The notes under the pieces: model-generated | Databases searched by the model: none | The model's input: only the letters and a program-made list of their open reading frames with translations | Told to the model about the DNA's origin: nothing | DNA from: a virus | Lineage: Duplodnaviria; Caudoviricetes | Virus record (IMG/VR): IMGVR_UViG_3300035164_000608 | Span: 1 to 29,673 of that record | Reading direction: 5' to 3' (one strand) | DNA: 29,673 nucleotides | Made by a program: the position numbers and the translations under genes | Shown here: positions 1 to 29,673 of the stretch, one piece after another | Layout: every line of letters starts with the position of its first letter | Position numbering within the stretch: position 1 is the first letter of the stretch

Positions 1-2
1 AT

Positions 3-341
3 GATATACCAAATCTCGTACTATTTGATATTTTAAATTTAGGTAAACCTTCTTATGGCAAGTTTAACACGCCAACATTTATAGGTTATGGTTCTTTAGT
101 TTCAAAACCGTACTTCCCAGGCGCACACGCGTACAGGATAACTCCTAAAGGAGCAGCAGATTTAATTAACGAAGCGCAGTTTAGCGCTGGACCAACTGAC
201 ATATACATACATTCTAGTAAGTTTACATTAGGCGAGTTTTATCCATGGGTAGCTGAAGCAAGAGATAGTTTCACTACTATACAAAGAAAAGAAGGTTGTT
301 ACGCAAAACATAATTATGGTGAGACATATGAAATCTTATGA
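3..341 (+). CDS. Glycosyltransferase family 25-like protein, C-terminal part (5' truncated by window edge)
   Basis: Not in the ORF track. Frame 3 is open from 3 to TGA at 339-341 and reads ...YFPGAHAYRITPKGAADLI...GPTDIYI..., matching the GxxAYxIxxxGAxxLL...PxD pattern of GT25 (LgtB/Lex2-type). Overlaps the next GT gene. Confidence 0.65.
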   Translation, partial: DIPNLVLFDILNLGKPSYGKFNTPTFIGYGSLVSKPYFPGAHAYRITPKGAADLINEAQFSAGPTDIYIHSSKFTLGEFYPWVAEARDSFTTIQRKEGCYAKHNYGETYEIL

Positions 342-969
342 TGAAGCTTTCGTAACAGGTTGTGATGAAAATCATGAGTGGATGCTTGAGTGGTTTTTTA
401 AAAATTATAAAAAACACATGAAAGATGTTCCACTTGTATTTGCTAATTTTGGTTTAACACCAGATGGACTAAAAAAAGTTCGTGAAAACGTACATGCAGT
501 AATGAACCTAAAACCGTTTGATGAAGAAGGCTGGTTTAAGAAGCCAATGTCCATGATAAAATGTCCTTCTAAAAAGACAATATGGATTGACTTAGATTGC
601 GAGATAAGAGATGATATAAGTAATTTATTTAATATGTTAAAACCAAACATGTTAAACATGGTAGAAGATAAACCTTGGACGATGAGAGGTCAAGAATTAT
701 GGCACAATTCTGGAGTTGTTGGATTCATAGACAAACCTACAATATTGTATGATTGGGCTAAAGCAATAAGAGATAATCCAGTTCAAGGAGATCAAGAAGT
801 ATTACATTTGTTACTTAACCCCATAACAAAGATTAAATATATAAATGATATACCAAACGAATATAATGTGTTAAGGTTACAAGTTGAGACAGACGGATAT
901 GCAGGAGCAATAAAGGTCATGCATTGGACAGGACAAAAAGGAAAGAATAAGATAAGGTCGATGTTATGA
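328..969 (+). CDS. GT-A fold glycosyltransferase (GT8-like)
   Basis: IWIDLD (DxD), WHNSGVV, GDQEVL, YN and C-terminal HWTG motifs typical of GT8-like enzymes. Start is ATG 328 or ATG 316. Confidence 0.75.
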   Translation: MKSYDEAFVTGCDENHEWMLEWFFKNYKKHMKDVPLVFANFGLTPDGLKKVRENVHAVMNLKPFDEEGWFKKPMSMIKCPSKKTIWIDLDCEIRDDISNLFNMLKPNMLNMVEDKPWTMRGQELWHNSGVVGFIDKPTILYDWAKAIRDNPVQGDQEVLHLLLNPITKIKYINDIPNEYNVLRLQVETDGYAGAIKVMHWTGQKGKNKIRSML

Positions 970-1595
970 AAAGAGTCGTGCACTTAGTTGGAAACGGAGA
1001 TAACGCTTCTTTATTTTTTAAAGAACCTAGACCAGGGATGAAGCTAACTTGCAATCTTCCACCTTTTAATGTTGCCGGAACTTATGCCTCGGTCATAGTT
1101 GATTTTAAGATGATGAAAGCAATGCAAGAAGGATCTATACAAGTCCCAGGAGAATGGATACTTGGAATGAGACCTAAGATACACATGGAAAAAAATGCCA
1201 CTTTCTACTTGCGGCATTCTCATCAGGTAAAAGAATTTTATACTGTTCTTCCAAAGTATGTAGCAAACTATACTGACTTTAATTGTGGTCATATGGCCTG
1301 TCATTACGCAGCAAATAAAGTTAAAGCAGACGAAATACATCTTTATGGATTTGATTCTATATTTGATTTTAATCTAAGAAGTTGTTCTGATTTTTATCTT
1401 GGTTCAGACAGAGGTAATCAAAACAATAATAGACTAGCAAATAACTGGAGACCAGTATGGGAAAATATGTTTAATGAGTTTCCAAACACAACTTTTTTCC
1501 TTCATCATATACACGATGCCATTAAAATAAATAAAGGTAATAACGTTAAGATAATTACATATGATTCCAAAGCAGTAGTACCACAAAACATATAA
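966..1595 (+). CDS. CstII/Maf (GT42/DUF115)-like sialyl- or nonulosonate-transferase-fold protein
   Basis: N-terminal HLVGNG...TCN...D and later NCGHMACHYA...EIHLYGFD, parallel to the GNGPS...CN and TSG...EIYLxGxD motifs of CstII/Maf-type transferases. ATGA overlap with the upstream GT. Confidence 0.6.
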   Translation: MKRVVHLVGNGDNASLFFKEPRPGMKLTCNLPPFNVAGTYASVIVDFKMMKAMQEGSIQVPGEWILGMRPKIHMEKNATFYLRHSHQVKEFYTVLPKYVANYTDFNCGHMACHYAANKVKADEIHLYGFDSIFDFNLRSCSDFYLGSDRGNQNNNRLANNWRPVWENMFNEFPNTTFFLHHIHDAIKINKGNNVKIITYDSKAVVPQNI

Positions 1596-1607
1596 TTAAC
1601 ATGTTAA
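1596..1607. promoter_or_regulatory. Perfect palindrome TTAACATGTTAA, copy 1 (putative operator/activator site)
   Basis: Directly after the stop codon, followed by GTG, 11 bp upstream of a -35 box. Identical copies at 2043 and 2943. Confidence 0.7.
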
Positions 1608-1618
1608 GTGTAAAGTCC

Positions 1619-1647
1619 TTTACATTTGCATAGATGTGTGGTATAAT
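1619..1647 (+). promoter_or_regulatory. Early (sigma70-type) promoter P1
   Basis: TTTACA (1619-1624), 17-bp spacer, TGn-TATAAT (1642-1647); AGGAG RBS follows. Confidence 0.85.
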
Positions 1648-1675
1648 AGAACTATAATTGAAAAGGAGTCAAAAT

Positions 1676-1879
1676 ATGGCTAAGAAAAAATCTAACGTAA
1701 TCGATTTTAAAAAAGCAGCCGCTAAAAAATTTAACGAAGAAAACGAAATAGTATTTACTATCGAAGGCGAAGATTATCAGCTCGGTGAAATGGTTCATCA
1801 GGCTCATAATGATAATGGTATGGAATTTGTATTTAAGTTGGAGGAATTTGACGATGATAGCGACGAAACCATTCACTGA
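1676..1879 (+). CDS. Small hypothetical early protein (basic N-terminus, acidic C-terminus)
   Basis: AGGAG at 1664-1668 favours ATG 1676 (MAKKKSNVIDF) over the TTG at 1658. Confidence 0.75.
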   Translation: MAKKKSNVIDFKKAAAKKFNEENEIVFTIEGEDYQLGEMVHQAHNDNGMEFVFKLEEFDDDSDETIH

Positions 1880-2042
1880 ACTAGATCTACTAAAAAAGCA
1901 ATTAGCAGAAGAAACTAAAGAAAAGTACGCTTTGTATAAGAGAATCAAAGAACTTAATGAAGAACTTCGTGCTTTAAAAAATAAAAGTCCAGAATTATCA
2001 TCTGATTCTGGACCAAACGAGATACAGAGAAATAGAACATGA
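1854..2042 (+). CDS. Small coiled-coil hypothetical protein
   Basis: GGAGG at 1840-1844 precedes ATG 1854, in frame with track ORF 1785..2042; heptad-like LKKQLAEETKEKYALYKRIKELNEELRAL. Confidence 0.7.
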   Translation: MIATKPFTELDLLKKQLAEETKEKYALYKRIKELNEELRALKNKSPELSSDSGPNEIQRNRT

Positions 2043-2054
2043 TTAACATGTTAA
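2043..2054. promoter_or_regulatory. Palindrome TTAACATGTTAA, copy 2
   Basis: Immediately after the TGA stop; 31 bp upstream of the -35 box of P2. Confidence 0.7.
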
Positions 2055-2085
2055 GTGAAAAAATTCAAATAAGTGAAAAAAAACG

Positions 2086-2114
2086 TTTACAAACGCAAAA
2101 AAGTATGGTATAAT
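2086..2114 (+). promoter_or_regulatory. Early promoter P2
   Basis: (G)TTTACA 2086-2091, 17-bp spacer, TGn-TATAAT 2109-2114; GTTTAC matches the T4 early -35 consensus. Confidence 0.85.
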
Positions 2115-2169
2115 ATATCTATAAAATGGAAAAAGAAATGATAAAAAGAATAGGAGAAAATCAAAATGA

Positions 2170-2378
2170 CATAGCTACAAGTAACCGACAGGGTGTTGTG
2201 ATGGACAATGAGATAACGAGAAGCACACCGGGATTTACAGGTTTGGTACCACCCAGGGAATCAGCGTCGGAATGTAAAACGTATCCCACCTTATCATGGG
2301 GCCGATTGGTCGGTAAGGTGGATGTCTTGACAACGGCCCCAAAGAATTTGGAGATGGCTAATGCCTAGTCCATCCGAA
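2170..2378 (+). ncRNA. Candidate structured RNA or leader with an H-type pseudoknot (family unknown)
   Basis: GC-richer than its surroundings and downstream of P2. Stems: CCACCTTATC 2286-2295 / GGTAAGGTGG 2312-2321, crossed by TGGGGCCG 2297-2304 / CGGCCCCA 2334-2341; also CCGAC 2185-2189 / GTCGG 2266-2270 and GGGATTTACA 2230-2239 / TGTAA 2273-2277 + ATCCC 2283-2287. Boundaries approximate. Confidence 0.55.
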
Positions 2379-2549
2379 CTTCAATCAATGCTTCCACTAT
2401 TATTACAACTCCTCTTCTTCGCGGTAGCTGGAGCATTGATTGTCGGTACATTCGTTTCTATTATTGGTTTCATGTTTAGACATGCATTGATAATAATTAT
2501 TTTAATAATTTTAACTTTTTTCCTTTACAATTATGAAAAAATGTGGTAG
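2361..2549 (+). CDS. Small hydrophobic (membrane) protein
   Basis: 62 aa with two long hydrophobic stretches; GGAG at 2350-2353 upstream. Confidence 0.6.
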   Translation: MPSPSELQSMLPLLLQLLFFAVAGALIVGTFVSIIGFMFRHALIIIILIILTFFLYNYEKMW

Positions 2550-2552
2550 AAT
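2524..2552 (+). promoter_or_regulatory. Early promoter P3 (no palindrome)
   Basis: TTTACA 2524-2529, 17-bp spacer, TGn-TAGAAT 2547-2552. Confidence 0.8.
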
Positions 2553-2580
2553 ATAAGTATAATAAAAAAAGGACTATATT

Positions 2581-2946
2581 ATGACAATGCACTTAATGCC
2601 AATATATTATAACAATAATAACAGTAAAAAAAGAAAACAAGCTTTTAAAAAGCCTGGGTGGCAAAAAGCTCAAGCCGAGCACGATGCATGGCTTATGAAA
2701 CGTGGTGTACACCCGTCACAACTTAAAAATAAAACAAAGAATGCAGGAATCAAGGCTCCTAACTACAAGGAGCATTCACGAGCTCTACCAACTAGTGACT
2801 ACACAGGTCCTATCGTTGGTAAGTCCAAACAAAACACTTACACTGGTACTTTTATCACTGGCATCGCCACCATGCACAAGTCGAATATGGTACCTGTAAG
2901 TAAAAATGCTGACGCAAAAGAATATGCAACGATGAGACGTAATTAA
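2581..2946 (+). CDS. Basic hypothetical protein of T4-like phages
   Basis: 121 aa, K-rich; the C-terminal YTG...GIATMHKSNxVPV motif is recalled from T4-like hypothetical proteins. AGGA RBS. Confidence 0.75.
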   Translation: MTMHLMPIYYNNNNSKKRKQAFKKPGWQKAQAEHDAWLMKRGVHPSQLKNKTKNAGIKAPNYKEHSRALPTSDYTGPIVGKSKQNTYTGTFITGIATMHKSNMVPVSKNADAKEYATMRRN

Positions 2947-2954
2947 CATGTTAA
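2943..2954. promoter_or_regulatory. Palindrome TTAACATGTTAA, copy 3
   Basis: Overlaps the TAA stop; 11 bp upstream of the -35 box of P4. Confidence 0.7.
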
Positions 2955-2965
2955 GTGAAAACTTG

Positions 2966-2994
2966 TTTACAAATGCAAAAAAGTATGATAGAAT
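2966..2994 (+). promoter_or_regulatory. Early promoter P4
   Basis: (G)TTTACA 2966-2971, 17-bp spacer, TGn-TAGAAT 2989-2994. Confidence 0.85.
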
Positions 2995-3023
2995 ATAAGT
3001 ATAATAAAAATTTAGGAGTTGAA

Positions 3024-3224
3024 ATGTATAATTATAATAAAATCATCGATCAGTTAGAAGCAATGTCGCCAGCTCACCAAGATGAGTTTGCTCAAAAGTT
3101 ATTAGAAAGAAATAGCGGTTTAGCAGCTGCTATATCTACTAAGATTAATATTGCTCATCAGGATAAGTATTATACTGATACTGAAGCAATGGAACAATCA
3201 TTTAAGTCAAGAGGTCTTGCTTAA
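3024..3224 (+). CDS. Small hypothetical early protein
   Basis: AGGAG RBS before ATG 3024; the track start at 2955 lies upstream of promoter P4. Confidence 0.7.
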   Translation: MYNYNKIIDQLEAMSPAHQDEFAQKLLERNSGLAAAISTKINIAHQDKYYTDTEAMEQSFKSRGLA

Positions 3225-3484
3225 TGAAAAATCCTATAGCAAAATATTTAATGTGTGCTTATGCATATTATGAGTTAGATAAGCCACTTATCTCAGATAC
3301 AGAGTTTGACATGTTAGCAAAAGAGATACTCGATAACTGGGATAACATCGAGCATATGCACAAATACTTATTAACAAAAGACATGTTAGTAGCAGGTACG
3401 TATTTAGGAGAGTACCCTAACATGGTAAAAGGCGCAGTCGGAAATTATATGAAGGAGTTGAATAATGGGATTAACCGCACTTAA
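3224..3484 (+). CDS. Stand-alone NAD-dependent DNA ligase domain Ia-like protein
   Basis: AYYELDKPLISDTEFDMLAKEI matches the YYxxDxPxISDxEYDxL motif of LigA domain Ia; only 86 aa, no KxDG adenylation motif. Confidence 0.75.
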   Translation: MKNPIAKYLMCAYAYYELDKPLISDTEFDMLAKEILDNWDNIEHMHKYLLTKDMLVAGTYLGEYPNMVKGAVGNYMKELNNGINRT

Positions 3485-4616
3485 AGGCAAAAAGTCTAAA
3501 AAGAAAACAATCAGATCTAAAGCACGTACTGGCTTAGCTGGTGTACCAGTTGAAAAAGGTTTTGACGCAGTCAAAGAATATTTTCATTTAGAAGTAGATA
3601 AAAAAGACTGTATCAGTCAAGTTAAAGCATGGGTTAAGAAAAACTTTCCTCAACCAGCAAAGTATATCTTAAGTCATCCAGAATGGAAGTTTAATATGAC
3701 TCATCACGCAGCTACTGCATTCTGGTACAACAACGATCTATATAAAAATAATGATCTTGGTAGAGATAAAGCCAAAGAATTTTTAAATGGACTATTTGAT
3801 TATATCATACCTTTAATTGAAACTGGTAAAGAGTTATATAAACAAAAAAGATCAGAACAAAAAGCTAAATCTAATGTTATTAGTATCTCACCTCAAATGA
3901 GATTAGAAAGAAAAATTAGAAATACCATAATGCAAGAATTACTTGAACTAGAAGACCAGTGGATAGAGGGTGAGGATGCCACTATTAATCTTTATGATAG
4001 ATTCAAGTATCACGGCTTAACAAATACTGCAATAAGTCACGTTAAGCCTCAGGTTGAGGGGTGGCTTCTAGATTATGAAGATGCCTATTATAAAAGATGT
4101 GAACAGGCTGTTGAAGGCTACTCCCATGTGAAAAAGTCATCCCTCAAACACCGAATCGACGTATGTAAGTCTATGTTAGAAGACATGGAAAGAATTAAGT
4201 CAGCCTCTAAAGCTACTAGAACTATTAAGATTAGTAAACCTAAAGCGGCTGATAAACAAGTCTCTAAGATGCAATACAAAAAAGAAGATAACGACTTTAA
4301 GATCGTGTCAATACATCCAATACAAATTATTGGTAAGAGAAGACTATACACGTTCAACACAAAACACAGAGAGCTCAATATGTTTTATACTGACGATCCA
4401 AAAGGATTTCAAGTATCAGGTTCAACTTTAAAAAGGTTTGACAAAGAGCAATCTATAAAGATTAGGTTGAGAAAACCTAATGACATTCTACCTTTGGTAC
4501 TGAACAAAACTCCTATTCAACTCCAAAAAGAGCTATCAGCTCTTAAAACGAAAGTTCAAGTACCAAATGGTAGAATCAATAACGATACAATATTATTAAG
4601 GGTTTTAGACAAATGA
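3465..4616 (+). CDS. Hypothetical protein (383 aa, basic)
   Basis: Long ORF with AGGAG RBS, coupled to gp33 by an ATGA overlap; no function recognised. Confidence 0.8.
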   Translation: MGLTALKGKKSKKKTIRSKARTGLAGVPVEKGFDAVKEYFHLEVDKKDCISQVKAWVKKNFPQPAKYILSHPEWKFNMTHHAATAFWYNNDLYKNNDLGRDKAKEFLNGLFDYIIPLIETGKELYKQKRSEQKAKSNVISISPQMRLERKIRNTIMQELLELEDQWIEGEDATINLYDRFKYHGLTNTAISHVKPQVEGWLLDYEDAYYKRCEQAVEGYSHVKKSSLKHRIDVCKSMLEDMERIKSASKATRTIKISKPKAADKQVSKMQYKKEDNDFKIVSIHPIQIIGKRRLYTFNTKHRELNMFYTDDPKGFQVSGSTLKRFDKEQSIKIRLRKPNDILPLVLNKTPIQLQKELSALKTKVQVPNGRINNDTILLRVLDK

Positions 4617-4855
4617 AGTTAGAAGATCAATTTTTAACTAAGTCTAAATTTACAAAGCTTATCGAAAAAACGGTAGCCGAACTTAAGATTCCGTACATGG
4701 ATGCTATCATCAAGGTATGTGAAAATAACGAGATCGAAATGGATGATGTAAGAAAATTTGTATCACCTGTTATCAAAGATAAGCTTGAGGCAGAAGCAAT
4801 GGAACTAAACTTGTTACCAAAGAAGAATTCTATTGATGAGTCTTTATTTAAATAA
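4613..4855 (+). CDS. gp33: Late promoter transcription co-activator gp33
   Basis: 80 aa, KF..IE..V.....YMDAI...CE.N.IE.....K.VS..IKDKLEAEA..LNLL pattern; next to gp32. Confidence 0.9.
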   Translation: MKLEDQFLTKSKFTKLIEKTVAELKIPYMDAIIKVCENNEIEMDDVRKFVSPVIKDKLEAEAMELNLLPKKNSIDESLFK

Positions 4856-4910
4856 TGTATATATAATTAATATACTTCAGTCAATATTTCAGCAATAAGG
4901 AGACAATACG

Positions 4911-5795
4911 ATGTCATTTGAAACTTTAAAGCGCAATCGAGGCGCGAACATTTCCAAAATAGTACAAGCCGCTCAAGCCACTAATACTGGCGAAACAAAG
5001 TCATATGTTGATGAGCGTATTTGGAAGCCAACTGTCGATAAGGCAGGTAATGGTTATGCTGTACTTAGATTTCTCCCTGGTAAAGATGGAGAGATTCCTT
5101 TCGTAAGATACTGGGATCATGGGTTCAAAGGGCCTACTGGTTTATGGTATATCGAAAACTCATTAACTTCAATTGGTCAAACTGATCCAGTTGGAGAACT
5201 CAACTCTAAACTTTGGAACTCTGGTATCGAGTCTGATAAAGAAAAAGCTCGTACTCAAAAGAGAAGATTGCATTATGTAACTAACGTGTATGTCGTTAGT
5301 GATTCATCAGCACCGCAAAACGAAGGTAAGGTATTTCTATACAAGTTTGGTAAGAAGATCTTCGATAAGATATTCGATCAAATGAATCCTGAATTTGCAG
5401 ATGAAACCCCTGTAGATCCATTTGATTTCTGGGAAGGTGCAGACTTTAAACTTAAGATAAGAAATGTAGAAGGTTATAGAAACTACGATAAGTCAGAGTT
5501 CTCTTCTCCTACTCCATTATTAGAAGGTTCTGAAGAAAAGCTCAAAGAAGTGTATGAAAACATGCACGATATAACTGAGTTTACTAATCCTAAGAACTAT
5601 AAAACTTATGATGAACTTAAGACTAAGTTAATGAAAGTTCTTGGTGAAGAAGCAAACGCAGGTTCTTATGCAATGAGAGAAGAAGTAAGGATCAATGAAC
5701 CAGTGGCTGCAGTAGAACCTGTAACTGCTGAAGAAGTATCTGATGAAGATCAAGATACTATGTCTTACTTCGCTAAATTAGCAAAAGAAGACTAA
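4911..5795 (+). CDS. gp32: Single-stranded DNA-binding protein gp32
   Basis: DERIWKPTVDKAGNGYAVLRFLP, HGFKGPTGLWYIENS, FGKKIFDKI, PFDFWEGADFKLKIR, YRNYDKSEF and an acidic tail. Confidence 0.97.
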   Translation: MSFETLKRNRGANISKIVQAAQATNTGETKSYVDERIWKPTVDKAGNGYAVLRFLPGKDGEIPFVRYWDHGFKGPTGLWYIENSLTSIGQTDPVGELNSKLWNSGIESDKEKARTQKRRLHYVTNVYVVSDSSAPQNEGKVFLYKFGKKIFDKIFDQMNPEFADETPVDPFDFWEGADFKLKIRNVEGYRNYDKSEFSSPTPLLEGSEEKLKEVYENMHDITEFTNPKNYKTYDELKTKLMKVLGEEANAGSYAMREEVRINEPVAAVEPVTAEEVSDEDQDTMSYFAKLAKED

Positions 5796-7672
5796 GTTCC
5801 TGCAGCGACTCTTCCACCAGAAAATTGGTCTTGCATATTAGTAGCAGTTCCGCCAGAAATAAAAGCGGAGCTGCTACTAGTTCTAACACTATTATCTTTT
5901 ACTGAAGCATCTACAACTATAGGCTTTAAATTACCTCGATCGTTATATCCCATTTCACCAGCAACTTTAGTATTAATATCACCTAAGTTATTAACTAAAT
6001 TTTTATAAGATCCCGGGGATAGTACATCTGATTGTTTCTTTAAATTAGTATTAGCCAAATTAACATCTAAAAATTCATTAGGACTAGGACCAAATTGTTT
6101 TTTGCCTTGCCCCATTGCAGCTTTTCTAAGATCTGATTCCATAAAAGCTCTAGCAGCTTTTGCCTCTTCAGGTCCTAACTTAGGACTTCCACCTAATAAA
6201 AAATCAGCTAAGAATTGGCCAGCTCGATCTCCTGATACGTATCCTAAGTAACCTAACGCACCAGCACCAATTAAAGATCCTCCTGGGATAGGTGAAGCTA
6301 ATCCAACGGCGGCACCAAAAGAAGCAAACGAAGCGGCTCCAATAGATCTACCGAGTATTGGACCTAGTAATATCGCTTTTTGCTTGTCACTTAATGTTTT
6401 ATTATTAATAATATCTAAGACTTGAGGTAATTCTAAAGCAAAAGTGATTGCTCCAAATCCAGCTCCTCTAGCAAAATTTAGTACTTTTTGAAATCTCTTG
6501 TAATTTTCTAAAGTTTTTCCGCTGGCTTTGTCTAAATTACTTGCGCCATAGTTACCTGTTAATCTTACTGGTCGTTTTACTTTTATGTTCTTCGCGTACT
6601 GCTTAGCTAGTTCGCTACCAGCGATCGCTGTACCTGCAACTGCAAGTCCAGCTTGTCCTACATCTTTATTGACAGGAGCTAAATTTTCATTTCTTTTCTC
6701 TTGGTATTTTCTTAATTCATCGGTTGACATTTTAGACGGGTCTGTGTCTATTAAGCCTTGTGCAACACCGCCTTCCATATCTAAGCCTTGTACTTCTCCG
6801 GTAGGTGACATGTAGGTTAGTCCAAGTAAAGCTAAGATGCCAGCTACTTTTTTTCCTATAGGACCAGATTTACTAAATGCTTTTAACAGTCCTGTTAGTG
6901 TTTTCTTTCCAGCGCCAAAAGTAGCTTTAGGACTGACGAGTAAAGCTAAACCTCCAAGAGTTGCTAGAGATCCTGCTATATCTTTAGCTACGTTATCACT
7001 TTGGCCTGTTAAAAGTCTATTTGCTGCATTAACACCATCACCTACTAACCCGCTCATGGTCTTAACTGCGTTTCCTAGAGTACCTTTAATATCAGCATCG
7101 CCAAATATGTCTTTGGCCATGTTCTCTAAGTTAGTTCCTAAGTCTTTAAACGCTTGTTTAGTTTTTGGATTAGATAGTAGAGCTCCAGTTATCGCTCCTA
7201 TAAATCCGCCTTTTCTACCAAATATCGCACCACCTATTGCTGCTCCTGAAATAGTATTTGACAATGTAGTTCTTAATTGAGCAGAGGCCTGATCATTTCC
7301 AGTTACGAGTTTGTTAGCTATGGTGTCTGCCAGTCCAACTCCTAAAGCTGCTAAGAGCCCACGTTTTAATAACCTAGATCCTAACGCTTTTGCTAATCCT
7401 AAAGCTCCTCCAAGTGTTAATAAACTTCCTAGACCTTTGCCTAATCCAAGAGAAGGAAACTTAAACCCGCCACTTGTCTTTCCAGCAGAATCAGATTTTT
7501 GTTTACTAACTTCTACTCTTTGAGCTTTTCTTTCTCTTTCAGCTTCGAGATCGTCTCTTCTCTTTTCTTCGAGATATTTTAAGAAACCTTCAATACCTCT
7601 ACTCGTAGTTTGAGTGTTCTCATCTACTGAAATTAAAGTTTGGTTTATATCAGCTAAAGTTACTGTCGCCAT
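5792..7672 (-). CDS. Putative tail tape measure / baseplate hub protein (gp29-like)
   Basis: 626 aa, Gly/Ala/Leu-rich helical composition with GAAIG/GAAVG...PIPGG motifs; directly downstream of gp26/gp51. Called from composition and position. Confidence 0.65.
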   Translation of the reverse strand: MATVTLADINQTLISVDENTQTTSRGIEGFLKYLEEKRRDDLEAERERKAQRVEVSKQKSDSAGKTSGGFKFPSLGLGKGLGSLLTLGGALGLAKALGSRLLKRGLLAALGVGLADTIANKLVTGNDQASAQLRTTLSNTISGAAIGGAIFGRKGGFIGAITGALLSNPKTKQAFKDLGTNLENMAKDIFGDADIKGTLGNAVKTMSGLVGDGVNAANRLLTGQSDNVAKDIAGSLATLGGLALLVSPKATFGAGKKTLTGLLKAFSKSGPIGKKVAGILALLGLTYMSPTGEVQGLDMEGGVAQGLIDTDPSKMSTDELRKYQEKRNENLAPVNKDVGQAGLAVAGTAIAGSELAKQYAKNIKVKRPVRLTGNYGASNLDKASGKTLENYKRFQKVLNFARGAGFGAITFALELPQVLDIINNKTLSDKQKAILLGPILGRSIGAASFASFGAAVGLASPIPGGSLIGAGALGYLGYVSGDRAGQFLADFLLGGSPKLGPEEAKAARAFMESDLRKAAMGQGKKQFGPSPNEFLDVNLANTNLKKQSDVLSPGSYKNLVNNLGDINTKVAGEMGYNDRGNLKPIVVDASVKDNSVRTSSSSAFISGGTATNMQDQFSGGRVAAGT

Positions 7673-7675
7673 ATC

Positions 7676-7858
7676 TTACCTCTGCGTCTCAGCCTGTATT
7701 TGTTGTTCTCTGAGATGATCGTTTAATAACATTAAATATACCTCTCTCTCCCACGGCATCATTTCTTCTAGTTCTGTTAATGAATAGTTAAAATTCTGCA
7801 TCATTAAAAAATTCGTCTTGAAATAGTTCTCCAACGTTTCATGAGAGAGGTTTACTAA
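7676..7858 (-). CDS. gp51: gp51-like baseplate hub assembly domain (60 codons; probably the -1 frameshift extension of gp26)
   Basis: Not in the ORF track. Minus-strand reading LVNLSHETLENYFKTNFLMMQNFNYSLTELEEMMPWEREVYLMLLNDHLREQQIQAETQR* carries the YSLTELExMxPWERxVY signature. First ATG is at 7804. Confidence 0.85.
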   Translation of the reverse strand, partial: LVNLSHETLENYFKTNFLMMQNFNYSLTELEEMMPWEREVYLMLLNDHLREQQIQAETQR

Positions 7859-8571
7859 AAAAAATCTTGCAGCCCTCTCAGTGTTATCTTATTTAAGTGC
7901 TTACACTTTATACATTCAAAATCTATTTCATGCGATAAAGTTGGAAGACCTTCAACAAAATCTGTCAACTTTTCCAATTGCTTGTTAGTTAAAGAATTTA
8001 CAAAAGTATCGATCTCTTCGTTTGACTCATGCGCTAAAAGAATATTTTCATCTTTTGTCTGTATCGCATGCATGCAGGATTTTATAGAATCCATTAGCAT
8101 ATTTGTAGCTGAAGCTTTTTCTCCGGAAAATATATTACTAGCTATCACGTCATTGTATGTAGGATATTTCATCTCTACACTTATATCATCATTAATCGGT
8201 ATAATAGTTTCTTTAAGCTCTTTATTTTCCATTTGCACTTCTTGAAGATTAATCTTTACTTCGTTCTGTTCATTACACTCTGAACAAGCGTAAAGTACAG
8301 TTGATGTCTCTCCAACTGACTTTGAACGTAGTTGTGTAAATATATAATCTACATCAAAAGTTGCTAGCTTACTTATTTTAACGCCTGGGACACAAGATTC
8401 TATACTTACCAGCATTGTGTCTAGTATCTGTTTAGGATCTTGTGATTCAAAAGCGACTAGCATACTTTTTTGTTCTTTTACTAAAAAAGGTCTGTACTTA
8501 ACAGTCTCTTTAGTAGAAGGAATAACCATTTCGTAAACTGGTCTATCATTTGATAATTTTGGCAAAGCCAT
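7855..8571 (-). CDS. gp26: Baseplate hub assembly protein gp26
   Basis: MALPKL...YRPFLVKEQK...FDVDYIFTQLRSKSVGE, two CxxC motifs, ends GLQDFF. AAGGAG favours ATG 8571. Confidence 0.9.
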   Translation of the reverse strand: MALPKLSNDRPVYEMVIPSTKETVKYRPFLVKEQKSMLVAFESQDPKQILDTMLVSIESCVPGVKISKLATFDVDYIFTQLRSKSVGETSTVLYACSECNEQNEVKINLQEVQMENKELKETIIPINDDISVEMKYPTYNDVIASNIFSGEKASATNMLMDSIKSCMHAIQTKDENILLAHESNEEIDTFVNSLTNKQLEKLTDFVEGLPTLSHEIDFECIKCKHLNKITLRGLQDFF

Positions 8572-8583
8572 TACATTCACTCC

Positions 8584-9240
8584 TTATAATATATCAATTC
8601 CACCTAATGGTGTATCAATGTCCATGTTAATGAACCCTTGTGTTCTTGACGATCTTCTCCAGTTAGTGTAAGCTAATGATACACTAAATTGAACTAAGCC
8701 GTCAAGATCGTTGCTTAGTTCTACCGCACTTGTTGCGATTGGAAACGCTTCTAATAAATCTACTGAGTAAACAGTTCCACCACCTATACCGGCACTGAAT
8801 CTTATAGGTCCTACTTGTTTACTAAAACCTGCTAAAGGCTGCCTTAACTGGTGTATTGTTACTGTTCTAGCATATTCGTTTTTATAACCTGCCGTCATGT
8901 TTGCTTCATCTAAAACAACTGTTCTCCACGTATCAAAATATTCTTTAACGCCATAGTCATTCATAAGATAAAAGGTCATGTTAACGTCGTCAACTGCATA
9001 GCCATAAGCCATCTTTTGAAATTCCATACCAATTCTTCTTTCATTAGTAAGTATTTGTTTTGCTGGTAACGTTGCGTTAGAACACAAGATGTTTAGTTCT
9101 CTTACATTAGCTCCTTCTGTAAAAAACCCAAATAATCCACCGCCACCAAAAGATGGTAAAGTTACTAAAAATCTATTATTTCTTGCAAAACCTAACTTGG
9201 TGTTAGCTAAAGCTTTTAATTCATCTACACTACTAGCCAT
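8584..9240 (-). CDS. gp54: Baseplate-tail tube initiator (gp54-like, tail tube fold)
   Basis: ARNNRFLV, LCSNATLP, YFDTW, YKNEY, LLEAFP...ELS...FSVSLAY pattern of the gp54/gp19 family. Confidence 0.7.
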   Translation of the reverse strand: MASSVDELKALANTKLGFARNNRFLVTLPSFGGGGLFGFFTEGANVRELNILCSNATLPAKQILTNERRIGMEFQKMAYGYAVDDVNMTFYLMNDYGVKEYFDTWRTVVLDEANMTAGYKNEYARTVTIHQLRQPLAGFSKQVGPIRFSAGIGGGTVYSVDLLEAFPIATSAVELSNDLDGLVQFSVSLAYTNWRRSSRTQGFINMDIDTPLGGIDIL

Positions 9241-9823
9241 TTGCTATCTTCCTTGAATCTGAATATATTCTTCCTGCTGTAGATTTTTCCCACTGTGCCG
9301 TAGGTAGAAATGTTGCAATCTCCCATTCAGGAGCTGGTATTTCTGCAAACCTAGTCTTAACATGATTTAGTAAATAATGTTTGAAGCAGGGTTTAAAGTA
9401 TCTTGTATTTCTAGAACCATTTAATAGTTTATAAGTTAAATTAAATTTTGTAGACTCATCATATTTTTTATTGTTAGTTATGTTTAGCAAAGCGTCTAAA
9501 AATTTAGCTCTTAATATCGGTGGTAAATAATGTAAATTAATTCCTCTAAATCCACCTTTAGCTGGCTCAACAGGTATTGTTAATGGAAATCTATCGTAAT
9601 AAGGCAGTTTATCTTTATGTTTTGGATCATAAACGTACATAAACATCCCGCCATAACTGTGAGTAGCTCTCTTAGTTACTTCAGGTTCTCTCATTAATTG
9701 ATCTCTATTAACTCTTGTTAATCTTTGAACTCTTCTTCTAAACCAGTCGCGTGACTCGCGCGTACGTGGATTTATACCTTTTCTAAAAGCTTCAAGTTCA
9801 AGTTTTTGAAATAGATTACTCAT
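9233..9823 (-). CDS. gp2: DNA end protector protein gp2
   Basis: YDPKHKDKLPYYDRFPL...GINLHYLPP..RAKFLD.L...KPCFKHYL..HV...W..A.FLPT. Confidence 0.93.
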   Translation of the reverse strand: MSNLFQKLELEAFRKGINPRTRESRDWFRRRVQRLTRVNRDQLMREPEVTKRATHSYGGMFMYVYDPKHKDKLPYYDRFPLTIPVEPAKGGFRGINLHYLPPILRAKFLDALLNITNNKKYDESTKFNLTYKLLNGSRNTRYFKPCFKHYLLNHVKTRFAEIPAPEWEIATFLPTAQWEKSTAGRIYSDSRKIANG

Positions 9824-9828
9824 GATTC

Positions 9829-9836
9829 TATTTATA
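9829..9836 (-). promoter_or_regulatory. T4-type late promoter TATAAATA (gp2 operon)
   Basis: Minus strand reads TATAAATA-GAATC-ATG. Confidence 0.75.
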
Positions 9837-9837
9837 A

Positions 9838-10341
9838 CTATTTTCTGCGTTTTTTGCGCCTAAATGGTTTAAGCTTTGGCAATGATTTGAGTTTACCTGG
9901 GACTGGTTTTTTCATGAGCTTCATCTCTTGTAAAGTCTTTTCAGTCCACACTTGAAACTCCCATCCTCTATCTTTTGCGTATTCGTTCGCTGCTTGCCAC
10001 TTGTTCATGTTCTTGATGTATGTTAATCCTTCAGTGATATATCTCTTTGTTCTTCTTTCTCCTGTCGGAGGCATAGTTTCTTTTTCTGGCTTAATTTCAA
10101 CTAGCACTGTCTTATTGTCATCATATGTTATTTTCATATCAACAAAGTATCTGTGGTATTTTTTATCAACTTCGTAAAAGTATGGAACAACAACTTCTTC
10201 GGAACTCCACTTCTTAACTTTTGGATTCTTATCGCACCATTGAAAAACTGCCTTCTCCCAAAGCGACCTATATACTATATTAGAAGAATCTCCGCTGTAT
10301 TTGCTGTGATTTTTGATTGAATATCTACCTGAATATACCAT
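9838..10341 (-). CDS. gp4: Head completion protein gp4 (TnsA-like nuclease fold)
   Basis: KYSGD..NIVYRSLWE...WCD.NP....WSSEE..VPY...HRYFVD...EIKP...N..KW.AA.......F..WTE. Confidence 0.93.
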   Translation of the reverse strand: MVYSGRYSIKNHSKYSGDSSNIVYRSLWEKAVFQWCDKNPKVKKWSSEEVVVPYFYEVDKKYHRYFVDMKITYDDNKTVLVEIKPEKETMPPTGERRTKRYITEGLTYIKNMNKWQAANEYAKDRGWEFQVWTEKTLQEMKLMKKPVPGKLKSLPKLKPFRRKKRRK

Positions 10342-10350
10342 GAGTTTTGT

Positions 10351-10358
10351 TATAAATA
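10351..10358 (+). promoter_or_regulatory. T4-type late promoter TATAAATA (baseplate operon)
   Basis: Exact consensus in the divergent gp4/gp48 intergenic gap. Confidence 0.8.
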
Positions 10359-10381
10359 GAAAAATAAAACTTTAATAAAAC

Positions 10382-10389
10382 TATGTATA
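10382..10389 (-). promoter_or_regulatory. Possible late promoter variant TATACATA for gp4
   Basis: One mismatch to consensus on the minus strand, about 40 bp upstream of the gp4 start. Confidence 0.4.
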
Positions 10390-10399
10390 AGGAAATGCT

Positions 10400-11773
10400 A
10401 TGCCACCATTTAATTTTCCCGCTGTTCAGAGCGGAACACTAAAAAAAGGTCCTAGCGGAGAAAACTTATCTTTTGTTGATGATGCTCAAGGTTCGCTTTC
10501 TAGAAATTTTAAAACTGTAACATCAACAGGAACGTCAGAAAATAGAAGCGAAGAACTACCTGCAGGTCAAACGTTAAGATCTAGAGGGCAAACTTTTCAA
10601 TTTCCTCAAAAAACAGGAGATCCAGCTTATCAAGCAAGAGTTTCTTTTAAAATGTACGCTTTAAAACCAAATCAACCTGGGGCAACAAGTAAAAGTCACG
10701 TTAAAACTCTAGAAGATAATTTGGCTCCTAAAGGAACTAATCAGTTTTTTTCTAATGATGCAAATTTATCTATAGGTCCTCAAACTATAAATTCATCATT
10801 AAAAACACTAGAAGGAGACGATGACGAAGCTTTAGAAGCACTAGAAAGACGGCTTGATACTGCAGCAGCAACTGCTTCTAGAAATAACATAGTAGCTGGT
10901 GGAGTAGATGGTGTAGCTCAAGCAAGTCTTTCTGCAGACTTTAAAAGTTTTGCCGGAGATAAGTTTAAAGCTTTAGGCGCAGCAGTAACTAATAACTTAA
11001 CTAAAGCTGGTTTAAATACTTTACAAGGTGGTCTTTCTTTTCAACCTGTAACAGAAGCCCCTGTAGTAGACATGTACTTTCCTTTAACTTTACAGTTTGT
11101 AGACAATGCACAATATGATAATGCAGAACTTGGTTTTTTTGGAGCATCTGCAACTGCAGCAGCTGAAGCAGGAGCTGGAGTATTAGGATCTACAATAGGA
11201 GCTTTAGTAGACGGAACTACTAACGTATTTGATATTTTTAGAGGAAATGCTCAATTAGGAGAAGCAGCTTTAAGACTAAGTGCAGCTAGAGGTATTAACG
11301 CAATAGGATCTTTAGGCGCTACTGGTATCAGAAACGCTTTAACTTTACAAAATAGAGTGGTAGTAAATCCAAACGTAAGAGCTTTATTCAGAGGCGTAGC
11401 TTTAAGAGAATTTACTTTTCAATTTAAGATGATAGCAGAAAGCGCAACAGAAGCCGAAGTGATACGTCAAATAGTAAAACACTTTCGAAAAGAGATGTAT
11501 CCAGACGCTTTTAGTGCTAATTTAGCTGATGGTGTCTCAGCTGACTTAGGTTTTAAGTTTCCTAATGTTTTTAAAATTACTTTTAAATATAGAGGTTCAG
11601 AAAATAAAAAGTTACCTCAGATTAAATATTGTTATCTAAGAAACGTAAGTCATACTATAAATCCTACGGGAGGAACTTTTAGAAGAGATGGCCAAGCAAA
11701 TGAGATTGATCTTACTTTAAGCTTTGTTGAATATAAGACTTTAACTAGAAAAGATATTGATGAGGGATTCTAA
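10400..11773 (+). CDS. gp48: Baseplate tail tube cap gp48
   Basis: VVNPNVRALFRGVALREFTFQFKM...EA..I..IVK.FR..MYP...FPNVF.I...C.L...Y...L.LSF.E. Confidence 0.88.
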   Translation: MPPFNFPAVQSGTLKKGPSGENLSFVDDAQGSLSRNFKTVTSTGTSENRSEELPAGQTLRSRGQTFQFPQKTGDPAYQARVSFKMYALKPNQPGATSKSHVKTLEDNLAPKGTNQFFSNDANLSIGPQTINSSLKTLEGDDDEALEALERRLDTAAATASRNNIVAGGVDGVAQASLSADFKSFAGDKFKALGAAVTNNLTKAGLNTLQGGLSFQPVTEAPVVDMYFPLTLQFVDNAQYDNAELGFFGASATAAAEAGAGVLGSTIGALVDGTTNVFDIFRGNAQLGEAALRLSAARGINAIGSLGATGIRNALTLQNRVVVNPNVRALFRGVALREFTFQFKMIAESATEAEVIRQIVKHFRKEMYPDAFSANLADGVSADLGFKFPNVFKITFKYRGSENKKLPQIKYCYLRNVSHTINPTGGTFRRDGQANEIDLTLSFVEYKTLTRKDIDEGF

Positions 11774-12519
11774 TGCAGTACTTTCAAGATTTTCAAAATT
11801 TATTATATACCTTTGGAGAAGAAGTAGATCCAGTAGTATTTCAAGATATTTCAAGATATTCAGATGTTGTTGATCAAATAAAAGATAATTTACTTTTTTA
11901 TAATTTTCATACGATACAAGAAGGTTTTAGACCAGATCAAGTTTCTATACAATTATACGGTTCTCCTCTTTATTACTGGACATTCTACTTACTAAACGAT
12001 GATATACGAGAACAAGGCTGGCCACTCACAAGACCTGAACTCGACGTCTATATAAAAAAATCATTTCCAAACACGGTGTTAGTTACTAGAGATAAGATAT
12101 CAGATAAATTTAAAGTAGGACAAGTGGTAACAGGAACTATTTCTGGAGCTAGCGGTACTATTATCAGACGTAATTTAAACTTAGGACAAATTGTTATAAA
12201 AGGAGATGCTTCTTTTTCTGCTGCTGGAGAACTGTTGCAATCTACAAACTCCTCCGGAACAGTTGAAACGATTACTACTATATCTAGAATAAAAGAATAT
12301 TTATCTGCTAGTCATTACATTAATGATAGTGGCTTAATAGTAGATCTTGGAATTGATAGTGCCACAGGAGGGTTATTAGCAGCAGGGGCGCAACAAACAG
12401 AAAAAACTTTAGAAGATGTTTATATCGCTAATAATGAAAACCTTAGACAAATTAAAGTAATAAAGCCTTCTGTTCTTGGCAGCGTAATATCTAGTTATAA
12501 AAAGGCTATAAGAGAATAA
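11773..12519 (+). CDS. gp53: Baseplate wedge subunit gp53
   Basis: MQYF..F, IQEGFRPDQVS..LYGSP.YYWTF.LLND.....WP, and C-terminal NE..R.IK.IKP. Confidence 0.9.
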   Translation: MQYFQDFQNLLYTFGEEVDPVVFQDISRYSDVVDQIKDNLLFYNFHTIQEGFRPDQVSIQLYGSPLYYWTFYLLNDDIREQGWPLTRPELDVYIKKSFPNTVLVTRDKISDKFKVGQVVTGTISGASGTIIRRNLNLGQIVIKGDASFSAAGELLQSTNSSGTVETITTISRIKEYLSASHYINDSGLIVDLGIDSATGGLLAAGAQQTEKTLEDVYIANNENLRQIKVIKPSVLGSVISSYKKAIRE

Positions 12520-12520
12520 T

Positions 12521-13873
12521 ATGTCTGAATTCGTAGTTGAAAATCAATCAGAATATAATATACTGAAAGCAGAAATAACTAGCAATAGAGCTGAAATAGG
12601 TATTGACATTAAGAATGTAATAACTGATCTTACTATTTATGAACATATTGAAAAGCCTTATTTAACAGCAAAAATAGTATTTACAGATCAACACAATATA
12701 ATACAAGATATTGATTTTCAAGGAGGAGAAAAAATATCACTTAAGCTAGTCCATTCTGAAGAAAAAGAAACTGGCTTTGAGATTTCAAAAGAATTTGTAA
12801 TAGACAACATAGAAAACATAATTAAAGCTGATGAGCGAAGCGAAACAGTTATGATTAACTGTACAGAATATCATATGTTTGAGTCTACTGTTCTTAATGT
12901 AAATAAAGTTTATACTGGCTCAGCTTCCAGTATGATAAGAAAAATACTCAGAGACTTTTTAGATAAAAGTGTGGCAATTACTTCTGCTGATTCAGTGTCA
13001 GATATGAAAGTAATAGTACCAAACATGCATCCTATTGAAGCTTGCATGTGGCTTAAACAAAGGATGACTTCAGTTGACGGTATGCCTTATTATTTTTTCT
13101 CAGCTATGGGAGTCGATAATCTTATTCTTAAAGATCTTGGAACTATACTAGACGAAAAAACTCCTATAAACATAGAAAGACCATATATTTACGCTCCAAG
13201 TGTAAATTCTGACGAAGTCTCTATGCAAAAGTACTATGCTATTCAAAGCTTTAGTTATAGAGACGGAGAAAATTTAGTAAGATTAATAGAAAAAGGATTA
13301 GTAGGAGCTCAATATTCTTTTTATGATACACTTACTGGATTACCACAAGTTTCTCACTTTGATATAGAAGGAGATGTTCTTAGAGGTTTAACTGCAGATA
13401 AAAGATTAGGCGGGCAAAATACTAGACACGTGTATGGAAGTGACTATACTGTTAATGGAACAAAACTTACTCAGTACAATTCTAAAATAATTACTGAAAT
13501 ATCTGCATCTGGTGCTTACACTCAAGGAAATGTAAGAAACAATAGTTATAACAGTGAAACATTATCTAGCTCTTATAAGAAAAAAACTATAAGTAATGCA
13601 TTAAGAGAATTCATGAGCAAAGCACCTCTAGAAATATCAGTAAAGAGTAGAGAGTTTTTAACTGGAGACGCTAACTATTCAGTAGGTAAACTAATTAGAA
13701 TAATATTTTTAGATAATGCTCCAGAAAGAGATGAACAAAGAGCTGTCATAGATCATAAGTTATCCGGAGATTATCTTATATGTGCAGCTAAACATGACTT
13801 AAATAATTTTAGAGGAGTTACTCAATTGTTGTGTGGTAAGCTTGGATCTTTTGGCGGAGAATTTGAATTATGA
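12521..13873 (+). CDS. Baseplate hub protein (gp27-like)
   Basis: 450 aa between gp53 and gp5; IYEHI..P.LT, GGEKI, VPNMHP..A..WL, LSGDYLI....H motifs of hub proteins. Confidence 0.65.
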   Translation: MSEFVVENQSEYNILKAEITSNRAEIGIDIKNVITDLTIYEHIEKPYLTAKIVFTDQHNIIQDIDFQGGEKISLKLVHSEEKETGFEISKEFVIDNIENIIKADERSETVMINCTEYHMFESTVLNVNKVYTGSASSMIRKILRDFLDKSVAITSADSVSDMKVIVPNMHPIEACMWLKQRMTSVDGMPYYFFSAMGVDNLILKDLGTILDEKTPINIERPYIYAPSVNSDEVSMQKYYAIQSFSYRDGENLVRLIEKGLVGAQYSFYDTLTGLPQVSHFDIEGDVLRGLTADKRLGGQNTRHVYGSDYTVNGTKLTQYNSKIITEISASGAYTQGNVRNNSYNSETLSSSYKKKTISNALREFMSKAPLEISVKSREFLTGDANYSVGKLIRIIFLDNAPERDEQRAVIDHKLSGDYLICAAKHDLNNFRGVTQLLCGKLGSFGGEFEL

Positions 13874-14811
13874 GAGAGTTTTACGGAGATACTACTAGAT
13901 GGTTTATTGGAGTTGTCGTTGACAATAACGACCCGTTAAGATTAGATCGTGTAAGAGTTAGAATACATGGTGTGCATGGTTCTGATACTTCTATGATAGA
14001 TACACCAGATCTTCCATGGGCTCAAGTGGCTATACCTGTTACAGAAGGCGGAAGTTCTGGATTAGGAGCTAACTCGCAATTAAAAGTAAGAGCTCAAGTT
14101 TTTGGATTATTTTTAGATGGACAAAACTCTCAATTACCTTTGATCTTAGGTTCTATACCAAAGATTGAAACTAAAAAAAATGAAGTTAATGATGGAGTTA
14201 AAACTACCGAAGTTGAAGAGAACGCTCCTTCGACTATTCAAAGTGTGGCTATAACTCAAACTACCCTGGCTAACTTAGATAATGAATTGGAAGGTGTTAC
14301 AAACATTGAAAAAATATTTAATTTTTTTATATCTGAAAAAGGAGGTCCATTTAGTGAAGAGCAAACTTCTGCTATGGTAGGACATTTTATTCATGAAGCT
14401 GGTAAGACTAAAGCTGGAGATATTAAAATAGATGCTTTGTCTGGAACAGATAAAATTACTTTAGCGGACGGCACAGTGGTTCAAGGATTTGGAATAGCGC
14501 AATGGAATCCTCAAGCTAAAGGTGGCTATGATAAATCTAGGCTTGCAGAACTAATAAACTTTTCTACACTAAGAAAGTTAGATTATAAATCTTTATATGC
14601 TCAAGTTAATTTTGTCAAACATGAACTAAATACTACAGAAAAATCAGCAAAAAGAAAATTGTTAGCTACTAAAACTGTGGAACAAGCTACAAAAGCTTTC
14701 GACTATTATGAAAGGCCTGAAGGATTTAAGTACAGTCCTTATCAACCATCAAAGAGCATAGATAAAAGATTAAAAAACGCTAGAGAAGTGTATGCTAAAT
14801 TTACCACATAA
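13870..14811 (+). CDS. gp5: gp5 N-terminal OB-fold fused to a phage-tail-lysozyme (lysozyme_2-like) domain
   Basis: WFIGVVVDNNDPLRLDRVRVRIHGVH...LPWA...VFGLFLDG..SQ.P.ILGSI, then HEAG...FGIAQW...R...Q..FV.HEL...YERP...R...A. No beta-helix. Confidence 0.85.
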   Translation: MREFYGDTTRWFIGVVVDNNDPLRLDRVRVRIHGVHGSDTSMIDTPDLPWAQVAIPVTEGGSSGLGANSQLKVRAQVFGLFLDGQNSQLPLILGSIPKIETKKNEVNDGVKTTEVEENAPSTIQSVAITQTTLANLDNELEGVTNIEKIFNFFISEKGGPFSEEQTSAMVGHFIHEAGKTKAGDIKIDALSGTDKITLADGTVVQGFGIAQWNPQAKGGYDKSRLAELINFSTLRKLDYKSLYAQVNFVKHELNTTEKSAKRKLLATKTVEQATKAFDYYERPEGFKYSPYQPSKSIDKRLKNAREVYAKFTT

Positions 14812-14829
14812 GCATGGAGTAACTTAAGT

Positions 14830-16929
14830 ATGTCTCAAACAACATTTGTAAACGGCAGTGGCCGTAGAGTAAATTTACCAAGTGATGCTGGACCAACTCC
14901 TGAAGTCACTAAAGTAGAAGTAAAAGAAAGAGAAAGCTCATTTGCGTTTACTACTCTTAGAAGAGGTAAATACACTGTTAATACTTCTTCTTCCCCAGCT
15001 GGTCCATTAACGGTTGTAGAACTTGATAGATTTTACGCAAAGGTAAAAGTTACTTATGTTAGAAGTTTTACTAGAGCAGAGGTAGAAGCTGCTATTGGAA
15101 AAGATGCTGCTGACGCTTTGGCAGCTCAGTCTTCTCAAATGGAAGCTCAATCTAAAGAACTTATAAAAGATCTACAATTTGATAAAATGAATTTAGAAGG
15201 AGTCAGCAATAAAAACTTTGCTGAATCTGGTGGTATGAAAGGAATAATGGACTTTGTAAAAAAGAATCATACAATAACTAAAAGACCTTTACTAGCAAAA
15301 GCTACTGAAAATTTAGGTGATGGTTCTGCTAAAGGTAGTTCTAATCAAATGGGCTCAATAGCATCAATAACTGGTAGTCCAAAAGCTTTTGGATTTTTAA
15401 AAAAGATAACCACGCAATTTAATTCTTCTGCTAATAAAAAAATAACTAAGAAAACATTTCCTAAATTTACAGAAAAACAATTAAATAAAATAAGTTCTTC
15501 TGTAGCACTAAATGCATCAAAAGCAGAAGTGTCGTTGCAGCCCGAAAACGAGCCTAAAACAAAAGCAAGTGCTGAACTAGTTAAAGTTTATAAAACAAAG
15601 CTTAAAGATAACTTAAACAATGCTGGTTCAAAATTAGATACAAGCTCTCCATTTGGTGGAATTGGAAGACCGGGTGCGAATATGTTTGCACAACTTATGT
15701 CTAAAGCAAGAGGAATAGTTGGAACCGGTTCAGGAGATATATTTGAAAAAGTAGAAGCCTCACAATTTAATCCTGAAAAATTTAAAAATTTTATTGATAC
15801 TAATTTAGAAACTAATGTAAGAAGTAACGTAAGTGTTGGAGATACCATAAAAGCTAATCCTAGTAATATTCAAACCACAACATCAGCAGCTGATGGTTTT
15901 AAAGGATTTAATACTGCAAGTTCTTATGAATTTAAAAAAATAGCTTCTTTAGAAGAATTAATAGGAAAGTTTGAAAATTCTTCTAGAAGAAAATCAACCG
16001 GCTTAGATAAATTTGGTTGTATTATATTTGGATGGACAAAGCACTTAGTTGGTGCACCAAGTAAAGTTGATGCAGCAGAAATACATAGACTTACTAAAAT
16101 ATATGATAGAAATAATTTAATAAATACTTTAGGAAGTACTGAACAAGCTGACTCTAGAATATCCATAAAACCAAGAGAGTACGGAATACAAGCTCACTTT
16201 GTAATTCTTAGAAATGGAGATATTCAAGAGGGTAGACCATTAAACCTTACTAGAAATAAAGATTACTCTCAGTTTGCTTTATCTGGTGTAAAAGTTGTTT
16301 TTGTAGCAAGTGATACTTCACCGGTTACTACTAAACAAATGGATTCATTTAATATAATGATAAAGGCTTGGTTAACTATAACAAAAGGTTCTGGTCAAGT
16401 GTTTTCTGATTTTGAGATAGATCCTGAATATGATGGCCCTGGATTTGATGCTAAAGAAGTAGTAAAGAGTATACATGACGTAGAATTTTTAATATCTAGT
16501 CCATCAGATCTAGAAGAAATACCTGATCCTAAACAATTAGCTATGACTAAACCAAACAAGATAGCTCAAGCTACTAAAGGAGGTAGCTTTCCAAAAGATC
16601 TTAATAACTTAGATAAAGAAATAGCGAGGAGAATAGAATCAGAAGCATTTCAAAAAGATACAGAAAATGCTAAAAACGTCTTTCAAAATGAAACAGGTAA
16701 TGCTATTTCAGGTATGAATGATAAGATTGATGAACTTAGTGCGGCTGGAAAATTGCCAGAGGGAATCGGTAAAGCTTTAAAAGATTCAAAAATATCAAAC
16801 CTAGAAGGCTTAGTAAAAGGATCTGGTGGAAAGATAGATAGCATTGTAAACTCTTTGCAAAGTGCTCCAAATAAAACATTAGCTCAAAAAGAAAGTATAG
16901 CAAAAGATTTATTTAGTAAGTTTAAGTAG
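14830..16929 (+). CDS. Large baseplate-locus protein with a degenerate amidase_2 (T7 lysozyme/PGRP-like) domain
   Basis: GIQAHFVILRNGDIQEGRP...T.KQ..S......W...PGFD at about 16010-16460 aligns with the T7 lysozyme fold, but the Zn-ligand positions are substituted. Confidence 0.65.
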   Translation: MSQTTFVNGSGRRVNLPSDAGPTPEVTKVEVKERESSFAFTTLRRGKYTVNTSSSPAGPLTVVELDRFYAKVKVTYVRSFTRAEVEAAIGKDAADALAAQSSQMEAQSKELIKDLQFDKMNLEGVSNKNFAESGGMKGIMDFVKKNHTITKRPLLAKATENLGDGSAKGSSNQMGSIASITGSPKAFGFLKKITTQFNSSANKKITKKTFPKFTEKQLNKISSSVALNASKAEVSLQPENEPKTKASAELVKVYKTKLKDNLNNAGSKLDTSSPFGGIGRPGANMFAQLMSKARGIVGTGSGDIFEKVEASQFNPEKFKNFIDTNLETNVRSNVSVGDTIKANPSNIQTTTSAADGFKGFNTASSYEFKKIASLEELIGKFENSSRRKSTGLDKFGCIIFGWTKHLVGAPSKVDAAEIHRLTKIYDRNNLINTLGSTEQADSRISIKPREYGIQAHFVILRNGDIQEGRPLNLTRNKDYSQFALSGVKVVFVASDTSPVTTKQMDSFNIMIKAWLTITKGSGQVFSDFEIDPEYDGPGFDAKEVVKSIHDVEFLISSPSDLEEIPDPKQLAMTKPNKIAQATKGGSFPKDLNNLDKEIARRIESEAFQKDTENAKNVFQNETGNAISGMNDKIDELSAAGKLPEGIGKALKDSKISNLEGLVKGSGGKIDSIVNSLQSAPNKTLAQKESIAKDLFSKFK

Positions 16930-16937
16930 GATAAGAG

Positions 16938-18317
16938 ATGGGAAAAGAATTACAAAATCAAAATACGTACGTAGATGACGCAGAATATATTTCTGCTAAA
17001 AAAGCCACTGATGGAAGAAGTGACCCTAATGAAATATTTCCAAAACCAGAATATGTTGGAACTACCTCTGTAAATAATGTAGCAACTGGAGCTAAAGAAA
17101 AGCACGTATATCTAGGTGGTTCTACTGAAAACATGGATTTTGAATTAAAAACAGAAGCTCCTTCTCAATATCCACTAAATCAAGTAAAAGAAACTACTTC
17201 TGGTCATATAGTAGAATACGACGATACAGAAGGTCGCCAAAGGATAATGATAAGACATCGAACTGGATCTGGTGTAGAGATGCGAGCTGATGGAACTGTA
17301 ATATTAAGTTCAACTCAAAATTCTATAAGAGTTACTGCTGCAGATGAAAAAGTTATAGTTGAAGGCGATGGAGAAATAGTTTACAATGGCAACTTAAAGA
17401 TGAAGGTTGCGGGCGATTTTGATTTAGAAGTCGGCGGTAACTTTACAACTAGCGTTGCTGGTGATATTGATGAAGTAGTAAAAGGAAGTAAAGTTTCGGA
17501 TATTGCAGAAAATAAAGAAGTAGCTATTCAAGGAAATAACGCCGAAACAGTGCTTGGAACTAAAACAGAAACAGTATTGGGAAACGTTTTTTTAACTCAT
17601 AAAGGTAATCTTGATCATGATATAATGGGTAATTCAGAAATCGCTGTAGGAAAAGAAGCTATTCTTACTGCTGAAAATGGAATAGTAATATCTTCTCTCG
17701 ACATAAACATGGCAGCTTCATCGTTAACAGTTATTGGAGACAGCGGAACAGTAGGAGGACAAGAAATAGTTACATATGCAAAGGCAGCTCATATTCCTAG
17801 AGTTAACTCTACTTCAGTGCATGCTACGACATTTCACGGTGACTTAACAGGAGTAGCAGAAAAAGCAAATGAGGCAAACAAAGCTGGAACTGCAGCCCTA
17901 GGGCCTCCCGGCACTGGCGGTACTCCAACAGTAACCACTGCCACTGATAAAAACACAGCGCAACCTACAGCAACTATAATGTTGGATTATTTAAATCAAA
18001 CTAATTTAGGAATAAGAAGAGTAGACGTGGATCCATTTGAAGACTTTAAAAATTCAGTAAATAGAGAAGAAAATTATGGAGGAGTATCAGCAGTAGATTT
18101 AAGCACATCTTTAGCTCGATCTAAACTTAGAGATCCAAATAATTTAAAAAATCAGACTTTTACTGGAGCTTTGGTAACTGAAGGAATCATATCTCCTAAT
18201 TTTGCAATACCAGTTCTCCCTAAATTTGGAAGAATAGTAGGACCAGAAAAAACACCAAGACGAGGCTCAGAATCAATTGGAAGTCAAGATGGTAGAACAA
18301 AAATATTTAGAGCATAG
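16938..18317 (+). CDS. gp5: gp5 C-terminal part (beta-helix spike)
   Basis: YPLNQVKETTSGHIVEYDDT.GR.RI..RHRTG...E...DG followed by 8-residue VxGx repeats (VEGD, VAGD, VGGN, VAGD, VKGS, IQGN, VLGT, VLGN). Confidence 0.85.
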   Translation: MGKELQNQNTYVDDAEYISAKKATDGRSDPNEIFPKPEYVGTTSVNNVATGAKEKHVYLGGSTENMDFELKTEAPSQYPLNQVKETTSGHIVEYDDTEGRQRIMIRHRTGSGVEMRADGTVILSSTQNSIRVTAADEKVIVEGDGEIVYNGNLKMKVAGDFDLEVGGNFTTSVAGDIDEVVKGSKVSDIAENKEVAIQGNNAETVLGTKTETVLGNVFLTHKGNLDHDIMGNSEIAVGKEAILTAENGIVISSLDINMAASSLTVIGDSGTVGGQEIVTYAKAAHIPRVNSTSVHATTFHGDLTGVAEKANEANKAGTAALGPPGTGGTPTVTTATDKNTAQPTATIMLDYLNQTNLGIRRVDVDPFEDFKNSVNREENYGGVSAVDLSTSLARSKLRDPNNLKNQTFTGALVTEGIISPNFAIPVLPKFGRIVGPEKTPRRGSESIGSQDGRTKIFRA

Positions 18318-18319
18318 TT

Positions 18320-18970
18320 ATGACATTAACATTTAAAACGGACGTAGTTCCAAATCCAAAATTTAATCCAGTATTTCAAGACGAAATATCTGCCAGAACT
18401 AGATTAGCGCCTGGGATTACTATGGCAAAGTTTCTAGGAAGTAAAGGTGATCCAGTAACTATGAGTCATTTAGTTACTGACGCAGAAAAAAAGACATTAG
18501 CAAAACAATATTATCTTCATGCAGAAGCTATGAAAACTATTAATGATTCAAAAGGAATAAAAGAATTTGAAGACTACAGACTTGAAGTATTAGAAGGGCT
18601 TTACATTCCAAATCCAAATGAAAAAGTTGATGTGAGTACCGGAATAAACCATTTATTACAAAACGGTCAAGCAGTAGTTTATGTTTTGAGAGATACTACT
18701 GGAAGAATAGCTTTAGATAAGACGTTTGATCTTGCAGTGTATTGGAAAGATAATTTAGATTTTGAAAAAATGATATTAGATTATGATAACTATAATCCAG
18801 ATGAATCTCTACATGCTTGTATTATACTCATAATGCCACAAATAGTAGCACCATGGAGTGTAACTTACAATAATGAACTAGAAACAAGATTTAATAATAA
18901 CGTTCAAACTACAAATGAGTTAATAGAAGTATTAGATCCAAATGAAAATTTTGAAATACTAGATATTTGA
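18320..18970 (+). CDS. Hypothetical protein, possibly a degenerate peptidase M15-like fold
   Basis: RLAPGITMAKF, VLEGLY, H...NGQAVVY, DFEKMILDY resemble phage M15A motifs (LS..FTL.E, SGYR, SxHxxGQAxD, FDQLILE) without the full metal ligands. Confidence 0.5.
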   Translation: MTLTFKTDVVPNPKFNPVFQDEISARTRLAPGITMAKFLGSKGDPVTMSHLVTDAEKKTLAKQYYLHAEAMKTINDSKGIKEFEDYRLEVLEGLYIPNPNEKVDVSTGINHLLQNGQAVVYVLRDTTGRIALDKTFDLAVYWKDNLDFEKMILDYDNYNPDESLHACIILIMPQIVAPWSVTYNNELETRFNNNVQTTNELIEVLDPNENFEILDI

Positions 18971-18978
18971 TATAAATA
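18971..18978 (+). promoter_or_regulatory. T4-type late promoter TATAAATA
   Basis: Exact consensus immediately after the stop codon, upstream of the gp25 RBS. Confidence 0.8.
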
Positions 18979-18994
18979 GACAAAAGGATTTTAA

Positions 18995-19438
18995 ATGCCA
19001 ACAAGAGCTTTTTCAATAGAAGATGGAAACATCGGAAACACTAGCATTTTAACTGCTAAAAATAACGTATATGTCGATTTAGATTTGACTTTTGCTAAAA
19101 AAGGTTCTGGAGACATTTTTAAGAAACAACACGGTGCTGCGGTAAAGCAAGCAATAAGAAACTTATTATTAACTAATTTCTCTGAAAAACCTTTTTTACC
19201 AACATTTGGCGGAGATTTAAACTCAATGCTATTTAGATTAAGCACAGACATAGACGATGACAGCTTAGAAGATGATATAATAAAAGCCATTGAAACTTAT
19301 GAACCAAGAGCTAAAGTGCTAGGAGTATCAACTTTAATAAGTCCAGATAATCATGAAGTAAAAGCAACTGTGACGTTTCAAGTAATAAACACATTAGAAG
19401 AATCATTTGTAGAAATATCATTAACGAGGTTAAGATAA
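18995..19438 (+). CDS. gp25: Baseplate wedge subunit gp25
   Basis: YVDLDL.F...AVKQAIRNLLLTN..EKPF.P.FG......LF...I..YEPRA...L.RLR. Confidence 0.95.
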   Translation: MPTRAFSIEDGNIGNTSILTAKNNVYVDLDLTFAKKGSGDIFKKQHGAAVKQAIRNLLLTNFSEKPFLPTFGGDLNSMLFRLSTDIDDDSLEDDIIKAIETYEPRAKVLGVSTLISPDNHEVKATVTFQVINTLEESFVEISLTRLR

Positions 19439-21267
19439 TGGCAACAACAATTAAATCAACTCAACTAGATTTTGATACTATTAAAAACAAGTTGAAAGAT
19501 AAACTTAAAGAACAGACAGAATTTACTGATTATAACTTTGAAGCTTCTGGACTTAATAATCTATTAGACGTATTAGCTTATAATTCTCATTTTAATGGTC
19601 TTACAGCAAACTTTGCTCTAAACGAAAGTTTTCTTAACACTGCTCAACTTCGAAGCTCAGTTGTTGCTCATGCTGAAACTCTTGGTTATGTTCCAAATTC
19701 ATATTCATCTTCTCAAGCAAAGTTAAACTTGTCTATACTAGTTCCTGTAGAGCCTAGACCTACAAGTGTTACTTTAGAAAGAGGAGCAACTTTTACGAGT
19801 AGTGTGGATGACGTAAGTTATACTTTTCAAACCCGTGAAAACTTCGTAGCAAGTGACGACGGAACTGGTTCTTATCAATTTAAAACATCTACTGGAGATA
19901 CTGCCATACCAGTCTTTGAAGGGATAGAAAGAGAAAAAACTTTTATAGTAGGAGAAAAAACAGATTCTCAAATTTATGTCATACCTGATGTTACCATGGA
20001 CATATCCACTATTAGAGTCAGAGTCTTTGATACTACAACTGGAACAACTTTTGCGACTTATACTAACATCAAAGACGCTGTAAGAGTAACAGACGATTCT
20101 ACTTACTATCAAATAAAAGAAGTTCCTAATGGTTATTATGAGTTAATATTTGGAGATGGCATATCAAGTGGAAAAGCTCCTGTATCAGGAAATAAAATAC
20201 TAGTTGATTATCTTTCAACTAAAGGAACAGCTGCAAATGGTGCTACAACTTTTACTACAAATGTAGCACTGAGTGTAGGCGGAAATTCATATCCATTAAG
20301 CGCTACTACGAGTTCTTCTTCGGCCGGAGGAGCATTTAAAGAGTCTATAGAATCAATAAGAAGAAACGCTCCAATTGCCTTTAGTTCTCAAAGAAGATTA
20401 GTAACTGCAGAAGACTATAGAGCTCAAATTTTAGCTAATTATGGTTCATATCTAGATGATGTTATAGCATGGGGTGGTCATGATAACGTACCACAAGTTT
20501 ATGGAAGAGTATACGCAGGATTAAAATTTAAAAATAACATAGACACTTCAACTCAAACACAAGTCAAAGATGATATCGTAAATGAACTATCAGAAAATTT
20601 AGGTATTATGTCTATAGATCTTGTTTTTGCAGACGCTATAACTACAAAACTTGAACTTTCTACTTTTTTTAATTTAGATCCAGACTTAACGAGTTCAACT
20701 TCTCAATCTATAGAAAATCAAGTAAAAAGCACTATTAATTCTTTCTTTAATACTAACTTAAAAAAGTTTAACAAGGTTTTTAGAAGATCTTCTTTATTAA
20801 CCACAATAGATGCTTTGGATGTTGCTATATTAAATTCAAGAATGGATGTGAAGATGCAAAGAGAACAAGCAATAGATGTTGGCCAATCTTTAACTTATAC
20901 TATAAACTTTCCAGCAGCTATAGCACAACCAGATGATGTCAATAGAATATTAACTACTTCATTATTTACTTTTAATGGAAAAACATGTTCAATAAGAAAT
21001 GTTTTAAATTCTAACAAATTACAAATAGTCGATAATGAAGGAACAACACAAATTGATAACATAGGAAGCTATGATGCTTCAGTTGGCACAGTTTCTCTTG
21101 TTGGGTTTAATCCTACAGCTTTACAAGGACAAACTCTTCAAGTAAGTGTCGTACCAGCAAATCAAAGTACTATAAGGCCTTTACGTAATTTTATATTAGA
21201 TATAGATAATGTAAAGTCAATACCAATAGCACAGTTAGACTTTCAGAACACTTTAGTAACGTTGTAA
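19438..21267 (+). CDS. gp6: Baseplate wedge subunit gp6
   Basis: LDFD.IK..L...FTDYNFEASGL..LLDVLAYN...NESFL.TA..RSSVV.HA..LGY.P, FGDG..GK, ESIESIR..AP......R.VTAEDY. Confidence 0.95.
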   Translation: MATTIKSTQLDFDTIKNKLKDKLKEQTEFTDYNFEASGLNNLLDVLAYNSHFNGLTANFALNESFLNTAQLRSSVVAHAETLGYVPNSYSSSQAKLNLSILVPVEPRPTSVTLERGATFTSSVDDVSYTFQTRENFVASDDGTGSYQFKTSTGDTAIPVFEGIEREKTFIVGEKTDSQIYVIPDVTMDISTIRVRVFDTTTGTTFATYTNIKDAVRVTDDSTYYQIKEVPNGYYELIFGDGISSGKAPVSGNKILVDYLSTKGTAANGATTFTTNVALSVGGNSYPLSATTSSSSAGGAFKESIESIRRNAPIAFSSQRRLVTAEDYRAQILANYGSYLDDVIAWGGHDNVPQVYGRVYAGLKFKNNIDTSTQTQVKDDIVNELSENLGIMSIDLVFADAITTKLELSTFFNLDPDLTSSTSQSIENQVKSTINSFFNTNLKKFNKVFRRSSLLTTIDALDVAILNSRMDVKMQREQAIDVGQSLTYTINFPAAIAQPDDVNRILTTSLFTFNGKTCSIRNVLNSNKLQIVDNEGTTQIDNIGSYDASVGTVSLVGFNPTALQGQTLQVSVVPANQSTIRPLRNFILDIDNVKSIPIAQLDFQNTLVTL

Positions 21268-21268
21268 C

Positions 21269-22237
21269 ATGGCAATAAATTTTCATCATAATAGAAGACC
21301 AAAGAACTTTTTAAACAGGAAAGTTACTGAGGCTCTACCAGAACATTTTACTGGTGATTATTCTAAGTTTATTACTTTCTTAGAAAAATATTATCAACAG
21401 TTAGATTCTGATGCAGATACTTCTTTTGGTAATGAGATTCGCCAATTATTTGCTTTAAGAGACGCAGGTGAAACTACAAGAATAGATAACTTAATATCAC
21501 AAATTGGAAGTGGTATACCTAATGGAGATAACTTTACAGATCCTAGGTATGCAGCCAGAAGATTAGCAGAGTTACAAAGAAACAAAGGTACAAAATTTGC
21601 TATAGAAGAATTTTTTAGATTGTTCTTTCAAGACCGTATAACAGTCGAATACGGAAAAGACAAGTTGTTTATAGTAGGAGCAGGAGATTCAAATGTTCCA
21701 GCTTCGCTGATAGGACCAGAATCTTTGAAAGTTATACAGAATGGAAAGCTTTTTCAAGTGTTTTCTATTCTTATAAAAACAGCTTTATCTAGTAATACTT
21801 GGGAACAACTTTACAAAAAATTTATTCATCCAGCTGGATTTTATTTTCAAGGAGAAGTTACTACTGATACTGAGGCTTCAATAGCTCCAATTGCTCAAGG
21901 TTTTATTAATGATTTTGATTCTGGTGTCGTGCCATTAATATCACAGGCCTCTATGATAGCAGTTGCGCCATTTACACAGCTTACTGCTCTAATAGACTCA
22001 GATCAAAATGGAAGTAACGATTTTAGAGTAGGATTAGATCAGTTAGTAAGTGTATATCAAACTTTAACACCTACACAAATTGATACATTCTACTCGAGTA
22101 TAAGTGAACTAATTGGACCAAATTCATTTAAGTTTGATGACGAAAGCGATGGCTCAGCAAGACCAGACTTCTCGCTATCAACTGAGACAATGGATAATGA
22201 AATATTCGGAAATTATTTAATTGATTCAACTTTCTAG
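21269..22237 (+). CDS. gp7: Baseplate wedge subunit (short gp7-like)
   Basis: LPE.F..DY.KFI.FLE.YY, KGT..AIE.FFRLFF, YK.FIHPAGF...GE; follows gp6. Confidence 0.7.
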   Translation: MAINFHHNRRPKNFLNRKVTEALPEHFTGDYSKFITFLEKYYQQLDSDADTSFGNEIRQLFALRDAGETTRIDNLISQIGSGIPNGDNFTDPRYAARRLAELQRNKGTKFAIEEFFRLFFQDRITVEYGKDKLFIVGAGDSNVPASLIGPESLKVIQNGKLFQVFSILIKTALSSNTWEQLYKKFIHPAGFYFQGEVTTDTEASIAPIAQGFINDFDSGVVPLISQASMIAVAPFTQLTALIDSDQNGSNDFRVGLDQLVSVYQTLTPTQIDTFYSSISELIGPNSFKFDDESDGSARPDFSLSTETMDNEIFGNYLIDSTF

Positions 22238-22245
22238 TATAAATA
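22238..22245 (+). promoter_or_regulatory. T4-type late promoter TATAAATA
   Basis: Exact consensus immediately after the gp7 stop codon. Confidence 0.8.
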
Positions 22246-22267
22246 GAACTATTATTTAGGATAAAAA

Positions 22268-23215
22268 ATGACAAGACAAAATATTAATACAGGAGCAGCA
22301 GCTAACGACGGTACAGGAGATACCTTACGATCTGCTGGTACTAAAATTAATTCAAATTTTATTGAACTATATAACTTCCTAGGAGCTGAAGGAGATAGTA
22401 GTACTTTAGCTTCAAGAGTTAAGTTTCAGGACAGTGCTATAGTGTTCGAAGGTTTAACACCAGATGCCAATGAAACACGTTTATTCGCAACAGATCCAAC
22501 TAAAGATAATACTATAACATTACCAGATTCTACTGGAACGGTTGTTTTAGGAGTTGCGGCGCAAACATTAACAAATAAGACTATAGACTTAAGTAAAAAT
22601 ACTATTACAGGCACAACTGCTTTGTTTAATACTGCTCTATCAGATGGTAACTTCACTACGATAGCTGGTACAGAAACTCTAACTAATAAAACTTTAACAT
22701 CACCTTCATTAAATAATCCTAAAATTGCTTCTGGAGCATCTTTAAACGATAATAATGATAATGAATTAATTAAATTTATTCAAACCGGTTCCGCAGTAAA
22801 TGAACTTACAATAGCAAATGGAGCTGGCTCGAATGGACCAGCATTATCTGCAACAGGAGGCGGAGCAAATTTAAATCTATCTTTAACTTCAAAGGGAACT
22901 GGTTCGGTTACATTAAGCAAAGCAGCTTTTAGTTCTTCGACTATAGCGTCAAACGGTGCAGCAAGTACGAGTGCTACATTGATCATAGGTAATAAAAATT
23001 CTGGTGGCACTTTGGCACTTAGTTTAGCTGATGGAACTACTGTAGGTGAATACAAAATTTTTACAAACAAAGGATCAGAGAACTTGGAAGTTACACCAGA
23101 TAATTTTGCGCACGGCACTAAATTTACATTAGCGCAATTTGAAGGATGCACTTGTATATGGGATGGATCAAACTGGTTTTTAGTAGGAAACCAAAGCCAA
23201 GTAACGGTAGCATAA
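22268..23215 (+). CDS. gp9: Baseplate/tail-fibre connector (gp9/gp10 N-terminal family)
   Basis: MTRQNINTG..ANDGTGD.LR.AG.KIN.NF.ELY N-terminus; TLTNKT fibre-type repeats; WDG.NW near the C-terminus. Confidence 0.75.
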   Translation: MTRQNINTGAAANDGTGDTLRSAGTKINSNFIELYNFLGAEGDSSTLASRVKFQDSAIVFEGLTPDANETRLFATDPTKDNTITLPDSTGTVVLGVAAQTLTNKTIDLSKNTITGTTALFNTALSDGNFTTIAGTETLTNKTLTSPSLNNPKIASGASLNDNNDNELIKFIQTGSAVNELTIANGAGSNGPALSATGGGANLNLSLTSKGTGSVTLSKAAFSSSTIASNGAASTSATLIIGNKNSGGTLALSLADGTTVGEYKIFTNKGSENLEVTPDNFAHGTKFTLAQFEGCTCIWDGSNWFLVGNQSQVTVA

Positions 23216-23225
23216 GGAATAGAAT

Positions 23226-24611
23226 ATGACAGCAATAATTACAGATGTTTTTAAGAAAGATATGCTTCAAAAAGTATTTGACGCGGCAGTGGCTGACAGC
23301 GATAAAATGTACATAGGCATAGGTAAGTCAGAACAATGGGATTCAAGTGAAACTGTTCCTAATCCGACAGATTCACCTAGAACTATAAGACAACTTAGAT
23401 CTGGATTACAATCAGTCAAAAAAGCAGGTGATGTTTCTTTCGTAATTCCAAGACACAACTGGAGTTCAGGTAATACATACAGCGCTTTCGATGACGCTTT
23501 TACCACTATACCTGCTGATACTTATTACGTTTTAACTGATGAGAACCAAGTTTATATATGTTTGCAACAAAGTCAAAAAAATAACGGCGATCCAAATGCA
23601 TCTACAGTTAAGCCAACCGGAACTAGTACCAAACCATTTAAAACTGCAGACGGATATATTTGGAAATTTTTATATTCACTGAGCGCGGCAAGATCAAGTA
23701 AATTCTTATCATCTAACTTTGTTCCAATTCAAAAGATTGACTCTGCAAATGATACTTTTGAAACTCAACAAAAAACTGTGCAAGATGCTGCTTCACCTGG
23801 GCAAATTTTAGGAATTGAAGTAATAAACAATGGAAGTAATTATACAAACGCAACTGTTACTATAAATGGTGATGGCACCGGAGCAACTGCTACGGCCACA
23901 ATCAGTGGAACAACTATATCAAAGATAGAGCTAGATTCAAGCACAGACAGCGCTATAAAAATGGGCCATGGTTATAATTTTGCTAGCGTTTCAATAACAG
24001 GAGATGGTACAGGTGCACAGGCCAGAGCAATAATAGGTCCTGATAGTGGCTTAGGTGCTGATCCTAGAAATGAACTTAAATCAACTTCACTTATGTTTCA
24101 GGTTAAACCAGATGGAACTGAGAGTACAACTCAAAAAGTAAGTGGATCAACTACTAGTGGTTCTTCTTTTATAATTGATCAAGACTTTAGGCAGGTTGCT
24201 CTTATAAAAAATCCAACAGACTCTGCTGGTGTTCTTTATACTGGAACGAGTGGTAAAACTTTAAGATATTTAGAGTTTGCAACTACTTCTCAAGCTTCTT
24301 CTTTTCCTAAAGATGCTATTATCACTTCAGCTTCATCAGCTCAAGCAGTTGTAGATGATATAGACAGCTCTAGAGTTTGGTTTCACCAAAACGATTCAAC
24401 TGGATTTAAACCATTTGTTGAAGGCGAAACTGTTACTGGTGGTGGTGGAAGCGGAACTTTAGTAGCAGGAGGAGTAGATCCAGACACCGACGCATGGGAA
24501 CACGGAGATGTTGAAAAATTGTCCGGACAAGTTTTATATATAGAAAATAGAGCACCAGTTGTAAGATCTGCAAATCAGACTGAAGACATTAAAGTTGTAA
24601 TAACATTATAA
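23226..24611 (+). CDS. gp8: Baseplate wedge subunit gp8
   Basis: YIGIGK...W, VIPR.NW.SG..Y, VY.CL, ST..P, DGYIWKFLY, DFRQV.LIKNP, SGQ.LYIENR.PV.RS..QTEDIK.V. Confidence 0.92.
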   Translation: MTAIITDVFKKDMLQKVFDAAVADSDKMYIGIGKSEQWDSSETVPNPTDSPRTIRQLRSGLQSVKKAGDVSFVIPRHNWSSGNTYSAFDDAFTTIPADTYYVLTDENQVYICLQQSQKNNGDPNASTVKPTGTSTKPFKTADGYIWKFLYSLSAARSSKFLSSNFVPIQKIDSANDTFETQQKTVQDAASPGQILGIEVINNGSNYTNATVTINGDGTGATATATISGTTISKIELDSSTDSAIKMGHGYNFASVSITGDGTGAQARAIIGPDSGLGADPRNELKSTSLMFQVKPDGTESTTQKVSGSTTSGSSFIIDQDFRQVALIKNPTDSAGVLYTGTSGKTLRYLEFATTSQASSFPKDAIITSASSAQAVVDDIDSSRVWFHQNDSTGFKPFVEGETVTGGGGSGTLVAGGVDPDTDAWEHGDVEKLSGQVLYIENRAPVVRSANQTEDIKVVITL

Positions 24612-24620
24612 GGTATAAAG

Positions 24621-27600
24621 ATGGCGACAACACTAACTAGTAATACTTTCACCTCTACGTATAAAGATGATTTTCGTGATAGTGATCACTATCATAAAAT
24701 ATTATTTAACACAGGTGTAGCACTTCAAGCAAGAGAATTAACTCAAATACAAACCATACTCCAAAAGCAAATATCAAGGTTTGGAGATAATATATTTAAA
24801 GAAGGTGCAGTGGTAAGACCTGGGGGAGCTAATTTACAATCAAAATATGAATTTATAAAATTAGATAACACTACCGACGTTACCAATAATGCCACTTGGA
24901 TAGGTGCAACTTTCCAAGGTGATACCTCTACCATAAAAGTTAAAGTGTTACAATATATTGCTGCTGAAAATGGAGATCCTGGGACAGTGTATGTTCAGTA
25001 TCTCAACACTGGAACTGCACCTGCGACAACAACGGTGCGAGTAACAGAAGGTGAAACTTTAAATAGTATAGCACCTCTTGCTGGTGAAGCTTTAAAAGTT
25101 CAAACTGGTAATGATCCAGTAGGAGTTGGTATCTTAGGTACTCTTAAGTCTGGAGTATATTATGCTAGAGGTAATTTTGTATTTACAGAAGATCAATCAA
25201 AAGTTATATCAAAATATTCAGATACTCTTGAAGATACTTTAGGATTTAGAGTTGTAGAAGACGTAGTTACTGTTTCAGATGACACAGGATTATTTGACAA
25301 TCAAGGAGCTGTTCCAAATACTTCTGCACCCGGTGCTGACAGATATAGAATAAAATTAACTATTGCGCTTGAAAGTGAAATTACTGGAACTGAAAGTTTT
25401 GTGCCAGTCGCAAAGATAGTTGATGGCGTAATTTTTAATACTAATAATACCGTAAGTGCTTACAATATTCCAAATGAATTAATAGCAAAAAGAATATCAG
25501 AAAATTCAGGTGACTATATAGTAAAACCATACACTGCAAATTTTCAACTTGATTCAGAAAACACCCACTTGTTACTAAAAGTAAGCGATGGTATAGCAGT
25601 TGTAGAAGGATTTAGAGCTGCAAGAAATTTTCCAACTTCGATAAGAATTGCAAAGCCTACTGGAACTAAAAAAATAGTAAATGACGTAGTTCCTGTAGAT
25701 TTTGGAAACTTTGTTGTTGTCAATCCGTTAACTGATAGCAGTGGAAACACACCAAACATAGCTACTTTAGAAAAACTTAATTTGCAAGATAGTGCGGTAT
25801 ATTCGGCTGGAAGTACTATTGGTACTGCAAGAGTAAAAGCTGTTACAGAGGACGGAGCTAAGTATAGATTTCATCTTTTTGATGTAAAAATGAATAGTGG
25901 TCAAGCATTTAGAGATGTTAAGAGTATTGGTACAAGTTCAACTAATTACTTTAAACCAGAGCTAGAAGGTACACCACCAAAAGCCGTGATAAAAGACGTA
26001 ATGAATAATACCTCAATATTTCCTTTGTCAATACGAAGGCCGGCTAATATAGAAAATGCAAATTATGTTGCTCAAAGAAGATTTCAAATTACAGCAGTAG
26101 GTGGAACTGCTTCATTACCGAACTTGTCGGGTAACCCAGGAGAAACTTACACTAATACTGGAGACTGGGTAGTGTCAGCTTCAGACAGCGACATTATAAC
26201 TACTGGATTAACTATTTCTGGAAATGGAACAGTCTCTTCTCAAATTTCTGGATTACCATCTTCTACTATGACAGTTGAAGTATTAGCCTATGTAAACAAA
26301 GGACAAGCTTCTGCTAAAACTAAAAACTTAACTACTAGAACTATATCTGTGGCTGGAGGCCAATCACAAATTAAATTAGGAAAAGCTGATATTTTTGATA
26401 TAGTATCTCACGTTAAAGCTTCTGATAGCAGCGTCAGTTTTTCTAATAGATATTTTTTAGATAATGGCCAGAGAGACAATCACTATGACATAGGAGCTTT
26501 AAATCTTAAAACAGGACAGTCAGCTCCTGCAGATAGTTCTACCATAACGTACAGATATTTTGAACATACTACTGGAGGAGACTTCTTCGCTGCACAATCT
26601 TACGCTAGTCCAATAACTTACGCTACTATACCAAGTTACAGAAAAAGTAATGGCAGAGTCATTAGACTGTACAATGCTTTAGACTTTAGATCGATAAAAG
26701 ACGGAGCTGATAGTGAATTTTCAAACACAGGTGCTGGCGCTCGTGTACTTGAACTTCCACAACCCGGCCAAGCTGTATCAGCTGATATCACTTATCACTT
26801 AGCTGATTCTGGCAAACTTGTCGTTAACAAGCAAGGAATTATATCATTTATAAGAGGTGGTTCATCATTTAATCCACCTTATCCTCCTAGACCGGATGAA
26901 ACACTAGGGCTATATGACATACGTTTAAATCCAAATACTTTAAATGATTCAGACGTGTCTATAAGAAAGATCGATCATAGAAGATTTACAATGAAAGATA
27001 TTGGAACTCTTGAAAATAGACTTAGTAAACTAGAAGAGTTTGCTTCACTTAGTGCTTTAGAGATAGACACCAGACACTTTCAAGTATTAGACTCAGCAGG
27101 CACAGATAGAACAAAATCTGGATTTGTAGTAGATAATTTTGTAGATCATACCAGATCTGCTACAAACTTTGCAGACTATAGAGCCGCAGTAGACCCAATT
27201 GAGAAAGTACTAAGACCTGCTTTTAAAGATCAAAACGTAAAACTTGTTTTTGACTCTGATGCATCTCTAGCGCTAGGAACCGTTAGAAGAGGCGACAACG
27301 TGTACTTGAATTATACCGAATCTACTTATATAAATCAAAATTTAGCTAGTAAAGCCATTCAGATTAATCCATTCAATGTTGTCATATATGACGGCGTTAT
27401 TACTTTATCTCCAGCTTCAGATGAGTGGAGAGATGTTGATAGATTACCTGATAAAATAATTCAAGGCGGAAGTAGACTTGCAAACCAGAACGCTTTTAAT
27501 TGGGGTAACTGGGCGTGGAACTGGGCTGGCGTACCTTTAGAAAATCTTAATATAGGATCTCAAGTAAACAGGTTTGGAAATCAAGTAAACAGAGTTGTTA

Positions 27601-28673
27601 GTGAAGAAACTGTATTAGAAACTATTGAAGATAGAACTATCCAATCAGTTTTATTAAATGATTGTAGAGCACGTAAAGTTTACTTTAGATGCGAAGGACT
27701 TAGACCAAACACCAGAGTATTTACTTTCTTCGATGGAGTAAATATATCAGACTTTACAAAAACAGTGCCCGGCCCTGGTGGATTTGAATTTTACGGATCA
27801 AATGAAGAAGATTTTGGTAATTCGCTAAGAGATATAACTTCTCATCCAGACACTCCTACTGCCACGATGTTAACAGATGCAAATGGTACTATATCTGGAA
27901 ACTTCATTATACCTAATAATTCTAATTTAAAATTTGAGGTTGGAACTAAAGAATTTAAAATAATGGACATTAGTGTCAATAACGAGAAAAATGCAGCTTG
28001 TATAGCTCGAGCTCCGTTTACGGCTAAAGGCTGGCTAGACACGAAAGAAGCAGAGGTAAGGTCAACAAGAGTTCTTAACGTTCAAGGTTTTACTATAACA
28101 TACAATAACTCTTCTGGTGGAGACGGCGGCGGAGGCGGCGATGATCCGCCACAGTTTACTACTCCGATCGATGGCAATAACATGTATTCTAACGACGCGC
28201 AATCAACTGACTTATCTGGTAGTATTGATACATCAATAGACGATGTTGGGTCAGAAGAAGATCCTGATGTAGGTCCTGCAGGTGATACACTTTGCTTACT
28301 TGAAGATATGAAAGTGATGCTAAATGGTAGAATATCTGAAGTCACTAATGTTAAAATTGGTGATGTAGTTTCATACGGCACCGTCATAGACGTTATACAT
28401 AAGCATATGAGAAATGGATATTATATAATTAATGATGAACTTAAAATTACAAACGATCACCCAGTGTTAGTAAATGGAAGTTGGAAGAAAGCAGAAGATG
28501 TTGTAGTCGGTGAGTACATAAATAATGTAAAAGTAGAATCAACAAGATATGTAGAAAAAGTAGTTCCAACAGTCTTTATAGCAACAAACACTGAAAGTTA
28601 CGATGTATATTGTGGAGATAATATTTACACAGTGCACGGTGACTACAGACAAGTATTACAAAAAGCGAGTTAA
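24621..28673 (+). CDS. VrlC/DUF4815-like large virion protein (N-terminal portion) with a C-terminal Hint domain
   Basis: Y.DDF.....YHKILF..G.ALQARELTQ.Q.ILQ.QI.RFG..IFKEG, APGADR, DNGQRD..YD, RFTMKDIG.LE.R...LE, K.GF.VDNF; from C1225: CLLEDMKV...ITNDHPV...W..A.D...TVHG. Confidence 0.85.
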   Translation: MATTLTSNTFTSTYKDDFRDSDHYHKILFNTGVALQARELTQIQTILQKQISRFGDNIFKEGAVVRPGGANLQSKYEFIKLDNTTDVTNNATWIGATFQGDTSTIKVKVLQYIAAENGDPGTVYVQYLNTGTAPATTTVRVTEGETLNSIAPLAGEALKVQTGNDPVGVGILGTLKSGVYYARGNFVFTEDQSKVISKYSDTLEDTLGFRVVEDVVTVSDDTGLFDNQGAVPNTSAPGADRYRIKLTIALESEITGTESFVPVAKIVDGVIFNTNNTVSAYNIPNELIAKRISENSGDYIVKPYTANFQLDSENTHLLLKVSDGIAVVEGFRAARNFPTSIRIAKPTGTKKIVNDVVPVDFGNFVVVNPLTDSSGNTPNIATLEKLNLQDSAVYSAGSTIGTARVKAVTEDGAKYRFHLFDVKMNSGQAFRDVKSIGTSSTNYFKPELEGTPPKAVIKDVMNNTSIFPLSIRRPANIENANYVAQRRFQITAVGGTASLPNLSGNPGETYTNTGDWVVSASDSDIITTGLTISGNGTVSSQISGLPSSTMTVEVLAYVNKGQASAKTKNLTTRTISVAGGQSQIKLGKADIFDIVSHVKASDSSVSFSNRYFLDNGQRDNHYDIGALNLKTGQSAPADSSTITYRYFEHTTGGDFFAAQSYASPITYATIPSYRKSNGRVIRLYNALDFRSIKDGADSEFSNTGAGARVLELPQPGQAVSADITYHLADSGKLVVNKQGIISFIRGGSSFNPPYPPRPDETLGLYDIRLNPNTLNDSDVSIRKIDHRRFTMKDIGTLENRLSKLEEFASLSALEIDTRHFQVLDSAGTDRTKSGFVVDNFVDHTRSATNFADYRAAVDPIEKVLRPAFKDQNVKLVFDSDASLALGTVRRGDNVYLNYTESTYINQNLASKAIQINPFNVVIYDGVITLSPASDEWRDVDRLPDKIIQGGSRLANQNAFNWGNWAWNWAGVPLENLNIGSQVNRFGNQVNRVVSEETVLETIEDRTIQSVLLNDCRARKVYFRCEGLRPNTRVFTFFDGVNISDFTKTVPGPGGFEFYGSNEEDFGNSLRDITSHPDTPTATMLTDANGTISGNFIIPNNSNLKFEVGTKEFKIMDISVNNEKNAACIARAPFTAKGWLDTKEAEVRSTRVLNVQGFTITYNNSSGGDGGGGGDDPPQFTTPIDGNNMYSNDAQSTDLSGSIDTSIDDVGSEEDPDVGPAGDTLCLLEDMKVMLNGRISEVTNVKIGDVVSYGTVIDVIHKHMRNGYYIINDELKITNDHPVLVNGSWKKAEDVVVGEYINNVKVESTRYVEKVVPTVFIATNTESYDVYCGDNIYTVHGDYRQVLQKAS
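28293..28640 (+). other. Hint (hedgehog/intein-like) autoprocessing domain within the 1350-aa CDS
   Basis: Starts at Cys1225, has block B TxDHP, and ends V-H-G instead of V-H-N; about 116 aa with no endonuclease. Confidence 0.8.
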
Positions 28674-28675
28674 GA

Positions 28676-29673
28676 ATGGCATTAAATTCATTAGGATATC
28701 AGATAAATAAACAACCGATTGCTCAATCGTTTTATGTTGATCAGACAACTGGAATATATTGTACTAAAGTCGATTTATTTTTCTCTTCAGTAGATGAGTC
28801 TTTACCGGTTCAAATACAGTTAAGGCCAATGCAAAACGGGTTACCATCTTCTTCTCAAATAATACCTGGGACGATAAAGTTAAGAACCGGTTTGACTAAC
28901 TCGAGCAATACTTCAGCAGATGCTAGTGTCGCTACTTCTTTTGAGTTCGATGAACCAGTGTTTTTAAAAGGAAGGCAAGACTACGCATTAGTAGTGACTG
29001 CTGATTCTAAAGATTACAGAATATACATATCGGAAACAGAAGAGTTTGTCATAGGTTCTACAGAAAAAAGAATTAATAAGCAACCCTCTTTAGGAAGTTT
29101 ATTTTTTACGCAAAATGGAGTAACCTTTACGCCAGCTCAAAGTTTAGATTTAGCTTTTAGAATATATCAAGCAAAGTTTAATACAACTTCTGGTACGGCA
29201 GTATTACACAATGCTCCACTTCCTACAAGATTACTTAGAGGAGATCCATTAACAGTAACTAAAAATAAAGCTAAAGTTACGGTAAGAGAGACTGGAAGTG
29301 GCTTGTTACCCGGTGATACTGTTAAGATAACTGGTGCCACATCATTAGGTGGAATAGATGCAGCAACTCTTAATAAAGCAACCGGATATACAGTTGATTC
29401 TGTTGATTGGTCTGGTTTTACTTTTACTGCCGATTCTTCCGCAGACTCGGATGCGATAGGCGGAGGAGGCCTCGTTAAAGCTACTACTAATATGCCTTTT
29501 AGTGTTGTACATCCAAATATAATAAATTTAACGCCAGATAGAACAACGTTGTCTGGATCTATAAAAGTTACTAATAGTACTTCGTTTGCTGGAAATGAAA
29601 CGGCTTACACCGGAAAAGCTACTGCAGCATTTCAGCACGTAAAATTTAATGAAGATAATATAGGAGAGTTTTA
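28676..29673 (+). CDS. VrlC/DUF4815-like protein, C-terminal portion encoded as a separate gene (3' truncated by window edge)
   Basis: Not in the ORF track; open to the window end. MALNSLGYQINKQPIAQSFYV...G.Y.TKVDLFF...LPV.IQLRPM.NG.P...T.F.FD.PVFL...QPSLGSLF.TQN...TP.Q..DL.F.IY.A.F. Confidence 0.85.
   Translation, partial: MALNSLGYQINKQPIAQSFYVDQTTGIYCTKVDLFFSSVDESLPVQIQLRPMQNGLPSSSQIIPGTIKLRTGLTNSSNTSADASVATSFEFDEPVFLKGRQDYALVVTADSKDYRIYISETEEFVIGSTEKRINKQPSLGSLFFTQNGVTFTPAQSLDLAFRIYQAKFNTTSGTAVLHNAPLPTRLLRGDPLTVTKNKAKVTVRETGSGLLPGDTVKITGATSLGGIDAATLNKATGYTVDSVDWSGFTFTADSSADSDAIGGGGLVKATTNMPFSVVHPNIINLTPDRTTLSGSIKVTNSTSFAGNETAYTGKATAAFQHVKFNEDNIGEF

Follow-up and report, generated by a model that had tools for sequence, protein, structure and literature searches.

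The window analysed here, that is, the whole stretch of 29,673 nucleotides, is a fragment of an uncultured T4-like phage, 29.7 kb long and 16% complete. It encodes a late-promoter regulator (4613-4855) and a single-strand DNA-binding protein (4911-5795); the best matches of gp32 stand at 52-54% in a protein comparison, which gives no host assignment. Amid small early genes and four repeated sigma70-type promoters lies a structured element, with a G+C content of 0.48 at 2201-2400 against about 0.29 on either flank. A GC-richer stretch of about 200 nt and a consensus promoter upstream of it had both been reported in the first-pass annotation of this DNA, and both are present. The features of the locus are the following.

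2086..2114, plus strand: sigma70-type early promoter, TTTACA-17-TATAAT, recognised by its sequence and predicted to be active
1619, 2086, 2524 and 2966: four repeated promoter modules of the window, the module at 2086 being the element's promoter
2126..2368, plus strand: 80-codon open reading frame overlapping the RNA, judged not to be a gene
2152..2156, plus strand: Shine-Dalgarno-like (SD-like) AGGAG, a sequence match
2166..2174, plus strand: minigene AUG-ACA-UAG (Met-Thr-stop), putatively translated
2174..2184, plus strand: P0, a 5' mini-hairpin (GC-N4-6-GU) with AA after it; base 3 of the stop codon serves as its first G
2185..2270, plus strand: three-way junction P1-P3 plus P4, with covariation
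2185-89/2266-70, plus strand: P1, in 19 sequence versions
2192-99/2223-29, plus strand: P2, with one bulge and a purine-rich GA..GAA tip, in 36 sequence versions
2232-36/2258-62, plus strand: P3
2237-39/2254-57, plus strand: conserved internal loop ACA/CARG, joining P3 to P4
2240-42/2251-53, plus strand: P4, whose loop pairs with the strand 3' of P1
2245..2285, plus strand: PK1, GGUAC (2245-49) with GUAUC (2281-85), in 10 sequence versions and with all pairs formed in 66 of 68 variants
2286..2341, plus strand: PK2, an H-type pseudoknot directly after PK1, with S1 at 2286-95/2312-21 and S2 at 2297-2304/2334-41
2361..2549, plus strand: small hydrophobic ORF, the downstream neighbour outside the element

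The minigene with its SD (2152-2174) and helices P2-P4 were absent from the first-pass annotation. Elsewhere in the window, a palindrome, TTAACATGTTAA, occurs at 1596-1607, 2043-2054 and 2943-2954, upstream of three of the early promoters, and is possibly an operator or a cassette junction; GTTAAC words resembling it precede some members of the element family whose minigene carries an Arg codon. At about 28300-28673 lies the C-terminus of a 1350-aa structural protein, which by eye resembles a Hint/intein-type domain.

That the stretch is a protein gene, read in the 80-codon frame, is a notion we regard as practically dismissed. Of 37 variants, 18 have the frame open, almost all of them carrying the long leader, but it is closed in the other 19, and frame-shifting indels occur in the region. 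Across the gap-free core, 32 of 38 codon variants are non-synonymous and six synonymous, the variation is even across codon positions, and no PHROG or Pfam family matches the frame. In the long-leader lineage the frame stays open over indels of 0, +6 and +9 and overlaps the next start codon, with no synonymous bias. Readthrough of the minigene stop, or a frameshift, into a longer product was rejected as the downstream frames are unconserved. The earlier judgement that the region holds no convincing ORF thus agrees with a frame lacking coding selection, and the test proposed with it, a conserved peptide without covariation in the stems as the mark against an RNA, came out in favour of RNA.

The element (2174-2341 in the window) belongs to a family of roughly 170 bases with more than 100 marine viral and metagenome loci and 68 distinct variants. 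A search by neighbour proteins gave 50 loci, among them copies with paired changes, and successive core patterns gave 56, 58 and then 103 viral loci, one of the 103 being a chance match (L427). Ten metagenome loci included two chance matches (L173 and L174), and further chance matches were removed from one set (eight of 66 loci) and from the leader-only matches (20 of 67). With R2, a covariance model built on the 5' domain, the element turned up in 28 of the 80 loci surrounding a conserved neighbour gene, including a clade that the first core patterns had missed, and a leader pattern added three loci with a further compensatory change in P3. The 68 variants derive from 105 loci including the window, six truncated loci being left out.

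T4-like fragments are among the members, and so is a complete jumbo phage of 328 kb, G035; these are two unrelated virus groups. The helicase of G035 is closest to those of other jumbo phages, with 50-54% to rhizobial and Pseudomonas jumbo phages. All 22 matching records (12 of 34, 5 of 5 and 5 of 5), including the complete G035, carry one copy, a count made with R2, which may miss diverged copies, on records that are mostly fragments. With the window element and the jumbo variant as queries, blastn against 50,697 GenBank phage records returned short chance matches only. Rfam 15 gave no gathering-level match in the window, only noise at E<=10 within 1900-2700, and no match over the element in 10 and a further 16 member loci, ribozyme families included; in the first-pass annotation, too, the RNA could not be matched by eye to a known family. 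A strict-pattern scan of GTDB returned two matches. One (L109) was rejected as a cellular homologue, being a chance match inside a coding region. The other (L110) is the same phage region, element included, within a Balneola MAG; its contig is probably phage DNA binned in error and gives no host evidence. By this strict pattern there is thus no cellular homologue. No description of the family was found in the literature searches, nor any motif match in four tables of Fremin 2023 (PMC10690425), part of one of which carries no sequences; a fragment of the element may be among the 8,495 candidates of that study. We conclude that the RNA class is genuine and apparently undescribed, its novelty lying at the level of RNA class and architecture.

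The fold leaves us in very little doubt that the element is a real structured RNA. In a set of 35 sequences, 98.3% of 945 cells were paired, as against 34-47% in slid controls, with two-sided change in 10 of 27 pairs; in 39 sequences, whose alignment was fitted to the model, 12 of 22 pairs changed on both sides. A tree of the 68 variants, derived from the very sequences under test, carried 72 coincident double changes, compared with 12.4±3.6 (maximum 22) for 60 wrong column matchings. P2 was mis-registered in some clades of this set (46-68 of 68 paired); in a separate count it has 6-7 bp in 65 of the 68 variants. The unpaired bases ACA/CARG, UARA and the AA before P1 are invariant, the invariance of UUUACA and CARGGAA being partly by construction because the core motif was the search key. 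Nested minimum-free-energy folding alone gave no signal (z -0.10). P0 is weakly supported: C-G forms in 68 of 68 variants and the second pair is G-U in 56, G-C in eight and unpaired in four, so that change is one-sided only, and its anchors were part of the parsing pattern. An alternative pairing of the 5' GUAA with UUAC was rejected since one-sided changes break its pairs.

The H-type pseudoknot recognised in the first-pass annotation (10 bp with one G-U at 2286-2295/2312-2321, crossed by 8 bp at 2297-2304/2334-2341) is present and has covariation behind it. S1 has 7-12 bp in all 67 variants having that region, in 35 versions, and S2 at least 5 bp in 65 of these 67, in 27 versions, decaying in some members. 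None of 1000 dinucleotide shuffles reached its crossed score of 47 (mean 31, maximum 45), and it ranked top of 422 window tiles, the runner-up being the same region on the opposite strand. The AUG-NNN-stop look of its loop L3 was dropped as a candidate feature (AUG in 44 and AUU in 18 of 67). In 64 of 68 variants S1 begins at the base immediately following PK1, which suggests a continuous stack of the two pseudoknots. Between P1 and the PK1 strand runs an A-rich linker (2271-80, 10 nt in the window) of 10-11 nt in all 68 variants. A second crossed pair had been proposed earlier, of which CCGAC/GTCGG is the real helix P1; its crossing partner GGGATTTACA/TGTAA..ATCCC is not conserved, TGTAA occurring in the linker of only seven of 68 variants and GAUUU pairing instead with GAAUC in P3. 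The true crossing pair is PK1. Similarly, the alternative hairpin GCCGA-TTGG-TCGGT can be read in the sequence, but by eye, uncounted, it competes with both covarying stems. Overall, every helix of the junction and the pseudoknots covaries, no coding signature is seen and a sigma70-like promoter lies upstream of 59 of the 68 variants, which supports the proposal of a phage non-coding RNA with its own early promoter.

The 5' end of the element is joined to a very short reading frame. An SD-like word, loosely defined, precedes an AUG in all 68 variants, and a stop follows within four sense codons, the types being MT-UAG (52), MRR-UAA (seven), ML-UAG (four), MDYG-UAG (two), MRQ-UAA (two) and MKEP-UAG (one). 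Among 84 other promoter-SD-AUG cassettes of related loci, taken as a control, 81 open at least 30 codons, and the two short ones stand before a different structured-looking element. A rule selected the AUG, namely the nearest upstream AUG with an SD and an in-frame stop; in the control scan the same rule took an upstream AUG of the long frame in two of 16 element loci. The AUG so picked lies at only three distances from the 5' hairpin, while the bases preceding it vary. The short frame outlasts two +6 insertions (MDYG and MKEP), uses a new UAA in the nine variants that lost UAG, and is retained within operons having no promoter directly upstream (L169-172, L178 and L356).

In all 68 variants, the first G of the hairpin falls on the third codon position of the minigene frame (UAG in 59, CGG or AGG in nine). 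The nine Arg-codon variants end in UAA-U, a strong stop, which counts against the ribosome-parking model proposed below. No sense codon is rarer than CGG, with 2 of 8084 codons in the window and 49 of 77,493 in G035, and UAG-C ends none of 19 long genes in the window and two of 197 in G035. Counted from the terminating P-site codon, P1 starts at +16 or +17 in 59 variants and at +12 in nine. Initiating ribosomes protect to +16 in the section of PMC5737220 that bears on this, and so a ribosome would abut the core in most variants and not enter it.

The genes downstream differ widely and are unrelated small hypothetical proteins. The place of the hydrophobic ORF at 2361..2549 is taken by unrelated genes in other members, and this ORF is present without the element in relatives, whose empty sites have the same promoter-SD-AUG directly on the protein gene. 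A hairpin (2353-2374) that was thought to hold the start codon of this ORF keeps its outer 5 bp in six of the 26 variants preceding the gene and folds no better than shuffles (z -1.2). With that hairpin unconserved, the downstream gene variable and the gene retained by empty-site relatives, the earlier idea of a cis-regulatory switch of the membrane-protein gene is not supported. A new promoter follows 7-46 nt after the element in six variants, one locus (L358) has by eye a terminator-like hairpin after it, and in three others (L089, L060 and L082) no SD-led gene was found within 330 nt. The stretch of about 250 nt that follows the element in these three (1420-1240 on the minus strand in L089) looks GC-richer and structured, with no Rfam match. 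Most members lie 5' of a gene, as a cis role would have, and tRNAs are nearby in only some. As an optional cassette that occurs in single copy ahead of many unrelated genes, the element probably acts in trans rather than as a gene-specific switch, and an optional free-standing RNA gene fits better than a switch of one gene.

RNA contigs from seven runs of six studies contain parts of the element at low depth; they give no ends or strand, and DNA is possibly present. One is identical over 2218-2434 and one has a compensatory swap (2290-91/2316-17). Several bridge the element and the next gene, and some begin upstream of the promoter or predicted start site. None of the joints listed for the seven runs skips the element, in contigs that lose rare forms, and no Rfam intron matched. 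In run X6 a minus-strand late gene has no cover beyond about 5720, while run X15 continues (one run). Transcription of the element is plausible, a discrete RNA is a candidate product, and the promoter would drive it.

Several known RNAs share single traits with the element. HDV-like or theta ribozymes have a G at the start of P1, a P3/P1.1 and a catalytic C-N-A-A in J4/2; this likeness was rejected, since C opens S1 in 28 of 31 PK2 variants, the tail of L3 is variable (CAA, UCG, GAGA) and Rfam gave no match. T-boxes carry an invariant UGGN bulge for the tRNA NCCA end. UGGUAC of the window varies (CGGAAC, AGGAUC, AGGUAG) and pairs in cis as PK1, and so this candidate was also set aside, as were a tRNA or tmRNA (no ARAGORN match in the window or over the element) and, for want of Rfam support, likenesses to SAM-I, the SRP S-domain, k-turns, twister, pistol and hammerhead. 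The T4 RNAs rnaC and rnaD are likewise small stable phage RNAs, of 120-140 nt, but they lie in a tRNA cluster and R2 finds no match over them. Lambda bar is a further case of a minigene. Like the axe-txe two-codon minigene (PMC8708949), toxic minigenes (PMC2490762) and the hbs/STAB-SD shield (PMC5737220), the element has SD-AUG-one codon-stop, and a ribosome sitting close to the 5' end can protect RNA; the element differs in its fixed distance to a conserved 170-nt tertiary fold, without which the known cases are described in the relevant parts of these papers. The T4 gene 60 cassette is a possible parallel: in the outline given in 10.1101/2022.08.31.505936 it has a UAG or rare Arg codon overlapping a small stem-loop at the A site, and in gene-60 bypass cassettes UAG is swapped for a hungry Arg codon; there the peptide has about 46 residues, against four at most here, where the hairpin has 2 bp and the downstream genes have their own SD-AUG. 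The manA and wcaG RNAs (RF01745 and RF01761), as introduced in PMC2864571, are orphan structured RNAs of marine T4-like phages too, but their architecture is different and their covariance models do not match. In a related phage locus, manA itself lies at L301:5204-5369, above the gathering score.

Two other elements were observed in related loci. One is structured-looking, occupies the same early slot with a promoter-SD-AUG-GUA-UGA head (L305:3766-3940, L307:902-1075 and L319:8659-8830), matches neither Rfam nor R2 and likely has a relative in L328, truncated where that locus begins. A third element, about 100 nt long, has the pattern GUCG..CCUG..CGAC..AAAAUUAA..CAGG.GGG..CCCUCA..AGA, with a CCUG/CAGG versus CCAG/CUGG swap. 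It occurs at L305:3920-4020, L319, L301:2564-2660, L316, L317, L318, L320, L321, L324, L325, L334, L050:9-77 and L061:700-790 (minus strand), is optional (absent in L307) and has no Rfam match.

Based on the conserved start-stop frame, its spacing from the fold and the cassette behaviour, we hypothesize, with a probability of about 0.4, that the element is a stable RNA, capped by a ribosome and ending in a knot, whose action in trans is directed at the ribosome or a factor associated with it. A host ribosome would load at the SD and the two-codon minigene, meet a slowly read A-site codon and dwell there, with the fold just outside the mRNA entrance. The parked ribosome would cap the 5' end against nucleases, while the strong terminal pseudoknot PK2 would block 3' trimming. 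The stable RNA could then act early in infection through the conserved core of UUUACA, CARGGAA and the UARA linker, its target being the loaded ribosome itself or a ribosome-associated host factor. The ribosomal cap has precedents: initiating ribosomes block RNase J1 in the experiments concerned of PMC5737220, and in the relevant part of PMC8708949 a two-codon minigene may stabilise mRNA in cis.

A protective role in cis, in which the minigene ribosome and an xrRNA-like knot would shield the downstream early mRNA from 5'-3' decay of the RNase J type, is an unlikely alternative. In 59 of the 68 variants the element stands at the head of early transcripts, and an SD-led gene usually comes shortly behind it; RNA contigs span it together with the next gene. 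In the portions of PMC5760640 and PMC12081666 devoted to their structure, flavivirus class-1 xrRNAs have the same order of a three-way junction, with P1, P2 and P3 covarying here, a last hairpin loop pairing 3' of P1 (PK1 here) and a further helix next, together with a short single-stranded 5' leader, and according to the part of PMC5760640 on RNase J1 such an xrRNA blocks this bacterial enzyme in vitro. Two other xrRNA hallmarks are lacking, however: the pairing of 1-3 bp between 5' end and junction is absent (J3/1 takes 17 forms while the 5' GNAA is fixed), and in the window structure PK1 closes a strand of about 31 nt instead of about 15. The element is also about twice the size, has a minigene in front and a second pseudoknot behind, comes from bacteriophages and has no Rfam match. 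Moreover, each genome has one copy despite many early promoters, some members are followed by a new promoter or, by eye, by the terminator-like hairpin, and empty-site relatives keep the same genes. A new self-cleaving ribozyme class, possibly gated by a ribosome on the leader, would suit a compact double pseudoknot with invariant unpaired bases that is independent of the downstream gene, but the Rfam searches of the window and of 26 member loci found no ribozyme, PK2 is without HDV-like features and S2 decays in some members, which makes this reading improbable.

We give still less credence to a metabolite riboswitch or attenuator of the downstream genes. The 5' position, the pocket-like conserved core and a uORF as in attenuators would be in line with it, and the manA and wcaG candidates of marine T4-like phages are a precedent in the section of PMC2864571 describing them; against it, there is no conserved expression platform, the downstream genes are unrelated and some members face a new promoter. 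Equally remote is a protein-binding RNA acting in trans whose minigene is a by-product of insertion behind a promoter-SD-AUG cassette. Empty sites do have this cassette on the protein gene, and the second element in the same slot also starts AUG-GUA-UGA, so the SD-AUG may be left over from the cassette, its stop serving solely to bar ribosomes from the fold; yet SD and AUG persist with diverged spacers and where no promoter cassette is directly upstream, and the third element, by eye, follows promoters without SD-AUG. A bait or sensor for ribosome-dependent A-site endonucleases, that is, RelE-type host-defence toxins whose cut would free the fold at its first paired G, is quite improbable as well, if a little less so. 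RelE cuts after codon nucleotide 2 and prefers Py-Pu-G codons such as UAG, in the cleavage data concerned of PMC2807027, and in all 68 variants the codon register would place such a cut at UA|G or CG|G/AG|G; the early promoter and the optional cassette in a variable region are also consistent with this. The register nevertheless provides roughly a single independent test, from the Arg-codon clade, with a chance probability of 1 in 3; no connection to a toxin came to light, and a single-copy decoy would compete with all cellular mRNA.

A further and distinctly doubtful idea is a new class of ribosome-engaging phage RNA: a ribosome would be held on the minigene, its A site poorly decoded, and the knotted domain would act on that ribosome, perhaps serving ribosome-dependent defence toxins as bait or trigger. 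If this were true, cleavage by such a toxin at UA|G or CG|G would release the RNA exactly at its first paired base, and an RNA-only counter-defence would be common to T4-like and jumbo phages.

Novelty of mechanism is not claimed here. The findings describe an RNA class outside Rfam, a cassette that has moved between two phage groups, and indicate that 80-codon 'hypothetical proteins' in such phages can be mis-called RNA genes. The small size, the minimal variants (L170 and L343) and the 68 natural versions make the RNA testable in vitro without its uncultured host. The start-stop frame is obligatory and keeps a constant distance from the tertiary fold, which suggests that the RNA may use the ribosome as its cap or its target.
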